IMG/VR virus record: IMGVR_UViG_3300033076_000117 | Location: 204 to 64,203 of that record | Source: a virus | Taxonomy: Duplodnaviria; Caudoviricetes | DNA length: 64,000 bases | Strand: one strand, 5' to 3' | Shown here: in pieces, positions 1 to 64,000 of the stretch | How positions within the stretch are numbered: the stretch's first letter is position 1 | Layout of the letters: the number at the start of each line of letters is the position of its first letter | Made by a program: the position numbers and the translations under genes | Notes under the pieces: generated by a model | Databases searched by the model: none | Told to the model about the DNA's origin: nothing | The model's input: only the letters and a program-made list of their open reading frames with translations

Positions 1-1
1 T

Positions 2-187
2 GCACTGCAAGGACGAGTGCCAACCAAAGTCAGAGGTACAATTCGTAAAGGTGACATGATGGTTAGTGCAGGTAATGGTTATGCTAGACCAAGTAACTCT
101 CCTACAATGGGAACTGTTATAGGTAAAGCATTAGAAAACTTTGATGGCATTGAGGGTGTTATTGAAGTAGCAGTTGGACGACTATAA
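2..187 (+). CDS. 3' end of tail fibre/spike protein with C-terminal intramolecular-chaperone-like domain (partial)
   Basis: Frame 2 reads ALQGRVPTKVRGTIRKGDMMVSAGNG...VIGKALENFDGIEGVIEVAVGRL*, the GRVPxKVxG / GDxxVS / VIGKALE pattern typical of phage fibre C-termini; stop TAA 185-187 overlaps the next ATG. Confidence 0.65.
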   Translation, partial: ALQGRVPTKVRGTIRKGDMMVSAGNGYARPSNSPTMGTVIGKALENFDGIEGVIEVAVGRL

Positions 188-1206
188 TGGCAATGATAAC
201 TATTTCAGTTCAAAGTCTTTTGAACGCCGCACTGTATGATAGTTATACAGTAGATGATTCTACTACAGTCGGTGATTTAATGGATCTAATACAAACTGAG
301 ACAGGGGTTAGTCCTGATTGGTACATTCTATCATATGATAATGTTTCATTAGATGTTCCAGTTGCACCGTTGTCAGATTATAACATTGTGGATGGCTCAG
401 TATTGCGTTCAGGTAATGTAATTGCAACATTAGAAACATTACAAGACAGACAACTTGCTAAATTAAACCTAGCGTCATTAGATAGAGCATACGTAGGAAA
501 TCCAAGCACTGAATACGATATAAATTTACTCCCATCACAATACATTGGTAACGACTCAGTTCCCAACGATCATCCAGATGGATTGATTGAGGGTCGTCCT
601 TGGATCCAAGTAAGTCCTGTTCCTGGACCATTTACTTTAAACTGGTACGGTAATGTATCCAACCCAGTCGCAACAACAGGAACATATTCTACTACACATG
701 GTGGAATAACATTAAATCCTGATTCATATATTGACGTTGGATCAGGCCTAAACGCAGGTCCATTTACAATTATGTTAGATGCCGCACCTGGATTGGGATG
801 GAATGGTAACAGTTGGGATTCTATTATAGGTAATGAGAATTACTTTGCCGGCACTGGCTTTCTTTGCTATATCAGTGGTGGAACAAGCATAAGTGCAGGA
901 CAGCCTAATCAGGCTGCTGAAGGTTCTATATCAGATATTACTGATAATGTCAGACGTTTGTATACCTTTACATACGATGGTACTACAATGTCAATTTATG
1001 AAAACGGTTCTCTTGTAGGTAGCAATGAACCATCATATACAACACCTGATAACAATTTCTACATTGGTAGTAGACACGACAACGGAGGGGGTGTTGGCCC
1101 ATATGATTCACAGGGCGGCACCTATTATGCATTAACTGTTACTTCTACTGCATTAAATGCATCACAAGTACTTGCTGAATATAATGCATGGGCGGCATCA
1201 ATATAA
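187..1206 (+). CDS. Virion-region protein: N-terminal ubiquitin-like domain + C-terminal LamG/concanavalin-like domain
   Basis: aa 3-76 align by eye with ubiquitin (TV..L...IQ..TGV.PD...L.Y....L.....LSDYNI...S.L); C-terminus has LamG-type motifs (LYTFTYDGTTMSIYENG, FYIG, ALNASQVLAEYNA). Confidence 0.65.
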   Translation: MAMITISVQSLLNAALYDSYTVDDSTTVGDLMDLIQTETGVSPDWYILSYDNVSLDVPVAPLSDYNIVDGSVLRSGNVIATLETLQDRQLAKLNLASLDRAYVGNPSTEYDINLLPSQYIGNDSVPNDHPDGLIEGRPWIQVSPVPGPFTLNWYGNVSNPVATTGTYSTTHGGITLNPDSYIDVGSGLNAGPFTIMLDAAPGLGWNGNSWDSIIGNENYFAGTGFLCYISGGTSISAGQPNQAAEGSISDITDNVRRLYTFTYDGTTMSIYENGSLVGSNEPSYTTPDNNFYIGSRHDNGGGVGPYDSQGGTYYALTVTSTALNASQVLAEYNAWAASI

Positions 1207-1217
1207 TTATATTATTG

Positions 1218-1309
1218 ATAAATACATAATAACATTCTCATAGGGAGAATTTATGCAGTACCCCACTGCGTAGCGGCTAGAACCCGCAAACATTTAAAGG
1301 AACAAACAA
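1218..1309 (+). ncRNA. Structured 5' leader (three hairpins), copy 1, after late promoter ATAAATA
   Basis: Stems ATTCTC/GAGAAT (1234-1250), TATGCAGT/ACTGCGTA (1252-1272), GCGG/CCGC (1273-1287); homologous to 2938-3026 with compensatory changes. Confidence 0.7.
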
Positions 1310-2203
1310 ATGGGAAACGCATTAAAGATTAGAAAATATCAAGGTAGCCAGGTCGTAGACCAAGGTTTCCCTAACGATGAAACAACAGATAACGGTTACG
1401 ATGGTAACAATCCAGGTATCGTGGGTGGTATCGATGAGCAAAGCGACCAAATCCGTTGCAGTGCAAGTATTCTTGTAATTGGTAATGGGACAATCTCCGC
1501 AGATTCAACTAGTACAACTATCACTGGAACTGGTACTAACTTCACGACTGATTCACTTAATACTGGAAGTTCACAACTTTGGGTAAGTGATGGTCAAGGT
1601 GGCTACACAAGTCTTGGAACTGTTGATAGTGTTACTAATGATGGTGAATTAGAACTAGCCGCAAACTCAGAATTGGATCTTACAGATAGTGCTTGGTACT
1701 ATACTGCTGTGGGTAACGCTTCTATCGTTCGTCAAAAAGGTTCACGTACATTCTTGGTTGCTATGACAACACAGAACACACAAGATGAATCTATTGCAGC
1801 CGGTCAAGCATACATGATTGCTGACGTAAGTGATACTGATTGGCAAGCACTAGGTGCTGATGCTACCGCCGCACAATATGATATCTTCACTGCAACAGTA
1901 AGTGGTCATGGTCTTGCAACAAATGGTGTTGTATATAACGTAGGTACATGTTTATTAGTTGATGAAACTACTCCTCTACAACCAAACACTATGAGTGTTG
2001 AAATCTATAACGATGGCGACACATACAATGCAAGTCGTTTGAAGAACAAGTTCAGTACGAACTTTGATGAGCCTTATGCAAATGCCAACCCTGGCGTTAC
2101 ATATTCTGCTACATTCTTCAATAATAGTGGTAATACATTACCTAACCCATCGGCTGCAGGTGACTTGGTCTATACTGAAGTTGGTACAGAAAACTGGTGC
2201 TAA
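1310..2203 (+). CDS. Putative virion structural protein (paralogue of 3027..4409)
   Basis: Late promoter and SD upstream; shares MGxxLKI N-terminus, IVRQKG..xLV and PNTM motifs with 3027..4409; G/T/N-rich. Confidence 0.6.
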   Translation: MGNALKIRKYQGSQVVDQGFPNDETTDNGYDGNNPGIVGGIDEQSDQIRCSASILVIGNGTISADSTSTTITGTGTNFTTDSLNTGSSQLWVSDGQGGYTSLGTVDSVTNDGELELAANSELDLTDSAWYYTAVGNASIVRQKGSRTFLVAMTTQNTQDESIAAGQAYMIADVSDTDWQALGADATAAQYDIFTATVSGHGLATNGVVYNVGTCLLVDETTPLQPNTMSVEIYNDGDTYNASRLKNKFSTNFDEPYANANPGVTYSATFFNNSGNTLPNPSAAGDLVYTEVGTENWC

Positions 2204-2220
2204 TCAGTTTCTAACTCAAG

Positions 2221-2243
2221 AAAAAGCGGCGTAAGCCGCTTTT
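2221..2243 (+). terminator. Intrinsic terminator (possibly bidirectional)
   Basis: AAAAAGCGGC-GTAA-GCCGCTTTT directly after the stop of 1310..2203. Confidence 0.8.
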
Positions 2244-2257
2244 CCACTATATACTAT

Positions 2258-2938
2258 ATGATAAAATATAGACACCCTGATACATTAGGACATCTCAAAG
2301 AAGACTGGATTGAAACGTATCGCAGTTTCAGTAACAACAGTTATTACGATCCCAACTACATTCATTTCAGCGACTTAGAAGTTATCAACGATGACAGAGT
2401 TCAGCCCAAAAACTGTGTGCCCATTCATCAACATTGTGATATGGAAATCTTAGGATACATCATCGACGGTCCTTGCTACCACAATGATAACTTACACAAT
2501 TACGGTGAAGTACCTAGCGGATGCGTACAACGTATGAGTAGTGGAACTGGTATTTGGCACACTGAAGGCAATCTATCAGACAAGCCTATTCGTTATCTAC
2601 AGATTTGGCTACGACCCAACAAACATAACTTTCCACCGCAATATGATGTAATGCAGTTTACAAGAGAAGATAAACTAGATAAGTTCTGTCCTATTGCTAG
2701 TAATACAGGCCCTATTCATATCAACAGCGATGCTAAAGTATTTGCTGGGATTTTTACAAAGAATCATGTTGTACATTTAAACACTTCACGTAGATACTAT
2801 GTGTATATAGTTTCAGGATCAGCTACGATCAACGGAGTAGATAGTCCTACACTAGGTGGTTTTGCAATAGAAAACGAAACCACATTGGAAATATCTAATC
2901 CCACTGACTCTGAGATACTCCTTTTCGATCTCCGTTGA
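2258..2938 (+). CDS. Pirin-family cupin (YhhW/quercetinase-like)
   Basis: Pirin motifs H.H.DMEI, GCVQRMSSGTGIWHTE.N, LQIW. Confidence 0.85.
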   Translation: MIKYRHPDTLGHLKEDWIETYRSFSNNSYYDPNYIHFSDLEVINDDRVQPKNCVPIHQHCDMEILGYIIDGPCYHNDNLHNYGEVPSGCVQRMSSGTGIWHTEGNLSDKPIRYLQIWLRPNKHNFPPQYDVMQFTREDKLDKFCPIASNTGPIHINSDAKVFAGIFTKNHVVHLNTSRRYYVYIVSGSATINGVDSPTLGGFAIENETTLEISNPTDSEILLFDLR

Positions 2939-3026
2939 TAAATACAATGTACGCTCACATTCGGTGAGTTTATGCGGTCCCCGCCGCGTAGTGGAATAGA
3001 ACCCACATATCAATAAGGAGAAACAA
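2938..3026 (+). ncRNA. Structured 5' leader (three hairpins), copy 2, after late promoter ATAAATA
   Basis: Stems GCTCAC/GTGAGT (2953-2969), TATGCGGT/GCCGCGTA (2971-2990), GTGG/CCAC (2991-3006); loops CCCC and TAGAAC conserved with copy 1. Confidence 0.7.
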
Positions 3027-4409
3027 ATGGGACGCCCTTTAAAAATCGCAAAGGCTCAAGCAGTCTTAACAATTACAGATACAACAAACGCAACATCTGC
3101 GGTTACTGTATCACAGAATTTAAATACGTTAGTCATTCTACGTGGTATGCAATTTGTTGTTGCATCTGATGTAGGTGGACTTTCAGCCAACACAGTATAC
3201 TGGGTACTAGAAGTTTTAGATGATAACAATTTTACAGTTTCTGCAACATCACCTGATGCAAATAGAACAAGCACACCAGTAACATTGTCAGATACAACAA
3301 GTCAATCTGTGTTAGCATCTGTCAACGTTGTTGATGCATGGTTCAACAATCCAGTAGGTGGCCCAGGATTCCCTACAACTAACGCTAATACATATGGTGT
3401 AGTCGGTGGAAATACAGCAATCGTTGGTCCACAAGTACTATGTGAAGTTGCTTTCAATGTGCCTCAAACAGGTCGTGTATTTGCTGATACAGGTAGCAAC
3501 ATTGTCGCTGGTTATGGTACTGATTTTGCTAACTTAGTAGTTGGTACAAACATATACGCTCTATGGGGTGATGGTACTGGTACACCTATGTTATTAGGTA
3601 CAACAACCTCTACAGCAGGTAATCATACTGTTGCAGTTGCAAACACACAAAACACAGGTAACATCATTGGTACATCAGGTAATGCATTGACACTAGTTGA
3701 AGGTGCCCCAGTTACATTCAGTGCTAACTTAGGTGGTCTAATAACAGGTACTACATATTGGGTATTGAACACTGCTAACGCAACAGCATTTACAGTGTCA
3801 TTAACTCCAGGTGGCGCAGAAGTTGACTTATCTGATGCTACTGGAACACCAACAGCAAGCCAACAACAAGTTGTATTGACTGCGGTTTCAGCAAACAATG
3901 CTACAGGTGTTGATGGTACAGGTGACACTTATACATCTGCTCTACTAGAACAAGGTTATATTGTTCGTCAAAAGGGCAAGACAAAGTATTTGGTACAAGG
4001 TGTAACGTCTGGTATTCTTGGTCCAGTATACACTGCTAACGTTGCGAACGCGGCATTAGAGCCAAATACAATGAACATCATTGCTACATATGCTGACTCA
4101 AGCACTGCTTATGTTGCTAGCTTAAATGACTATCAATCTGAAGTATTCCCTGACCAAGTGGCTGCTGAAGATTTAGTTGTTGGAACAACATATACAATTT
4201 ACAGTACAGGTGACACTAACTGGGCAGAAGTTGGTTCAGCAAGCAACATGACAGGTGTTTCATTCGTTGCAAATGCTTCAGGCTCTGGTACAGGTACTGC
4301 TATTTTAGCAAATGCAAATCCTGATATCATCTCTACGTTCAACACTGCTTATGCGGCTAATACGTATGATGGTCAACCTAACCCAATCGTAACAATCAAC
4401 AACGCATAA
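3027..4409 (+). CDS. Putative virion structural protein (paralogue of 1310..2203)
   Basis: Late promoter, SD AAGGAG; T/G/A/N-rich beta modules; shared IVRQKG motif. Confidence 0.6.
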   Translation: MGRPLKIAKAQAVLTITDTTNATSAVTVSQNLNTLVILRGMQFVVASDVGGLSANTVYWVLEVLDDNNFTVSATSPDANRTSTPVTLSDTTSQSVLASVNVVDAWFNNPVGGPGFPTTNANTYGVVGGNTAIVGPQVLCEVAFNVPQTGRVFADTGSNIVAGYGTDFANLVVGTNIYALWGDGTGTPMLLGTTTSTAGNHTVAVANTQNTGNIIGTSGNALTLVEGAPVTFSANLGGLITGTTYWVLNTANATAFTVSLTPGGAEVDLSDATGTPTASQQQVVLTAVSANNATGVDGTGDTYTSALLEQGYIVRQKGKTKYLVQGVTSGILGPVYTANVANAALEPNTMNIIATYADSSTAYVASLNDYQSEVFPDQVAAEDLVVGTTYTIYSTGDTNWAEVGSASNMTGVSFVANASGSGTGTAILANANPDIISTFNTAYAANTYDGQPNPIVTINNA

Positions 4410-4410
4410 T

Positions 4411-4725
4411 ATGACTACGAAAGCTATTAGAATGCCGACTAAAAAGACAGAAACTGAAGTGGCTGTTCTTCAAGTGCAGGTAGAAAATATCACTAATGAT
4501 ATTAGCGAAATCAAAGCTGATATCAAAGATGTAAACGCCTGCATAGTTAAAAACAATGAAGATACGCACAACTTTTTAAAAGAAATGAAAGAAGCCAGTG
4601 CTAGTGCTCACAAAGCAATGTCCGACAAAATCACCGCGTTAGAAAAATGGCGATGGATGATGATGGGAGCAGGTGTAGTTATAGGCTCACTTGGATTCGA
4701 AACATTGGGCAAGTTGCTCAAGTAA
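4411..4725 (+). CDS. Coiled-coil protein with C-terminal transmembrane helix (holin/XhlA-like?)
   Basis: Heptad pattern aa 15-78, then WRWMMMGAGVVIGSLGF hydrophobic segment. Confidence 0.45.
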   Translation: MTTKAIRMPTKKTETEVAVLQVQVENITNDISEIKADIKDVNACIVKNNEDTHNFLKEMKEASASAHKAMSDKITALEKWRWMMMGAGVVIGSLGFETLGKLLK

Positions 4726-4728
4726 CTA

Positions 4729-4752
4729 AAAAGGACTCTTACGAGTCCTTTT
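4729..4752. terminator. Bidirectional terminator between convergent genes
   Basis: AAAAGGACTC-TTAC-GAGTCCTTTT, with A and T tracts on the two sides. Confidence 0.8.
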
Positions 4753-5152
4753 CTGTTAGTGCTTTTAGTTTTTCTTGTACAACGTCAAAGTTCACTGTAT
4801 TGAATAATCCAGGATGTAATGGTTTAGGATATTGATGATCCCCTACCCAAGCATATCCACAGTGTTCGTAGTTCAATTTAGGTATGAATTCATTATCGAC
4901 TTCACAAAAGAATGTATGATACGTGAATGAGTGATTCACGAACTTCTGAATAGGAACTAGTTTTGCTTTCTTAGGGAAGTATCCGATTTCTTCCTCGCAT
5001 TCACGTTGAATGCCTTCAATCAATGTTTCATCACCCTCAATCTTGCCACCAGGAATCCCCCAGTTGCCTGGGTTCTTACTGTCTGTTCGTAGTAGATATA
5101 AGAAACGTTCTGTATTCTTTGCGTAAAAGAATACGCCTGCTGATTGACTCAT
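4739..5152 (-). CDS. Nudix hydrolase
   Basis: Nudix box GGKIEGDETLIEGIQRECEEEIG. Confidence 0.9.
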   Translation of the reverse strand: MSQSAGVFFYAKNTERFLYLLRTDSKNPGNWGIPGGKIEGDETLIEGIQRECEEEIGYFPKKAKLVPIQKFVNHSFTYHTFFCEVDNEFIPKLNYEHCGYAWVGDHQYPKPLHPGLFNTVNFDVVQEKLKALTEKDS

Positions 5153-5170
5153 ACTATCATTTATCTTAGT

Positions 5171-6544
5171 TTAGATAACGATAGAATAATCTCCCTGGTC
5201 GTACCAGCCCTCATAACTCTTCATCCACACACCATCAGGTGTATATCGATACTGAATGTTTGTGGTCAAGTTAGTAACGTATTCAACTGTTGTAGCTGTT
5301 TCACTATCAAATGAGACAAACCACTCACCTGAATCACCATCATACTCAACGATATCATTTGCACTAGCTACTAATGGGCCCCATGCAGTTGTAGTATCAC
5401 CATCATGCCCCACATTATCAACTAATATATAACGAACTCCTGGAACTGGGCCAGGTAATCCTGCGTTAGGTCCAGAAGTCAATGGGTTTACAACACTATT
5501 GACAGGTGCTAATGTATTTTGTGGCAATGTATCGGTGTCGATGTTATAGATTAGTAATCTATCATCTGTTGGATCGGGAACGATAGTACCAACAATGTCA
5601 GTGTTCATATATGGATTCTGTAACCAAATTTGACTGATGCCAGGACGCAACGTGCCATAGACGTTCAATAACGATGACCAATACAGGTTAGTATCCGGTG
5701 GGTTTGGATAGTTCAAGTCTAAGTTACTTTCGTAGAATGCTTCATCTGCGGGTAGTAACTGTAGTCTATTACCAATCAACAATACTTTGTATCCATAAGG
5801 TGTAATCTTTTGACGAGTACCTAATAGCAAGTCATCATCTTGCATGTCTTGTAATGCTTGACCTTTGTAGATACTTGCAATGACCTTTTCGATAACGCCC
5901 ATCTTCTTTAGTTTAGCGGCTGCGCTGATCCAAATAGGCATATAGAACTTCCATGACATAACATCGATAGGGTTACCAGTACCTTGCGGAATAGTTCTGC
6001 TACTAAAAGTCAATCCATCTTGATAAACAACACTCAATGATGTCCAATCAACAAAGTTGTCAGTAGACTGAATTTCTAATGACGGGTTGAATAGTGTACC
6101 AAGTTGTTCAATCAATTCTAGTTTTTGATTGTAGTTAGTAGTCCAAAAGTCAACGTTGATTCGTAATGTGTATGGAACAGGCATGATACGTTCAACTGTA
6201 AATGCTTGACCCTGAACAGTTTCATAGTTGCCAGTGTCACTATTGAAAGCACGTTGACGAACGTTGATACTTTCAACATACGTAGGATCTTGTGTTCTAC
6301 GTTGGTCGTATTCTAACCCACTGATGTAATACGTAATCAATGGTGCGCTAGGTGTATTACTTGCACTGTTGTTGGCAATGATAGTAGCAGCCTGGCGAGA
6401 ACTATCACCATACATGATAGGTACACGCACAAGAATGTCATTACCGTTAGGGTCTTTGCCCTTAGTGACTTGCCAGTTACTAAAGATTTTTGCAAATTGA
6501 ATTAGAAATCTGCGTATCTGATTGTCGTAGAAAAATTGTGCCAT
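5171..6544 (-). CDS. Tail completion/terminator protein (T4 gp15-like)
   Basis: N-terminus FFYDNQIRRFLIQFAKIFSN and VPIMYG, PVPY, EQL..LFNP motifs resemble gp15-like proteins; structural context. Confidence 0.7.
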   Translation of the reverse strand: MAQFFYDNQIRRFLIQFAKIFSNWQVTKGKDPNGNDILVRVPIMYGDSSRQAATIIANNSASNTPSAPLITYYISGLEYDQRRTQDPTYVESINVRQRAFNSDTGNYETVQGQAFTVERIMPVPYTLRINVDFWTTNYNQKLELIEQLGTLFNPSLEIQSTDNFVDWTSLSVVYQDGLTFSSRTIPQGTGNPIDVMSWKFYMPIWISAAAKLKKMGVIEKVIASIYKGQALQDMQDDDLLLGTRQKITPYGYKVLLIGNRLQLLPADEAFYESNLDLNYPNPPDTNLYWSSLLNVYGTLRPGISQIWLQNPYMNTDIVGTIVPDPTDDRLLIYNIDTDTLPQNTLAPVNSVVNPLTSGPNAGLPGPVPGVRYILVDNVGHDGDTTTAWGPLVASANDIVEYDGDSGEWFVSFDSETATTVEYVTNLTTNIQYRYTPDGVWMKSYEGWYDQGDYSIVI

Positions 6545-6547
6545 GTA

Positions 6548-8260
6548 TTATAAACCAGTGATTGGTGGAATTGGATCTGGGGTAAGAGCCAACATCGTAG
6601 ATAGACCTTGCTTTTGTGGTACATACGTACCATCTGTCAATCTTGTAACGTTATCGTTATTTATGAAGCCTGACAACTGTGATTGATCTTCTAATGTGAA
6701 GCCAGTCTCTGTTCTAACGTTTTCGGAAATTCTAACCCATAACTGACCATCCCAACGATATAGAATCTGTGGGAAATAATCAATGCGTAAGAAGTATTCG
6801 CCTACTTGTGGATTCTGAGGGAAAGCTATGCCTGCACCTGTAGGGAATCCGTTTGGTGCAACAGCAGTGCCAGACAAATAACCTGCACTGTAGCCGAAAC
6901 TTCTTGGACTTGAACGAGCGATATACTGGAAGCGTGGATCGCAATCTGCACGATAATCCATTTGAGGTGTCACTGTACCAGTGAAACCTGCCGCAGTAGG
7001 ATCTTGGTCAGCAGTTGCATATGTATTATCAGCAGTACCATAAGGTCCAGTAATAACGCCCATACTATCAACTGTTAAAATAGTATCACCAACAACTGGA
7101 CCTGAACCAGTGTCAGTCATTAATGCCGCCTGCACACTAACTTGTAATTGTAATGTTGCACCAGCTTGAATTGGTGGCTGACCACCATCGATGGTCATTG
7201 TCCAAATCTTTGCGGCAGCCGCCGCTGGAATACGTATGATAGGACTATCATTGACGTATTGTGTATTAGTCACAATCTCAACTATAGGTGCAGGTGCACC
7301 TGTGTCAGAAGTTGACGCAACAATGTTTATTGGTGGTGCAGGCTGATCGTACTTCTTAGACAATACCCCATTTTCTTCATACTCACCATATGTAGGAACA
7401 ATGTATAGATTGCTTGTATCGTAACCTGACTTAGGCAATAGGCGTTGTGCTTCTTGTAAATTAGCATCATTAATAGCAATATTCTTGTTGTATGTACCAA
7501 GAATATCTTTTAGATTTTGTTCTGTAGTTAGTTTCCAATATGTTGGATCAGGTGGTGTTACGCCAATTGGAACGTCAGTAATAGATTCGTAATTCTTATC
7601 ACCAAAAGTAATAATATATCCTGGTGGATATGTTTTATCTTTTTCCCAATTTCCTAGATAATTGTCAGTATCAATTGGTTGTTGTAATATCTGACTAAAT
7701 TCTTGACTGTCAATTAATGGCTCACACTTAATACGCCATAAATGAGGATACCATGTTTGACTAAAACCTTCTGACGCAAAATTGGCATCAGTAATTTGAT
7801 AGAATCTTTTTAATGCAACAGGGATAGTTTCTTTTAATGGATTATAATCTAGTAAATGAGGTAATTCTAATACATCTCCAACCATTAACTTTCTACCCAC
7901 AATATCAATCATGTCGTTATAATGAACAACAATGAAAATAATATCGTTATTCAGAAACAAGCCAAATTGTGATAAATCAAAGTCTAAATTCTGTACATTA
8001 TAATGACCACGTAATCTATATACGTTTGGATCATATGTTCTATCTCGGTTTTCTAGGAATAATAAATCTTGAATATTCGTAGGATTTAGTGTATCATACT
8101 GCGGTTGAGTATAATCAATACTAGGACCCTGATCTGTAGGACCCAAATACTTGTGAATGTATAAATCCGTGCCGCCAACACGCAATTCTTCTGCTATGGT
8201 TCTATCAAAGAATCGATAATCATTCTGTTTATTTGGGCGGTAAAGCGATAATTTTGGCAT
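6548..8260 (-). CDS. Neck / head-closure protein (T4 gp14-like)
   Basis: Start reassigned to MPKLSLY at 8260, 5 nt below late promoter ATAAATA (8272-8266); LFLENRDR and LSQFG motifs; upstream of the gp15-like gene. Confidence 0.55.
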   Translation of the reverse strand: MPKLSLYRPNKQNDYRFFDRTIAEELRVGGTDLYIHKYLGPTDQGPSIDYTQPQYDTLNPTNIQDLLFLENRDRTYDPNVYRLRGHYNVQNLDFDLSQFGLFLNNDIIFIVVHYNDMIDIVGRKLMVGDVLELPHLLDYNPLKETIPVALKRFYQITDANFASEGFSQTWYPHLWRIKCEPLIDSQEFSQILQQPIDTDNYLGNWEKDKTYPPGYIITFGDKNYESITDVPIGVTPPDPTYWKLTTEQNLKDILGTYNKNIAINDANLQEAQRLLPKSGYDTSNLYIVPTYGEYEENGVLSKKYDQPAPPINIVASTSDTGAPAPIVEIVTNTQYVNDSPIIRIPAAAAAKIWTMTIDGGQPPIQAGATLQLQVSVQAALMTDTGSGPVVGDTILTVDSMGVITGPYGTADNTYATADQDPTAAGFTGTVTPQMDYRADCDPRFQYIARSSPRSFGYSAGYLSGTAVAPNGFPTGAGIAFPQNPQVGEYFLRIDYFPQILYRWDGQLWVRISENVRTETGFTLEDQSQLSGFINNDNVTRLTDGTYVPQKQGLSTMLALTPDPIPPITGL

Positions 8261-8299
8261 ACTCTTATTTATCGGATTTTTGAATACACAAGTACACAG

Positions 8300-8328
8300 T
8301 TGACAACGGTTCAAAGTGGTGTTATAAT
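8300..8328 (+). promoter_or_regulatory. Consensus sigma70 (early) promoter
   Basis: TTGACA (8300-8305), 17 nt, TATAAT (8323-8328), with extended -10 TG. Confidence 0.9.
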
Positions 8329-8356
8329 TGATAAATCACAGTAAAAGGAGTGCCAA

Positions 8357-9523
8357 ATGGCAACACGCAAGCGCAATTCTGAGGATCATAGTCAAGTCAA
8401 AGCAATTAATCCACGTGATCCAGACATACAATATATGGGGTCCGAGCCCCTTTTCGTGCTACAACCTGACACTGACCGCCGAAGTGTAGCACTTGCCCGT
8501 GCATTCAACTGGTATAACCGATTCTGTAGCAAAAAAGATGCTAAGGAACTGTTGTGCCAATTCCTTGACTTTACTGGCCGTCAACCCGAAGCGAAGGCAA
8601 TTCGCCGTGTAGCAGACAATGAAGTTATCAATACATACTGCTGGCTTGCACGTATGAAGCTCCGTGGTCTTGAACTCACTGAGCATGAAGAAGCTACCCT
8701 TGAAAATGAAATTGCACGTTTGATTCGTGCGATTCACAAGCCCGAAGTTGCAGAAGTTGTCGAAACAAAGGTAGAGACAGCATCACGTCCTAACATTCAA
8801 GAAATCTTGCGTGAGAAAGCAAAAGATGCCGCAGGTGAACTTGAGGCAGTGTTTGATTCATTTGTTGAAAACGGTAAAGCAAGTGAAAAGACCATGGATG
8901 TTGTTGCACGTTTCAACGTCATGCCGCAACATATCAGTTTGATTACTGATATTTGGAAGCGCAAACAAACTGAATTTGCAGAACTGCAAGAAGGTAAAGA
9001 CAAACAATTGGTTGAGGGCTATAGTCACCTCACTAAGATTCAGATTCGAAACATTGTCAAATTCATTGAACAAGTTTTGACAGACCTGAATGCTTATATC
9101 AGCGTCAAGAAAGCAAGCAAAGCACCTCGCCAACGTAAGGCAGTGCCTGTTGAGAAGCTGGTTGCTAAACTCAAATACCTCAAAGAATTCAAAGACCCTG
9201 CAAACAAGCTGGATCTGGTTTCTATCAGTCCAGTGAAACTGCATGGTGCCAGTGAAGCGTGGGTATATGACACTGCAAAGCGTAAACTGCATCACTATAT
9301 TGCAGACGAATATAGCAAGACCTTCACTGTGAAAGGTAATACTATTTTAGGTTTTGATACAGGCAAGTCTGAAATCAAAACACTGCGTAAACCCGCAGAA
9401 CAAATCAAAGAAGTCATGGGTAGCAAGCCCGCGGCACGTAAATTCTTTGATTCAATCAAAGCTGTTGCAACTACCCCGAACGGTCGTTTCAACGAAAATC
9501 TAATCATTCTAAAGGCATTCTAA
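8357..9523 (+). CDS. Conserved hypothetical early protein of T4-like phages
   Basis: Long ORF with SD AAGGAG; helical N-terminus and basic C-terminal domain (WVYDT..RKL, VKG.TI.GFD, KTLRKP). Confidence 0.7.
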   Translation: MATRKRNSEDHSQVKAINPRDPDIQYMGSEPLFVLQPDTDRRSVALARAFNWYNRFCSKKDAKELLCQFLDFTGRQPEAKAIRRVADNEVINTYCWLARMKLRGLELTEHEEATLENEIARLIRAIHKPEVAEVVETKVETASRPNIQEILREKAKDAAGELEAVFDSFVENGKASEKTMDVVARFNVMPQHISLITDIWKRKQTEFAELQEGKDKQLVEGYSHLTKIQIRNIVKFIEQVLTDLNAYISVKKASKAPRQRKAVPVEKLVAKLKYLKEFKDPANKLDLVSISPVKLHGASEAWVYDTAKRKLHHYIADEYSKTFTVKGNTILGFDTGKSEIKTLRKPAEQIKEVMGSKPAARKFFDSIKAVATTPNGRFNENLIILKAF

Positions 9524-9936
9524 TGACACAAAAAATCGATCTAAACAAATACCAAGACTTTGTACAAGCTGTAACCAGCGAAGCAAGTAATGATACTACG
9601 GCAATGATTCGCCGACTACAGGAACTTGACAATGAACCTAATCTGAATATCAGTCTATTGATGACTGCCGCAGTTGGGCTAGCAAGTGAGGGCGGCGAGT
9701 TTGACGAGATTGTGAAGAAGATGGTCTTCCAGGGCAAGCCCTTCAATGAAGAAAATCGCTTTCACATGAAGCGTGAACTCGGTGATATCATTTGGTACTG
9801 GATCAATGCTTGTAGGGCACTTGGCTATGACCCTAATGAAGTCATTGCTGAGAACGTAACTAAACTTGAAGCACGATATCCAGGAGGCAGTTTTGATGCG
9901 TTCTATTCGGAAAATCGTAAGGCTGGGGACCTCTAA
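9523..9936 (+). CDS. mazG: MazG-like nucleotide pyrophosphohydrolase
   Basis: GLASEGGEF...KRELGDIIWY acidic motif. Confidence 0.85.
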   Translation: MTQKIDLNKYQDFVQAVTSEASNDTTAMIRRLQELDNEPNLNISLLMTAAVGLASEGGEFDEIVKKMVFQGKPFNEENRFHMKRELGDIIWYWINACRALGYDPNEVIAENVTKLEARYPGGSFDAFYSENRKAGDL

Positions 9937-9940
9937 ACCT

Positions 9941-10165
9941 ATGCATCCCTGGGATGATACTCTGTGGTTGTTCACTCCCGAAGAGTACGAACAACTACCT
10001 GACGGGATTGAATTATACTCAATTATGTCGGGTGACAAACCTGTTGTCAAGGGCAAAGATAATATCGACATGGACACTAGATTCGGTCACATCGCCTATG
10101 GTGTTCATGACCCATGGAATCACCCATTGAAGGACTTGTTTCTGGTTTTCAAAATCAAGCAATGA
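9941..10165 (+). CDS. Hypothetical protein
   Basis: Likely start MHPWDD at 9941 just after the mazG stop; ATGA overlap with next gene. Confidence 0.5.
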   Translation: MHPWDDTLWLFTPEEYEQLPDGIELYSIMSGDKPVVKGKDNIDMDTRFGHIAYGVHDPWNHPLKDLFLVFKIKQ

Positions 10166-10404
10166 ATTTCAATCCTGCTCCCAAGAAGTACCCTACATGG
10201 GCTGACATTCCTAAATGGGAATTCATCGCCAGAAAGATAGAGTATAAGCCTTGGAAGAAATGGTTTGCATGGTATCCTGTCAAAATTCACAGTAAACGAA
10301 CGTGGTTAAAGACAGTATACCGTCGCAAAGTATATAGATATGTTGATACACATGATTGGTCTACTTACGAGTACGGCACAGTATTTGATATATTGAAAGA
10401 CTGA
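10162..10404 (+). CDS. Hypothetical protein (Trp/Lys-rich)
   Basis: Start MNFNP by ATGA coupling; WKKWFAWYPVK motif common in small phage proteins. Confidence 0.55.
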   Translation: MNFNPAPKKYPTWADIPKWEFIARKIEYKPWKKWFAWYPVKIHSKRTWLKTVYRRKVYRYVDTHDWSTYEYGTVFDILKD

Positions 10405-10434
10405 TTACCTGATAAATACTACATTATCAGGTAA
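10405..10434 (+). promoter_or_regulatory. Late promoter embedded in an RBS-sequestering hairpin
   Basis: TTACCTGATAA / TTATCAGGTAA perfect 11-bp inverted repeat; ATAAATA at 10412-10418; AGGT in the 3' arm; ATG at 10440. Confidence 0.7.
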
Positions 10435-10439
10435 CCTTT

Positions 10440-11237
10440 ATGACAATAAGCAACTTAGCAAGTCCTCTATCTACACCGTCAGGTTTGACACTTGACGAAA
10501 TGAAGCAAGCATTGTTTCAGAACATTCGTTATCGTTTGGGTGACGGTATCATTGACTTAGAAGTCGATGCAGAACACTTTGAAGCCGCATACAATTATGC
10601 TATCAAAGTTTACCGTCAACGTGCCCAAAACGCAACAAGCGAATCATATACCTTGATGACTGTTATCAAGGACGTTGACACATACACTTTACCTGCTGAG
10701 TTTATCAACGTTCGTAGTGTTTTTAGACGTACAGTTGGTCTAGAAACAGGTCCAAGCTCAACAAGTTTCGATCCGTTCTCAAGTGCGATTCTAAACACAT
10801 ATCTATTGAACTATAACTGGGCGGGTGGTATGGCAACATACGACTTCTACGCAGGCTATGTTGAACTAGCCGCACGTATGTTCGGTGGTTATGTCATTTA
10901 TACATTTGACCCTGTAACTAAGACACTAAGAATTGTTCGTGACCCTAAAGGTACAGGTGAACGTGTATTGATCTGGGCAGACGTTCAACGTCCTGAAACT
11001 GTATTATTACAAGATCCTGGTGCAGGTGTATGGATTGGTGATTACATATTGGCAAACTTAAAAGTTATCATTGGTGAAGCACGTGAAAAGTTCGGTACTA
11101 TTGCTGGTCCAGGTGGTGGTACAAGTCTAAACGGTACAGCAATGAAAGCTGAGGGCAAAGCCGCAATGGAACAATTGATTGACGAACTCAAGCGTTATGT
11201 TGATTATTCACAGCCACTAACTTGGGTACAAGGCTAA
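10440..11237 (+). CDS. Neck protein (T4 gp13-like head-tail adaptor)
   Basis: IRYRLG..I..LE and G.GG..LNG motifs; late promoter; structural context. Confidence 0.7.
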   Translation: MTISNLASPLSTPSGLTLDEMKQALFQNIRYRLGDGIIDLEVDAEHFEAAYNYAIKVYRQRAQNATSESYTLMTVIKDVDTYTLPAEFINVRSVFRRTVGLETGPSSTSFDPFSSAILNTYLLNYNWAGGMATYDFYAGYVELAARMFGGYVIYTFDPVTKTLRIVRDPKGTGERVLIWADVQRPETVLLQDPGAGVWIGDYILANLKVIIGEAREKFGTIAGPGGGTSLNGTAMKAEGKAAMEQLIDELKRYVDYSQPLTWVQG

Positions 11238-11259
11238 CCTAATAGCTTTTCTTTTTCAC

Positions 11260-11294
11260 ACTCCTGTCATATACTAAGTATCTCTGACAGGAGT
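11260..11294 (+). promoter_or_regulatory. Hairpin sequestering the SD of dNMP kinase, with promoter elements in the loop
   Basis: ACTCCTGTCA / TGACAGGAGT 10-bp inverted repeat; loop holds TATACT and CTAAGTA; AGGAG in the 3' arm. Confidence 0.6.
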
Positions 11295-11300
11295 TTCCAC

Positions 11301-11933
11301 ATGATTATAGGCGTAACCGGCTTTATTGGATCGGGCAAAGACACTGTTGCTGACTATCTTTGCACGTTTCATGGTTTTAAAAGAGTGAGTTTTGCGGCTT
11401 CATTGAAAGACGCAGTGAGTGCAGTTTTCGGTTGGGACCGAGAACTATTAGAAGGCTCTACAAAGACAAGTAGAGAATGGCGTGAGCAAAAAGATGAGTG
11501 GTGGAGTGAACGTTTAGGAATGAACATCACCCCAAGATGGGTTCTACAAGTTTGGGGCACAGAAGTTTGTCGTAATCACTTCCACAAAGATATCTGGGTT
11601 GCAAGCGTAGAAAACAAACTACGACAGACCAAAGATAACATTGTAATTACTGACTGTCGTTTCGCTAATGAAGTTACTGCATTGAAGAATGTAGGAGCAA
11701 TTACGATGCGAGTCAATCGTGGACCATTGCCTGAATGGCACGACGCCGCAGTTAGTTATAACAAAGGGGAGTGGGGCAATATGACATGGTCTATAAGCAA
11801 AGAACGTCTAATACGATTGGGTGTACATGCCAGCGAATACTCAAGTGTCGGCTTAGACTACGACCACTACATTGAGAATGACGGTACGATTGACGATTTG
11901 CACAAGAAGATTCATTCAATTATCAACTTGTAA
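11301..11933 (+). CDS. Deoxynucleoside monophosphate kinase (T4 gp1-like)
   Basis: IIGVTGFIGSGKDT P-loop, SFA..LKD, Q..GTE..R, ITDCRF.NE. Confidence 0.9.
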   Translation: MIIGVTGFIGSGKDTVADYLCTFHGFKRVSFAASLKDAVSAVFGWDRELLEGSTKTSREWREQKDEWWSERLGMNITPRWVLQVWGTEVCRNHFHKDIWVASVENKLRQTKDNIVITDCRFANEVTALKNVGAITMRVNRGPLPEWHDAAVSYNKGEWGNMTWSISKERLIRLGVHASEYSSVGLDYDHYIENDGTIDDLHKKIHSIINL

Positions 11934-12269
11934 GTCGCCACGCTTCCAGTTTACTTCTTTCTTTTTGACTACCTCAACACAGTTCAGGCATATGCTTCTG
12001 AGGTTTGCTGGGGTGCTATTCTCTAAGTTTCCGTCAACGTGAAACACTGTAATCTGACTAGTAAACAAACTTTTAAAGCCACATAAATCACATGTGGCTT
12101 TTTTCTTGTACCCGCTCTTAGACCAGTGACTCTTTCTAGGAGTCAGTTTTTTCTTTTTTCTACCACATTCGTCACAGCAACTACGATAGTGACGCACCCC
12201 TTCACGGATGTAATTCACTGCACTGTAATTCTTATTGCATAGAGGGCAGATAGGTCTGTTCACTGTCAT
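11916..12269 (-). CDS. Zinc-binding HNH endonuclease-like protein
   Basis: CPLC, CDEC, CDLC, HVDGN..N...NL...CLNC; start reassigned to MTVNRP, 4 nt below CTAAATA. Confidence 0.7.
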   Translation of the reverse strand: MTVNRPICPLCNKNYSAVNYIREGVRHYRSCCDECGRKKKKLTPRKSHWSKSGYKKKATCDLCGFKSLFTSQITVFHVDGNLENSTPANLRSICLNCVEVVKKKEVNWKRGDLQVDN

Positions 12270-12390
12270 CTTGTATTTAGCCAAAAACCTTCGAAGGTAC
12301 GCATAACCAGTCTTTTTCCGTTTATTCGATAAATACTTTTATGCATTTTAAGGTGGTAAACCTCATAATTTTACATAAAGGAAAAACAAA

Positions 12391-15300
12391 ATGGCATTAA
12401 CATCACCAGGCGTAGAAGTTACAATCATTGATGAAAGTCAGTATCTTCCAGCCCCAACAAACTCAGTTCCTCTAGTCGTATTAGCTACTGCTCAAAACAA
12501 AGCTAACGCTACTGGAACAGGCGTTGCCGCCGCTACAACGGCTGCAAACGCAGGTAAACTATATCAGGTAACAAGTCAGCGTGATTTGGTAAACTTGTAT
12601 GGTAAGCCGTTCTTCTATTCAACAACAAACGGTACACCTATTCAGGGCTATGAACTGAACGAGTATGGTCTATTGGCTGCTTACTCATTATTGGGTGTAA
12701 CAAATCGTTGTTATGTTCTACGTGCTGATATCGACTTAGCTAGCTTAGTCGGTCAAACTGGTCGTCCAGTTGGTGCACCAGCAGATGGTACTTATTGGTT
12801 GGATACAACTACAAGTACATGGGGTATCTATGAATTCAACAGTTCTACTGGTGACTTCACACAACAAACCCCTATCGTTATTACTGATACGTCTTTAATG
12901 GACAATGGTCTACCTGTACAAAGTATTGGTAGTATCGGTGATTATGCAGTGTATGCGTTGGATATAAACACTCCTCCATTCTCATCACCACGTACATACT
13001 ATCACAAGACTACAACTAATCAATGGACAATTTTAGGATCTTCAGCATGGAGAAGTCACGTTCCAACTATTATTGGAAGTAACTCCCCAACATCATTGAA
13101 CCAAGGTGATACACTAGATATCTCATTGTCAGGTGCTGATCCTTTCACAATTACTGTCCCACTATCACCTAACAACACCGTAACAGGTCTTGCTGATGCG
13201 ATTAATAATTTAGGTTTTGGTTCTATATTTGCCGCAAACGTTGATGGTAGACTTAATATCTACTCTAACCAATTTTGGGTAACAGGTTCTACTACTACAA
13301 ATATTACTATTACTAGTTCTACTGGTACTGTTGTAGAAGATTTGGGTATAACTCAGAATGTTCGTTACAATCAGCCCGTAATACAATATGGAACATATGC
13401 TCAAATGCCATATTGGACTGCATCACAAGCTAACCCTAGACCTACAGGTTCTGTTTGGTTAAAAGTTGGTTCATCTGGTGGTGGTTTGGCTCCAGTAGTA
13501 TCTAAGTATAGTGCGGCTACTGCTTCTTGGATTAAACAACCAGTAGGCTCATATCAATCTGATTGGGCGGCAACAGCACAACTTGACCCAACTGGTGGAC
13601 AAGCTGTTCCTGCTGGAACTATTTACGGTCAATATACATTCAATGGAAGCACAGCTAATAGTCCATATTACCTATGGAAGAGAAGTGCAACTGGTCCTAC
13701 AGTCGTTACGGGTACAGCAACATTCGAAAGTGCAACTGCTCCTGTGTTCAACTCAGGTCCATATAACATGACCATAAATGTTAGCTTGCCAGGTAGTCCT
13801 CATGTATCTTCTCCATATTATTTTATAATTGATGATGGAGCAAGTGTTACTGATTTCATAACTGCGCTATATGGTTCAGGTGTTCCATATGTTAATGCAT
13901 CCGCTGTTGCAGGAACTAATGCTATTCAGCTTACTCACACTGAAGGTGGAGAGATTCTACTAACAGATATCGACCCAAACACTGGTATAAGTTCAGGCTT
14001 GTTAGCAGAAATTGGCATTGTACCTACTGAAACTACAGGTGTAAAGTATGGTCCCGTAGTCAGTACATCATTCTATGATGTACCAGTTTCTTCTACTACA
14101 TCTGCGAGTGGTGCTAACGCAACATTCAATGTTTCAACTCCTGGATACTACAACTTGTTATTGATAAGTGATGGTGGTTCTTTCTATGAAGTTGGTGATC
14201 AAGTTACTCTTTCAGGTGCTGATATGGGTGGACAAGGTCAAGACCTAGTATTAGGTGTAACTAGTGTTGACGGTGGTGGTGCTATTACAGGTGCAACATG
14301 GGTGTCAGGTACAGTAAATACAGCGTACATGGCACAATTAAGTAATTGGCAAGATTTTTCATATACTGCAAATGAAGGAGCTCCTGCTGTTGCACCAGCA
14401 AATAACACAAATTGGTTCTACTCAGTCGTTGATGAAGTAGATATCATGGTTCAAAAGGGTGGTGCATGGATTGGATATCAAAACACTGCGTATGACTCTA
14501 CTGGTCACCCAGCATTTACTGGTGTTAATAATACTGATCCAAATGGTCCAATCATTTCTGCAAGTAAGCCTACTACACAATCTGATGGTACTCCATTAGA
14601 ATATGGTGATTTGTGGATCGATACAAGCGACCTTGAAATGTATCCAGTAATCAGTCGTTGGCAATCAGTTTCTAACGTAGATCAGTGGGTTCTAATCGAT
14701 AACACAGATCAAACATCTACTAATGGTGTTACATTCTTAGATGCACGTTGGGCAACAAATGGCACAACAAGTCCAATTGATGATCCAATACCAACAATTC
14801 AATCATTGTTGACAAGTAATTATCTAGACCTAGATGCACCAAGCCCAAGTCTATATCCACAAGGTATGTTGTTGTTTAACACACGCCGTAGCGGTTACAA
14901 TGTGAAGCAATTCCGTACAAACTATTTCAACAATACTAGTTTCCCTGGTCAATCATTACCAGAGCAAACAAGTGCATGGGTTTCTGTAAGTGGCAATCAA
15001 ACAAATGGTGCACCTTACATGGGTCGTAAGGCACAACGTGCTATGGTTGTTGAATCTCTACGTTCTGTAATTGACACTAACTTGTCAATTCGTGATGAAG
15101 ATAACTACTTCAACTTGATTGCTACACCTAACTATCCTGAATTACAACCTAACATGGTTGTATTGAATGCAGATCGTGGTGAAACAGCGTTTATTATTGG
15201 TGATACACCATTAGGTCTACCTGATAGTGCTACTGATATTCAAGCATGGGCTAACAACGATGCAGGTGCATCAAGCACAGGTGAAGAAGGTCTAGTTACA

Positions 15301-15969
15301 CGTAATACATACTTGGGTCTATTCTATCCAAGTGGTATCGCTAACGACTTAGACGGTAATGAAGTTGTCGTTCCAGCATCACATATGATGCTACGCACAT
15401 TCTTACGTAATGACACAATCGCTTATCCTTGGTTAGCGGCTGCAGGTACACGCCGTGGTAACATTGACAATGCATTGAACATTGGTTATTTGGATCGCAC
15501 AACTGGCGAGTTCCAAGCAATCAAGACACGTATTGGTATCCGCGATGTATTGTATATCAATCAAATCAACCCATTGGTATTCTTCACTGGTGTTGGCTTA
15601 TTGAACTACGGCAACAAGACAAGTTACAACTCTAGCTCTGCATTAGACAGAACTAACGTTGCTCGTCTAGTCAACTATGTCCGTCGTCAATTGACATTGG
15701 CTGCTCGTCCGTTCGTATTCGAACCTAACGATGCATTGACTCGTAATCAAATCGCTGGTGTTGTTCAAACATTGATGGTTGACTTGGTAGCGAAACGCGG
15801 TATTTACGACTACTTGGTAGTTTGTGATGAAAGCAATAACACTCCTGCTCGTATCGACAGAAACGAACTATGGGTTAACGTTGCTATCGAGCCTGTCAAG
15901 GCTGCTGAATTCATCTACATACCGGTTCGTGTTCTAAACACAGGTGAAATCGCAACTCTAAGCAAGTAA
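12391..15969 (+). CDS. gp18: Contractile tail sheath protein
   Basis: LTSPGVEVTIIDES N-terminus; C-terminal VPASHMM, INP, SALDR.NV.RL, FVFEPND..TR, VCDESNNT, IEPVKAAEFIYI. Confidence 0.95.
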   Translation: MALTSPGVEVTIIDESQYLPAPTNSVPLVVLATAQNKANATGTGVAAATTAANAGKLYQVTSQRDLVNLYGKPFFYSTTNGTPIQGYELNEYGLLAAYSLLGVTNRCYVLRADIDLASLVGQTGRPVGAPADGTYWLDTTTSTWGIYEFNSSTGDFTQQTPIVITDTSLMDNGLPVQSIGSIGDYAVYALDINTPPFSSPRTYYHKTTTNQWTILGSSAWRSHVPTIIGSNSPTSLNQGDTLDISLSGADPFTITVPLSPNNTVTGLADAINNLGFGSIFAANVDGRLNIYSNQFWVTGSTTTNITITSSTGTVVEDLGITQNVRYNQPVIQYGTYAQMPYWTASQANPRPTGSVWLKVGSSGGGLAPVVSKYSAATASWIKQPVGSYQSDWAATAQLDPTGGQAVPAGTIYGQYTFNGSTANSPYYLWKRSATGPTVVTGTATFESATAPVFNSGPYNMTINVSLPGSPHVSSPYYFIIDDGASVTDFITALYGSGVPYVNASAVAGTNAIQLTHTEGGEILLTDIDPNTGISSGLLAEIGIVPTETTGVKYGPVVSTSFYDVPVSSTTSASGANATFNVSTPGYYNLLLISDGGSFYEVGDQVTLSGADMGGQGQDLVLGVTSVDGGGAITGATWVSGTVNTAYMAQLSNWQDFSYTANEGAPAVAPANNTNWFYSVVDEVDIMVQKGGAWIGYQNTAYDSTGHPAFTGVNNTDPNGPIISASKPTTQSDGTPLEYGDLWIDTSDLEMYPVISRWQSVSNVDQWVLIDNTDQTSTNGVTFLDARWATNGTTSPIDDPIPTIQSLLTSNYLDLDAPSPSLYPQGMLLFNTRRSGYNVKQFRTNYFNNTSFPGQSLPEQTSAWVSVSGNQTNGAPYMGRKAQRAMVVESLRSVIDTNLSIRDEDNYFNLIATPNYPELQPNMVVLNADRGETAFIIGDTPLGLPDSATDIQAWANNDAGASSTGEEGLVTRNTYLGLFYPSGIANDLDGNEVVVPASHMMLRTFLRNDTIAYPWLAAAGTRRGNIDNALNIGYLDRTTGEFQAIKTRIGIRDVLYINQINPLVFFTGVGLLNYGNKTSYNSSSALDRTNVARLVNYVRRQLTLAARPFVFEPNDALTRNQIAGVVQTLMVDLVAKRGIYDYLVVCDESNNTPARIDRNELWVNVAIEPVKAAEFIYIPVRVLNTGEIATLSK

Positions 15970-15973
15970 GAAA

Positions 15974-15996
15974 ATGGCCCCGAAAGGGGCCATCTT
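15974..15996 (+). terminator. GC hairpin (terminator or processing site) between sheath and tube genes
   Basis: ATGGCCCC-GAAA-GGGGCCAT; weak U tract. Confidence 0.55.
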
Positions 15997-16031
15997 AGAT
16001 AAAGATAAATAAGTATACAGGAGATTAAAAA

Positions 16032-16667
16032 ATGGCAACAGCCTCTCAATCATTGTTCAACATGACCGTCGCTAGCGATAACGCTGGTGGTAACCAAGGT
16101 CTGTTGATGCCCAAATTACAATACCGTTTCAGAGTTAACTTCTTGAATTTCGGTGTTGGTCAGACTATTGAATTAACTAAGCAAGTTGTTGATATCACAC
16201 GTCCACAAGTTAGCTTCGGTGAAATTTCTATTCCAATCTACAACTCAACACTATACCTAGCAGGTCGCCATGAGTGGCAAGCGTTGACAGTAAACATCCG
16301 TGATGACGCACAGGGTCAAGTTTCTAAACTAGTTGGTCAACAACTACAGAAGCAATTAGACTTTGTTGAGCAAGCATCTGCGGCTACTGGTCAAGATTAC
16401 AAGTTCCAAACAAACATCGAAATCTTAGACGGTGGTAACGGTACAGCGGCTCCTCAAGTATTAGAAACTTGGGAAGTTTATGGTTGCTTCTTGCAACAAG
16501 CAAACTACAATAACTTAGCATATAGTGCAAACGAACCAGTTACGATTGCGTTGACAATCCGCTTCGATAACGCTGTTCAAAGCCCTCTATCTTCTGGTGT
16601 TGGTACAAACATCGGTCGTGTACTAGGTGGCTCTACAGTTACTGGTATCGGTTCTACTGCTGGTTAA
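16032..16667 (+). CDS. gp19: Tail tube protein
   Basis: Follows the sheath; YRFRV, RPQVSF, GRHEW..LT..IRDD, ETWE..GCF, LTIRFDNA. Confidence 0.85.
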   Translation: MATASQSLFNMTVASDNAGGNQGLLMPKLQYRFRVNFLNFGVGQTIELTKQVVDITRPQVSFGEISIPIYNSTLYLAGRHEWQALTVNIRDDAQGQVSKLVGQQLQKQLDFVEQASAATGQDYKFQTNIEILDGGNGTAAPQVLETWEVYGCFLQQANYNNLAYSANEPVTIALTIRFDNAVQSPLSSGVGTNIGRVLGGSTVTGIGSTAG

Positions 16668-16680
16668 TTGAGGAAATAGC

Positions 16681-17892
16681 GTGGCTGGATTTTTTCAGAA
16701 TTTACTTACCGACACCGTAAAAGGTTTCTTTGGTAATGAGTATGTAAGAGATTACACTCACGCATCAAAAACGTTTAGGACTAATGCGTATCAGTACAGT
16801 CCTAAACTAAAGTTTCTTTTCCATGTGTACTTTGAAATCAACCCCGCAGCCTATGCTGTGGGTTTGAGCAATAACGTTAACTTTGGACTTGCTGTAAAAA
16901 CAGTTCAACTTCCAAAATACACATTTGATACGCATGTCATGAATCAGTACAATCGTAAACGCATTGTACAAACAAAACTAAAATACGATCCAATCACAAT
17001 TACATTCCACGATGATAACGGTGGGGCAACAGGTAGCCCTACAGCAGGTGGTATTATTCGTAATATGTGGTACAACTATTACACTTATTATTACAAAGAT
17101 GCTACTAAGCCAGTTATCTCCCCTGTAAACAATCAGACAAATAATGGCAAAGGTAATACAGGCGGTGCATCATATAACACACGAAACATCTATGCAAAAG
17201 ATTTGACAGGTGACGTTGATTGGGGATACATTGGTGAAAGTTCTCAACAATCAGGAACTACTAGCCAAGCAAGCCAAGGCATCTCAAAGATTCCTTTCTT
17301 CAAGAACATTCAAATTTATGGTATGAACGAACACAACTTTGTTCAATACACACTTGTAAATCCAATTATTACTAGCTTTGAGCATGACACATACTCTTAT
17401 GCTGAAGGTAGTGGTACGATGGAAAACAGAATGACTATTGATTATGAAACAGTAGTCTATGCTGAAGGTGCTGGTCCAGCACAAAAAGTTCCAGGATTCG
17501 GAAATACTGCAAACTACGATACAACACAAAGTCCTATTGCACGTCCTGGCTCAAATAAAACTATTCTTGGTCAAGGTGGTCTTATCGATGCGGCAACAGG
17601 TGCATTGAACGACTTACCTAATAATCCTCTAGGTGCATTACGTACATTAGGTACTGCATACAATACTTTCAAGAACACTAATTTGAAACAACTTGCTGTG
17701 GGTGAAATAAAAGGTGCTGTAGCAGGTGCAGTAGCGCAACAGTTACCTGGTTCTGTTAGAAGTACATCATACTATCCTGGTTATAATCAATCACCGGCAG
17801 CAACAACTGCAGGTAATGCAGGAACTGGTATGGCTCAAGCCCCAGCTGTCAATAATCCAGGTGGGCCAACAACTGCAGGCAAACAAAACTAA
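16681..17892 (+). CDS. Tube-like baseplate/tail-tube initiator protein
   Basis: Tube-fold motifs (VKTVQLPKY.FDT, YDPITITFHDD, LVNPIITSF.HD, MTIDYE); GTG start. Confidence 0.55.
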   Translation: MAGFFQNLLTDTVKGFFGNEYVRDYTHASKTFRTNAYQYSPKLKFLFHVYFEINPAAYAVGLSNNVNFGLAVKTVQLPKYTFDTHVMNQYNRKRIVQTKLKYDPITITFHDDNGGATGSPTAGGIIRNMWYNYYTYYYKDATKPVISPVNNQTNNGKGNTGGASYNTRNIYAKDLTGDVDWGYIGESSQQSGTTSQASQGISKIPFFKNIQIYGMNEHNFVQYTLVNPIITSFEHDTYSYAEGSGTMENRMTIDYETVVYAEGAGPAQKVPGFGNTANYDTTQSPIARPGSNKTILGQGGLIDAATGALNDLPNNPLGALRTLGTAYNTFKNTNLKQLAVGEIKGAVAGAVAQQLPGSVRSTSYYPGYNQSPAATTAGNAGTGMAQAPAVNNPGGPTTAGKQN

Positions 17893-17918
17893 CGTATAAA
17901 TACTTTACGGAGATTTAT

Positions 17919-18278
17919 ATGGCAAAAATTGTTGACTCACGTTCGTCACTAGATAGAACGATACGAATATTTGATGAATTTTACGGATTTGATTTAGTCA
18001 TTAATGGCAATGATTATGATGTTGTTCGCTCATATTTTGTAGGTGTTTGTGCATCAAAGCAAGTAGCAGAAAATTTTACTGTTTATTTGTTTAGGATAGC
18101 ACAGGAAACACAAATACCAGTAATTGATTTGCTTGAAAACCTAAGAGGTAAAACAAAACTAGAAGTAGATACTACATTAGCTTATTATCTAAATAGCTTC
18201 AAGTCAAAGACTTCACTTTATGGTCTTGGTGCAATACCAAAGCCAAACAATCCCGTAGCTAGAAACATAGTAGTATAA
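17919..18278 (+). CDS. Hypothetical structural-region protein
   Basis: ORF preceded by TATAAATA (17895-17902) and GGAG. Confidence 0.6.
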   Translation: MAKIVDSRSSLDRTIRIFDEFYGFDLVINGNDYDVVRSYFVGVCASKQVAENFTVYLFRIAQETQIPVIDLLENLRGKTKLEVDTTLAYYLNSFKSKTSLYGLGAIPKPNNPVARNIVV

Positions 18279-18279
18279 T

Positions 18280-18711
18280 ATGGCTAAGTGGGCACAGGGC
18301 ACATACGTTCCAAAGAATCCTCAAAAGTATGTAGGTAAACATACTCCCAGATACCGAAGTGGTTGGGAACTAACGTTTATGACGTTCTGTGATAACAATA
18401 ATCATGTATTGTATTGGGCAAGTGAAGCAATTGCTATCCCCTATCGTCATCCACTAACGGGAAAGCCTACTAATTACATTCCTGACTTCTTTGTAGTCTA
18501 TCAAAACAAACGAGGTCAAAAGATTGCTGAAATGGTCGAAATCAAACCCAAGAAGCAAAGTATTGTTGAAAGCAAAGCAAGTGCAAAAGACAAGTTAGTA
18601 GTGGCTGTGAATCACGCAAAGTGGCAAGCCGCATCTGCTTACTGTAAACAACAAGGTTATACGTTCAGAGTAATTACGGAAGATGATTTGTTTTATAATG
18701 GGCGTAAGTAA
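18280..18711 (+). CDS. Head completion nuclease (T4 gp4 / TnsA-like PD-(D/E)xK)
   Basis: P.NP.KY.G, YRS.WE, WASE...IPY, Y.PDF, EIKP, N.AKW.AA. Confidence 0.85.
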   Translation: MAKWAQGTYVPKNPQKYVGKHTPRYRSGWELTFMTFCDNNNHVLYWASEAIAIPYRHPLTGKPTNYIPDFFVVYQNKRGQKIAEMVEIKPKKQSIVESKASAKDKLVVAVNHAKWQAASAYCKQQGYTFRVITEDDLFYNGRK

Positions 18712-18722
18712 ATAAATATCTT

Positions 18723-19205
18723 ATGACCAAAAAATTAGAGCAACTCTTTGAACTTCCACCAGACGAGATCGCTGATCTCGCTAAACCCATTCCACATAAT
18801 GCTGAGTTAGTAACTAAAGAAGCACTCAATAACCTAGAGAAAATCGAAGAGGCACTGCCTGCAGTTCGTGGGTTGGAAATGGCTGATGGTGAGATGGATG
18901 AGTTAGCAAGCCTAGCAACATCAAGCTATAAAGACTTGATGGATTTGGGTATGCAAGTCGATAGTAGATTCAGTGCTGAAATCTTCAATAGTGCTAGTTC
19001 TATGCTAGGACATGCTATTAATGCTAAAACAGCAAAGCTCAATAAAAAGCTGAAAATGATTGAATTACAGCTAAAGAAAGCGTCTTTAGACATGAAACAA
19101 GAGTCTAAATCAGAGCAAATTGAAGCAACTCCATTAGGTGAAGGTCGTGCTTTAGACCGCAATGAACTACTCAAGATGTTGGCAAGTAAAAAAGACCAAG
19201 AATGA
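18723..19205 (+). CDS. Helical hypothetical protein (possible terminase small subunit-like)
   Basis: Leaderless late gene; all-alpha with coiled coil; function is a guess. Confidence 0.4.
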   Translation: MTKKLEQLFELPPDEIADLAKPIPHNAELVTKEALNNLEKIEEALPAVRGLEMADGEMDELASLATSSYKDLMDLGMQVDSRFSAEIFNSASSMLGHAINAKTAKLNKKLKMIELQLKKASLDMKQESKSEQIEATPLGEGRALDRNELLKMLASKKDQE

Positions 19206-19230
19206 TAAATACAGAATACAGGAATAAAAC

Positions 19231-19854
19231 ATGCGAAGCCTCAAACAATACATCGTTGAAAGCGTAAGAACTTACAACTACACAATCAAGATTGCTGGCG
19301 ACATTGATAAGAACTTTATGGACTTATTCAAGTACAATTTGAATAAGTTTGATCCAGTCAAAATCAGTGAACCAGTAACAACCCCTATTCAAAAGTCTCC
19401 ATATGGATTTCCTAATCTAGCAAATCAATCAGTGAACATCATTAAGGCAGAGTTTCGCTATCCAGCAACTGAGCCAATGATTCAACAGATTGCTCAATTG
19501 TTAGGTTACAACGTCAACATGGTTCGTGTTATTGATTCACGTTTTGATGATAGCATCAATAGCGAGTCAGAGGGCTATGCTAACGAGGCAGATCATAATC
19601 CATTGTTGCTACATCCAGAACTAGAAGAACAGCCTGGTGCTAAAGAAGCGGCAAAGGCTTATAGTGATTCGTATCTAAATTCTATTAAGACACAATCAGA
19701 AGGTTCTAAGATTGACATTCCTTACGAAGGTAAGAAAACACCTGATGCGTTTGATCCGTTCAAACCATACTTGGCTAATGATCCAAGAGGTGAAAAGAGT
19801 CCAATGTCAACAATCACTAGACCACCAAAGCCAGCAACTGGCGCAAGAAAATAA
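19231..19854 (+). CDS. Putative head/prohead protein
   Basis: Late promoter 19205-19211; N-terminus MRSLKQYIVE resembles the T4 capsid-targeting sequence. Confidence 0.5.
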   Translation: MRSLKQYIVESVRTYNYTIKIAGDIDKNFMDLFKYNLNKFDPVKISEPVTTPIQKSPYGFPNLANQSVNIIKAEFRYPATEPMIQQIAQLLGYNVNMVRVIDSRFDDSINSESEGYANEADHNPLLLHPELEEQPGAKEAAKAYSDSYLNSIKTQSEGSKIDIPYEGKKTPDAFDPFKPYLANDPRGEKSPMSTITRPPKPATGARK

Positions 19855-19868
19855 TAAAGGAATATAAA

Positions 19869-22088
19869 ATGGATTTCAAAAGTTTATTATCACAACTAGA
19901 CCAGTTGAATGAAGCAACAAAAGAAACAGGTAAAGGTCGTGTTCACACCGCTGACGCAGGTGGTTATGGACGTAAAGACGATGAAGATGATGAGGGCAAG
20001 AAAGTAAAAGCTAATGGCCCTAAAAAGAAGCGTGGCGGTCAAGAGAAGGATGAAGGTCCTAAATTTGATACACCTAAAGGCGATATCTTTGGTCGTACAT
20101 CAGGTACAGCACCAAAAGGTAAGTCAGGTCGTAAAGTCACTCCTATGAAAGACGCTGACAAGGCCGAAAAGAAAGCTGAGAAAAAAGGCTTGAAAGAATA
20201 CTTTGAGTCATTAGACAAAGCATTAAGTGAAGCCGCATTAACTCCTACACAAACATTAGTTCCTGGTTTTCAAGCAGGTGGCAAATCAGCAGAGCCAACA
20301 ATCATTGATATCAAAAACAATCCAGCATTGAAGGCTGCGTTGGACAAGGCTGCTAAAGACAAGCAACTTACTACAGTAAGTATTCCTCAACAAGGCGGTC
20401 AAACAACTCCTGGTCAAACAAAACAGACTTCAGGCTCTATGGGTGCTGACAATCAGCAATCTATGGAAGAAGATGCAGAAGATTACAGTGCTAAAAAAGC
20501 ACGTGCAGGTAAAGACATTGGCAAGCCAGGTAAGAACTTTGACAAGATTGCCAAAGATGCAGGCAAACGCTATGGTTCTAAAGAAGCAGGCAAGCGTGTA
20601 GCTGGTGCTATTCTAGCAAAGCTACGTGGCAAAATGAACGAAGCTGATCTACCAGTTCACGATGGTGATATGGGTGCTGGCTTAGGTGCTGGTCGTAGTC
20701 AAGCAACGTTTGAAGATGCTAAGCCTGACTATATCGATCTAGATAAAGACGGTAACAAAAAAGAAACTATGAAGAAGGCTGCTAAAGATAAAAAGAAAGC
20801 AGTGAAAGAAGGTATGGATACACGAATAAAAGCCGCGCATCACGCAGGTAAATCACATGCGTTATCTAAGCAAAATTATAGTTGCAAGTACGATGACGTT
20901 GAAGAAGCACGTGCTTATCACGATGGCTTCAAAGAAGGTCTAGACGAATGCTATGGTCAAGTTCCTATCGCAGGTATCTCTGTAATGGGTGAAGCTCCAT
21001 CAAGCACAGTCGATGATATGGCAAGTTATGGTGCTCACACACCGTCGTTAGATGAAGAAGAATTTGATGAAGGTAACGCATTCACTGGCGCATTGAATAG
21101 AACACCAACTGGTGGTAAGTTCAGTGTTGGTGGTAAGACATTCACTGACCATTCTTCTCTTGAAGAAGAAGGTGTTTTTGAGTCATGGGATAATCAATTG
21201 AACTCTTTACTAGAAGAATACGGTACAATACAAGAAGGTATGACTGTTTCTATCAGTAAAGGTCAAGAAGGTAGTCCTGATTCAGTAAGTGTTTCAGCAC
21301 AAGACCAAGAAGCAGAACAATTACTAAGCATTATCAAGCAAGCTGGTTTAGGTTTATTTGGTGGTGATGAGCAAACTGTTCAGCCAATGGGTCACGAAGG
21401 TGGTGATGAAATGACAGTTGACGTTGGCGAGCCAGCAGAAATTGGTGCTAACGGTGATGACATTGATGTTGTTGACGACCACGATGGTATGATGGCATTA
21501 ATTAAAAAAGTTACAGGTGGTGCAGGTCAACCTGAAGTAGTTGCTATTGGTGGCGAAGAAGGTCACGAAGAAGGTGACTCTGACGATTACGAAGATGAAG
21601 AAGAACATGAACACGACCACGAAGAAGAAACTGATGAATCAACATGTGAAGGTTGTGGCATGGAAGAATCTGAATGCAGTTGTGACCATGACGATAAAGA
21701 GCAAGTAGACGAAGTTGAGTCTGAAGATCAAATGACTTACGAAGTCGCTGAAGATAATGCTCCTGATTCGGGCGCAGCCGAAGAAGAGGAAGAAATTGAA
21801 GATACTGCTCAAGCAAATAAATCTGCTGCCGAATACGATGCCGCAGAAGATGAAAACAGCCTAAATGAATGGGCTAATGATGCAGGTCAACGAGGTACAG
21901 ATGACTCATTCGAATCAGATATTGATTTCATGGTAAATGCAATTTCTGGTGGTTTGAACAAGCGTAAGCAAACTGGTCAGACAACAATTCCAGTTGTTGC
22001 AAGCCAACTAAATCGCACAGTATCACATGATACAACTGACGTAAACGAATCAATTAGTGATTGGAAGGCGTTAGCAGGTATCAAGTAA
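19869..22088 (+). CDS. Putative internal head / scaffold-like protein (basic N-terminal half, very acidic C-terminal half)
   Basis: Many hydrophobic-x-E sites (LNE, LSE, MNE, VKE, IQE, LNE, VNE); low complexity; D/E tracts. Confidence 0.5.
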   Translation: MDFKSLLSQLDQLNEATKETGKGRVHTADAGGYGRKDDEDDEGKKVKANGPKKKRGGQEKDEGPKFDTPKGDIFGRTSGTAPKGKSGRKVTPMKDADKAEKKAEKKGLKEYFESLDKALSEAALTPTQTLVPGFQAGGKSAEPTIIDIKNNPALKAALDKAAKDKQLTTVSIPQQGGQTTPGQTKQTSGSMGADNQQSMEEDAEDYSAKKARAGKDIGKPGKNFDKIAKDAGKRYGSKEAGKRVAGAILAKLRGKMNEADLPVHDGDMGAGLGAGRSQATFEDAKPDYIDLDKDGNKKETMKKAAKDKKKAVKEGMDTRIKAAHHAGKSHALSKQNYSCKYDDVEEARAYHDGFKEGLDECYGQVPIAGISVMGEAPSSTVDDMASYGAHTPSLDEEEFDEGNAFTGALNRTPTGGKFSVGGKTFTDHSSLEEEGVFESWDNQLNSLLEEYGTIQEGMTVSISKGQEGSPDSVSVSAQDQEAEQLLSIIKQAGLGLFGGDEQTVQPMGHEGGDEMTVDVGEPAEIGANGDDIDVVDDHDGMMALIKKVTGGAGQPEVVAIGGEEGHEEGDSDDYEDEEEHEHDHEEETDESTCEGCGMEESECSCDHDDKEQVDEVESEDQMTYEVAEDNAPDSGAAEEEEEIEDTAQANKSAAEYDAAEDENSLNEWANDAGQRGTDDSFESDIDFMVNAISGGLNKRKQTGQTTIPVVASQLNRTVSHDTTDVNESISDWKALAGIK

Positions 22089-22101
22089 TTGATAAAACTC
22101 T

Positions 22102-22134
22102 AAAAAATGCCCGGCAATAGTCGGGTATTTTTTT
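22102..22134 (+). terminator. Intrinsic terminator
   Basis: ATGCCCGGC-AATA-GTCGGGTAT followed by T tract. Confidence 0.8.
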
Positions 22135-22185
22135 GGACATACCATTTATCTAAAAACGATAAATACTTGATAAGGTGATATAGAT

Positions 22186-25100
22186 ATGGCGCAACAAAAC
22201 ATAGACTTCGGCTCATTCCCTGATGACCCATCAGCGGATTCAATACGAGCCGCGTTTCAAAAGGCAAACACTAATTTCTCAGAGTTATTCAATGTAACGT
22301 CTAACTCATCAGTTACCTCTGTTAATAGAACAGCTGGCTTAGGCATTACAGTTAATGCCCCTACAGGTAATGTTATTGTTAGTGCAAATATTGCTTATGT
22401 AAATTTCAGTTCAACAACATTAAACATTGGTTTAAACCCAAACCCGTCAACTAAATCAGCAACATACGATTCATATTCAAAGACTGTTTATATTGAACTT
22501 CCCAGTACAGTGACTGTTTCAAATATAACTGTTTCTAATAATGCAGTAATCAGTGGTAATCTTTCAGTCGCAGGAAACGCTATTTTAGGGAATTCTGTAA
22601 CAGGTAACTATTTTATTGGAGATGGTAGTTATTTAACAAACCTAACAGGTGGTAATATTGTAGGGGATGTTGCTAATGCTAATTACGCAGCCTATGCTGG
22701 TACTATCACATTAGGTGCTCAACCTAATATCACAAGCACAGGCACGTTAACAAGTGCAAGCGTTTCAGGCAACGCAAACATTGGTAACATTGGCACTGCT
22801 GGGTTAATTACAGCTACAGGTAACGTTACTGCAGGTAACTTAGTAACTGGTGGAGCAATTAGTGCTACTGGTAATGCTAACGTAGGTAATTTAGGAACTA
22901 CAGGTGTTTACGCAACAAGCCTAAGTGCTACAGCTAACGCTAACGTTGGTAATTTGGGTACTGCAGGTCTAATCACTGCAACAGGTAATGTAACAGCAGG
23001 TAATTTAGTAACAAGTGGACTAACAACAACATCAACGTTATCAGCATCTGGTAATGCCAATGTAGGTAACTTAGGCACTTCTGGACTAATTACAGCTACA
23101 GGTAACGTTACAGCAGGTAATTTAATAACTAGTGGCACAATTAGCGCAACAGGAAATGCTAATGTAGGTAATATCGGAGCTACTTCAGGTGTGTTTACCG
23201 ATGTTACAGGTTCGTTAACAACTGCCGCACAGCCTAACATCACAAGTACAGGTACATTAGTATCACTATCTGTATCAGGTAATGCCAACATTGGTAATGT
23301 GGGCGCTACTTTGTTTGTGGGCAACATTAGTGGTACAGGCAATAGCAACGTAGGTAACTTAGGTGTTACAGGTGTATTTGCTACGACATTGAGTGCATCA
23401 GGAAATGCTAACGTAGGCAACTTAGGTGCTACATTGGTTGTTGGTAATATATCAGGAACTGGTAACAGTAACGTAGGTAACTTAGGTGCTACGGGTGTTT
23501 ATGCAACAAGCGTAAGTGCTACTGCTAACGCTAACGTTGGTAATTTGGGTACTGCAGGTCTAATCACTGCAACAGGTAATATTCAATCTAGTAGTTTCTT
23601 AGTAGGTGCCAACCTATCAGTGACAGGTAATGCCAACGTAGGTAATATTGGTGGCAATAACGCATTGTTTGGAAATGTAACAGGTACTTTAACAACTGCG
23701 GCACAACCTAATATTACAAGCACGGGCACTTTAACAACCTTAACAGTTTCTGGTAATGCAAACGTAGGCAATTTATATGCTACAGATGATGTTTATGCTA
23801 ATTTTTACCATGGTAATGGTCATCTATTAACAGGTGTTCAAACAAGCGCAAACTCATTGATTGTTGCACCAAATGATGTTGCAAATTACACAAGTATTGT
23901 TGTAACCAGTGCTAATGCAACCTTCAATATAAACAACACGGCCGCAGTATTAGTAGCAACATCAACTGAACTTACTTCTAATATTAACATCACTACTGCT
24001 ACAAATAAAACAATTACAGGTGGTGTGATTGTAGGTAACATCGCTGGTACTATAACAGCAAACGCAAATGCACAACCAAATATTACTAGTTTAGGACAAC
24101 TAACTGGTCTTTCAGTTAATGGTACTGCAAATTTAGGAAATATAGCTAACGTTAAGATTCTTGGATCTACAGGTTATCTATACAATGATAGCTCAAACGT
24201 ACTAACATATCAGACTGTTATTACTCAAGTTATTCCAGGTACAGCTAATTCAATGTTGTATAGCTCAGGATCAAATACAATTCTAGCAAGTGCTAATATC
24301 AAATTTGATGATCCTAACTTATCAGTTACTGGTAATATAACTGCGACAGGTAACGCAAACATAGGTAATATTGGTAGTGCAGGTCTAATCACTGCTACAG
24401 GTAATATTACTGGTGGTAATTTAATTACTAGTGGTTTAGTAAGTGCTACTGGTAATGGTTCTTTTGGAAATATTTCTGTTCCAGGTACTGCAACAGCAAC
24501 TACTCTATCAGCTACTGGTACGATCATTGGAACATTAGCTACAGGTGCTCAGCCTAATATCACAAGTACTGGTACACTAACATCATTAAGCATATCAGGT
24601 AATGCTAATATCGGTAATATCGGTACTGCAGGTTTAGTTACTGCTACGGGTAACGTTACAGCAGGTAATTTAGTAACAGGCGGTTCGTTATCAGTAACTG
24701 GTAATGCTAATGTAGGTAACATCGGTGCGACATTGTTTGTTGGTAATATATCAGGAACGGGTAACAGCAACGTAGGTAACTTAGGTGCTACTGGAGTTTA
24801 TGCAACATTATTGAGTGCTACTGCAAACGCTAACGTTGGGAACATAGGTGCAACTGGTGTAATCACGGTAACAGGCAATGCTTATGTTGGTAACGTGGTT
24901 ACTACAGGACAAGTTAGTGCTACTGGAAACGGTATCTTTGGTAATGTTTCTGCAACTCTATTCACTGGTAATATCAGTGGTACTGGTAATAGCAACGTGG
25001 GTAACTTAGGTGTCTCGGGACTAATTACTGCAACAGGTAACGTCACAGGCGGCAACGTTATTGGTACATTGTTGACTGGTACATTATCAACTGCGGCACA

Positions 25101-25665
25101 GCCTAATATCACAAGCACAGGTACGTTAACAACATTATCTGTATCAGGAAATGCAAACATAGGAAATATTGGCACAGCAGGTGTCGTTACGGCTACAGGT
25201 AACATTACAGGTGGCAACGTTATTGGTACATTGTTAACTGGTACGTTGTCAACTGCCGCACAGCCTAACGTTACATCTGTGGGTACACTTGCATCTCTAT
25301 CAGTGACAGGTAACGTTACTGGTGGAAATATTATTGCAACTACCTTCGACATTACTGGTGTAACAACGGGTATTACTGCATCAGGCACAACACAAGGTGG
25401 TGCAACAGCGTTGACAAAAGCAATTAACATTGTGTCTACAGTATCAGCAGGTGCTAACGGTGTTGTATTGCCAACAGCAGTAGCAGGTATGTCAGTTTAT
25501 GTTACAAATAACGGATCTACCGCAGTTAACGTATATCCTGCATCAGGCGCCGCAGTTAATGGAGGTGCAACAAATGCCGCATACTCACAGCCTGTAGGTT
25601 CAACAGTTCATTTCATTGCACCTACAACAACACAGTGGTATACTGTGACTGGTACATACGCATAA
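22186..25665 (+). CDS. Repetitive tail fibre / baseplate fibre protein
   Basis: Seven AQPN(I/V)TS.G.L..L.V units, many GNANVGNLG and TATGNVT units; almost no charged residues in the repeat region; late promoter 22159-22165. Confidence 0.75.
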   Translation: MAQQNIDFGSFPDDPSADSIRAAFQKANTNFSELFNVTSNSSVTSVNRTAGLGITVNAPTGNVIVSANIAYVNFSSTTLNIGLNPNPSTKSATYDSYSKTVYIELPSTVTVSNITVSNNAVISGNLSVAGNAILGNSVTGNYFIGDGSYLTNLTGGNIVGDVANANYAAYAGTITLGAQPNITSTGTLTSASVSGNANIGNIGTAGLITATGNVTAGNLVTGGAISATGNANVGNLGTTGVYATSLSATANANVGNLGTAGLITATGNVTAGNLVTSGLTTTSTLSASGNANVGNLGTSGLITATGNVTAGNLITSGTISATGNANVGNIGATSGVFTDVTGSLTTAAQPNITSTGTLVSLSVSGNANIGNVGATLFVGNISGTGNSNVGNLGVTGVFATTLSASGNANVGNLGATLVVGNISGTGNSNVGNLGATGVYATSVSATANANVGNLGTAGLITATGNIQSSSFLVGANLSVTGNANVGNIGGNNALFGNVTGTLTTAAQPNITSTGTLTTLTVSGNANVGNLYATDDVYANFYHGNGHLLTGVQTSANSLIVAPNDVANYTSIVVTSANATFNINNTAAVLVATSTELTSNINITTATNKTITGGVIVGNIAGTITANANAQPNITSLGQLTGLSVNGTANLGNIANVKILGSTGYLYNDSSNVLTYQTVITQVIPGTANSMLYSSGSNTILASANIKFDDPNLSVTGNITATGNANIGNIGSAGLITATGNITGGNLITSGLVSATGNGSFGNISVPGTATATTLSATGTIIGTLATGAQPNITSTGTLTSLSISGNANIGNIGTAGLVTATGNVTAGNLVTGGSLSVTGNANVGNIGATLFVGNISGTGNSNVGNLGATGVYATLLSATANANVGNIGATGVITVTGNAYVGNVVTTGQVSATGNGIFGNVSATLFTGNISGTGNSNVGNLGVSGLITATGNVTGGNVIGTLLTGTLSTAAQPNITSTGTLTTLSVSGNANIGNIGTAGVVTATGNITGGNVIGTLLTGTLSTAAQPNVTSVGTLASLSVTGNVTGGNIIATTFDITGVTTGITASGTTQGGATALTKAINIVSTVSAGANGVVLPTAVAGMSVYVTNNGSTAVNVYPASGAAVNGGATNAAYSQPVGSTVHFIAPTTTQWYTVTGTYA
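22933..23580 (+). repeat. Identical 57-bp direct repeat inside the fibre gene
   Basis: GCTAACGCTAACGTTGGTAATTTGGGTACTGCAGGTCTAATCACTGCAACAGGTAAT at 22933-22989 and 23524-23580. Confidence 0.85.
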
Positions 25666-25677
25666 TAGGGGATAAGA

Positions 25678-26307
25678 ATGCAAGTAACACTAGAATTATT
25701 ACAACATATGTGTCCAAAGACAAAACTTTCTGTATTAGAGGGTTATGTTGAGCCATTGAACACTGTCGCAGAATATTATGAAATGACAGCGAACCCAGCA
25801 AGATTAGCAGGGTTCTTGTCGCAAACTGCACACGAATCAGGTGGCTTTAATTTCATTAAAGAAAATTTGAACTATAGTGCTAAAGGTCTAATGACAACAT
25901 TCAAAAAGTATTTCCCTACAGAAGATTTAGCAAAGCAGTATGAACGTAAACCTGAGAAGATTGCTAATCGTGTTTATGCTAATCGCATGGGCAACGGACC
26001 AGAAGAATCAGGTGATGGATATCGTTTCTGTGGTCGTGGATTGATTCAATTAACAGGTCGTCAGAACTATACAAAATTAGCAGAAGATTTGGGAATCAGC
26101 GTTGAAGAAACTGCACAATACTTAGAGACACCTAATGGCGCTGTATCAAGTGCAGGCTGGTTTTGGGATAACAACAACTTGAATAGCTATTGTGATAAGA
26201 ATGATTTTATCACGTTAACAAAACGTATCAATGGTGGTACTATTGGTTTAGCAGATAGACAGCATCACTTTGATGAAGCAATGCACTTTCTAACAAGACA
26301 GGGATAA
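25678..26307 (+). CDS. Glycoside hydrolase family 19 lysozyme (endolysin or baseplate muramidase)
   Basis: FLSQTAHESGGF, ENLNYS, RGRG-type CGRGLIQLTGR.NY, WFW, TKRINGG..GL.DR. Confidence 0.9.
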   Translation: MQVTLELLQHMCPKTKLSVLEGYVEPLNTVAEYYEMTANPARLAGFLSQTAHESGGFNFIKENLNYSAKGLMTTFKKYFPTEDLAKQYERKPEKIANRVYANRMGNGPEESGDGYRFCGRGLIQLTGRQNYTKLAEDLGISVEETAQYLETPNGAVSSAGWFWDNNNLNSYCDKNDFITLTKRINGGTIGLADRQHHFDEAMHFLTRQG

Positions 26308-26308
26308 T

Positions 26309-28786
26309 ATGGCACAACCTGTATGGATCACTACTGCGGGCTCAATAGGAAATTACCCTGCATTGTTTTCAATGAGTTTTCAATTGGAAGCAGAACCTGT
26401 ACTACCAGCAACAACGATAACGTATACGTTGTTGAGTGGGTCATTACCACCAGGTATAACAATGGATTCAACTGGTTTAATAACTGGAACACCTTCACTA
26501 GTAACTCAATTAACTACATCATCTTTTGCTGTAAGAGTGACAGATAATTTAGGTAACATTCGTGACCGTACATTTTCTATGCAAATTTCAGGTTCTGCCA
26601 TACCAGCATTCACTACGCCACCTGGATTAATAAGCTCAATTTTAGATAGTACATGGATTGATTTACCTATAACATTTTCAAACCCCGATTCTTCTAATCC
26701 AGTAATTATTCAAGTCAAAGAAGGTGAGTTGCCACCAGGATTAGAGATTGATATTTTAGGTGTAATCAGAGGTTATGCAAAACCACCAACAGTTACTGTT
26801 AACAGACCTTTAATAACTACATTGGCCTCTGCAACAAGTAGTGCGACTAATGAAATAACAGTTCTGTCAACATCAGGATTTTCTGTAGGTAGGCCTATCA
26901 TTTTCACAGGAACTGTATTTGGTAATATCGTTTCTGGACAGACTTATTATATTAAGTCAATATCTTCTAATAATACAATTACTATTACTTCAACACAAGG
27001 TGGCTTAGTTCAATTACTAGGTGACGGTGTAGGTTCAATGACAGTTACGTTACCATCAGTTTCAACTGGACAACCTATTATAAGAACATACAGTTTTACA
27101 TTAGAAATAACTAGTCCATTGGGTGGAAATACTGCCTCATATTCTATAACAGTGATTAACCAAAACACTCCTGTTAATCAAGGTGGTCCTGGAAGACTCC
27201 CAAACACTAGAATACCTACTTTATTAAATACTAGACCTTTAACGTATAACTTAAACGACAGCGACCCCTACTATGGATATTATTCACTGCCACCTGTAGC
27301 ACCGTCAACTCCTGCGTCTTTAGGTAAATTTCAAAGCGGGGAATTTTTTGCATTCAAAATGATAGGATATGATTTTGATAGCAACCCATTACAATATAGT
27401 TTTAGTGGATTACCTAGTTTCTTAACAGGTGATGTTAATACAGGATGGATAACAGGTACTCCTACATTAGCAACTGCTAGTATCAGTAGTTATAGTTTTA
27501 GTGTTAGTGTGTTTAAGGCAGATGCTCCTCAATATGCAACACCTTATTTTAACTTTGTAATGGATGTACAAAAAGATATTACTGGAAAAATTGTTTGGAG
27601 TTCTGGTAACAATCTTGGAACGATCCTCAATGGTAATATCAGTACATTGTTTGTCCGAGCAATTAGTGATGTTCCTCTATCTTATAGAATAACTTCAGGA
27701 TCGTTGCCACCTAATTTAGTTTTGTCAACATCAGGAGAAATAATAGGCAGAGTTGCAGACCAACCTACTAGTACACTGTTAGAACAAAATTCAACGACTG
27801 AATACACATTTACTGTTCAAGCATATTCTACAAAATATACATCAGTGAGTTCATCTAAAACATTTACAGTTACTGTTCTACAAGAATTCACTCAGCCAAC
27901 TGATATTCTTTATATCAAAGCAACACCACCTCTTAATGATAGAGTGTTGTTAGATTCATTATTAAACAACGATACAATTATTCCACCTGAAATGATATAT
28001 CGCCCAGAGGATCAATACTTTGGAAAAGCGTCAAGTGTAATATATGAACACGCTTATGGAATATATGCAAGCGACATTCAACAGTACCTAGACGCTGTAC
28101 AAAGAAATCACTATTGGAGAAATATCACACTTGGTGAGATAAAAACTGCAATTGCCAAGAATGATGCAGGTGAAGTTATTTACGAAGTAGTATATAGTGA
28201 AATAATTGACAACTTAGTAAATCCAAAAGGAGTTAGTATCAGTGAGCAAATTTACTGGCCTAGATTTATTGATTTAGGATTAGGTCCTTGGTATACAAGT
28301 AGCACATCAATAAAGACTAGTTGGGAAGAGCAATTAGGTCAGCAATATTATACAAGTTTAACACCTGGATATGCACGTGTATTATATCCAAACAGTTTGT
28401 CAAACATGCGTAATCGTGTAGCGCAGACACTAGGACAAGAGTACAATAGTAAGTTGTTACCACAGTGGATGACTAGCCAACAGGAAAATGGTAGTACACT
28501 AGGTTACACTGCGGCTTGGGTAATATGCTATACAAAACCTGGATTCAGTCAGACAGTTAAAAACAACATCGAGACATTGCTACCATTCACTTTGAATCAG
28601 ATTAATTTTGAACTTGATAGATTCAGTGTAGATAAGAGCGCAACATATAATTACGATAGCGCAGGTGATCCTCCTGCTTGGGATTCATTACCAAGTGCAA
28701 CACCAGCACCTGATCCACTAGACAGTCAAGATTTTTATGTATTGTTCCCGAGAAAAACTATTTTACCGAACAAAACACAATACTAA
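26309..28786 (+). CDS. Baseplate wedge protein with putative Ig (He_PIG) repeats
   Basis: Repeated SGSLPPG/N..L..SG.I.G.P units; between fibre and other structural genes. Confidence 0.6.
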   Translation: MAQPVWITTAGSIGNYPALFSMSFQLEAEPVLPATTITYTLLSGSLPPGITMDSTGLITGTPSLVTQLTTSSFAVRVTDNLGNIRDRTFSMQISGSAIPAFTTPPGLISSILDSTWIDLPITFSNPDSSNPVIIQVKEGELPPGLEIDILGVIRGYAKPPTVTVNRPLITTLASATSSATNEITVLSTSGFSVGRPIIFTGTVFGNIVSGQTYYIKSISSNNTITITSTQGGLVQLLGDGVGSMTVTLPSVSTGQPIIRTYSFTLEITSPLGGNTASYSITVINQNTPVNQGGPGRLPNTRIPTLLNTRPLTYNLNDSDPYYGYYSLPPVAPSTPASLGKFQSGEFFAFKMIGYDFDSNPLQYSFSGLPSFLTGDVNTGWITGTPTLATASISSYSFSVSVFKADAPQYATPYFNFVMDVQKDITGKIVWSSGNNLGTILNGNISTLFVRAISDVPLSYRITSGSLPPNLVLSTSGEIIGRVADQPTSTLLEQNSTTEYTFTVQAYSTKYTSVSSSKTFTVTVLQEFTQPTDILYIKATPPLNDRVLLDSLLNNDTIIPPEMIYRPEDQYFGKASSVIYEHAYGIYASDIQQYLDAVQRNHYWRNITLGEIKTAIAKNDAGEVIYEVVYSEIIDNLVNPKGVSISEQIYWPRFIDLGLGPWYTSSTSIKTSWEEQLGQQYYTSLTPGYARVLYPNSLSNMRNRVAQTLGQEYNSKLLPQWMTSQQENGSTLGYTAAWVICYTKPGFSQTVKNNIETLLPFTLNQINFELDRFSVDKSATYNYDSAGDPPAWDSLPSATPAPDPLDSQDFYVLFPRKTILPNKTQY

Positions 28787-28808
28787 ATATTAGATACGGA
28801 ATTAATAT

Positions 28809-30095
28809 ATGAGTCAAATAAACACAAGCGGAATCAATGTAAATTATCCAGTACCTGGTATCAACCAAAGCTCACAGGGCTTTCGTGATAATTTTGCGGC
28901 GATCAAAACAAACTTAGACACTGGTTATAATGAACTTACTGACCTACAAAACAAAGTAGTTTTGAAGGCGGCATTGAACGGTACCACATTAAACAATGAC
29001 ATGGCTAATACACTTATTAGCAATGCATCTACACGTGGTTTCAGAGCAACAACATATAATTTAGGTAATGCTATTTCTGGCATTGCAACAGTTAATGCTA
29101 GCTTAGGTGATGTACAGTATGGTACAATCGTAGGTAACACAACACTACAGTTTACTGGATGGAGTCCAACTGGTACACAGAGCAGTGTTCAAGTAGATTT
29201 CAATATAGGTAATACATCTGCGGTAATCACTTTACCTGCAGAAGTTCAATTAGTAAATGCCTTTGGTGCAGAAACACTAGAAAACTATTCAAATGTAGGC
29301 GGTCTAGCCACATTGACTATACCTAATGGCGTTGAAGCAGTGACATACAATTTCAGCACCATTGATTGCGGTAATAGCATTGCTGTCACACCAATCAATA
29401 GACCAAGACAATCTACACAAATTCAACAACGTTCTATTACACCAACTGGATTGCCAGGAGATGTTGCGGGAACAGTATCAGTTGATCCAGCAGTATATCA
29501 ATTGCCAATTGCTAATACAAACTCCGCAGATTATTTTACGACAACTGGTAATACAGCACAGCTATTCACAGACATGCCAATCGTCTTTACAGGCACAAGC
29601 ATGGAAGCAAACATTACAATAGGAACAACATACTATGTACGTAACGTAGTTTCTAGTAATACATTTACTGTGTGTTCTTCTATTGGTGGTGCAAACGTAA
29701 ACTTAGCAGGCAATAGTAGTCCTACTAGTGCTATGAATGGTAATCCTGTTACTTACATGTATGTCTGTACAAATACATATGATTCTACCATGTATACTAA
29801 GACAGTGAGTGCAACTTACGATACAGGAAATATCACATTAAACAATACAAACTCATTAGAAGTTAATGCGCCTATTGTATTTGAAGGTGATGTGGTCGGT
29901 GGATTATCTGCAGGAACTATATATTACATAAAGACTATAGGTTCCGGTGGAAACATTACTATCAGTCAGTCTAGAACCAGTGGTGTCGCTGGTACTGTCG
30001 TAACTCTTGCTAACGCAACTCCAACAACTGATTGCAATGCAATTGCGTTTATTGGGAATGATATTTGGAAAAAGATTCCATTGACTTCTTGGTAA
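28809..30095 (+). CDS. Putative virion structural protein
   Basis: Late promoter CTAAATA 28783-28789; YPVPG...SSQGFRDNF N-terminus; two beta modules shared with 3027 and 26309. Confidence 0.55.
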   Translation: MSQINTSGINVNYPVPGINQSSQGFRDNFAAIKTNLDTGYNELTDLQNKVVLKAALNGTTLNNDMANTLISNASTRGFRATTYNLGNAISGIATVNASLGDVQYGTIVGNTTLQFTGWSPTGTQSSVQVDFNIGNTSAVITLPAEVQLVNAFGAETLENYSNVGGLATLTIPNGVEAVTYNFSTIDCGNSIAVTPINRPRQSTQIQQRSITPTGLPGDVAGTVSVDPAVYQLPIANTNSADYFTTTGNTAQLFTDMPIVFTGTSMEANITIGTTYYVRNVVSSNTFTVCSSIGGANVNLAGNSSPTSAMNGNPVTYMYVCTNTYDSTMYTKTVSATYDTGNITLNNTNSLEVNAPIVFEGDVVGGLSAGTIYYIKTIGSGGNITISQSRTSGVAGTVVTLANATPTTDCNAIAFIGNDIWKKIPLTSW

Positions 30096-30108
30096 ATAAA
30101 TACCTTCG

Positions 30109-30354
30109 ATGGAACACCCTTTTGTAACTGGATTGTCTGAAAAGTCTTTAGAAGAACTTCAGACAACCATGTCTAATCTAACCACTAAACTGCATTTTGC
30201 ATATAGAATGCAGAACGGTCCAATGATTCACCAACTTACTATGGTACTTGAAAACTACAAGAACGAGTACAATAAGAAAATGGATGAAATGATTAAAAAG
30301 CAAAATATTCAAGGAGCCATCAAAGTACGCAAAGAGGGCGAAATTGATAGCTAG
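30109..30354 (+). CDS. Hypothetical helical protein
   Basis: Leaderless late gene, ATAAATA 6 nt upstream. Confidence 0.6.
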   Translation: MEHPFVTGLSEKSLEELQTTMSNLTTKLHFAYRMQNGPMIHQLTMVLENYKNEYNKKMDEMIKKQNIQGAIKVRKEGEIDS

Positions 30355-30943
30355 AATTAGACGTAATTTTGATTTTTTAGCAAGTATATACCACGAGAAT
30401 GAAACCCGTGTCGTATCGGTAAATATGTTGGCATATTTTGACTTGTACGATATAAACCCAGACGACCAATTAATCGCACTAGAACGCATCAAGTTCATAG
30501 TTTCAGATTGTCTTGAAAATTCTGTATTCATTGAGGACTCTGAGAAGAAAGCGATTGACCAGTTTCGTGCATTAGGTATAAGAACTTGCACACTGCCAGA
30601 AGAACCTTATGACCAGATTATTGCGTTAGCAATCTTTAACAAGATAAACGCAGTTACTGAAGGTAAAATGGTTCTAACAAATCTTATCTTCAAAGCAAGT
30701 GGAAGCGATGAAGTTGAATATTGTTTTGATAACGAAGAAGAACATCAGTTGTTCATGTCCAAAACTGATTGGTGGAACGAGTCCAGCACACGCATAGACA
30801 ATCATAAACCAAATAAAAAGGAAAAGATTGTTAATATCAAAAAAGCTAAAACAGATTGGGCAGAGGTAGAACTATGCTGGTCTACACCACATAAGCCTGA
30901 AACATCAGAAATTATTTTCACATTAGAAACCGAAAAGAGTTGA
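30344..30943 (+). CDS. Hypothetical protein
   Basis: TTG start with GAGGG upstream; 199 aa ORF filling the gap. Confidence 0.55.
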   Translation: MIARIRRNFDFLASIYHENETRVVSVNMLAYFDLYDINPDDQLIALERIKFIVSDCLENSVFIEDSEKKAIDQFRALGIRTCTLPEEPYDQIIALAIFNKINAVTEGKMVLTNLIFKASGSDEVEYCFDNEEEHQLFMSKTDWWNESSTRIDNHKPNKKEKIVNIKKAKTDWAEVELCWSTPHKPETSEIIFTLETEKS

Positions 30944-30969
30944 TTTTTACTCAACTTATGTAGTATACT
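30940..30969 (+). promoter_or_regulatory. sigma70-like promoter
   Basis: TTGATT, 18 nt, TATACT; ATG 6 nt downstream. Confidence 0.55.
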
Positions 30970-30975
30970 CATTAA

Positions 30976-31482
30976 ATGAGAACTGACGTTTACGGTCAAC
31001 AGATTTATGACGAGATGGAATTATGCTTGCTGTACTTGCAAGATCCAACTCGCATAATGAAAAAGGTTTTGGTGAACAATCCCAGCAAGTTTGATGAAGT
31101 ACTAGAACTTGAAAACAAACCTGAACTAATTAAATATGAACCATTTAATTGCTCTGTTAAAGAATTTGACAAGGCAATGCAATCGGTTTGGTTAATGCCT
31201 GAAAAATATTATGACTTTGACGTTGCCCAATACGTGTTAGACCAATGTAGGTCAGATGCAGAACTACAACGTGCGGGTCAAGAACTTCTCATGTTCCAAG
31301 AACGAGGTATGTTTACACTATTGCAATATCTAAAATATTTGGTAGATACAATGCGTGAAAATAACATACTTTGGGGAGTGGGTCGTGGATCAAGTGTAGC
31401 AAGTTTTGTATTGTTTTTGCTGGGAGTACACAAAATAAATAGTTTATATTATGACTTGTCAATAGACGAGTTTTTGAAATAA
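30976..31482 (+). CDS. Stand-alone fragment of DNA polymerase III alpha subunit (DnaE-like)
   Basis: R...EL, LVDTMRENNILWGVGRGSSVASFVLFLLGV...SI.EFL; ends before the catalytic PDIDxD motif. Confidence 0.75.
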   Translation: MRTDVYGQQIYDEMELCLLYLQDPTRIMKKVLVNNPSKFDEVLELENKPELIKYEPFNCSVKEFDKAMQSVWLMPEKYYDFDVAQYVLDQCRSDAELQRAGQELLMFQERGMFTLLQYLKYLVDTMRENNILWGVGRGSSVASFVLFLLGVHKINSLYYDLSIDEFLK

Positions 31483-31492
31483 GGAGAAAATT

Positions 31493-31837
31493 ATGGCAAA
31501 TTATCGTTCAGCAATGGGAAAAACAGTTGATATGGATGCGTTAGCCGCAAAGAATGAGCATGTTCGTGCAGTAGGGAACATGAGTGTAAACGCACGTGGT
31601 GATACCATCGATAGTTATGGTAGAGTTATTAAGCCTGTAAATGAAAAGGTCACTCAGTCATATGCAAAGACTGTGGGCAATAAGACTGCACAAGCACAAC
31701 GACCAGCGACCCCTGCAAAAACTCAACCACCTAAACCACAAATCAAAGAAGAATTGACCGAAGCTGAGAAAGATTTGGAAGATTCATTTGATGATGATTT
31801 AGAAGTTGAAGCAATCAAAGCAAAAGAAGGAAAGTAA
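31493..31837 (+). CDS. Hypothetical protein
   Basis: SD AAGGAG; YRSA.GK.VDM..L, AVGNM.VNARGD motif. Confidence 0.65.
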   Translation: MANYRSAMGKTVDMDALAAKNEHVRAVGNMSVNARGDTIDSYGRVIKPVNEKVTQSYAKTVGNKTAQAQRPATPAKTQPPKPQIKEELTEAEKDLEDSFDDDLEVEAIKAKEGK

Positions 31838-32214
31838 TGAGCGAGTATAGTAAACCAGCATTTAGCCCTACAAAAGTAGAAAAACTAAAGTTCATGCACG
31901 ACAACATTGTTGTTTCGGACATGCACTTTGATGAACGTATCAGTAAAGGTGGTATCGTTCTATTGGACGATGACAAGAAAAGTTCTGGTATTCGTCCACG
32001 TTGGGCAAAGATTTATGGTTTGGGTCCTGATGTGAAGGACCCAGAATTACAAATTGGTAAGTACATTCTTATCAGTCACGGCCGTTGGACACGTGGTATC
32101 ACAGTTGAAACACCAGAGGGCAAAGTCACGTTGCGTAAAGTAGATCCTAATGATATACTACTGATATCGGATGAGCCGATGCAAGACGAAACAATGAGTG
32201 ATAAGGTATACTAA
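31837..32214 (+). CDS. groES: GroES-like co-chaperonin
   Basis: ERISKGGIVL mobile loop, A.I..LGP, G.YIL, L..V...DILL. Confidence 0.75.
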   Translation: MSEYSKPAFSPTKVEKLKFMHDNIVVSDMHFDERISKGGIVLLDDDKKSSGIRPRWAKIYGLGPDVKDPELQIGKYILISHGRWTRGITVETPEGKVTLRKVDPNDILLISDEPMQDETMSDKVY

Positions 32215-32540
32215 TGATTAAATGGTTTTATAGATGGTTGGGTAACAAGATTAACCAAGCAAATTCAGTTGAAGAAGCAGAGCCTTCAGGCTTGATAATT
32301 GGCAATACTAATCGCCCAAAGCCTGTGCGCCGATCAGTTGCAGTCAGAGAAAGTGATGACCTCAGTACAGAGCCAATCACTTTCAAAATGTTCAAAGCTA
32401 GCGGTGGTTGGGCAATTGAATTTAGACAATATGATAACAGAAATGATAGAGTAGATACTAATCTGTATGTTGTCAATGACGAACAAGAACTTGGCAAGCA
32501 TATCTCACAAATCATTACTATGGAAGCATTGAAGCGATGA
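32214..32540 (+). CDS. Hypothetical protein
   Basis: Translationally coupled ORF. Confidence 0.55.
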   Translation: MIKWFYRWLGNKINQANSVEEAEPSGLIIGNTNRPKPVRRSVAVRESDDLSTEPITFKMFKASGGWAIEFRQYDNRNDRVDTNLYVVNDEQELGKHISQIITMEALKR

Positions 32541-33463
32541 AGAATCAATTATGGGTTGAAAAGTATCGCCCTAAAACAGTAGAAGAATATGTATTCACTG
32601 ACGAGCGCCTGAAACAGCAAGTAACAGGTTGGGTCAAAGAAGAAATGATCCCGCACTTGTTGTTTAGTGGTGATCCTGGTACTGGCAAGACAACTCTTGC
32701 TAAAGTATTGATTCATGACCTGGGCATTGAAGAATACGATGTGTTGCAAATCAATGCATCACGTGAACGTCAGATTGACTTAGTTCGTGACCGTCTAATG
32801 TCATTTGCTCAAACTATGCCTTTTGGTAAGTTCAAAGTTGTATTGCTGGATGAAGCCGATTCATTGCCTCATTTGACACAAGCCGCACTACGTACTGATA
32901 TGGAAACATATTCAACGTCTGTACGTTTCATCTTGACTTGTAACTATCCAGAGAAAATTATCCCTGCGATTCGTGAGAGTCGTTGTCATCACGTTCATAT
33001 CAGCAAACCTGATAAGACTGAGTTCACTGCAAGAGCCGCGACAGTATTGGTTACTGAAGGTGTTGAGTTTGATTTGGATACACTAGACAGTTATGTTCGT
33101 GCATCTTATCCAGACTTGCGTAAATGTTTGAATCAACTGCAAGTCAATAGCACAACTGGCAAGCTAATTCCCGCACAAACTATGGGTTCCAGCGAGAATG
33201 AACTATTGCTTGAAGCTACTAACTTATTCAAAGCTGGTAAGATATTAGAAGGCAGACAGCAACTGATGCAGTATATCGCACTCTATCCTACAAAGATTGA
33301 GGATGTGTATCGTTGGATGTATGACAATTTAGACTTGTGGGGCAACTCACAAGAAAAGAAAGATGCGAGTATCATTACTATTCGCAATGGCCTAGCAAAT
33401 CTGACATTAGTTGGAATTCCTGAAATCAGTATGGCCGCAACACTAGTGGAGTTAACAAGTTGA
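32537..33463 (+). CDS. Clamp loader AAA+ subunit (T4 gp44 / RFC-like)
   Basis: LWVEKYRP, Walker A GDPGTGKT, INAS, Walker B LLDEAD, SRC, DLRK. Confidence 0.92.
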   Translation: MKNQLWVEKYRPKTVEEYVFTDERLKQQVTGWVKEEMIPHLLFSGDPGTGKTTLAKVLIHDLGIEEYDVLQINASRERQIDLVRDRLMSFAQTMPFGKFKVVLLDEADSLPHLTQAALRTDMETYSTSVRFILTCNYPEKIIPAIRESRCHHVHISKPDKTEFTARAATVLVTEGVEFDLDTLDSYVRASYPDLRKCLNQLQVNSTTGKLIPAQTMGSSENELLLEATNLFKAGKILEGRQQLMQYIALYPTKIEDVYRWMYDNLDLWGNSQEKKDASIITIRNGLANLTLVGIPEISMAATLVELTS

Positions 33464-33738
33464 GATATCTATTAATTACGTTTTTACGAAAGCCTGGCGG
33501 TCAAATTGATGAACAAGTAGCAGTAGCTAAGAAAGTAAAGCCAGCAGATTTACAGACATGTAACGTTATCATTGACTATGCTGATAAGAAGGTTACTAAG
33601 TGTGTTATTGAAGGCAAAGTAGTTGACACATCTTTTGAAAAGATGCATGAGTATTATACTCAAGTCTATCCTAATTTGATTACTCAACTAGAAAAAGAAG
33701 CACAGATTACAAAACAAGAAAAACCTAATGCAGTTTGA
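33460..33738 (+). CDS. Hypothetical protein
   Basis: TTG start coupled to the clamp-loader stop. Confidence 0.6.
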   Translation: MRYLLITFLRKPGGQIDEQVAVAKKVKPADLQTCNVIIDYADKKVTKCVIEGKVVDTSFEKMHEYYTQVYPNLITQLEKEAQITKQEKPNAV

Positions 33739-34627
33739 AATAAACTTCACGAATGGGTTGAGTTTACTTTATCAATTAGAAGATTCGCCCATTGCAAAAC
33801 AATGGGCTGACCTTATTGTACAGCGTAATGTTACTGAATGCTGTAAAATAAATCATTTTATGGGTTGGAAAACTCCTGAAATGATACAAGAAAAAATCAA
33901 TAGGTTATATGAACTAGCAGATTACATTAATACGTTTGCTCCAGAGAAAGTCATAAAACATGAAATAAATGACGATACATGGAGAAAAGCATTACAGATT
34001 ATGCATGTTCATTTCCCTGAAATGAAAAATGATCCTAAGTATATGGGAGCATGGCCAAGTCTAACTGAATACAACGATATAATTCACTGGCTAGAATCTA
34101 TTTTTATCAAAGGTAACACAGATTCAGGTCTGCTTAGACTAACATTAGACTTTAACAAAACCATATTTGAATTCTACCCACTACCTGATTCAGCGTTTGA
34201 ACACTATACACCTTTCTTTGATTTTGGAAGTCTTTGTTTACATTACACACATGTGGGTCGGCATGCATACGAATTGTTCTCTGTAAACGATTTTGAAACT
34301 CCAAAAGAACAATTTGTACCACAAAGAACCTTCAATGCTTCAACCAGGTTGTCATTTTTTGATAATTTTTATAGCACTAAACAAAAACAAGACTTATTGA
34401 TGGCTCGATGGAATAAATTCTATATTGATAGGGGAGGAAAAGAGTTTTGGGGAATAGATATCAATGATCCAAAAATAGCATTTGGATATTGTAAACTTGG
34501 TCAACTAATTGACATAAAAGAAAACAGTGTTTCGTTGAGTATACCAACTACACCAAGTGAATTGCATGATTTTAGGTCTAAACTTATACAGACCAAAGTA
34601 ATTGATTGGAATATAAAAGGGGCTTAA
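33728..34627 (+). CDS. Hypothetical protein
   Basis: 299 aa ORF ending in the terminator. Confidence 0.6.
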   Translation: MQFEINFTNGLSLLYQLEDSPIAKQWADLIVQRNVTECCKINHFMGWKTPEMIQEKINRLYELADYINTFAPEKVIKHEINDDTWRKALQIMHVHFPEMKNDPKYMGAWPSLTEYNDIIHWLESIFIKGNTDSGLLRLTLDFNKTIFEFYPLPDSAFEHYTPFFDFGSLCLHYTHVGRHAYELFSVNDFETPKEQFVPQRTFNASTRLSFFDNFYSTKQKQDLLMARWNKFYIDRGGKEFWGIDINDPKIAFGYCKLGQLIDIKENSVSLSIPTTPSELHDFRSKLIQTKVIDWNIKGA

Positions 34628-34639
34628 AGCCCCTTTTTT
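34615..34639. terminator. Bidirectional terminator
   Basis: AAAAGGGGC-TTAAA-GCCCCTTTTTT between convergent genes. Confidence 0.85.
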
Positions 34640-35420
34640 ATGCATACATCTTTAAGATGTGTTCAATGATACGATGACGTTGAATGTCTTTCATATCGAA
34701 CTTGCAAGACGCCATGCCTGGAATCACCCCCTTTCCACCATCTAGCTTACTTAGTAAGTCTAGGAGCCCATTCTCAGGCGTGCGTCTATCTGTCTGTTCT
34801 ACGTCACCAGTGATGACAATCTTGCTACCGATTCCGATGCGTGTCATAATCATTTTTAACTGGCTTGGAGTAGCGTTTTGAGCTTCATCAAGCACAATCC
34901 AACTATTCTTAAAGTTGCGACCTCTACAGAATGCTAACGGTGCAATTTCAATAATTTGCTCCTCTAACATGTCTGCGATTTCCTTAGTTGAATAATACTC
35001 TCGTAATACATCTAACAATGGTCTAGTCCAAGGTTCCATCTTTTGATTGATATCACCTGGTAAGAACCCATGTTTTTCATCATCGACACCGACTGCAGGT
35101 CTAGTTAAAATGATCCTGTCGCACTCACCGTTTCGCATTGCTTTGATAGCGGCTTGCATGGCTAGATACGTTTTCCCTGTCCCTGCTGGTCCCGAAACCA
35201 CGACTATATCTGTCTTCTCGTCAAGTAGTGCTAAAATATATTTTTCTTGATTAATGGATTTGGGGATGAGTTCTACGGGTTTGCGTACTCTTGGCTTCTG
35301 AGTTACTTGTGTGAAATCGATTGTCTTTGATTCATTCGTGTAGAATGTTTTACCTTCTTTTTTACTGTGTGAAAAACGTGTGTCTGTTGTACGTAATGCG
35401 CTAGTTTTTCTTTTGCTCAA
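34638..35420 (-). CDS. phoH: PhoH-family ATPase
   Basis: GPAGTGKTYLA, LTRPAV, GFLPGD, IEIAPLAF.RGR, DEAQN, GD..Q.D; TTG start with AGGAGA SD. Confidence 0.93.
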   Translation of the reverse strand: MSKRKTSALRTTDTRFSHSKKEGKTFYTNESKTIDFTQVTQKPRVRKPVELIPKSINQEKYILALLDEKTDIVVVSGPAGTGKTYLAMQAAIKAMRNGECDRIILTRPAVGVDDEKHGFLPGDINQKMEPWTRPLLDVLREYYSTKEIADMLEEQIIEIAPLAFCRGRNFKNSWIVLDEAQNATPSQLKMIMTRIGIGSKIVITGDVEQTDRRTPENGLLDLLSKLDGGKGVIPGMASCKFDMKDIQRHRIIEHILKMYA

Positions 35421-35589
35421 AATACTTCTCCTTTGTAAGAGCATGAGTTCTCATAACACTCAAGTTTATTTAAGGTCAATAAAACCACATATAGTAGCAT
35501 ACTTTTAACACAATCTTTTAGTATAAATATTAGGCTAACCCCGGAACTTTTCAAAAGTTGTATTCAATCAGAAAAAGATAAATACAACT

Positions 35590-36207
35590 ATGATTAAAAC
35601 TGCCGACAAATTCTTTGACGATGTTGATTACGTCAGCATTATAGACACTATCAAGGGTATCTTTACCAGTGATGGTTCAATGGCTGTCCTACTTGACTTT
35701 GAGCGAGTATTGGACGAGGCTGATCTTTATGCCTACAAAAACTGGGAACTAGGTGAATTAGTTCAAGGTCCAGTTGTAAAGCGATATACAGTAGGTTGCA
35801 TGTTCATGTGGCCATACAAACTTATGCCCGATCCACGTGGATCTAAGCGTCTACTAAGTCTAGGTTGCGACCTACAGTGGAAAAAGACAAAGATTCGTGT
35901 CCCTGTAGAAGTTGAAGATTATGATGACTTCCAACCTGGTACTCGATATCCTAAAATGAAAGAGCGTGAGATTTGGTTAGTATACATTGAAATGCCTAAA
36001 GATTTAATGGATGATATCCGTGAAGGTTCTGTTGACTTGGCAGGACAAGAAGTTGACTTAAATGACCTAGATGAGGCATATGATGATGATTTAGAGTCAG
36101 AAGATCAGGATGGTTCTGAGGAGGGCGGTGACACTCAGCAACAAACTCCTGAAATGGGCGGTAACATGGAAGATTCTAATATGCCTCCACCACAGGGGAC
36201 AATGTAA
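35590..36207 (+). CDS. Conserved hypothetical late protein
   Basis: Exact TATAAATA at 35522-35529 and ATAAATA at 35578-35584; leaderless. Confidence 0.65.
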   Translation: MIKTADKFFDDVDYVSIIDTIKGIFTSDGSMAVLLDFERVLDEADLYAYKNWELGELVQGPVVKRYTVGCMFMWPYKLMPDPRGSKRLLSLGCDLQWKKTKIRVPVEVEDYDDFQPGTRYPKMKEREIWLVYIEMPKDLMDDIREGSVDLAGQEVDLNDLDEAYDDDLESEDQDGSEEGGDTQQQTPEMGGNMEDSNMPPPQGTM

Positions 36208-36749
36208 TGAACATCCTAAATGAAGGTCTTAATTACCATGACTTAGAAGGTATCGTTGACCCTAAGGTAAGTGTTGATGAATACTCTGCACAGATGGGCA
36301 AAGACAGCGATATCGTTACTGTAGCATTTACAGTTAGTAATAAGCAAGCAGGTGAAGATTTAAGTGACTGGTTTGAGCGTGGTTATGACTGGGTGTTAGA
36401 TGCACAAGTTAGTGATGGTGAAGTTAGTCCAGGCAAGTATCTAGTGTTCGTTGAATTCTATCGTAGAAACTCTGTGCCAGCTAAAATCATTGAAATGTTA
36501 GATGATTTGAAAACTCTAACCGATAGAGATACTAGCGAATACAAAATCAAAGTTGATGGTAAATTGTATTCAGCAAAAGAAGAATTACTAAAAGAAGTTA
36601 TCGTTACTTCTCCACATCAATACAAAGTTGAAGTCGAAGAAGAAGATGAATTGAATGAGATGCGTACTGTTGCAGGACTAGATACTGTAAAGTTGCATGA
36701 AAAACAAGACGAAGATATAAGAGCATTAAAATCGATAGCGGGGTTATAA
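36207..36749 (+). CDS. Putative head-associated protein
   Basis: N-terminus MNILNE|G; C-terminal LNEMR..AGL motif like that of 19869 (WKALAGI). Confidence 0.5.
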   Translation: MNILNEGLNYHDLEGIVDPKVSVDEYSAQMGKDSDIVTVAFTVSNKQAGEDLSDWFERGYDWVLDAQVSDGEVSPGKYLVFVEFYRRNSVPAKIIEMLDDLKTLTDRDTSEYKIKVDGKLYSAKEELLKEVIVTSPHQYKVEVEEEDELNEMRTVAGLDTVKLHEKQDEDIRALKSIAGL

Positions 36750-36750
36750 A

Positions 36751-37341
36751 ATGCCACAAACATTACTAGCAAGAAAATCAGGACCACAAGATAATGCAAT
36801 TGCAACCGATGATGACCATCACGAAGCATTAGCAAGTGATCCACAAGTATCTGCTTTCCCTCAGGGAAGTGCATTTGGGAGTACAAATGGATTCGGGAAT
36901 ACAACGAATGGCGCAACAGCATTTGGCGCGCCGAGCACAGGCGGATTCGGAGCATCTAATAGCTTTGGATCACCAACAGCAACAACAGGGTTCGGACAAT
37001 CCGGAGCGATGGCTCAACAACCCCAACAAAATCTCACAGCCGCGGGTAGTAATGCCGCGCAGGGAGCAGATGTATTAGTAGCTAACGATAATACAGATTG
37101 GATCAACAAGAAATGGCGTCCTGCAATGGGATGGGTTTACATGGCAACATGTACAGCAGACTTTGTTATTTTCCCAGTTCTTTGGTCTGTATTACAAGCA
37201 CTAAGCAAAGGTAACGTTACAAGTCAATGGCAACCATTGACATTACAAGGTGCAGGATTGTATCACATTGCAATGGGTGCAGTTCTAGGTATCGCCGCGT
37301 ATGGCCGTACAAAAGAGAAGATTGAAGGCGCCGCCAAATAA
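36751..37341 (+). CDS. 3TM-holin-like membrane protein with FG-rich disordered N-terminus
   Basis: WRPAMGWVY motif and two to three hydrophobic segments; six xFG repeats at aa ~41-82. Confidence 0.6.
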   Translation: MPQTLLARKSGPQDNAIATDDDHHEALASDPQVSAFPQGSAFGSTNGFGNTTNGATAFGAPSTGGFGASNSFGSPTATTGFGQSGAMAQQPQQNLTAAGSNAAQGADVLVANDNTDWINKKWRPAMGWVYMATCTADFVIFPVLWSVLQALSKGNVTSQWQPLTLQGAGLYHIAMGAVLGIAAYGRTKEKIEGAAK

Positions 37342-37344
37342 TTG

Positions 37345-37373
37345 TTGACACAGAATTAGTTCTGTGTTATACT
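37345..37373 (+). promoter_or_regulatory. sigma70 promoter with palindromic spacer
   Basis: TTGACA, 17 nt, TATACT; ACACAGAA-TTAG-TTCTGTGT (37348-37367). Confidence 0.8.
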
Positions 37374-37379
37374 CAATGA

Positions 37380-38174
37380 ATGGACCATTACCAAACACTG
37401 GGTGTAGCTAAAACGGCTACCCCAGACGAAATCAAAAAAGCATATCGCAAATTGGCAAGCCAACATCACCCAGACAAGGGTGGCGATACCGCTACATTTC
37501 AGAAAATCCAAACAGCATACGATACATTGTCTGATCCACAAAAGCGTCAGCAATATGACAATCCCATGCCACAAGGAAGTCCATTTCATGGATTTAGTGG
37601 CAATGATGGGTTCAATGCATTTAACGGATTCAACTTTGATGAAATATTTGGGCAAGTCTTTAGACAACACTCACAGAGACAGCCTCAAGCATTTAGAACA
37701 TCCCTTGTAATCTCATTACAACAAAGTTATAATGGTGACCAAATGCCATTAAGACTTCAAACACCCACAGGAACGCATGTAGTCAATATCGATATTCCCA
37801 AAGGTGTAGAATCTGGCTCACAACTTAGGTTCGATAATCTTATTCCTGGATCAGGATTGATTGTTGAATTTAGAGTTCAATCAGATTTAAAATTTGAGCG
37901 CAGGGGACACGATTTATATTGTAATCAGCAAGTATCAGTTTTTGATTTAGTTGTAGGAGGAAGTTTCGAATTTACAACTATCTCAGGCAAGACACTAGAA
38001 GTAAGAATTCCACCAAAGACACAACCATTTATGCACCTAAAGATTGGTGGAGAGGGTATGCCCATTTATAATAGTGGTCAATACGGAGACCAAATTATCT
38101 TGCTAAAACCATACATACCTGATAATATTGACACTGAAATAGTAGATGCTATTTTGCGTTCCAAATCTAAGTAA
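37380..38174 (+). CDS. dnaJ: DnaJ/CbpA-type J-domain co-chaperone (no zinc finger)
   Basis: [28 protein letters not shown] linker, C-terminal FERRGHDLY domain. Confidence 0.92.
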
Positions 38175-38186
38175 CTAAAGGAAATT

Positions 38187-40460
38187 ATGACAAACTCACC
38201 CGAAATTGAAAGCATTATTGAGCAAGCAATTGTTTGTGCTAAAGAACGCAAGCACGAATATGTAACAGTTGAACACTTGCTACATGCATTGATTACACAT
38301 ACTCCATTCAAAAAGTGTTTAGACAGTTTTGGTGTAGAAGCTGAATTGATGGCACAAGAAGTGGCTGCATATCTCGACAGCCTACACGCTATTGAAGCAC
38401 AAGATAAATCTGTTGAGGTTCAACCTCGCAAAACAAACGCACTTGAAAGAACAATGAACCGTAGCGTGACGCAGGTTCTATTCACTGGTCGTAGACAAGT
38501 TACAACAATCGACTTGTATCTTTCTATCGCAAGCGAAGGTAACAGTCATGCACATTACTTCCTCTTGAAGTATGGCGTCAACAAACAAGAATTTGTACAG
38601 CACTGGCAAAAGACTTACAAGGGTGCTGAATACACAGCTAAACTTACAGACGGTCAAGCTGATGAAATCCTTGAAGAATACACAACTAACCTCAGCGAAC
38701 TTGCACGACAAGGTAAACTTGAGCCATTGATTGGTCGTAGTAAAGAACTTGATGAAATCGTTAATGTTCTCGCTAAACGCTATAAAGCAAACGTGTTGAT
38801 GGTTGGTGATCCAGGTGTAGGTAAGACTGCAATTGCTGAAGGTCTTGCTCAAGTTATCTTGGATGGCAGTGCTCCTGAATTCATTCATGGCTATGACGTA
38901 TATAGCCTCGAAGTTGCAGGCTTGCTTGCAGGTAGCAAGTATCGAGGTGACTTTGAAGAAAAGGTCAAACTTGTCATTGATGCATTGAATTCTAAAAAGA
39001 AAGCAATCTTGTTCATTGACGAAGCACACACTATGAAGGGTTCTGGTAGCTCTACAGGTGGTAGTATCGACTTTGCGAATATGATTAAGCCCGCAATTAC
39101 TAAGGGTACACTGAAAGTTATTGCAAGTACAACATGGGAAGAATTCTACGAGTCCTTCGAAAAGGATCGTGCATTGATGCGTAGATTCTATAAAGTCTCT
39201 ATTGACGAACCAAGTCAAGAATCTACTATTCGTATTCTCAAGGGTTTGAGTTCACGCCTAAATGAATTCCACGAAGTAGAGATTACAGACGAAGCAATCA
39301 ATGCCGCAGTTGAAAGCTCTGCACGTTATATTCACGACCGTAAAAATCCTGACAAGAGTATTGACTTGTTGGATGCGGCATGCGCCCGTCAGAAAGTTGA
39401 TGGCAAAAAAGGCGTTCAGATTGATAAAGATATGATTTATCAACAAGTTGAACGTTTTACAGGAGTTCCAGCTGACAAACTTAATGGTGACAGCATGGAT
39501 CGTATCCAAACATTAGAAGTTAACGTTAAAGGTAAGTTGTATGGTCAGGATGAGACTGTAGATCAGGTTCTTGAACGTGTTTATGTCAGTTTCGCTGGTA
39601 TCGGTAACGAGAATAAGCCTACTGCTAGTTTCTTGTTCTTGGGACCAACAGGTACAGGTAAAACAGAACTGGCTAAGTTGTTGAGTAAAAATCTCGACAT
39701 GCCATTGCTCAAGTATGATATGTCAGAATATGGCGAAAAGCATTCTGTATCTAGTTTGATCGGTCCGCCTCCTGGTTATGTTGGCTTTAATGACAGTCAA
39801 GTTAGCGGTGGGCGCCTAATCAACGACTTGAGCAAGAATCCTCACAGCATCTTGTTGTTCGATGAAGTTGAGAAAGCACACCCTGATATTTTCAACATCT
39901 TCTTACAGATGTTAGATGAAGGTCGTATCACTGGTAGTAACGGTAAAGAAGTCAATTGTAAGAACACAATCATTATCATGACTAGTAACTTGGGCGCAAG
40001 TGATAGTGAACGTAATCAGATTGGTTTCGGCAGTCAAGAAAAGACGGGTGAAGATGAAAAGGCATTGCGTGAATTCTTCAAGCCTGAATTCCGTAATCGT
40101 TTGGATCTTGTTTGTAAGTTCAAGAAACTTGATATGCTTGCAATCAAGAAGATTGTTGTCAAATTCGCTGAGGACTTGAAGAAGTCATTAGTTGACAAAC
40201 ACAACATTACTCTTGTGTTGTCTGAGCCTGTTATCGAACACTTGGCAGAAGAAGGTTACGATAAGAAGATGGGCGCACGTCCTCTAGCACGTAAGATTGA
40301 CGAGTTGGTTCGTGTGCCACTATCTAAGAAGATTCTGTTTGAGCGCATCAAAAATAGTGTAATCACTGCTAAGATGGGTGAGAGTGGTATCGAATTTGAA
40401 GTAGCACAAAAACTAACAGCATCGGTGGGTGAAAATGGGATTATTGAAGTCAGTCAATGA
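38187..40460 (+). CDS. clpA: ClpA-type AAA+ unfoldase
   Basis: N-domain HEYVTVEHLL; Walker A GDPGVGKT and GPTGTGKT; DEAH and DEVEKAH; IGF loop (RNQIGFG); MGARPL. Confidence 0.9.
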   Translation: MTNSPEIESIIEQAIVCAKERKHEYVTVEHLLHALITHTPFKKCLDSFGVEAELMAQEVAAYLDSLHAIEAQDKSVEVQPRKTNALERTMNRSVTQVLFTGRRQVTTIDLYLSIASEGNSHAHYFLLKYGVNKQEFVQHWQKTYKGAEYTAKLTDGQADEILEEYTTNLSELARQGKLEPLIGRSKELDEIVNVLAKRYKANVLMVGDPGVGKTAIAEGLAQVILDGSAPEFIHGYDVYSLEVAGLLAGSKYRGDFEEKVKLVIDALNSKKKAILFIDEAHTMKGSGSSTGGSIDFANMIKPAITKGTLKVIASTTWEEFYESFEKDRALMRRFYKVSIDEPSQESTIRILKGLSSRLNEFHEVEITDEAINAAVESSARYIHDRKNPDKSIDLLDAACARQKVDGKKGVQIDKDMIYQQVERFTGVPADKLNGDSMDRIQTLEVNVKGKLYGQDETVDQVLERVYVSFAGIGNENKPTASFLFLGPTGTGKTELAKLLSKNLDMPLLKYDMSEYGEKHSVSSLIGPPPGYVGFNDSQVSGGRLINDLSKNPHSILLFDEVEKAHPDIFNIFLQMLDEGRITGSNGKEVNCKNTIIIMTSNLGASDSERNQIGFGSQEKTGEDEKALREFFKPEFRNRLDLVCKFKKLDMLAIKKIVVKFAEDLKKSLVDKHNITLVLSEPVIEHLAEEGYDKKMGARPLARKIDELVRVPLSKKILFERIKNSVITAKMGESGIEFEVAQKLTASVGENGIIEVSQ

Positions 40461-41160
40461 TGTACCAGGTATAGATTATTACGAGTACCGTGATGGTCTA
40501 TACTACAACAGCCATGAATATCGCATGAGGGTTTCAATCCCTTGTGTGAGATACGTATGGTGGTGTAAAACTCCTGAAGATTTAGATAAGAAGATTGCAG
40601 GCGAGACACCTAGGTATGGAAGTATCAAGAAAGTAGATTTACAGGACGTCATAGATAATCAGGAAGCGTTAAAAATTCTTATCAAGCTACAGAAAACTAG
40701 AAAGAAAGACAAAGTGGTTAGTCTAAGAATTGAAGGTGAAACTGTTGCTATCTTTAGCAATGACTTGAGTAAGCTACAATCAATTGCTCAAGAACTTGGT
40801 ACTAAGTATACCCCTAATTACACGCAAGTCCAAACTAGTCAATATGCTGGAATCAAACACTTTGTTGATGAACCTAAACACAAATATCGTGTATATTTGA
40901 AGTCTAAGCGTGTAGAGGATAGTTTCTTAGCAGAATTGAAATCTACTCTTGACCGTCAACCTGGTTTATTTCCTAGTAACGCATTACAGCGTTGGATGAG
41001 CCGTGATCCAAAACGATGGGGAATCTGGCACTTTAGGTGGACTAGTGCGGCTCATTTCATTGACTATGATGATGAATCTACACTGAGTTACCTAGCACTA
41101 ATGCACGGAGAAATACTGGGTAAAAAGTACAAACTAGAAAAGCGCCCAGATACAATCTAA
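40435..41160 (+). CDS. Hypothetical protein
   Basis: 242 aa ORF overlapping the clpA end. Confidence 0.6.
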   Translation: MGLLKSVNDVPGIDYYEYRDGLYYNSHEYRMRVSIPCVRYVWWCKTPEDLDKKIAGETPRYGSIKKVDLQDVIDNQEALKILIKLQKTRKKDKVVSLRIEGETVAIFSNDLSKLQSIAQELGTKYTPNYTQVQTSQYAGIKHFVDEPKHKYRVYLKSKRVEDSFLAELKSTLDRQPGLFPSNALQRWMSRDPKRWGIWHFRWTSAAHFIDYDDESTLSYLALMHGEILGKKYKLEKRPDTI

Positions 41161-41165
41161 AATGA

Positions 41166-41193
41166 TAAATACTCTAATAAAATGGAGTATTTA
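41166..41193 (+). promoter_or_regulatory. Late promoter embedded in an RBS-sequestering hairpin
   Basis: TAAATACTC / GAGTATTTA 9-bp stem; ATAAATA 41165-41171; GGAG 41184-41187; ATG 41196. Confidence 0.7.
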
Positions 41194-41195
41194 CC

Positions 41196-41363
41196 ATGGC
41201 AAAGATTGTCGAAGATGTACTAGTCATCAAATTCAGTAAAATCGTTAAGGACAGTGAGTCAGAAACTTCTGGCATCGCTGGTTCCGATGTTCAACAAGCA
41301 TTAGAACAAGTCGCACAAGAATTAGTTGGCGACTCCGTTGTCGTTGAGGTCGTTCGAGCATGA
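41196..41363 (+). CDS. Small hypothetical late protein (55 aa, missing from the ORF track)
   Basis: MAKIVEDVLVIKFSKIVKD...ELVGDSVVVEVVRA*; SD GGAG; ATGA overlap with the next gene. Confidence 0.75.
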   Translation: MAKIVEDVLVIKFSKIVKDSESETSGIAGSDVQQALEQVAQELVGDSVVVEVVRA

Positions 41364-41752
41364 GCCAAACAACAACATTAGTATTGTTACCTCAAACTAC
41401 ATGGCAAGGTAATGTCTACGCTAACCTACAAGTATATGATGTTGTTGGTGAAAAGAAGCCAGCGGCTGCTTACTACTTAGGTAATAGAGACTTACAAACA
41501 GTCAACGTAAACTTGGCAGGTGTTACAGGTAACATCTTCATTCAAGCGTCATTAGCAACTACACCAACAGACATTGACTGGTTCAATGTTCACGAAATTG
41601 AAGCAAACGCAGGTGATCCTGCTAATTCAATTGGTAACCTAAACGCATACACAAACTCAGCAATAAACATCGAGGGTAACTTTGTATGGATGAGAGCATT
41701 CGTACAAGACTTCTCTGGTGGTATAATTCAATTCATCAAACTAAGCTACTAA
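41360..41752 (+). CDS. Small beta-rich putative structural protein
   Basis: IQASLA..P...DWF and NIEGNFVWMRA motifs; late operon. Confidence 0.55.
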   Translation: MSQTTTLVLLPQTTWQGNVYANLQVYDVVGEKKPAAAYYLGNRDLQTVNVNLAGVTGNIFIQASLATTPTDIDWFNVHEIEANAGDPANSIGNLNAYTNSAINIEGNFVWMRAFVQDFSGGIIQFIKLSY

Positions 41753-41753
41753 A

Positions 41754-44700
41754 ATGAAAATAAGTGCGATTCTATCTGAAGGCCGTAAAGTTGTATTAGA
41801 GGGCGGCAACTTAGCTATTGGCGGTGAACAAGCCGAACACCTCGACCTAAAGGTAACTAATCGCAGTGTAATGGTACCTATTCTAAATAAACTATTGAAC
41901 TCAATCAATAGTGAGTTTCAAAAACAATATAAACAACCATTATGGAACCCTGCATTACTAAAGAGTGGGCAGTTTCTAAGTGGATCTAGCCTACACTTCT
42001 TCAACGTTCAAGGTATTGATGACGAAACATTCGTAGCAAAGAAACCAACAGTGGGTGACATTGATACAATGGTCAACAAAGAACTAGAAGGCGAGTTGGC
42101 TACATTTTTGACACAGAATCAAGGCAAGATTATAGGCAACGGTAAACTAGTAGGATATCAGCGTGGTAATGAACAGTTTTCTAGTCTATGGGCACTGACT
42201 GACGTACCAGTAAAAGTTCAGATTGACTTAGAATTCGTACAGTTTGACAAAGGTGGTATGCCAACTGATTGGGCACGTTTCAGTCACAGTAGTTCATGGG
42301 ACGATTTACAAGCAGGCGTCAAAGGCGTATTTCACAAGTGGTTGATTCAATCACTAGCCGCACTAACAAAGCGTGACTTCTTATTACGCAAGATGGTTGG
42401 TCGTGGTAAACTACGTAAAGAAGAAGACGTTCCAACAACAGACAACATGTTTAGTTTCGCTGTCTCTAGTAAAGAAGGTGGTGGATTACGTGCTAAGTAT
42501 GAGCCTGTATTAGATGACAATGGACAGCCATTAGTAAAAGATGGATTGCCTGTTATGACTGCGGCACCTACAGCAGGATACTCACAAGACATTGGTGAGA
42601 TATTCACTAAGTTGTTTGGTGAGCGTTTGAATCCTAAGAAACTAAAACAAATACAAAACAAGTTCTGGTCATTCACTGGCTTAGTTGACTTAGTAAAGAC
42701 TATGTTGACTCCAGAAGAACAAGGCAAAGTAGTTACACAGTTCTTAGAAAAGACAATTGGTCCTGGCGCACAGGGCATGTACAAGAACAACCCTGATAAA
42801 GATATTAAAGAAAAGACAACAGCAATCAACTATCTATTGAATGCTGTTGGCATGAAGCCACCTGCAAACTATAATCAAATGTTGCAGACATATAGACAGA
42901 ATTACAAAATGACAGATGAATCAACTAGTCAAGTTGATCCTAATAGAACAAAATTGGCGACAAAAGCCAAAGCGGCGATTGCTGAAGCACCTAATTACAA
43001 GCGTAAAGGTATACAACATATATACAACCCCGGCTCAAGTGTAGAAATAAATGATATCGATTTCATAGAGATGTGTAAAGAAATCGCAGCCGACGGTGGT
43101 AAGTTAGAGAATGCTCCAATCAATCTAAAAGTAGACGGTGCTGGTATTCGTTTCGGAAAAGACGAACAAGGTAGACCATTCTTTATGACCTCTAAGGTTA
43201 CGGAACCTAAATACATTGACAACTACGGTGATTTTGAAGCATTTGGTCGTAGTCAAGGCCAAGATGAACAGCGTTTAGCATTCACTAAAAACTATGACGA
43301 GGCACTAAAGACTATTGTTACTGGTGACTTTATGAAAGCAATTCCTCCTGATACAATCGTTCAGGCAGAAATGTTGTTCAACCCAATGGCAAACAAAGAA
43401 CAAGACGGCTATCGTTTTGTCAACATCCCTTATGATCCTAAGAAATTAGGTTCAGTAATGACATTAGTTCCATTCAGTGTTCGTCAATATAGTACAGGTG
43501 AACAAAGACCTGATAGTCAAAAGATTCGTCAACAACTTATCAAAGATTCTACAAAGCAAATCAAGATGGTAGACAACCACTTGAAACATGGCGGTATTGA
43601 TGTAAGCAAGATTGTGAACCCTATTGCTAAGAATGGTGATAAGTTGGCAGCGGCTATAAAGACACGTGGCATGACTCCTGAGAAACAGAAAGCAATGGAG
43701 ATTGTTTCTAATGCTAAGAAGTCTTTGAGCGAAGCAATTTACAATGCCCCTATCAATGGTAAAGATGAGTTGGGAAGCAACATTGAAGGTCTTGTAGTCA
43801 ACTTACCTAGCGGCAGACTAGTCAAAGTTACAAGCCCTGAAATGAAACAAAAGATGGCTGCTAAAATGGCGGCTAACAAGAAGCCAACGACAGGTGGCAA
43901 TCGTAATCGCCCAGCAGTTGTAACTATCGGTAGTTTCGTTGGACACAGAGGTCACGAACAATTAATAAATCAAACTATTGCTACTGCAAAACAGATGAAT
44001 GGAGATCCATACATCTTTGTTAGCCCAGTAGTTGGTCCAGATGATCCTATTCCACCAGATGTAAAACTACAAACTCTACGTAAACTATATCCACAATACG
44101 CTGACAACATTCAAACTTGGAATGCTGAAGGCTCACCAATGAAGAAGATTGAAAAAGAACTCGTTCTTCCAGCAAACAGTCCATACAATAAGATTGTATT
44201 GTTAGTGGGTGATGACCGTTACGAAGGCATGAAGAAGTGGATGGATAGTCTAGAAAAGCGTATGAAAGATCCAGTTGCACTTGCTAAGTACGGCGGAACA
44301 CAGAATCAAGTTGACTTTGAAACTGTTCGTACAGAACGTGATCCAAGTAAAGGTGGTACTGGTATTAGCTTTACTCAGTTGCGTAACAAACTAGCAGATC
44401 CTAATGCTAGTGAGCAAGATAAACTAAATTTCTGGATGCAAGCATTTGATGGTCAGAAATTAGGTCCACAATGGATCAAACATTTGATGGATGTTACTGC
44501 ACAGAACATGGGCTTGAAACAACAGCAAATCAAAGAGTTTATTGAGCGTGTAAAGCCATTGTTGCCTACTGCATCAGAAGAACAAAAAGCTAGAATCTAT
44601 GAAATGTTAAGTAGGTACAAGTCTCAATTAGTTGAGGGTTTTGGTACTGGTTATCCAGAAACATACGAAGAAGAAAACGGTCCATTCCAACACAAAGGTG

Positions 44701-45095
44701 GATATCGTATCACTGATATGACAACCGAAGAGCATGTTCATACTGCGCCAACAATGGCTGGATACAGAACATACAAGCCAAGACATGTTCCAAGTCAAGT
44801 AGAATTGGATGCAGAAGATGAAACTTTGGGTGAAAAGATGGATCCTGAGTTAGCACAGATTATGGCGTATGCTCAACAACATTATCCAAGTTCAACATCT
44901 AAACAAGAAGCGTTTATGAAATTCGTACAACGTTCATTAAAGCATTCTAAAGAAGATGATATGGAACAGAACGATGAAATTATGAGCATAAAGAAAGCCA
45001 TAAATGATTTGGCACATGAACATTTGGAAATCAAACGTGCTATCAATGATTTACACAATGTTACCGAAAACTCTGATTATCTAGAGGAAAAATAA
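41754..45095 (+). CDS. Multi-domain protein: Pol-beta-like NTase + ligase-like KxDG domain + HxGH cytidyltransferase
   Basis: GDID (42054-42065), KVDG (43128-43139), EGLVV (43785-43799), GHRGH (43941-43955); N-terminus MKISAILSE. Confidence 0.65.
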   Translation: MKISAILSEGRKVVLEGGNLAIGGEQAEHLDLKVTNRSVMVPILNKLLNSINSEFQKQYKQPLWNPALLKSGQFLSGSSLHFFNVQGIDDETFVAKKPTVGDIDTMVNKELEGELATFLTQNQGKIIGNGKLVGYQRGNEQFSSLWALTDVPVKVQIDLEFVQFDKGGMPTDWARFSHSSSWDDLQAGVKGVFHKWLIQSLAALTKRDFLLRKMVGRGKLRKEEDVPTTDNMFSFAVSSKEGGGLRAKYEPVLDDNGQPLVKDGLPVMTAAPTAGYSQDIGEIFTKLFGERLNPKKLKQIQNKFWSFTGLVDLVKTMLTPEEQGKVVTQFLEKTIGPGAQGMYKNNPDKDIKEKTTAINYLLNAVGMKPPANYNQMLQTYRQNYKMTDESTSQVDPNRTKLATKAKAAIAEAPNYKRKGIQHIYNPGSSVEINDIDFIEMCKEIAADGGKLENAPINLKVDGAGIRFGKDEQGRPFFMTSKVTEPKYIDNYGDFEAFGRSQGQDEQRLAFTKNYDEALKTIVTGDFMKAIPPDTIVQAEMLFNPMANKEQDGYRFVNIPYDPKKLGSVMTLVPFSVRQYSTGEQRPDSQKIRQQLIKDSTKQIKMVDNHLKHGGIDVSKIVNPIAKNGDKLAAAIKTRGMTPEKQKAMEIVSNAKKSLSEAIYNAPINGKDELGSNIEGLVVNLPSGRLVKVTSPEMKQKMAAKMAANKKPTTGGNRNRPAVVTIGSFVGHRGHEQLINQTIATAKQMNGDPYIFVSPVVGPDDPIPPDVKLQTLRKLYPQYADNIQTWNAEGSPMKKIEKELVLPANSPYNKIVLLVGDDRYEGMKKWMDSLEKRMKDPVALAKYGGTQNQVDFETVRTERDPSKGGTGISFTQLRNKLADPNASEQDKLNFWMQAFDGQKLGPQWIKHLMDVTAQNMGLKQQQIKEFIERVKPLLPTASEEQKARIYEMLSRYKSQLVEGFGTGYPETYEEENGPFQHKGGYRITDMTTEEHVHTAPTMAGYRTYKPRHVPSQVELDAEDETLGEKMDPELAQIMAYAQQHYPSSTSKQEAFMKFVQRSLKHSKEDDMEQNDEIMSIKKAINDLAHEHLEIKRAINDLHNVTENSDYLEEK

Positions 45096-45146
45096 TTTAA
45101 CAAGCTCTATGCCGTGTAAATAATTCTATCTTATCAAGAGGAATTT

Positions 45147-46064
45147 ATGGCAAGAGCAAAAAAATCTGAAACACAAGCAGCCGCACAACAAGTGGCTGCC
45201 CAAGCAGTACCAGAAACTACTACAGTTCAACAAGATGGGCAACAAGCCCCACAACAAGGTCAAGTTCAAGTAAACGTTGACTATCTACGTACTACCCGAG
45301 TACATATTGCTATGCCATGTTATGGCGGCATGTTGACAGAATCTACATTCATGTCATTTATCAAGTGGGCTAATACAGCCCGTCAACTTGGTATCGACTG
45401 GACGCTAGAAACAATGGTCAATGAATCATTGATTAGTCGTGCTAGAAACACACTAACTGCTAAATTCTTGGACATGCCTGAGGCAACGCACTTGTTCTTT
45501 GTTGACGCAGACATTGGTTGGGAACCATGGCACTTACTAGTACTACTGAACCGTGACGTTGACGTTATCGGTGGATTGTATCCAATGAAGACAATGCCAA
45601 TCAAGTGGGTTGTTAACGGCTTTGAGGGTGCAGAAACTGGACCAGATGGCCTACAAGAAGTATCTAAAGCAGGTACAGGTTTCTTACTAATCAAGAAACA
45701 TGTATTTGAAAAGATGAAGTCACATCCTGCTGTCAAGCAGTATAAGAACGACATTGGTTTAGATCCTAAGTTTGACCAACACTTAAAAACTTATTTCGAC
45801 ACAGCAGTTCGCCAGAATCGTTATTACAGTGAAGACTGGACATTCTGTGAAAACTGGCGTGATCTAGGCGGTAAGATTTGGATGGATACACGTGTATTAT
45901 TGCGTCACAGCGGTAGCTATGTATTCTGTATGGAAAATCAGCAACACTTGTTGAACACAATTGGTCCTATGTATGTACAGGAACAACAACAGAAGGCAAA
46001 AGCAGAGGCGGCCCAGCAAATAAAGCCTGGACCAGACGGAAACGTCACTCTCAATATTACCTAA
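45147..46064 (+). CDS. GT-A fold glycosyltransferase with Gln-rich N-terminus
   Basis: IAMPCYGG, SLISRARN, HLFFVDAD (DxD), GTGFLLIK..VFEKM, SED..FC..W. Confidence 0.75.
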   Translation: MARAKKSETQAAAQQVAAQAVPETTTVQQDGQQAPQQGQVQVNVDYLRTTRVHIAMPCYGGMLTESTFMSFIKWANTARQLGIDWTLETMVNESLISRARNTLTAKFLDMPEATHLFFVDADIGWEPWHLLVLLNRDVDVIGGLYPMKTMPIKWVVNGFEGAETGPDGLQEVSKAGTGFLLIKKHVFEKMKSHPAVKQYKNDIGLDPKFDQHLKTYFDTAVRQNRYYSEDWTFCENWRDLGGKIWMDTRVLLRHSGSYVFCMENQQHLLNTIGPMYVQEQQQKAKAEAAQQIKPGPDGNVTLNIT

Positions 46065-46068
46065 AACA

Positions 46069-46088
46069 GGCCCCGAAAGGGGCTTTTT
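46069..46088 (+). terminator. Intrinsic terminator
   Basis: GGCCCC-GAAA-GGGGCT-TTTT. Confidence 0.8.
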
Positions 46089-46109
46089 AGTTGATGCGCT
46101 AAATACATT

Positions 46110-48146
46110 ATGGACCTCAAAGAATTAGAATCATTCAAACTAGGTGATGCTGTAAAGTTTCACGACAAACTGAACCCAAAACTGTGGCATGGTCAACACC
46201 TACAGCCCGAAGTAAAGAAGCAATTACTAGTGATTGCGGAAGATTTCCTACAAGAGTTAGGCATCAGTGGATTGAACGTAAAAGACATTACAGTATCCGG
46301 TAGTAACGCCGCATACAGTTACACACCACACAGTGATTTAGACTTACATATCTTGGTAGATATGAGTAAACTACCAAATGATGACGTTTACCAAGAACTA
46401 TTCACTGCCAAGAAAACATTGTATAATGACAGCCATGATATTAGTATTCATGGGGTACCAGTAGAATTGTATGTACAGGACAGTAATCAACCTGTTGTCA
46501 GTCTAGGCGAATATAGCTTAATGAATGACAAGTGGTTGCGTATTCCTACAAAACGTAGAGCAAATTTTGACCAAACAGCTAGTAAGTCCAAGTACGAGAA
46601 ACTAGCAAAAGTCATTGATTACGCACTACAATCTGATGACTTACATAAAGTCATGGATGTATTAAAGACTATCAAGCGTTATCGTCAAGCAGGATTAGAT
46701 AAAGGTGGTGAGTTTGGACCAGAGAATCTAGCATTTAAAGCATTGCGCCACCAAGGGTACATTACGAAGTTATATGCGTTGCGTGATAAGTTACATAGCG
46801 ATACATTGACAATTGAGAATATGTATCAGAATCCTGAGTTGGACAAGCCAACTAAGAATGTCAGTCAGATTGCTAAAGACCACGATGTTGAAAAATTAGA
46901 AGTCTTGTTACAGTTGATAAAAGGTGTCAAAGTAGAAAAAGAACATACTAGCGTAGGTAGCGTTGCTAGAGAAATCGCACTAGATCATTTAGACGAAAAC
47001 CCACGTTATTATGATGAATTAGCAAAAGTAGGATTAGAAGAAGATAGTGAATCTGAAATTCACAACTACGAAAAGCTAGACAAGATATTGAATAAACTAT
47101 GTGAAATGGTTGTCAAGGGTCAAAAGTCTGACAAAGACTATGGCATGGTTGCCGCTTGTGTATTAGATCCAGATAACAATATAGTAGCTGGTTTGAACAT
47201 GCCTGGTAAGAATGGCAAAAGAATTCATGCCGAGCGTGTTGCTGTAGAGAAATATGAAAAGAAATATGGCGAAGTTCCTGAGGGTAGTATTGTAATCACT
47301 ACACTAAGTCCTTGCAATGAATCTGACGATGAAACTGCTGAAGATAGAGAAGGTGAAAGCTGTACTGATTACTTGAACATTAAGGGCATCAAGAAAGTCT
47401 ATTGCGGATATATTGATCCTACACAAGACAATGACCAACGTCAGTTCAATTTGATGGAAACTAGCAATAAAGAGATACGTGAAGAATGTAAGAAATTTGC
47501 CGACACTTTCTTGGATACAGAAGATTTGACTGAATCATTCGACCAACCCTATCCTATGAAGTGGGAAAGCAGTGGTTATGGTGATGTGGATGCATTGGCA
47601 AGATTACCAGATGGTAGTCCACTAAGTATCATGTTCAACCAGCAACAAGGTGATGATGGCGAAGAAACAGTGCAGGTTGAATTCTATAGAAACAACAGTC
47701 AGGAAGTCACAGGTGAAGGTGACGCACAAAGAATATTTGCTACTGTGTTAGCCGCCATTCAGAAATATATAAAGAAATATAAACCCCTACGCTTGACATT
47801 CTCCGCTAGTAAAGACAACTGGGCAAAGCAACAACAGAATAGTGAAAGTCGTGCTAGTTTATACGATAGGCTGGTTCAGCGTTATAGTAAGTCTTGGGGC
47901 TATAGAGCATTTAGAGCAGATAACGGTGACTTGGTTATCTATGAATTGAATAGAATAAACAAGAATATGTCTGAATCCTCATCAGGATACATTCCAAGCA
48001 ATGCTGAAAAAGACGATCCACGCTATAAAACAGCACTAACAGTAGATATCAAGCCTGATACAATGATGAAAAACGCTAAGAAATTAGGGTCTAAAATCAG
48101 TCGTGCAGGTATCCCTCCAACATTGAAGGCAAGTGGTAAGTTCTGA
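46110..48146 (+). CDS. Modular protein: nucleotidyltransferase + DUF5661-like + Zn-dependent deaminase + unknown modules
   Basis: SGS...SDLDLH; GVKVEKEH...IALDHL; HAE...PC...C; modules separated by LEE, LTE, MSE. Confidence 0.65.
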   Translation: MDLKELESFKLGDAVKFHDKLNPKLWHGQHLQPEVKKQLLVIAEDFLQELGISGLNVKDITVSGSNAAYSYTPHSDLDLHILVDMSKLPNDDVYQELFTAKKTLYNDSHDISIHGVPVELYVQDSNQPVVSLGEYSLMNDKWLRIPTKRRANFDQTASKSKYEKLAKVIDYALQSDDLHKVMDVLKTIKRYRQAGLDKGGEFGPENLAFKALRHQGYITKLYALRDKLHSDTLTIENMYQNPELDKPTKNVSQIAKDHDVEKLEVLLQLIKGVKVEKEHTSVGSVAREIALDHLDENPRYYDELAKVGLEEDSESEIHNYEKLDKILNKLCEMVVKGQKSDKDYGMVAACVLDPDNNIVAGLNMPGKNGKRIHAERVAVEKYEKKYGEVPEGSIVITTLSPCNESDDETAEDREGESCTDYLNIKGIKKVYCGYIDPTQDNDQRQFNLMETSNKEIREECKKFADTFLDTEDLTESFDQPYPMKWESSGYGDVDALARLPDGSPLSIMFNQQQGDDGEETVQVEFYRNNSQEVTGEGDAQRIFATVLAAIQKYIKKYKPLRLTFSASKDNWAKQQQNSESRASLYDRLVQRYSKSWGYRAFRADNGDLVIYELNRINKNMSESSSGYIPSNAEKDDPRYKTALTVDIKPDTMMKNAKKLGSKISRAGIPPTLKASGKF

Positions 48147-48191
48147 TTAGTATAGTATTTGATAAATACAATATTAGTTTGGAATTTTACT

Positions 48192-48809
48192 ATGCGCTTT
48201 AAAGAAATATCAGAAAGTACCGTAGCAGGAGCAATTGCTCCTGTAGAATCCGCTGGTTTTGTGAAAATGAAAACCCGTGGTCCAGTAGTTTACGGTGACA
48301 CAACACCTCAAGACCTTGTAAAGAAAAAGAAAAAGGGCCAGTACTCTAATTCTATCGCTGAGGGTAAACAAGTTGACGAAGCAAAACTTGAAGAAGAAGA
48401 TATTATCGTTATTCCAGGTCACAGTGGAAAGCGTAAAACAGGTTTTGTACCAAGAGGTCAAAGTCGTGTAGACCACGAAGTTGAAATGGCACGTAGCGAC
48501 TTGCTAGCAACACTAAAAAATGCTAAAGCATTGTATGAACTACTAGAGCATCGTAGCGAAGAAGAAGGTCTAGAAGGCTGGGTACAAGAAAAGATTATCA
48601 AAGCAAGCGACTACCTAAACGCTGTAAAAGAATACTATGACGAAAAGAGTGTTCAACAAGAAGGTGCCAAAGTAGACCGCATGGTAAAGCACATTGAAAA
48701 GTCTGAACGTAAACTAGGTAAGTCAAAAGACGAAGCAGAAAACATCGCATGGGCAACAGCTAACAAGCGTGGCATGTTAGACAACAAGAACAAGAAAAAG
48801 GGCAAATAA
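48192..48809 (+). CDS. Putative internal head protein
   Basis: Late promoter 48162-48168; start MRFKEISE; internal IAE, VDE, LEE sites. Confidence 0.55.
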   Translation: MRFKEISESTVAGAIAPVESAGFVKMKTRGPVVYGDTTPQDLVKKKKKGQYSNSIAEGKQVDEAKLEEEDIIVIPGHSGKRKTGFVPRGQSRVDHEVEMARSDLLATLKNAKALYELLEHRSEEEGLEGWVQEKIIKASDYLNAVKEYYDEKSVQQEGAKVDRMVKHIEKSERKLGKSKDEAENIAWATANKRGMLDNKNKKKGK

Positions 48810-50848
48810 TGAGCAACATCCTAAGAGGTTTGACCCTAAACGAAGGTTTGTACGATGAACTCAAAGCAGAAGGTGATCGTAAGATAGCCGCTATCAAAGC
48901 CAACCCAGAAGCATACAGCAAACAGTATGGTATTCCATTAGACCATAAACACTTCATTGGTGCTGTATTAGTTGCTATGGATCGTGAAGAACAACGTGAA
49001 AAACAAATCAAACGTGACGCTGATAACAAAGCACGTTATGATGCAAGTAGACAGCAACAACTAGCACAAGATAAAGAAAACATTGACCAATTGAAAGCAC
49101 AATTGGCACAATTAGAAGCACAATTTGATCCTAGTTATGAATACAGTGATGACTATACATTCTGGAATAAACAGAAAGATATCGGTGGTCAGATTCGTGC
49201 GTTGAAAAAGCGTATCAGTGATGTTGAAGGTCAACAACTTGATGAACTAAGTCCACAAACACTAGCAAGTTACAAAAAGAAAGCTGGTGCTGATGCTACT
49301 GCCGCAGACAAGCGTGGCGACTTTGCTAGAGGTAACAAACGTATGAGTGGTATCATGCAGGCTACTCGTAAAGAATTTGACAACGATACCAAACGATCTA
49401 ACGCAAGGTCACAAATCAAGACAGATGACAACTTACGAGCATACTACGCACAGCGCAAACAAGAAAAGCAGGATGTTGAAGAAGTTAGCCGTCGTGGAAT
49501 ACTAAAAGGCCTTGCGGCAGCAGGTGCATCAGCTATTGCTCCAGCATTTGCCAAAGGTGGCGGCGGAGGTGGCCGAGGAGGCGGTGGTGGCAGAGCATCA
49601 GGTGGTGGGAGAACAACTGTAGGTCGTGGACCACAAAGTGCATCACATGTTAGTGACGCACCACATAGCACATTTCACCCAGGCTCTCCGTTCTATCCAG
49701 TAGTAGGAGGTCACGGTGGTGGCACACATACTGCTAATGATGCTGACAAGAAAGAATACATCAAGTTCTTAACAAGTTATGCTAATGCTATTCGTGCAGG
49801 TAAGATGACTCCTGAAATGCGTAAGTGGTTGACACAGCACCCTGAAGTCATTGAGGACTTGAAGCGTGGCAAGTATGGACTAACTATGGGTCAACTAAAC
49901 GCAGACTTGGTAGACATTGAATCTCGCAAGAATTATCACTTGATGCGTGAAGGTTCTGACGAACCTAATCTTTCAAAAATGTCAGTTGATGAACTCAAAC
50001 AACATATTGAGGAATTGACCAACTCCGCATCAGAATTCTTTGGTATAGAACGATCATATATCAATATGGATATTGCTAAGGCTAAGGCAATGCTACGCAG
50101 AAAATTAAAGCAAGGTGTGGCGGAAGACGATGCCGGCGATGTTGAACAGCGTATGATTGCTAAAATAGAAAAAGAAAAACAACGTTTAGCAAAACTAAAG
50201 CAGACTGATCCAGAAGCATACAAGCGTGAAATGGCTAAGCGTGAAGCAGACCGAGCAAGAATGCCAGCAGTATCTACATTTGAAGAACAAAATGTAGCGG
50301 AAGATAAGGTAAGTCAGTTACACAAAGCGTGGGACAAGGCATTAAAGACAAAGCCAGTTAGTCCACAACAGCAACAGCGTAACCGTGAGCGTTGGGCACA
50401 GCGTCAAGCAGAAAAAGAACAAGGAAGCAAAGATATGAAAATCGATGAACTAGCAATCAATGAAGATTGGCAAAAAGTCAACAAGAAGGATAAGACTGAT
50501 GGTATGAGTAGCAAAGCAGTCAAAGCATATCGCCGTGAGAATCCAGGTTCTAAATTAAAGACTGCGGTAACTACAAAACCCAGTAAACTAAAGAAAGGTT
50601 CTAAAGCCGCGAAGCGCCGCAAATCTTTCTGCGCTAGAATGAGTGGCATGAAGAAAGCACATGCTAATGCTAAGACTAAACGAGATCCAGATAGCCCAAT
50701 CAATAAGGCATTGCGCCGTTGGAACTGTGAGTCCATTGAGCAAATGGAACAGTTAGTAATGATTGCTGAACAGAAAATTGCTGAAGCAAAAAATGCTAAA
50801 CAACAGGCTGCTATAGCAATTGCTAAGAAAGCCGCAAAAAAGGGTTAA
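48809..50848 (+). CDS. Modular putative internal head polyprotein with internal Tat-like signal and DUF6321-like C-terminal module
   Basis: Modules after LNE, LDE, VEE, MRE, VAE, INE, IAE; VSRRGILKGLAAAGASAIAPAFA; RRKSFCARM...ALRRWNC. Confidence 0.55.
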   Translation: MSNILRGLTLNEGLYDELKAEGDRKIAAIKANPEAYSKQYGIPLDHKHFIGAVLVAMDREEQREKQIKRDADNKARYDASRQQQLAQDKENIDQLKAQLAQLEAQFDPSYEYSDDYTFWNKQKDIGGQIRALKKRISDVEGQQLDELSPQTLASYKKKAGADATAADKRGDFARGNKRMSGIMQATRKEFDNDTKRSNARSQIKTDDNLRAYYAQRKQEKQDVEEVSRRGILKGLAAAGASAIAPAFAKGGGGGGRGGGGGRASGGGRTTVGRGPQSASHVSDAPHSTFHPGSPFYPVVGGHGGGTHTANDADKKEYIKFLTSYANAIRAGKMTPEMRKWLTQHPEVIEDLKRGKYGLTMGQLNADLVDIESRKNYHLMREGSDEPNLSKMSVDELKQHIEELTNSASEFFGIERSYINMDIAKAKAMLRRKLKQGVAEDDAGDVEQRMIAKIEKEKQRLAKLKQTDPEAYKREMAKREADRARMPAVSTFEEQNVAEDKVSQLHKAWDKALKTKPVSPQQQQRNRERWAQRQAEKEQGSKDMKIDELAINEDWQKVNKKDKTDGMSSKAVKAYRRENPGSKLKTAVTTKPSKLKKGSKAAKRRKSFCARMSGMKKAHANAKTKRDPDSPINKALRRWNCESIEQMEQLVMIAEQKIAEAKNAKQQAAIAIAKKAAKKG

Positions 50849-50897
50849 ATATGAAAGATTATGATTTCTATTGGAACCTAAAAGGATACCCTCGATA

Positions 50898-51338
50898 ATG
50901 TTGTCAGATAACTTAAAAGTATTATTAGCAAGTACTCAATCATTTGCTATCAAAACACAGAACTTTCACTGGAATGTAGAAGGTAGTAACTTTCCACAGT
51001 ATCATGAATTCTTTGACACAATGTATGGTGATGTATCAGATACTATCGACAAGATTGCTGAGTATATCCGTATTCTTGGTCATTACACACCAGGTAGTCT
51101 AACTCGCTATAGTGAGTTGTCTATCATTCAGGATCAAACAAAAATCCCACGTGCTGAATTGATGTTTGTAGAATCTTATCAAGACTGTGAAGCAATGATT
51201 CAGTTAGTCACTAGTATGTTTGACGAAGCTACTAACGAACGTCAGCAAGGTATTGCTAACTATATGGCAGAACTACAAGATTTATATGCTAAGAAAGCAT
51301 GGTTCATTCGCAGTATTCTAAAGAAAGAACGTGAATGA
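50898..51338 (+). CDS. dps: Dps/ferritin-like protein
   Basis: NFHWNVEG..F..YHEFF, D.IAEYIR.LG, W.IRS; start at MLSDN. Confidence 0.88.
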   Translation: MLSDNLKVLLASTQSFAIKTQNFHWNVEGSNFPQYHEFFDTMYGDVSDTIDKIAEYIRILGHYTPGSLTRYSELSIIQDQTKIPRAELMFVESYQDCEAMIQLVTSMFDEATNERQQGIANYMAELQDLYAKKAWFIRSILKKERE

Positions 51339-51889
51339 GAGATATCATAGAGTTACTTGAAGATAAGTCAAAGCCGAAAGACGTTGAAATTATCCAGTTG
51401 AACTTCATTGAGCGTGAGGTTTCTCCTGTTATGAGTAAAGAAACTCTAGACTTACACTATGGTAAGTTAGCACACGGTTACGCAGAACGATATAACAAGA
51501 ACGAAGGCGACAAAGACTTCAACTATGCAGGGGTATTCTTGCATAACATGTTGTTCACTCAGTATAGAGAAGTAAGAAACAACAATAAGCCAAACGGTCC
51601 TATGGAAGGTTTCATCAACAAACATTTTAGTTCATATGATGATATGAAAACTAAGTTCGAAGAAGAAGCAATGAAGATTCAAGGCAGTGGTTGGATATAC
51701 TTAGCAGAAGATGGATCAATCAAAACAATCAAGAACCACGAAGTACGCAACGACATACTATTATTGATTGACTGGTGGGAACATGCTTTTATATTAGACT
51801 ATGGCAGTGATAAGAAAAAGTATTTAAAAGAACAGTGGAAGATCATAAACTGGAACGTTATAAATACTCGATGGGGTAAGAGTTTATGA
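51335..51889 (+). CDS. sod: Fe/Mn superoxide dismutase with CTS-like N-terminus
   Basis: LHY, LHN, QGSGW, IDWWEHA..LDY keep the four metal ligands (H, H, D, H). Confidence 0.85.
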   Translation: MRDIIELLEDKSKPKDVEIIQLNFIEREVSPVMSKETLDLHYGKLAHGYAERYNKNEGDKDFNYAGVFLHNMLFTQYREVRNNNKPNGPMEGFINKHFSSYDDMKTKFEEEAMKIQGSGWIYLAEDGSIKTIKNHEVRNDILLLIDWWEHAFILDYGSDKKKYLKEQWKIINWNVINTRWGKSL

Positions 51890-53331
51890 GAGCAAATGAG
51901 TTCATCACTGAAATATTTCAACCTGGTAAGAAGAACTGGGAATGGCTACGCCGTGGTAGTGAAGAGGCAACCGCACAATTTAAAGTTGGCGATAGAGAAT
52001 ATCGTTGGGATGCATTTACTCAAAGAGCAAATGATAAAAAGTGGGAAGTACAATTTCGTTTGATACGACAACGTACTGATCCTGATGGATTAGACTTGTT
52101 TGGAAAAACAGGTACAGGTAATTCAGCAGAAGTATTATCTACAGCAGTAGATATCACACGTTCATTTATCAAAGAATACGGTCTAGACAAAGTAGAAGAA
52201 ATTACGTTCAACGCAAAAGAAGATAGTCGTATTGGCTTATACGCTAAGATGATAAAGCGTTTATTACCTGATTGGGACTTGTATCAAAAATACAGCAAAG
52301 ACATGGGAATGGAATATCATTTGACTGACCGCCGAGCATATGATAAGCCTGAAAACAAACTAAGCGAAGAAGCTAAAGCCGCCAAGTATAACGGCTTGAT
52401 GATGAAGTACGCATTCAATGACAATGCTTTGATACTAAAAGCATTTACAAAAGAGGGCCCAATAGCTTACGTTAAGTTTGTTAAAGAAGATAAAGAATTA
52501 TATCCACAGGATTTATGGACACATGATGACTATCGCAATCGTGGTATTGCTAAGTCAATGTATGATTACCTAAAGAGTGAAGGTTATGTAATCAATAGAA
52601 GTCATGACCAAACTAAAGCTGGTGCAGGATTCTGGGATAAACATCGCGGTGAAGATGCTTATGTTTGGGAAGAAGAAGTCATTGATGAAATGCCACTACC
52701 AGCTGATTGGGACCCTCAACAGTTTCATCAACCAAGCACAAGTTTCAAATCAAGATTACAGTACGCATTAGACCGTGCGGCAAAGTTAGGTACAGGTTCA
52801 AGTCGTGTTGCTACTACAATCGAATATCAAGGTCGTCCTACTGTATTGAAGATTGCTAAGAATCAAAAAGGTCTAGCACAGAATTCAGTAGAAGCAAGTA
52901 TATTAGATGATGGATATGCTAGTCAGATGGGCATATTAATTCCGTTAATTGACTACGATGAACAGAATCGTGAACCAAGTTGGATTCACACTGAGATGGC
53001 TACAAAAGCAAGTGATAAGAAACTTGCTAATATGATGGGTGTTGATAATCTCAGTCAACTTGTAAACATGGCATGGGCTATTACAGGTAAAAAGAAATAT
53101 CTAGGAACATACCAACAGTATGTTGATTACCTACAACAAAAAGGTAAAACTGACCAAGAAATTGAAACAGCAAGTGACTACGCAAACAAACTAGCAGAGT
53201 TGAATAGTTCATTCGATGTTGAGTTGGGCGACTTTACTAGAGCGGCTAACTGGGGTATATATCAAGGGCAACCAGTTATCATTGATGTTGGTTTCAACAG
53301 CAACGTATTAAATCAATATTATAAGAGATGA
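51886..53331 (+). CDS. Modular protein: unknown module + GNAT acetyltransferase + protein-kinase-like domain
   Basis: MRANEFITE; YRNRGIAKSMY (acetyl-CoA motif A); LGTGSSR, VLKIAK, GDFTRAANWG, IIDVG. Confidence 0.65.
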   Translation: MRANEFITEIFQPGKKNWEWLRRGSEEATAQFKVGDREYRWDAFTQRANDKKWEVQFRLIRQRTDPDGLDLFGKTGTGNSAEVLSTAVDITRSFIKEYGLDKVEEITFNAKEDSRIGLYAKMIKRLLPDWDLYQKYSKDMGMEYHLTDRRAYDKPENKLSEEAKAAKYNGLMMKYAFNDNALILKAFTKEGPIAYVKFVKEDKELYPQDLWTHDDYRNRGIAKSMYDYLKSEGYVINRSHDQTKAGAGFWDKHRGEDAYVWEEEVIDEMPLPADWDPQQFHQPSTSFKSRLQYALDRAAKLGTGSSRVATTIEYQGRPTVLKIAKNQKGLAQNSVEASILDDGYASQMGILIPLIDYDEQNREPSWIHTEMATKASDKKLANMMGVDNLSQLVNMAWAITGKKKYLGTYQQYVDYLQQKGKTDQEIETASDYANKLAELNSSFDVELGDFTRAANWGIYQGQPVIIDVGFNSNVLNQYYKR

Positions 53332-53972
53332 GAGCCACAGAATTTATAAGTGAAGATATATCACGAAGAGGCTTTCTAGGGGGTCTTGCTGGTATGGCTG
53401 CAGGTTCAGCAATGGGCAAGCAAATGCCACAACAAAAACCCGTTGAAGAACCACCAAACTTACTAAGCAATAATCCAGCTAACGAAACTACATTATTGAA
53501 AACTGCTAAGAAGGCAGGCATGAAGGGTCCTGAACTAGCACAGTTCATGGCACAAACAAAGCATGAATCTTGGGACTTTGAACGACTAAAAGAAAAGCCA
53601 CAACCTGGTGTCAAAGATTATTACAATAAGAAATACGACATTCGTTATAGCCCAAGAACAGCAAAGATATTAGGGAACAAACATCCAGGTGATGGTCACA
53701 AATATCATGGTCGTGGTTTTATACAATTGACAGGTCGTGATAACTATCGTATGGCAGGACAAGCATTGGGCATTGATTTGTTAAATCATCCTGAATTAGC
53801 TAGTAAGCCAGACGTTGCCGCACAAATTGCTGTATGGTATTGGAATACAAGAGTAAAGCCTAGCATACATAATTTTGCTGATACAAGGGCTGTCACACAA
53901 AAGATCAATCCAGCTGCCAAAGGCTTAGAAAACAGACACGAAAATTTTAAAGACTACATGAGAATAATATGA
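53328..53972 (+). CDS. GH19 lysozyme with CTS-like leader followed by Tat signal
   Basis: MRATEFISE|DISRRGFLGGLAGMAAGSAMG; AQFMAQTKHES, YHGRGFIQLTGRDNY, WYW, T.KIN. Confidence 0.85.
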   Translation: MRATEFISEDISRRGFLGGLAGMAAGSAMGKQMPQQKPVEEPPNLLSNNPANETTLLKTAKKAGMKGPELAQFMAQTKHESWDFERLKEKPQPGVKDYYNKKYDIRYSPRTAKILGNKHPGDGHKYHGRGFIQLTGRDNYRMAGQALGIDLLNHPELASKPDVAAQIAVWYWNTRVKPSIHNFADTRAVTQKINPAAKGLENRHENFKDYMRII

Positions 53973-54790
53973 AAAGAATAATAACAATACTCACACTGAC
54001 ACTAGCTACATTATCAGCAAACGCATGGACACAACGTGCTCCGTTTCCAGTTCAGCAATGTCAAAAACATGCCCCTTATGGCTTCCCTAATACAACTAAT
54101 GTACAGCCATTATGCCAGCAAGCATATCTAGTAGGATACGATGCATCTGCTAAATTACCTAAATTCGTAACCTATGAACTACTACCTCAAAACGCTCTCG
54201 GCTGCTTCCCTCGTACTAATGCTTTCGTTGCTAATCAATATGTTCAGAATGGCCCCACTCCCGACGATTACACAGGTACTGGATTCGATAAAGGACATGC
54301 CGCACCCGACGGTGACTTATCATGGGATCAACAAGTAGAGTATGAATCATTCTTGATGACTAACATGTTCCCTCAACGTGGTTCATTGAATCGTGGTATT
54401 TGGAAACTATTAGAAACAAGTGTACGTGGTTGGGCAGTGCAAAAGAATCAAAGCTATACAATTTACGTTGGCGCACTATACAATGGTACTGAGAAGAAGA
54501 TCGGTAAGGGAGTTATTGTACCTACAGGATATTACAAGATTGTAATCAACAATGTAACTAAAGAAGTCGCTGGTTGGGGATTCCCGCACGTTGATCCTTA
54601 TCCTAACTTAGGAAATGACTTGACTAAGTTTCGTGTTCCTCTAGCACAGATTCAACAAGCCGCAGGAGTACAATATGCATTCCCTCAAGGTGCAGTTGAA
54701 CTACAGCCTGGAAAAGAATGGACTGTCGATTTTGGAGCACTCACAAACGCAAAGCGCACTAAATGTGGCGCAAACGCATCAGCAGATTGA
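53969..54790 (+). CDS. DNA/RNA non-specific endonuclease (NucA/EndA family) with Sec signal peptide
   Basis: MKRIITILTLTLATLSANA; DKGHAAP, SFLMTNMFPQ...LNRGIW..LE...R, VPTGYYKIV. Confidence 0.9.
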   Translation: MKRIITILTLTLATLSANAWTQRAPFPVQQCQKHAPYGFPNTTNVQPLCQQAYLVGYDASAKLPKFVTYELLPQNALGCFPRTNAFVANQYVQNGPTPDDYTGTGFDKGHAAPDGDLSWDQQVEYESFLMTNMFPQRGSLNRGIWKLLETSVRGWAVQKNQSYTIYVGALYNGTEKKIGKGVIVPTGYYKIVINNVTKEVAGWGFPHVDPYPNLGNDLTKFRVPLAQIQQAAGVQYAFPQGAVELQPGKEWTVDFGALTNAKRTKCGANASAD

Positions 54791-54817
54791 TAAATACATA
54801 ATAACAAGGAGTTAGCC

Positions 54818-55093
54818 ATGGCAACTACACACGAAATTACTTCAGATTTAGCCGAATTCAAAAATTGGGATGAATGGATGGAATCAAATCCAGATGTTTC
54901 TCCTGAAGAATTAGCTCAATACAAAGAAACTAATGTTCCTGGTAAAGAAGCAGAACATAGTGAAAAGTTTTTCAACAGATACGTTGAATGGGTTAAAGAT
55001 CAAAAAATTAACCACACACAGATTTTTACCGATGAAGCAGGTAAAGTAACTACTGATAACGTAACGCACGAAAATATTGATGAGATTCTCTGA
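54818..55093 (+). CDS. Hypothetical acidic protein
   Basis: Late promoter 54790-54796; SD AAGGAG. Confidence 0.6.
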   Translation: MATTHEITSDLAEFKNWDEWMESNPDVSPEELAQYKETNVPGKEAEHSEKFFNRYVEWVKDQKINHTQIFTDEAGKVTTDNVTHENIDEIL

Positions 55094-55658
55094 TATTCTT
55101 ACTGAGTCTGCCGCCAGCGAACTAGCACAAAAATTGCCTAGTTTGAAGAAGCACGACTACAATACCATTGACAAACTTGTAAGAGTGGTTGCAAATAAGC
55201 ACAAGATTTCCAGCCACGCACTAAACAACTTGTTCGTCACTAAGTTTCATCAAACACCTGATAAATGGATCAAAGGTAAGTTAGATGAAACTGATACAAG
55301 TGACCTAGATATACAAGATGAAGTAGACAAGTTTGCTCAATGGACAGCAAGACGTTTGCATCTCAAAACAATACCAAAAATTGAACTAAGCTACGATACA
55401 CAAGAAGCCCAAGATGGACACCATACTGGTCGTCACACTGAGGGTACTAATGAAGTTTGGGTATACGCAAAGAATCGTAATTTGGTAGATATTCTTAGAA
55501 CCGTTTTTCATGAATTGGTACACTGCCGTCAAAGTGAATTGGGTATGATAAAACCAGGTGACAGTTATCCTGGTAGTCCAATTGAAGTTATGGCAGACAT
55601 GTTGGCTGGCAAATACATGAAAATTTACGGCGAACAACACCATCACATCTTTCAATAA
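55080..55658 (+). CDS. Zincin-like metallopeptidase with CTS-like N-terminus
   Basis: MRFSDILTE; RTVFHELVHCRQ (HExxH) and downstream E..A. Confidence 0.65.
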   Translation: MRFSDILTESAASELAQKLPSLKKHDYNTIDKLVRVVANKHKISSHALNNLFVTKFHQTPDKWIKGKLDETDTSDLDIQDEVDKFAQWTARRLHLKTIPKIELSYDTQEAQDGHHTGRHTEGTNEVWVYAKNRNLVDILRTVFHELVHCRQSELGMIKPGDSYPGSPIEVMADMLAGKYMKIYGEQHHHIFQ

Positions 55659-55666
55659 TCATTGAC

Positions 55667-55685
55667 TTGTGCTATACTAGCACAA
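55667..55685 (+). promoter_or_regulatory. Extended -10 promoter centred on an 8-bp palindrome
   Basis: TG-C-TATACT (55670-55678); TTGTGCTA-TAC-TAGCACAA (55667-55685); ATG at 55685. Confidence 0.6.
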
Positions 55686-56275
55686 TGCTTAAACTGTTAG
55701 TACCATTACCCAAAAAGATCACTGTCGCATGTAGCGGTGGTGTTGATAGTATGGCTGTCGTTGATTTTCTCAGACGAAAGCACGATGTAACTATTGCATA
55801 CTTCCATCATGGAACTAAACATGGCAGTCATGCTAGACAGTTTATTGCTAATTATTGCGTAGACAAAAATCTACCCATGATGTATGGGCACTGCCGCACT
55901 GAAAAAGATCCAAAAGAATCGCAAGAAGAATATTGGCGCAGAGAACGCTATGACTTTTTAAGTGGGATTGGTCCAGTCATCACAGCACATCATTTGGATG
56001 ACTGTGTTGAAACATACATTTGGTCAGCACTTCACGGTACACCAAAAGTAATTCCACTCACACGCAATAACGTACTAAGACCATTTCTAACTACACGCAA
56101 AGAAGAATTCAAATCTTGGTGCATTAGGCATGATGTACCCTGGATCGAAGACGAATCAAACCAAGACACCAAATACATGCGTAACTATGTACGTAACGTA
56201 TTGATGCCACAAGCATTGCATGTCAACCCAGGCTTGCATACTTTGGTGAAAAAGATTGTTGAAAAACAACAGTAA
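55685..56275 (+). CDS. tilS: tRNA(Ile)-lysidine synthetase, catalytic domain only
   Basis: PP-loop ACSGGVDS, R..RY.FL, TAHHLDD..ET, RPFL, W.EDESN....Y.RN..R. Confidence 0.88.
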   Translation: MLKLLVPLPKKITVACSGGVDSMAVVDFLRRKHDVTIAYFHHGTKHGSHARQFIANYCVDKNLPMMYGHCRTEKDPKESQEEYWRRERYDFLSGIGPVITAHHLDDCVETYIWSALHGTPKVIPLTRNNVLRPFLTTRKEEFKSWCIRHDVPWIEDESNQDTKYMRNYVRNVLMPQALHVNPGLHTLVKKIVEKQQ

Positions 56276-56307
56276 TACATATATAATACATTTCTAAAGG
56301 AGAATCT

Positions 56308-56574
56308 ATGTCAGATTACAATCGCACTTTCAATAACGAAGCTAAAATCAAACTAACTCAGTTGGTCAATGAGGGTATGGCAACCCTACATGAAATCGAT
56401 GCACTCAATGGTGGCTTGAATGACACTATCAAAGCAGTTGCAGAAGAATTGGAGATCAAGGCTTCTACATTAAAGAAAGCAATCAAAATTGCACACAAAG
56501 CAAGTCTAGGTCAGACTAACAAAGACCACGATGAACTCAATACTATTCTGGAGACAGTTGGTAAGACTCTATGA
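56308..56574 (+). CDS. Small helical DNA-binding protein (T4 DsbA/GapR-like?)
   Basis: Coiled helices then LKKAIKIAHK; directly upstream of the polymerase. Confidence 0.4.
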   Translation: MSDYNRTFNNEAKIKLTQLVNEGMATLHEIDALNGGLNDTIKAVAEELEIKASTLKKAIKIAHKASLGQTNKDHDELNTILETVGKTL

Positions 56575-59288
56575 GTTACGTTGATGCTATTCATAGCAGG
56601 GATGAGGATCGCATCTACGTAGTTGAACGTGGTACTGACGGCAAACGTCACTACAAAGAATTCCCTGCGAATTACACATTCTATTACACTGATCCTAAAG
56701 GCAAGTTTCGCAGTATCTATGGCGAACCTTTGTCTAGATTCAGCACACGTAAGCGTACTGAGTTTGAAAAGGAACGTAGAATCCATGCAGGTAAAACATT
56801 GTATGAAAGCGATGTAAACGTCATCTTTCGTTGCCTCAGTGACAACTATCTAAAAGTTGATGCGCCTAAACTTCATACATGTTTCTTTGACATTGAAGTA
56901 GACTTTGACCCTGACAAGGGCTTCAGTCCTACTGATGACCCATTCAATCCAGTTACAGCTATTTCAATGTATCTGGATTGGCAAGACACACTTGTAACAT
57001 TGTGTGTTCCACCTAAGCACATGAGTCCTGAAACTGCACAAGAAATTGTTAGCAAGTTTGAGAACTGCATCCTATTCGATAATGAGAAAGATATGTTTGA
57101 TACATTCTTTGCTCTTATCGAAGATGCTGATGTGTTGACTGGTTGGAACTCAGAGGGCTATGATATTCCCTACATGGTCAATCGTGTTACACGTGTTATG
57201 TCAAAAGATGACACACGCAAATTCTGCTTGCTTGGACAACTTCCTAAGCCTAGAGAATACGAACGATTCGGTAAATCAGAAATGACTTACGACTTGGTCG
57301 GTCGCATTCACATGGACTATTTGCAGTTGTACAAAAAGTATAACTATGAATCACGCCATAGCTATAAGCTCGACTCTATTGGTGAAATGGAAGTCGGAGA
57401 GAACAAAACACAATATGAAGGTACTCTTGACCAATTATATAACAAAGACTGGCCTAAGTTTTTGGAATACAACAGACAAGATACTATGTTGTTGGTCAAG
57501 ATCCACAACAAGCTAAAATTCTTAGACCTAGCAAATGCGCTAGCACATGAGAATACAGTGTTATTACCCACTGTTATGGGTTCAGTTGCTATGATTGAAA
57601 TGGCAATCTACAACGAAGCTCATGAAAGAGGTTTGATAGTTCCAGACAAAAAGCGAAAGGATGATAAGAATGAAGATATACAACAAGCGGCAGGTGCCTA
57701 TGTTGCTACGCCCAAAAAAGGAATGCACGAATGGGTCGGAGCAGTCGATATCAACTCGCTCTATCCCTCGGCTATTCGAGCACTCAACATGGCCCCAGAG
57801 ACCATCGTTGCTCAAGTCAGACAAGACCTAACTAACAAGTACATGAAAGACCGTGGACTAGAACTTGCGAAACAAAAGAAGTTCTATCAAGACGGTGATG
57901 ATGGCGAAACAGGTTCTATTCTATGGGAAGGATTGTTTGGTGCATTAGAGTACACAGCAATCATGAACCAAGAACGCGGTACAATATTAACTGTTGACTA
58001 TGAAGATGGTCGCAGTGTACAAATGAGTGCGGCAGAAATCTGGAAGATGGTCTTTGACAGTCACAAGCCATATATCTTATCAGCGAATGGTACAATCTTT
58101 ACATATGAGAAAGAGGGTGTAATTCCTGGATTGTTGTCTAGATGGTACAGTGAACGTAAGAGTATTCAAAAGCAAGTAAAAGAAGCAACAAACGATGCTG
58201 ACCGTGAATATTACGATAAGCGTCAGTTGGTTCGTAAGATTCTTTTGAACTCTGCATACGGCGCACTGTTGAATGAACATTGCCGTTTCTATGACAAGCG
58301 TATTGGTCAGTCAGTTACATTGAGTGGTCGTCAGATTGTGAAACACATGATGAGCCAGATCAACTTGGTTGTAGCAGGTGAATATACTCATACTGGTCCT
58401 TCTATCGTTTATGGCGATACTGACAGTTGCTATTTCAGTGCTTATCCTGTTTACAAAGAACAGATTGATAAGGGTGAATTAGAGTGGAACAAAGACGCAT
58501 GTATTCAAATCTATGATGCTATTGCAGAAGAAGCGAATGCAAGTTTCCCAGCATTCATGGAGAAAGCATTTCATGCACCTCGCAAGAACGGCGAAATTAT
58601 CAAAGCTGGTCGAGAACTAATTGGTGATCGTGCTATCTTTATTGTGAAGAAACGCTATGCTATCAATATCTTTGATAAAGAAGGTAAGCGTAAAGATAAA
58701 GACGGTAAATTAGGTGATATCAAGGCTATGGGTCTTGACTTGAAACGTGCTGATACTCCGAAATATGTACAAGAATTCTTGATGAACTTACTGAGCATGG
58801 TTATTCAGCAAGGTAAGAATCGTGATGAAGTCATTGAAGAAGTCAAGCGTTTCAAGCGTTACATGTCAGAGCAAGACAGTTGGACTAAAGGTTCGCCTAA
58901 GGGTGTGAACAAACTCACATACTATGCTGACCAAGAAAAGAACAGCAAGACAGGTAAAGCAAACATGCCTGGTCACGTTCGTGCGGCATTGAACTATAAC
59001 TATCTACGCAAAGTACACAACGACCAATATTCCATGAAGATTGTCGATGGTATGAAAGTAGTTGTTTGTAAACTCAAGCCAAACGCACTAGGCTTTACAA
59101 GCGTTGCGTATCCTACTGATGAACTTAGATTGCCTGATTGGTTCTGTCAGTTACCATTCGATGATGCGGCAATGGAACAAACTCTAGTTGACAAGAAGGT
59201 TGATAACTTACTAGGCGTATTAGATTGGGACATTCGTAGCAATACTGATGTAGCAAGCACGTTTGATGATTTATTCACATTCGGTTAA
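56571..59288 (+). CDS. Family B DNA polymerase with 3'-5' exonuclease
   Basis: FFDIEV, WNS..YDIPY, DINSLYPS, KILLNSAYG, YGDTDS, KKRY. Confidence 0.97.
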   Translation: MSYVDAIHSRDEDRIYVVERGTDGKRHYKEFPANYTFYYTDPKGKFRSIYGEPLSRFSTRKRTEFEKERRIHAGKTLYESDVNVIFRCLSDNYLKVDAPKLHTCFFDIEVDFDPDKGFSPTDDPFNPVTAISMYLDWQDTLVTLCVPPKHMSPETAQEIVSKFENCILFDNEKDMFDTFFALIEDADVLTGWNSEGYDIPYMVNRVTRVMSKDDTRKFCLLGQLPKPREYERFGKSEMTYDLVGRIHMDYLQLYKKYNYESRHSYKLDSIGEMEVGENKTQYEGTLDQLYNKDWPKFLEYNRQDTMLLVKIHNKLKFLDLANALAHENTVLLPTVMGSVAMIEMAIYNEAHERGLIVPDKKRKDDKNEDIQQAAGAYVATPKKGMHEWVGAVDINSLYPSAIRALNMAPETIVAQVRQDLTNKYMKDRGLELAKQKKFYQDGDDGETGSILWEGLFGALEYTAIMNQERGTILTVDYEDGRSVQMSAAEIWKMVFDSHKPYILSANGTIFTYEKEGVIPGLLSRWYSERKSIQKQVKEATNDADREYYDKRQLVRKILLNSAYGALLNEHCRFYDKRIGQSVTLSGRQIVKHMMSQINLVVAGEYTHTGPSIVYGDTDSCYFSAYPVYKEQIDKGELEWNKDACIQIYDAIAEEANASFPAFMEKAFHAPRKNGEIIKAGRELIGDRAIFIVKKRYAINIFDKEGKRKDKDGKLGDIKAMGLDLKRADTPKYVQEFLMNLLSMVIQQGKNRDEVIEEVKRFKRYMSEQDSWTKGSPKGVNKLTYYADQEKNSKTGKANMPGHVRAALNYNYLRKVHNDQYSMKIVDGMKVVVCKLKPNALGFTSVAYPTDELRLPDWFCQLPFDDAAMEQTLVDKKVDNLLGVLDWDIRSNTDVASTFDDLFTFG

Positions 59289-59295
59289 ACTGGTG

Positions 59296-59324
59296 TTGAC
59301 TTTAGCATTATATACCATCATAAT
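59296..59324 (+). promoter_or_regulatory. sigma70-like promoter, plus late element CTAAATA at 59340-59346
   Basis: TTGACT, 17 nt, CATAAT. Confidence 0.6.
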
Positions 59325-59367
59325 ACACACTATAACTACCTAAATAGTAGTAACACAAAGGAAAAAC

Positions 59368-60099
59368 ATGAAAGATTATTTACAGGATTTGATTACACAC
59401 GTTTATGGCTTAGGCGAAGTTGACTTGATTAAAGTCACTGGCACAGACCAAGAAACACAAATCAATGCGTTAGCAGAAAACAAGTCTGTTGTCGTAAGCG
59501 GTACATTCAAGAACCCTAATGCAGAGTTTATTGGTGTCTTTGGTATGCCTAACTTAGGTAAACTCAAGACTATTCTTGGTTTCGATGACTATGACAACGA
59601 AGCAAAGATTACTATCACTAAGAAAAATCGTGATGGTGTTGATTCTCCTGATGCAATTCACTTTGAAACAAAGACTGGTAACTTTGTCAACGACTATCGC
59701 CTAATGAGCAAAGCAATCGTTGAAGAAAAAATCAAGTCTGTGTTGTTCAAAGATCCAGCTTGGAACATTGAGTTTGAACCTACTATCGCAGGCATTCAAC
59801 GTCTAAAGCGTCAGTCATTAGCTAACAGCGAAGAAATTCACTTTACACTTACAACAAGCAATGGTGATCTAAAGAGTAACTTTGGTGACCCATCTACTCA
59901 CAGTGGTAACTGTGTATTTCACGCAGGCGTCAATGGTACATTGACTAAGACATGGAATTGGCCTGTCAAAGTGTTCTTAGCTATTATGGATATGCCTGGT
60001 GATAAGAAGATTCGTATCAGCGATGCTGGTGCAACTGAAATCACTGTCGATAGTGGCATTGCTACATATCGTTATCTATTGCCTGCTCAGACAAAATGA
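59368..60099 (+). CDS. Putative DNA sliding clamp (gp45-like)
   Basis: Size, alternating beta/alpha pattern with internal two-domain symmetry, position after PolB, clamp loader present. Confidence 0.5.
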   Translation: MKDYLQDLITHVYGLGEVDLIKVTGTDQETQINALAENKSVVVSGTFKNPNAEFIGVFGMPNLGKLKTILGFDDYDNEAKITITKKNRDGVDSPDAIHFETKTGNFVNDYRLMSKAIVEEKIKSVLFKDPAWNIEFEPTIAGIQRLKRQSLANSEEIHFTLTTSNGDLKSNFGDPSTHSGNCVFHAGVNGTLTKTWNWPVKVFLAIMDMPGDKKIRISDAGATEITVDSGIATYRYLLPAQTK

Positions 60100-60485
60100 T
60101 TGACTATGTAGTCGGTGGCGAGTACCTTACTGTTACTAGTAACAAAGGTGCTACGCCTTATATCAATATGAACAGCCAGACACCAATGGTAGGTACACTT
60201 GCATATGACAATGGTAGTCATCAGCTTAAAGTCTATGATGGTAATACTTGGATGACCGTTGGTGGCGGCAGTGCTACTGTGAATTTGACTGGGCAAGCGA
60301 TCAGCATACTCAAGTGGGCTGAAAAGAAAATGCAGGAAGAAAAAGAACTGCTTGCATTGGCTGAGAAACATCCTACTATCAAAAGTTTAGTCGATGAAAT
60401 GAACGCAAGTGTATTTGACTATCAGCGTAAGATTGATATGGTCAAGGTTCTAATAAAAGAAGAAGAAAAAATTGCAACAAGTTAA
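60096..60485 (+). CDS. Hypothetical protein
   Basis: Beta N-terminus (VYDGNTW) and coiled-coil C-terminus. Confidence 0.55.
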   Translation: MIDYVVGGEYLTVTSNKGATPYINMNSQTPMVGTLAYDNGSHQLKVYDGNTWMTVGGGSATVNLTGQAISILKWAEKKMQEEKELLALAEKHPTIKSLVDEMNASVFDYQRKIDMVKVLIKEEEKIATS

Positions 60486-62049
60486 TCTTTCAAATCAGCA
60501 AAAGCCAGACTGGGCACTGTTCTTACCCGCAGTGTCTAGTTTTTATATTTCTGGTCTAGGCAAACAACGTAAAGGTGAGCCTTATTTTGACCAAGCACGT
60601 ATACCTGCCGCATTCAACGGTGATGTTGAGAAACTAAACTTTCTAAATAGCAAAGAAGGTCTATACACTTACAAGTGGGGTCTATACTCTGCAGGTCATG
60701 CTAACTTAGATACTACGGTTGATGATCCTAGCGAATCTATCATTCGTGAACGTGAAGAAGGCACATTCATGTTGGGTGACTCGGGCGGTTTCCAGATTCT
60801 AAAATGTCAATGGCCTGCTGATTGGAAAGATCCTAACTGTCCACGTGCTATGGCAAAGCGTAAAGCTGTATTGAATTGGATGGACACCTACATGGATTAT
60901 GGTATGTGTTTGGATATACCTTCACAGTCATTAACTACTTTTCATATCAAAGATCCAAAAACTGGTAAATCAGCACATGGTATCAGCACAATCGAAGAAG
61001 CGATTGCGGCAACTCATATCAACAACGAATACTTTATCCAAAATCGTAATGGCAAGTGTAAGTTCCTAAATGTTATGCAGGGATTGAATCACGGCCAAAG
61101 TGATGCCTGGTATCAGGAAATGAAAAAGTATTGCGATCCAAATATCTATCCAGATAAGCATTTCAATGGTTGGGCGTTTGGTGGTCAAACTAAAGTTGAT
61201 ATTGAACTGTTACTAAAGCGTTTGGTCAATATTATCCATGATGGTTTACTACAAGAAGGTAAACATGACCTAATTCACTGTCTAGGTGTATCTATTTTGG
61301 AATATGCTATCTTGTTTACTGATATCAAGAAAGCTATTCGTAAGTATCACAATCCAAACTTAGAAATTACATTTGACTGTGCTAGTCCATTCTTTAGTGC
61401 GGCTAAAGGTCTAGCATACTTCAATAACAGTTTCGAGCATGACAAGAAATGGTCATACAGTATGGAGAAAACTGCTGAAGGTAAACATTATGGTGTGCCT
61501 CAATTAGGTGCTCTAGGCGGTGACCAACGTAAGTATAGTGATGCATGTAAGCAAGATGGTATTCATACCACATTTACAGACAGTCCTGTTACCGACTTAT
61601 TGGTTATGAAAGACGTTTGCTATCGTGGCAAAGGCTTTATCAATCAACAAGACCGTGAAACTAAGACAAGTTGGGACACACTGAGCTATACACTCATTCA
61701 AAGCCATAATGTATATCAGCACATTGCCGCTGTACAAGAGGCTAATCGTAAGTATGAACAAGGCATTATGCCTAAAATGGTTATGAACAAGTTTGATGAC
61801 CATCATTTTGGTGATATCATTGATGAAATCTTTAGTCTAAAAGATAGACAAAAGAGTTTAGATTTGATAGAATCTCATAAGAGTTTCTGGACACAGATGC
61901 AATCTGGTAGTATGGGCATCAGTGGTAAGAAAACAGTGAACGCTATGACAATGTTTGACCAATTATTCGAAGTTCAAAACACTGAACCAGAAACGATTGA
62001 GGACTTTGAAGATAGCGATGAAGCAATCAACGAAGTATTAGAGGACTAA
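60472..62049 (+). CDS. TGT-fold transglycosylase (DpdA-like, 7-deazaguanine insertion)
   Basis: MLGDSGGFQ, GMCLDIP, LNVMQG, GWAFGG, IHCLG, TFDCASP. Confidence 0.75.
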   Translation: MQQVNLSNQQKPDWALFLPAVSSFYISGLGKQRKGEPYFDQARIPAAFNGDVEKLNFLNSKEGLYTYKWGLYSAGHANLDTTVDDPSESIIREREEGTFMLGDSGGFQILKCQWPADWKDPNCPRAMAKRKAVLNWMDTYMDYGMCLDIPSQSLTTFHIKDPKTGKSAHGISTIEEAIAATHINNEYFIQNRNGKCKFLNVMQGLNHGQSDAWYQEMKKYCDPNIYPDKHFNGWAFGGQTKVDIELLLKRLVNIIHDGLLQEGKHDLIHCLGVSILEYAILFTDIKKAIRKYHNPNLEITFDCASPFFSAAKGLAYFNNSFEHDKKWSYSMEKTAEGKHYGVPQLGALGGDQRKYSDACKQDGIHTTFTDSPVTDLLVMKDVCYRGKGFINQQDRETKTSWDTLSYTLIQSHNVYQHIAAVQEANRKYEQGIMPKMVMNKFDDHHFGDIIDEIFSLKDRQKSLDLIESHKSFWTQMQSGSMGISGKKTVNAMTMFDQLFEVQNTEPETIEDFEDSDEAINEVLED

Positions 62050-62050
62050 T

Positions 62051-62263
62051 ATGCCATATACAAATCGTATAAAAACTTTGGAAGAATCACATCGTTTAGT
62101 TGAGAATCAATTGTTCCAATTAGAGAAGTCAGGCAGTACAGATTCTGATAAAATACAGAAACTGCGTGAAGCAAAAGACAAATATTTGAGTGAACTAAGA
62201 GTTATGCGTAGGGCTCAATGGGATCATGACCACAACACAGTAGACTTTGGAGATGACCGATGA
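62051..62263 (+). CDS. Small coiled-coil protein (YdcH-like)
   Basis: L.ESHR.VE..L...EK...L...K..Y..EL pattern. Confidence 0.5.
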   Translation: MPYTNRIKTLEESHRLVENQLFQLEKSGSTDSDKIQKLREAKDKYLSELRVMRRAQWDHDHNTVDFGDDR

Positions 62264-62715
62264 ACGAACAACGTGAACAAGCACTGGCTGAACAACGTCA
62301 GCGAATTAAAGATAAAGCGGTACGCACTATTTTTGTAACCTTTCAAAAAGAAGGCATTCATATGTACCCGGCGGCGGCAACTGATCCTGCACTTAAAACA
62401 GGAGACATGTATGACGTTAGCTTTTTAGGAACTCCACATCGTCACATCTTTCACTTTGAAGTGACGATTGAAGTATTTCACAACGACAGGGATATTGAAT
62501 TCATTCAATTTAAACGCTGGCTAGAAAATCTCTATGCTGGTGGTACACTTGAACTGAATTACAAGTCGTGTGAAATGATTAGCGATGACCTCTATGAGCA
62601 AATTGCTACTCGCTATCCCGACCGTAACATCGTTATTCGTGTATCAGAAGATAACGAAAACGGTGCAACTATCGTGTATAACACACATCAACCTTATCAA
62701 TCACTCGCTATTTAA
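62260..62715 (+). CDS. QueD-like T-fold protein
   Basis: HRHIFH, RDIEF, SCE, VSEDNENGA; adjacent to the TGT-fold gene. Confidence 0.6.
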   Translation: MNEQREQALAEQRQRIKDKAVRTIFVTFQKEGIHMYPAAATDPALKTGDMYDVSFLGTPHRHIFHFEVTIEVFHNDRDIEFIQFKRWLENLYAGGTLELNYKSCEMISDDLYEQIATRYPDRNIVIRVSEDNENGATIVYNTHQPYQSLAI

Positions 62716-62728
62716 AGGAATTATCAAA

Positions 62729-62935
62729 ATGGCAAAGCAACATTATCAATCTAATCCTAAAGTTCGTCAGATTTTCGAAGACCTCGAAAGCTACTTGGAA
62801 TTCTGTCAAGACTTTGGATATAAGTGGGATGAATCAACATTGTATGATATGCGTGTATTCTCATATCGTCAATTTCAAAAACATGTAGCTGGTAAGTCAG
62901 CTAAAAATAACTGGGACGAGGCAGTTTCTCGATGA
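62729..62935 (+). CDS. Hypothetical protein
   Basis: Start MAKQHY with AAAGGA SD; the ORF-track extension overlaps the QueD-like gene. Confidence 0.6.
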   Translation: MAKQHYQSNPKVRQIFEDLESYLEFCQDFGYKWDESTLYDMRVFSYRQFQKHVAGKSAKNNWDEAVSR

Positions 62936-63693
62936 AAATTGTATTAGTCACTGGGGGTTTTGACCCTATTCATTCAGGGCATATTGCTTACTTCAAAGCC
63001 GCTAAACAATTAGGCGACTTGTTGTTTGTTGGTCTGAATAGTGACGAATGGCTGACTCGTAAGAAGGGTCAGCCTTTTATGCCCTATAAAGAGCGAACAG
63101 CTATCGTTCATGCATTACATGATGTAGATGGTATCGTTGGATTCAATGACGATGACAATAGTAGCAAGCAAGCTATTATCAACATTCGCAAAGCATATCC
63201 TGACGATGAAATCATCTTTGCTAACGGTGGTGACCGTACTAAAGATAACATTCCAGAAATGGATGTAGCAGATGATAATGTATCATTTGTATTTGGTGTG
63301 GGTGGTGAAGACAAGGCTAACTCTAGTTCTTGGATTCTACAAGAATGGAAAGCTCCTAAGACAGAACGACAGTGGGGTTACTATCGTGTGTTGCATGAAG
63401 TACCTGGCTGTAAAGTTAAAGAACTTACAGTAGAACCTGGCAAGAGTTTGAGTATGCAAAAGCATTTCAAACGCAGTGAGTTTTGGTTAGTTACTGAGGG
63501 CAGATGTGACCTCAATAGCATGATGGGTAATGGTTACAAGTTGCCTGTCAAAACACTCACAACACATGCTAACACTTTTATTCCAGTAGGTGATTGGCAT
63601 CAACTTACAAATCCATATGATGTACCATGTCGTATCGTAGAGATTCAATATGGTGAAGAATGTGTGGAAGAAGACATCCTACGAAGGGAATAA
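62932..63693 (+). CDS. Cytidyltransferase (HxGH) fused to mannose-6-phosphate isomerase-type cupin
   Basis: TGGFDPIHSGH, GLNSD.WL.RKKG, ANGGDR; R.WG.Y.VL, KELTV.PG.SLSMQKH..RSE.W, VEIQYG...EEDI.R. Confidence 0.85.
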   Translation: MKIVLVTGGFDPIHSGHIAYFKAAKQLGDLLFVGLNSDEWLTRKKGQPFMPYKERTAIVHALHDVDGIVGFNDDDNSSKQAIINIRKAYPDDEIIFANGGDRTKDNIPEMDVADDNVSFVFGVGGEDKANSSSWILQEWKAPKTERQWGYYRVLHEVPGCKVKELTVEPGKSLSMQKHFKRSEFWLVTEGRCDLNSMMGNGYKLPVKTLTTHANTFIPVGDWHQLTNPYDVPCRIVEIQYGEECVEEDILRRE

Positions 63694-63694
63694 A

Positions 63695-63985
63695 ATGGCA
63701 AAAGCAAAATGGCCCAAAGTAACAGTAGGTACTCACCTAACTGTTACTGAACATGAAGATGGTCGCACTGAATTAGTTTGGGATGACGAAGCATTATTGC
63801 GAGAAGTCCGAGAAGCACTAGCAAGTGTAACACCTGCTAGTAAAAAATCTAAGAAGTTCAATTTCAGTGAACCAAAAGAGATTGTGAACAAAGACGGAAG
63901 TAAATCACTAGAAGTCAGAGTAACAAAAAAGACTGTTGCTAAAAAGGCTCCAGCAAAGAAAACAACTAAAGGAAAAACAAAATGA
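63695..63985 (+). CDS. Hypothetical protein with Lys-rich tail
   Basis: Start MAKAKW; C-terminal KKTVAKKAPAKK. Confidence 0.55.
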   Translation: MAKAKWPKVTVGTHLTVTEHEDGRTELVWDDEALLREVREALASVTPASKKSKKFNFSEPKEIVNKDGSKSLEVRVTKKTVAKKAPAKKTTKGKTK

Positions 63986-64000
63986 GCGCACATGACGATA
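63982..64000 (+). CDS. 5' start of next gene (truncated by window edge)
   Basis: AAAGGA SD then ATGAGCGCACATGAC. Confidence 0.5.

Follow-up and report, generated by a model that had tools for sequence, protein, structure and literature searches.

A conserved internal cassette that begins with a Tat-signal-like segment in a modular protein of a giant T4-related phage

The 679-residue modular protein P0001 of an uncultured giant T4-related marine phage harbors a twin-arginine (Tat) signal-like segment far from its N terminus, and this segment is the first element of a 156-residue cassette (aa 226-381) that recurs in 11 different phage proteins. The cassette is always internal, the protein contexts are unrelated and the arginine pair lies anywhere from aa 135 to aa 1083 across the 11 variants. 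The best explanation, to which we give a probability of roughly 45%, is that P0001 is a packaged cargo polyprotein, that prohead cleavage would free the cassette, and that the Tat system of the next host would then export it. The stretch of DNA analysed, hereafter the window, is 64,000 nucleotides long; it comes from a 64-kb record of 18% completeness, and a megablast search of 24 kb of it against phage genomes returned no match. Features of P0001 and its surroundings are collected in Table 1.

Table 1. Positions in the window of P0001, its parts and nearby features (a slash marks a proposed cut)
Feature	Residues	Position	Strand	Remarks
Candidate late promoter, motif GATAAATAC		48161..48170	+	Upstream of gene at 48192
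Gene for 679-aa modular protein P0001		48809..50848	+	ORF list and translation
N-terminal leader MSNILRGLTLNE, candidate capsid-targeting sequence	aa 1-12	48809..48844	+	Ends L-N-E
Widely shared module	aa 138-195	49220..49393	+	phrog_26930 match
V223-E224-E225, putative prohead-protease site	aa 223-225	49475..49483	+	P3 Val, P1 Glu; upstream cassette limit
Tat-signal-like segment	aa 226-248	49484..49552	+	VS-RR-GILK, h-region GLAAAGASAIAP, AFA
Basic Gly-rich disordered tract	aa 249-309	49553..49735	+	31-43% Gly, 1-2 acidic residues across variants
Conserved short motif APHSTFHPGSPFYP	aa 284-297	49658-49699	+	Inside Gly-rich tract
Conserved helical cargo domain	aa 310-379	49736..49945	+	82% mean pairwise identity, flanks unrelated
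M379-R380-E381, putative cut site	aa 379-381	49943..49951	+	Downstream cassette limit
Canonical QGVAED linker	aa 435-440	50111..50128	+	CAA GGT GTG GCG GAA GAC
C-terminal DUF6321 module	aa 560-638	50486..50722	+	Pfam PF19846, 42.9 bits
GH19 protein		53328..53972	+	Leader MRATEFISE, then directly DISRRGFLGGLAGMAAGSAMG/K; Pfam GH19, 62 bits

The Tat-like segment and the cassette that it heads

The original prediction had placed an internal Tat signal, behind a predicted Glu cleavage site, in the interval 49472-49760, which corresponds to aa 222-317 of P0001. The text that it gave, DVEE-VSRRGILKGLAAAGASAIAPAFA-KGGGGGGRGGGGGRASGGG, stands in the translation letter for letter, and a Gly/Arg tract comes after AFA/K. 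Its Glu cleavage site is an interpretation rather than an observation. The codons of the arginine pair occupy 49490-49495 and those of AFA/K occupy 49544-49555. The pair forms residues 228-229 of 679, in a segment that starts 226 residues inside the protein, and so is not N-terminal. An internal translation start at V226 fails to explain the motif because this valine is encoded by GTT, no ATG, GTG or TTG lies nearby in frame, and there is no plausible RBS.

The window's S-R-R-G-I-L-K follows the S/T-R-R-x-F-L-K consensus, with Ile replacing Phe. After Lys233 come 15 charge-free residues, GLAAAGASAIAPAFA, of mean Kyte-Doolittle hydropathy 1.49, and then A-F-A/K; this h-region (aa 234-248) is the sole charge-free hydrophobic segment of at least 14 residues in P0001. 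The profile models score the segment slightly below their cut-offs, with 19.0 bits for Pfam TAT_signal PF10518 on aa 226-242 (cut-off 22.7) and 15.3 bits for TIGR01409 on the fragment that starts at V226 (cut-off 16.7). The default TatP pattern, RR.[FGAVML][LITMVF], is matched by 8 of the 11 variants (PMC1182353) and excludes the window's own copy, RRGIL, which has Ile where FGAVML is allowed. The n-region left after the proposed cut would comprise a mere 2-4 residues, in many cases acidic ones; Tat signals seldom look like this, averaging 37 residues and having long n-regions (PMC1182353).

Comparison of the 11 variants shows that the arginine pair is invariant in all of them while its codons vary (CGT CGT, CGT AGA and CGC AGA), and the family alignment adds A248 and K249 to the invariant positions. 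A charge-free stretch of 12-16 residues follows x-F/I-L-K in every variant, with Gly replacing the Lys in the variant of P0005. Small residues occupy -3/-1 in all variants, and the Ala-Lys-Gly junction never changes. Mean identity is 52% in the h/c-region vs 82% in the cargo domain. This drift of the h/c-region around a fixed arginine pair, a constant absence of charge and a fixed junction is, as read from the alignments, a signal-peptide mode of evolution. In P0005 we considered a GH19 domain as the cargo of the internal signal and rejected it, as that domain sits upstream of the signal.

The limits of cassette homology (aa 221-226 to 379-381) coincide with V-E-E/V and M-R-E/G. High-scoring segment pairs begin at aa 218-226 and end at aa 379-381, and past the M-R-E limit the relatives run on with (E)GVAE linkers. 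All 11 variants have a Glu 2-4 residues before the arginines, and in 9 of the 11 the P3 residue is Val or Leu, which fits the rule that gp21 of T4 cuts after L/I-x-E (PMC9026906).

Downstream of the segment, AF2 gives the tract of aa 249-309 a pLDDT below 50; its short motif has A284, P285, S287, F289, P291, G292, S293 and P297 invariant (alignment A1). For aa 310-379 AF2 predicts four helices at a pLDDT of about 65-70, and its model of the whole cassette is poor (pLDDT 52). The helical domain has no Pfam match and, in a wide PDB search, no fold match at Z 5 or above; a search of the ESM Atlas returned nothing above 0.81. No free-standing cassette was found among shorter proteins, where three matches are truncated ORFs. 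HMMER against 1.84 billion representatives returned no cellular homologue, its 10 matches all being phage polyproteins or low-complexity sequences, and no cultured phage with the cassette was found. In one 88-residue protein, P0056, a Sec-type signal at the N terminus precedes KGGGGGRGGGGGGRSS; the match is weak and of low complexity (E 9e-4).

The occurrence of such motifs was compared with chance using a strict pattern (xRR, then x[FILVM][LVIMF], at least 10 uncharged residues and small-x-small). It occurs twice in the plus-strand ORFs of the window (16,920 aa), against a mean of 0.0075 in 2000 shuffles. The two occurrences are in P0001 and the GH19 protein, which bears out the original argument that the same arrangement in two unrelated genes speaks against chance. 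Enrichment of the motif after Glu in relatives, which had been proposed as a check, was likewise found: the 125 related loci contain 9 Tat-like motifs against 0.69 expected, and a Glu stands 2-4 residues ahead of the arginines in 9 of 9, compared with 18.8% of all RR dipeptides in these loci.

Leader, linkers, module order and protease

The GH19 protein, the second Tat-like case of the window, scores 17.9 bits with TIGR01409, above the cut-off of 16.7. GH19 (lysozyme) with the signal right after the leader is found in the window and in three related loci (L003, L024 and L042), whereas in L005 the signal and GH19 form an internal unit behind a 150-aa module and LEE/. In L106 a small helical cargo has the same layout, with GVAE linkers on both sides. 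The layout is common to three cargo types, namely the cassette, the lysozyme of the GH19 family and the small helical cargo. Moreover, a given set of modules may precede the signal in one protein and follow it in another. Because of this variable order the modules probably act separately and the C-terminal part is probably not exported whole; on these sequence comparisons the order favours modules that are released independently.

Other parts of P0001 are also shared widely. The module at aa 138-195 was found by BLAST in more than 40 proteins at differing positions, and the DUF6321 module, common in cyanophage and pelagiphage genomes, is the only known domain detected in P0001, a domain scan revealing no peptidase and no other known effector domain. 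The codons of QGVAED are identical at 12 of 16 linkers of the window and related loci, a 17-mer of the linker occurs in at least 120 IMG/VR stretches, and GVAE is over-represented 78-fold in the protein family. Since conservation of the GVAE linker reaches the DNA level, rare codons included, the linker is, in part at least, a junction for recombination, which might have produced its Glu as a side effect.

A start of the form MS[NSK]I..G[LI]..(N/T)E is found in about 29 of 48 homologues that otherwise differ in length and architecture, and on this pattern we infer that MSNILRGLTLNE is a capsid-targeting leader. No S77 protease gene was found on the 64-kb, 18%-complete record or on the four cassette-bearing contigs examined, which are fragments. 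An S77 (gp21-type) protease is encoded by the related Vibrio jumbo phage MG592671 (80.5 bits) and by the near-complete linker-bearing contigs G005 (84.8 bits) and G007 (92.5 bits), the tail sheaths of these two contigs being 41-59% identical to that of the window. The original proposal that a head protease releases a Tat-exported module is partly supported: the place of the segment at the head of a shuffled cassette, the cassette limits, the Glu, the P3 residue and the S77 protease of relatives speak for it, and the lack of a protease gene on the record, the Tat scores slightly below threshold and the short n-region speak against it. Searches for TatA and TatC genes in five related phage records found none, while the controls responded; any export would therefore rely on host machinery.

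The ATG of P0001 follows immediately on the TAA of the preceding gene, and the gene at 48192 heads an operon that includes P0001. Of 17 copies of ATAAATA, 10 lie no more than 60 nt ahead of plus-strand ORF starts, structural genes among them. As the promoter-like motif of P0001 also precedes structural genes, the timing of its expression fits the packaged-cargo reading. The exact T4 late promoter, TATAAATA, showed no enrichment (3 seen vs 5.25 expected) and was discarded; among T4-late-promoter-like motifs only the variant [GT]ATAAATAC stands before genes.

A proposed route to the periplasm and its alternatives

In the mechanism that we favour, P0001 would be a polyprotein that a giant T4-related phage carries as cargo, and the leader would direct this polyprotein into the prohead. 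There an S77 (gp21-type) prohead protease would cut after Glu in the hydrophobic-x-Glu linkers and so separate the modules, one of which would be the cassette. Cleavage at V-E-E/V226 would place the twin-arginine signal, the Ala/Gly h-region and AFA/K at the N terminus of this module, which would be ejected with the DNA into the cytoplasm of the next host and exported post-translationally by the TatABC of that host. Signal peptidase I would then remove the 23-residue signal, and the product would be a periplasmic protein of ~133 residues, consisting of the basic Gly-rich disordered tract and the 70-residue helical domain; interference with the envelope or with the entry of competing phages is our guess for the role of this domain. 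Possible, though we propose it tentatively, is that giant T4-related phages furnish certain proteins delivered by the virion with two successive addresses, a capsid leader that loads a polyprotein into the head and then, on selected modules, a host Tat signal unmasked by the prohead protease, with the basic Gly/His/Arg tract and the helical domain of the cassette acting in the envelope. Such a module might act within minutes of infection, for example by blocking DNA entry of competing phages, and be functionally HxsA-like.

It is unlikely that the segment is instead an element for membrane association or insertion, in which a weak Ala/Gly helix tethers the module to the inner membrane and the arginines supply positive-inside charge. 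Related polyproteins do contain many Ala/Gly-rich, charge-free segments directly after E-linkers with W-K/R-x rather than RR (for example L003 aa 537, L097 aa 407, L070 aa 331, L092 aa 251, and L105, L123 and L054), and this sibling class hints at a more general membrane-directed role; the Tat scores below threshold also speak for this reading. However, every cassette and GH19 copy retains both arginines, without any K/R exchange despite the change of codons, and the flank of the arginines closely fits S/T-RR-x-F-L-K. In addition, the 12-16 uncharged residues (mean Kyte-Doolittle hydropathy 1.05-1.63) are few, and weakly hydrophobic, for a helix that would span a membrane stably, and an anchor needs neither small residues at -3/-1 nor an invariant Ala-Lys junction.

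Rather less probable still is that the signal acts in the producing cell, either because Tat engages the uncut polyprotein by a loop mechanism or because another protease frees it. The cassette could in that case be periplasmic late in infection, for example in lysis timing or superinfection exclusion. Dual Sec-Tat proteins, those of the actinobacterial Rieske type among them, are indeed known to have functional internal twin-arginine signals (PMC3471235, PMC5449189), the GH19 neighbor, with 9-12 residues before its arginines, could be an ordinary Tat-exported lysin, and packaging of P0001 into virions is something that we infer. Against this, internal Tat signals known so far come after transmembrane helices inserted by Sec, whereas P0001 has no other hydrophobic segment; modules that change sides of the signal between proteins are hard to square with export of all C-terminal sequence; and the leaders, which are conserved, and the hydrophobic-x-Glu linkers agree with processing in the prohead.

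Finally, capture of a whole secreted-protein gene at a GVAE junction, leaving the internal signal as a functionless evolutionary relic, would suit a linker that is widespread and conserved at the nucleotide level, modules that are demonstrably shuffled, and P0056 as a free-standing signal with a Gly tract (on its weak low-complexity match, E 9e-4), but is very improbable given that the signal features are kept where the cargo has diverged to 49% identity and the h-region drifts, which indicates continued selection, that the layout has arisen with each of three cargos, and that searches of shorter proteins and of 1.8 billion representatives brought up neither a free-standing nor a cellular homologue of the cassette.

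If packaging, prohead cleavage and Tat export do follow one another as we propose, this phage would be the first to route injected proteins onward to the periplasm through an export pathway of the host, and its signal the first known to stay hidden from an export machinery until cleavage by a capsid protease. The T4 internal-protein model would be widened from cytoplasmic anti-defence factors to envelope-directed cargo, Tat would be able to take substrates made outside the cell, and the arrangement might offer a design principle for periplasmic protein delivery by phage particles. Our literature search found no paper on such an arrangement.

Comparison with known systems

HxsA, an effector with HxS repeats from the HXS anti-phage system, has been proposed to act in the periplasm (PMC13128918). 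It bears a signal and a basic, His/Ser-containing repeat tract, and relatives of the cassette carry GHASSGGHASS repeats; the window's cassette has Arg where these relatives have His, and no rSAM partners were seen with it. The Hxs family models of NCBIfam gave no match at E up to 1, and the window's copy contains two [HR]xS against 0.88 expected (p = 0.21). In view of the missing family match and the weak repeat enrichment we rejected an HxsA-like function, and the likeness is an analogy only.

Polyvalent proteins (Iyer et al. 2017, PMC5512222) resemble P0001 as long, multi-module proteins of mobile elements and are predicted to accompany the DNA and to yield separate effectors on processing; signal peptides, transmembrane segments and twin-arginine motifs go unmentioned in that paper (PMC5512222). 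Unlike them, P0001 has small modules and a fixed GVAE linker, and no embedded autoprotease was detected in it.

Dual Sec-Tat proteins such as actinobacterial Rieske proteins (PMC3471235, PMC5449189) share with P0001 a twin-arginine motif inside the polypeptide, which in their case is functional and lies after Sec-inserted transmembrane helices and before a cofactor-containing domain. In contrast, P0001 has neither an upstream hydrophobic helix nor a cofactor domain. Bacterial Tat signals (PF10518, TIGR01409) are matched in SRRGILK, the weak Ala/Gly h-region, A-x-A and the following Lys (PMC1182353), and the segment in P0001 departs from them in being internal, slightly below cut-off, phage-encoded and without cellular homologue.

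To our knowledge, no T4 internal protein has a Tat or Sec signal, and none came up in the literature search. The T4 proteins IPI, IPII, IPIII and Alt, which carry a capsid-targeting sequence, undergo gp21 processing and leave the head with the DNA, resemble the family of P0001 in that short conserved leaders ending in hydrophobic-x-Glu stand on unrelated proteins (PMC9026906, PMC3012670), and capsid-targeting sequences of T4 load foreign proteins for subsequent delivery into the host (PMC9026906, PMC3012670). Moreover, the phage is T4-related, an S77 protease is encoded by its relatives, and the genes sit among those of varied enzymes, downstream of a promoter-like motif that structural genes share. 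T4 internal proteins consist of a single module with one N-terminal cut (in Alt also a C-terminal one), whereas P0001 has many modules and internal linkers, and one of its modules begins with what appears to be an export signal.

The twin-arginine segment and its cassette

Residues 222–268 of the 679-aa modular protein P0001 read DVEE-VSRRGILKGLAAAGASAIAPAFA-KGGGGGGRGGGGGRASGGG, matching exactly the description in the original prediction of a Tat signal buried behind a Glu cleavage site. A nested gene was ruled out as the source of the motif: V226 is encoded by GTT, and no start codon lies close by in the same frame. Residues 226–242 score 19.0 bits against Pfam TAT_signal (cut-off 22.7) and the fragment starting at V226 scores 15.3 bits against TIGR01409 (cut-off 16.7), both below cut-off. 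The second Tat-like instance in the window is a GH19 protein, whose N terminus is MRATEFISE-DISRRGFLGGLAGMAAGSAMG/K (slashes mark putative cleavage points) and which, at 17.9 bits, lies above the TIGR01409 cut-off. The proposal that two such motifs in two genes are not a matter of chance is borne out, as 2 strict matches occur in 16,920 aa of plus-strand ORFs compared with a mean of 0.0075 over 2000 shuffles.

Sequence searches revealed that residues 226–381 of P0001 are common to 11 distinct proteins with mutually unrelated flanks, among them a cytidylyltransferase-like N terminus in P0004, GH19 in P0005, and long multi-module proteins in which the RR lies as deep as residue 1083. This cassette comprises the RR signal, a net basic Gly-rich tract of 55–69 aa containing APHSTFHPGSPFYP, and a 70-aa helical domain. 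Its BLAST homology limits, at residues 218–226 and 379–381, correspond to V-E-E/V and M-R-E/G. The cassette is internal in every case, and neither a free-standing copy nor a cellular homologue was found among shorter proteins or 1.84 billion representatives. Judged from sequence, the RR motif is the head of a mobile cassette. The AF2 model of the cargo has four helices, at low confidence, and a fold search and an Atlas search returned nothing informative. APHSTFHPGSPFYP, which is conserved within an otherwise disordered Gly-rich tract, might serve to bind a protein of the host envelope. An 88-aa protein, P0056, has a Sec-type N-terminal signal ending in AYA followed by KGGGGGRGGGGGGRSS, a mature start resembling that of the cassette.

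Glutamate sites, linkers and cargo classes in related loci

A Glu lies 2–4 residues ahead of the arginines in 11/11 cassette variants, with Val or Leu at P3 in 9/11. More than 100 further loci were gathered by scanning for the linker 17-mer of the family, and the related-locus sample comprised 125 loci with 356,513 aa of long frames. Here the Tat-like pattern occurs 9 times, compared with 0.69 in shuffles, and all nine motifs lie just behind a Glu, as opposed to 18.8% of all RR dipeptides. The nine matches represent three cargo classes: the P0001-type cassette, GH19, and a small helical cargo, which in L106 lies between GVAE linkers. In the GH19 class the signal directly follows the leader, a short N-terminal sequence, in the window, L003, L024 and L042, while in L005 the GH19 unit lies behind a 150-aa module and L-E-E/. 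A single L005 gene combines the leader MRANEFITE with this module, the Tat-like signal and GH19. In the window, a 481-aa GNAT protein begins with that leader and module, and GH19 carries a separate leader. The two arrangements differ by a clean fusion or fission at a Glu site.

A second signal-peptide-like class, devoid of RR, is found directly behind E-linkers. Most members read E/[GD]W[KR]x, a 14–20-residue uncharged Ala/Gly-rich stretch, then A/[QNK]. They may represent Sec-type signals, or else membrane-active peptides, that are likewise unmasked.

The GVAE junction occurs 97 times in 39/56 family proteins, 78-fold over expectation. In 12/16 cases the linker QGVAEG is written CAA GGT GTG GCG GAA GGC, codons that look atypical for a genome of ~40% G+C. 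At least 120 IMG/VR stretches contain the 17-mer, and one gene often has several copies. Because it is fixed at the nucleotide level and widespread, the linker is also an in-frame, DNA-level junction for module exchange, which weakens the argument from Glu alone. The upstream sites of the cassette differ from canonical linker DNA (GAT GTT GAA GAA in the window, TTA GAC GAA in L003), and hydrophobic-x-Glu is kept at both.

Positions of features in the window and related loci
Feature	Locus	Position	Detail
P0001 ORF	window	48809-50848 (+)	679 aa
APHSTFHPGSPFYP	window	49658-49699	aa 284-297
GVAE linker	window	50111-50128	also L001, L003-L005, L009-L128
GNAT and GH19 genes	window	51886-53972	
GH19 protein	window	53328-53972	
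Leader-module-signal-GH19 gene	L005	4938-6035	
Dps/ferritin-like protein, Fe/Mn superoxide dismutase and NS-type non-specific endonuclease	window	50871-51889 and 53969-54790	
ClpA/ClpB-like protein	window	38187-40460	757 aa; phrog_4871, 788 bits
[GT]ATAAATAC	window	10411, 16004, 17896, 19204, 22158, 35577, 46100, 48161, 51860	
RR-less segments	L003	aa 537	
	L097	aa 145, aa 407	aa 145 begins with GLGSK
	L070	aa 331	
	L092	aa 251	
	L105	aa 613	
	L123	aa 569	
	L054	aa 93	

Genome context, protease and translocase

The window is nearly all of a 64.2-kb IMG/VR record (CheckV completeness 18%), with genes for a tail sheath of 1192 aa, for tube and adaptor proteins and for a family-B DNA polymerase that is 42–48% identical to those of the 350–490-kb jumbo myoviruses Atu_ph07, XaC1 and Vibrio phage 2.275.O. 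The P0001 gene lies within a plus-strand run of genes whose products are multi-module proteins and small enzymes (deaminase fusion, Dps/ferritin-like, Fe/Mn SOD, GNAT fusion, GH19, NS-type endonuclease), of which the Dps/ferritin-like, dismutase and non-specific endonuclease set is unusual for a phage. A ClpA/ClpB-like double AAA+ protein is encoded just upstream of this cargo island. The P0001 ATG adjoins the stop codon of the preceding gene (48192), which has GATAAATAC ahead of it. Of 17 ATAAATA occurrences in the window, 10 fall no more than 60 nt ahead of a plus-strand ORF start, structural genes included; TATAAATA, the exact T4 late motif, shows no enrichment. [GT]ATAAATAC, found within 60 nt upstream of many plus-strand gene starts, structural and cargo alike, is probably the late-promoter variant of this phage.

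T4 gp21 cleaves after L/I-x-E, and capsid-targeting sequences of 10–19 residues load diverse proteins, foreign ones included, for delivery to the infected cell (PMC9026906, PMC3012670). Among the homologues, ~29/48 share the pattern MS[NSK]I..G[LI]..(N/T)E of a candidate capsid-targeting leader. PF03420, the gp21-type (S77) prohead protease, is absent from the 18%-complete record and four cassette-bearing fragments; it is present in the related Vibrio phage MG592671 and in two near-complete linker-bearing contigs with sheaths 41–59% identical to that of the window. No TatA or TatC genes were detected in five related records, where controls responded, and any export would thus use the host translocase.

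Readings of the segment and comparison with known systems

The account in the original prediction is the most likely, with a probability of roughly 0.45: P0001 would be a packaged cargo polyprotein, cuts at hydrophobic-x-Glu sites would release a 156-aa module with the Tat signal as its new N terminus, and the next host would export this module by Tat, which suits such a scheme because it works post-translationally. It is unlikely that the segment is instead a membrane-association element and no Tat substrate, a reading favored by the sibling Ala/Gly segments behind linkers, which carry W-K/R in place of RR. In the cassette variants RR is invariant, with differing codons (CGT CGT, CGT AGA, CGC AGA), and 8/11 match the TatP default pattern, outside which the RRGIL of the window falls due to its Ile (PMC1182353).

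It is improbable that the segment acts in the cell that makes the protein, by way of a signal that is internal or freed in some other manner; dual Sec-Tat proteins offer a comparison (PMC3471235, PMC5449189). Modules that precede the signal in one protein follow it in another: P0005 residues 222–315 match regions C terminal to the cassette in L005, L001, L003 and P0001, and P0006 residues 172–254 match a downstream region in L003. Such variable order fits modules acting separately after cutting, and fits poorly with export of everything C terminal to an uncut internal signal.

The sole charged h-region residue is the consensus Lys after x-F/I-L (P0049 has two extra), followed by 12–16 uncharged residues, small residues at −3/−1 and an invariant Ala-Lys-Gly junction. 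Mean identity across variants is only 52% in the h/c-region compared with 82% in the cargo domain, and composition and charge are thus conserved while sequence drifts, as in real signal peptides. That the segment is a non-functional relic of gene capture is very doubtful.

In our literature search, no paper brought twin-arginine signals together in this sense with capsid targeting, prohead proteases or ejection proteins, and signals receive no mention in the polyvalent-protein paper (PMC5512222). GHASSGGHASS-type His-x-Ser repeats are present in the basic Gly tracts of L001, L002, L005 and P0053, and [HR]xS occurs 36 times over 12 related copies against 13.1 expected, a weak enrichment; a family-model search gave no Hxs match to the cassette. 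The window copy has Arg where its relatives have His; the GHASS repeats of the relatives resemble the HxS repeats of HXS effectors and are reminiscent of the periplasmic effector HxsA (PMC13128918).

Follow-up and report, generated by a model that had tools for sequence, protein, structure and literature searches.

A GH19 muramidase of an uncultured T4-like jumbo phage that begins with a leader resembling a capsid-targeting sequence, followed by a predicted Tat-type signal

Phage T4 loads the internal proteins IPI, IPII, IPIII and Alt into its prohead by means of a short N-terminal capsid-targeting sequence (CTS), which is removed by the gp21 protease before the proteins are injected with the DNA (PMC3012670). 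The ipII and ipIII products start with M-K-T-Y-Q-E-F-I-A-E, as we verified, and Alt is cut at I-T-E-6 and L-T-E-619 (PMC5694885). These T4 internal proteins act in the cytoplasm and carry no export signal. Polyvalent proteins of phages, which join several unrelated enzymatic domains in one chain, are likewise predicted to be injected and then cut into units; lysozyme domains are a listed component, and processing by a zincin-type metallopeptidase has been proposed (Iyer et al. 2017, PMC5512222). That paper contains no mention of leaders, signal peptides or membrane segments. Three other types of wall hydrolase are relevant here. Secretory and SAR endolysins, such as Lys44 of the Oenococcus phage fOg44 and Lyz of P1, carry an N-terminal export or anchor signal made of weakly hydrophobic Gly/Ala-rich residues and are exported by the host Sec system before lysis. 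Muralytic ejection proteins such as T7 gp16 (reviewed in PMC8954989) are stored inside the head and released at infection. They act in the periplasm as they leave the virion, and they are not known to carry a Tat or Sec signal or a CTS-type leader. Finally, the Escherichia coli amidases AmiA and AmiC are sent to the periplasm by a twin-arginine signal, but they are cell-division enzymes of the cell itself, belong to a different enzyme family and have no viral leader.

We examined a 64,000-nucleotide stretch (hereafter the window) of the IMG/VR record IMGVR_UViG_3300033076_000117, which represents an 18% fragment of a roughly 360-kb T4-like jumbo phage. A preliminary description, made from the sequence alone, had claimed that an ORF of this window encodes a GH19 lysozyme with a Tat signal hidden behind a capsid-targeting leader, and had inferred that the enzyme is packaged, cleaved, injected and then exported by the host. 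The observation itself is confirmed by our analysis, whereas the proposed route is only partly supported. The features of the locus are as follows:

51860..51867 (+), T4-late-promoter-like box ATAAATAC, 19 nt upstream of the first gene of the operon
51886..53331 (+), upstream operon partner, a 481-aa protein with the same leader, an unnamed N-terminal domain, a GNAT domain and a phrog_4301 domain
53328..53354 (+), leader, residues 1-9 of the GH19 protein, ending in I-S-E (a T4 gp21-type site)
53355..53417 (+), predicted Tat-type signal peptide, residues 10-30: S-R-R-G-F-L, a 16-residue Gly/Ala h-region, then A-M-G before K31
53418..53471 (+), Pro/Gln-rich linker, residues 31 to about 48
53472..53972 (+), GH19 catalytic domain, residues about 49-214, plus the stop codon
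53969..54790 (+), downstream operon partner, a DNA/RNA non-specific endonuclease with an ordinary Sec-type signal peptide and no leader
49475..49564 (+), second Tat-like signal, buried at residues 223-252 of the 679-aa protein 48809-50848
55080..55658 (+), leader-bearing 192-aa protein with an H-E-x-x-H motif, a candidate zincin-type processing protease
25678..26307 (+), plain GH19 paralogue without leader or signal, among tail-fibre and baseplate-type genes

The ORF 53328-53972 (+) encodes 214 amino acids; its ATG overlaps the stop of the upstream gene by ATGA and its own stop overlaps the next start in the same way. Its membership in glycoside hydrolase family 19 is well supported by the Pfam profile (PF00182; residues 59-186, E-value 9.7e-17, 62 bits against a cut-off of 25.5) and by PDB matches to GH19 endolysins (E-values 1e-29 to 1e-17), in particular 7r6s (1e-29) and the endolysin 4ok7 (1.5e-19), with which the H-E-S...E motif aligns. 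The corresponding H79-E80 and E89, the two glutamates being nine residues apart, are invariant in 17 stand-alone homologues. In an AlphaFold2 model, residues 1-36 have a pLDDT below 50, the first helix is at residue 50, and residues from about 45 to 214 are predicted with confidence as a helical domain; the length of the linker varies among homologues. The plain paralogue at 25678-26307, which the preliminary description had suggested could cover ordinary lysis, exists: it is 33% identical over the catalytic domain, matches the endolysin family phrog_181 (E-value 6.7e-73), a much stronger endolysin-family score than that of the leader-bearing copy, and both paralogues are kept in a complete relative (G001).

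Residues 1-9 (M-R-A-T-E-F-I-S-E) resemble the T4 CTS in having a basic residue at position 2 and E-F-I-x-E at the end, although the tag has 9 residues instead of 10. The consensus over 142 representatives is M-R-A-x-E-F-I-x-E. The leader starts three to four genes of the window (51886, 53328, 55080 and 48192) and at least eight otherwise unrelated genes in G001, where we counted 8 nine-mers (8-10 genes) against 0.12 expected; a DNA-pattern search gave six exact hits in G001 and none in the control. Paralogue leaders differ at synonymous sites, which points to selection on the peptide and led us to reject the possibility that the leader is a DNA-level recombination scar. We also rejected the possibility that it is simply the n-region of the Tat signal, because the same leader heads proteins without any signal and because the Tat motif recurs without the leader directly in front. 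T4-like ancestry is indicated by gp43-type polymerase, sheath and gp15-like proteins in the window. The window does not contain a prohead protease gene, but G001 carries portal, protease, scaffold and MCP genes together, with a gp21-family protease (PF03420, 95.5 bits) and L-A-E|S at the place of the T4 gp23 cut.

The following segment contains R13-R14 in S-R-R-G-F-L-G (residues 12-18), which fits the TatP expression RR.[FGAVML][LITMVF] (PMC1182353), then 16 uncharged residues (G15-G30) with a mean Kyte-Doolittle value of 1.14, against 1.69 for the Sec signal of the next gene. It ends in A-M-G|K, a weaker small-x-small site than the A-D-A, A-E-A or A-Q-A that precede K in relatives. The curated profile TIGR01409 (TAT_signal_seq) scores 17.9 bits against a cut-off of 16.7 (residues 11-30), while Pfam TAT_signal (PF10518) scores 17.1 bits, below its cut-off of 22.7; TIGR01409 also scores above its cut-off on buried copies in the relatives P0001 and P0012. 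M1, E5, R13, R14, G15 and L17 are invariant in the 17 stand-alone homologues, down to 46% identity, which is more than expected by chance. The second Tat-like signal of the window (Pfam TAT_signal hit at residues 226-242 of its protein) follows V-E-E and is followed by A-F-A|K and a Gly-rich tract; the same module sits behind different N-terminal cargo in sequences P0165-P0167. A "GVAE" junction motif is not genome-wide but confined to the family of gene 48809.

Conservation of the arginine pair in homologues had been set beforehand as a test of the proposed route, and its failure is partly observed. Of 150 unbiased cluster representatives, only 18 carry R-R while 75 have E-[GD]-W-[KR] (mostly given here as E-G-W-K) instead; G001 has K-K and no F-L, and an IMG/VR relative (L004) has no basic pair. 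By contrast, R-R is kept in 17 of 17 stand-alone relatives, and all five unbiased stand-alone R-R-type proteins keep a leader. In these representatives the GH19 module mostly ends multi-enzyme polyproteins that carry ART-PolyVal, GNAT, ParB_N, LysM and Amidoligase_2 domains, and it lies behind a Gly/Ala-rich signal-like segment. In 15 of 17 R-R-type and about 72 of 75 E-G-W-K-type representatives, [LIV]-x-E is found just before this segment. The Tat motif sits directly after such a site whether the site belongs to the 9-residue leader or follows 80-570 residues of other domains. Some polyproteins have cytoplasm-type enzymes after the GH19 domain and so must be cut apart to work. The present gene has one catalytic domain and is therefore a solo module of that family, not a polyvalent protein itself. 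In L004, P0001 and P0003, parts of the 481-aa upstream protein are fused in frame to the GH19 module.

The locus appears to be expressed late. The box ATAAATAC occurs 13 times in the window, always on the + strand and just upstream of genes, including the sheath gene, against 4.35 expected (0 of 100 shuffles reached 13), whereas the exact T4 late promoter TATAAATA is no more frequent than chance (3 against 5.25 expected). In G001 only 2-3 of 10 leader genes have the box directly upstream, and the link between leader and late promoter is thus suggestive only. The downstream nuclease (PF01223, E-value 1.9e-36) keeps its position in the sequence L001. The neighbors of the GH19 gene are the GNAT protein, this nuclease and a 91-aa soluble protein; no holin or spanin candidate lies next to it, so that it does not fit a canonical lysis cassette. 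A megablast search of the locus against cultured phages found no match. Matches of the nuclease, at only 70-75%, were found on short contigs of two MAGs from different phyla, probably binned phage fragments, and do not indicate a host. No TatA gene was found in the phage records.

We favor, tentatively (probability about 0.4), a late-expressed GH19 muramidase with two N-terminal addresses in series. In this view, residues 1-9 would take the protein into the prohead core and residues 10-30 would be a genuine Tat signal peptide; the gp21-type protease would cut after E9, the protein would be ejected with the DNA, and the host Tat system would send it to the periplasm, where signal peptidase would free the enzyme. 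Our data establish the sequence anatomy, its conservation, the modular swaps, the late-promoter context and the protease gene in a complete relative, but packaging, cleavage, injection, and export with its dependence on Tat are inferred from sequence alone. No virion data exist for any phage with this leader, and no cultured phage with it was found; the strict DNA pattern is absent from PA5oct, XacN1, Atu_ph07 and S-SRM01. Contrary to the preliminary description, the signal is not hidden: the uncut protein already scores above the TIGR01409 cut-off, and natural Tat signals average 37 residues, with the extra length in the n-region (PMC1182353). Part of the uncut precursor may therefore also be exported in the producing cell. 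The minority state of R-R, the Pfam Tat score below its cut-off, the weaker A-M-G site and the operon partner, a plainly Sec-exported nuclease made at the same time, also weigh against this reading, and a useful role for a few exported lysozyme molecules early in infection is not obvious.

A possible though less likely alternative is a secretory muramidase of the producing cell, in which residues 1-30 work as one ordinary Tat signal and the enzyme is exported late, together with the Sec-signal nuclease, for lysis (a Tat counterpart of Sec-exported or SAR endolysins) or another periplasmic task, the leader having a different role or loading only a minor fraction into heads. The TIGR01409 score of the full-length protein, the length of natural Tat signals with their long n-regions, the translational coupling to the nuclease in a late operon, the endolysin-like size, the best PHROG match ("endolysin") and one relative (P0155) with a plain N-terminal membrane anchor instead of leader plus signal agree with this view, and export in the producing cell is as easy to picture as export after injection. 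However, it does not explain why every stand-alone Tat-type copy keeps the leader, why [LIV]-x-E is conserved just before the signal, or why the same module lies up to 1,600 residues inside proteins with ART, GNAT and ParB domains; nor does it account easily for the absence of an adjacent holin or spanin candidate and the conserved second GH19.

It is unlikely, but not excluded, that the protein is a virion-delivered entry enzyme that never needs Tat, the Gly/Ala-rich N-terminus inserting into the membrane as the cleaved protein leaves the tail tube in the periplasm, which would resemble T7 gp16 or the muralytic, membrane-active part of T5 Pb2, with GH19 widening the hole in the wall and the basic pair being a mere flank. 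Most relatives indeed lack R-R but keep the hydrophobic segment, and R-R and E-G-W-K types interchange between close relatives on the GH19 tree (15 changes for 18 rows, at least 5 forced by well-supported branches). In addition, lysozyme domains of polyvalent proteins have been assigned to breaching the wall at invasion (PMC5512222), and GH19 proteins of cultured phages with hydrophobic segments (L026, L027) lie next to tail genes. On the other hand, a mere flank would not keep S/T-R-R-G-F-L-G-G invariant across relatives 46-89% identical, nor repeatedly pass a curated Tat model, and the uncharged stretch of 13-20 residues is short for a membrane-spanning helix and is followed by A-x-A-type sites, as in cleavable signal peptides. 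Least likely, in our view, is cutting in the cytoplasm by a phage zincin-type peptidase, followed by export of the freed GH19 without any need for packaging. The H-E-x-x-H protein 55080-55658 bears the same leader 1.1 kb downstream, and metallopeptidase processing has been proposed for polyvalent proteins (PMC5512222), but this protein, which has a weak relative in Synechococcus phage S-SRM01, has no Pfam hit and matches no curated peptidase family. Moreover, the [LIV]-x-E junctions match the rule of the T4-type prohead protease, which G001 has, and the resemblance of the leader to the T4 CTS goes beyond a bare cut site.

Compared with T4 internal proteins, this locus differs by its cargo, an enzyme predicted to act in the periplasm and to carry its own export signal, and by the many relatives that are long polyproteins with several internal [LIV]-x-E sites; compared with secretory endolysins, it differs by a signal predicted to be of Tat type rather than Sec type, placed behind a shared leader and a protease-type site, and recurring deep inside polyproteins. 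Literature searches for a Tat-exported phage lysin, for Tat signals on ejection or internal proteins, or for this layout returned nothing relevant, although most subscription journals were not covered and absence is not proven. If the enzyme is exported in the producing cell, it would be a phage lysin that uses Tat, which the papers we searched do not describe. A broader and more doubtful possibility is that a large clade of uncultured T4-like jumbo phages uses a two-step address code, in which a capsid-targeting leader loads enzymes or polyproteins into the head, cleavage by the prohead protease at [LIV]-x-E sites creates new N-termini that are Tat-type or Sec-like signal peptides, and after injection the new host's export machinery carries those modules (GH19, and the unknown domain in gene 48809) to the periplasm, whereas signal-less modules stay in the cytoplasm.

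Known phage-injected proteins either act in the cytoplasm, as do the T4 internal proteins and Alt, or form the entry conduit, as in T7 and P22. If the two-step route is real, a phage would sort its injected cargo between host compartments with the host's own export system, and the prohead protease would act as the switch that arms the export signal. This would give a ready experimental handle, would widen the picture of what virions deliver, and would explain why wall-cutting domains are fused to cytoplasmic enzymes in polyvalent proteins.

The ORF at 53328-53972 (+) encodes a protein of 214 residues. Residues 1-9 form a leader ending in I-S-E, residues 10-30 carry S-R-R-G-F-L and a 16-residue uncharged Gly/Ala stretch followed by A-M-G before K31, and a Pro/Gln-rich linker then leads to a GH19 domain. 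This domain was identified with Pfam (E-value 9.7e-17), and its catalytic H-E-S...E motif aligns with that of solved phage GH19 endolysins. The Pfam Tat model scored 17.1 bits, below its cut-off of 22.7, whereas the NCBIfam model TIGR01409 scored 17.9 bits, above its cut-off of 16.7. An AlphaFold2 model built on 17 homologs is confident from about residue 45 onward and has no packed structure for residues 1-36. The preliminary description of this gene, as a GH19 lysozyme with a Tat-type signal behind a leader resembling a capsid-targeting sequence, is confirmed as an observation.

The window is essentially a whole 64.2-kb virus contig, estimated to be 18% complete. It carries a T4-type DNA polymerase, a clamp-loader-like gene, a gp15-like protein, and a tail sheath that is unusually long (1,192 aa). 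The nearest cultured sheaths belong to Atu_ph07, Phosso, PA5oct, and SCTP-2, at about 47% identity over about 60% of the protein; the matches to cultured jumbo phages are split in two pieces, which implies a large lineage-specific insertion. A relative found through the GH19 gene, hereafter G001, is a complete 364-kb genome with terminal repeats, in which portal, gp21-family protease (PF03420, 95.5 bits), scaffold-like, and gp23-family capsid genes lie side by side. The G001 capsid protein has L-A-E|S at the place where T4 gp23 is cut, the homology of position being inferred. Nuclease homologs at 70-75% identity were found on 3.7-kb and 6-kb contigs of a Gammaproteobacteria MAG and a Flavobacterium MAG, but these are probably phage fragments binned into MAGs and are thus no guide to the host. 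The loci of the window considered here are the following:

12391-15969, the tail sheath
25678, a plain GH19 paralog
41754-45095, a large multi-module protein of 1,113 aa with a cytidyltransferase-like part and a leader-like start
46110-48146, a large multi-module protein of 678 aa with dCMP deaminase and DUF5661 and a leader-like start
48159-48809, an ORF with a leader-type start at 48192
48809-50848, a 679-aa protein with DUF6321 at its C-terminus and an internal Tat-like signal at 49475-49564
51886, the start of the gene upstream of the GH19 gene
53328-53972 (+), the GH19 gene
53969-54790, a DNA/RNA non-specific endonuclease (PF01223) with a Sec-type signal peptide
55080-55658, a leader-bearing 192-aa protein with an H-E-L-V-H motif

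The upstream gene (51886) and the genes at 55080 and 48192 start with close variants of the same nine residues as the GH19 gene. For the gene at 48192, the mechanical ORF start (TTG at 48159) is probably wrong, because a promoter-like box at 48162 and the start M-R-F-K-E-I-S-E at 48192 point to the internal ATG. The proteins at 41754-45095 and 46110-48146 look like further polyvalent cargo. The protein at 55080-55658 matches no curated family and is a candidate zincin-type peptidase, whose only cultured-phage relative is a 132-aa protein of Synechococcus phage S-SRM01. In G001, a nine-residue pattern occurs 8 times, against 0.12 expected from composition, and all 8 occurrences are at ORF starts; a strict DNA pattern gave 6 hits and no control hits. 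The two neighboring leaders use different synonymous codons, so the peptide is what is conserved. T4 ipII and ipIII start with M-K-T-Y-Q-E-F-I-A-E, and T4 Alt is cut at I-T-E and L-T-E (PMC5694885). The resemblance, namely a basic residue at position 2 and E-F-I-x-E at the end, is short but specific, and it occurs in a lineage that has the matching protease. CTS-like decapeptides were also seen outside this lineage: the small hypothetical T4 gene 61.1 (NC_000866.4, 18966-19130), which is not one of the known ip genes, starts with M-K-T-F-K-E-F-I-K-E, and the annotated cytidyltransferase of the cultured T4-like cyanophage S-SRM01 (MW015081.1, 4620-5942) starts with M-K-N-F-H-Q-F-I-T-E, a ten-residue T4-CTS-like tag. 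CTS-type tags on enzymes may therefore also occur in Kyanoviridae.

An exhaustive search for the family returned 416 cluster representatives at E-values below 1e-30. Among the best 150, 142 start with M and have the consensus M-R-A-x-E-F-I-x-E, with E or D at position 5 in 120 and F, L, or I at position 6 in 120. Most are 250-1,759 residues long, with the GH19 at or near the C-terminus. The GH19 is preceded by a 13-25-residue uncharged Gly/Ala-rich stretch that is often followed by A-x-A-type sites. Directly in front of that stretch there are two alternatives: [LIV]-x-E followed by D-[ILM]-[ST]-R-R-G-F-L (18 of 150, one of them doubtful) and [LIV]-x-E followed by [GD]-W-[KR] (75 of 150), the remaining 57 having other forms. 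The buried R-R copies in two representatives, P0001 and P0012, score above the TIGR01409 cut-off as well. Relatives join the module to ART-PolyVal, GNAT, ParB_N, LysM, and Amidoligase_2, and in one of them (P0066) the ART and GNAT domains follow the GH19. Such chains make sense only if they are cut into pieces, which places the family among the polyvalent proteins of Iyer et al. 2017 (PMC5512222), a paper that does not mention leaders or signal peptides.

These comparisons only partly support the interpretation first proposed, in which the enzyme is packaged in the head, cleaved so that its Tat signal becomes N-terminal, and exported after injection by the host Tat system. In its favor, the same junction, [LIV]-x-E then the Tat motif, is kept whether six leader residues or several hundred residues precede it, and every stand-alone Tat-type copy keeps the leader. 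Moreover, the protein at 48809-50848 has a complete, textbook Tat-like signal (S-R-R-G-I-L-K, h-region, A-F-A|K) at residue 226, behind V-E-E and followed by a poly-Gly tract and a conserved domain of unknown family. Its relatives carry this module behind unrelated cargo (a nucleotidyltransferase, a GH19, or other cargo), and one of them, P0167, has both an E-G-W-K-type and an R-R-type segment. On a GH19 tree, the R-R and E-G-W-K types interchange between close relatives, with 15 changes for 18 rows, at least 5 of which are forced by well-supported branches; although this FastTree tree is weak overall, it fits two interchangeable export signals. On the other hand, the twin arginine is a minority state. 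The complete relative G001, 79% identical in the domain, has K-K and no F-L, and an IMG/VR relative (L004) has no basic pair in a 626-residue polyprotein. Loss of R-R in homologs had been named beforehand as a refuting condition, and it is half fulfilled, because R-R is invariant within the stand-alone clade but not across the family. The claim that the leader hides the signal is not justified for this gene, as the uncut protein already scores above the cut-off of the Tat model. Tat signals average 37 residues, with the extra length in the n-region (PMC1182353), and with the leader this signal is 30 residues. Masking is plausible only for the long polyprotein relatives.

The genomic context bears on when the enzyme would be exported. 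The box ATAAATAC occurs 13 times in the window (for instance at 12329, 22159, 48162, 51860, and 54790), whereas 4.35 copies are expected and 0 of 100 shuffles reach 13. All copies are on the + strand and lie just upstream of genes, including the sheath gene. This strongly enriched box is probably the late promoter core of this phage, shifted one base from that of T4, TATAAATA. One copy lies 19 nt upstream of 51886, and genes 51886, 53328, and 53969 overlap by ATGA, so they form one operon, in all probability a late one. The third gene, translationally coupled to the GH19 gene, encodes the endonuclease, which has an ordinary Sec signal and no leader, and may be a periplasmic or released nuclease acting, for example, in superinfection exclusion or in clearing DNA after lysis. 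Judging from this signal, the phage therefore does use host export in the producing cell at the same time.

Taken together, we consider the most likely reading, to which we give a probability of only about 0.4, to be a head-packaged, protease-trimmed GH19 whose freed N-terminus would be a Tat signal used in the next host. The sequence comparisons establish the organization of the protein and of its relatives, whereas every functional step of this route (packaging, trimming, injection, and export) is inferred. The Sec-exported nuclease of the same operon keeps alive a rival that remains possible though less likely, namely a Tat-exported late muramidase of the producing cell. It is unlikely, but not excluded, that the protein is an entry enzyme whose hydrophobic N-terminus inserts into the membrane without Tat, and less likely still that processing takes place in the cytoplasm by the phage H-E-x-x-H protein rather than by the prohead protease. 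In the literature searched, we found no description of a Tat signal on a phage internal or ejection protein, nor of a Tat-exported phage lysin. With respect to lysis, no holin-like neighbor is present at the locus, and the plain GH19 paralog at 25678, which is 33% identical and has a much stronger endolysin-family score, is kept in G001 too, which points to a division of labor between the two copies.
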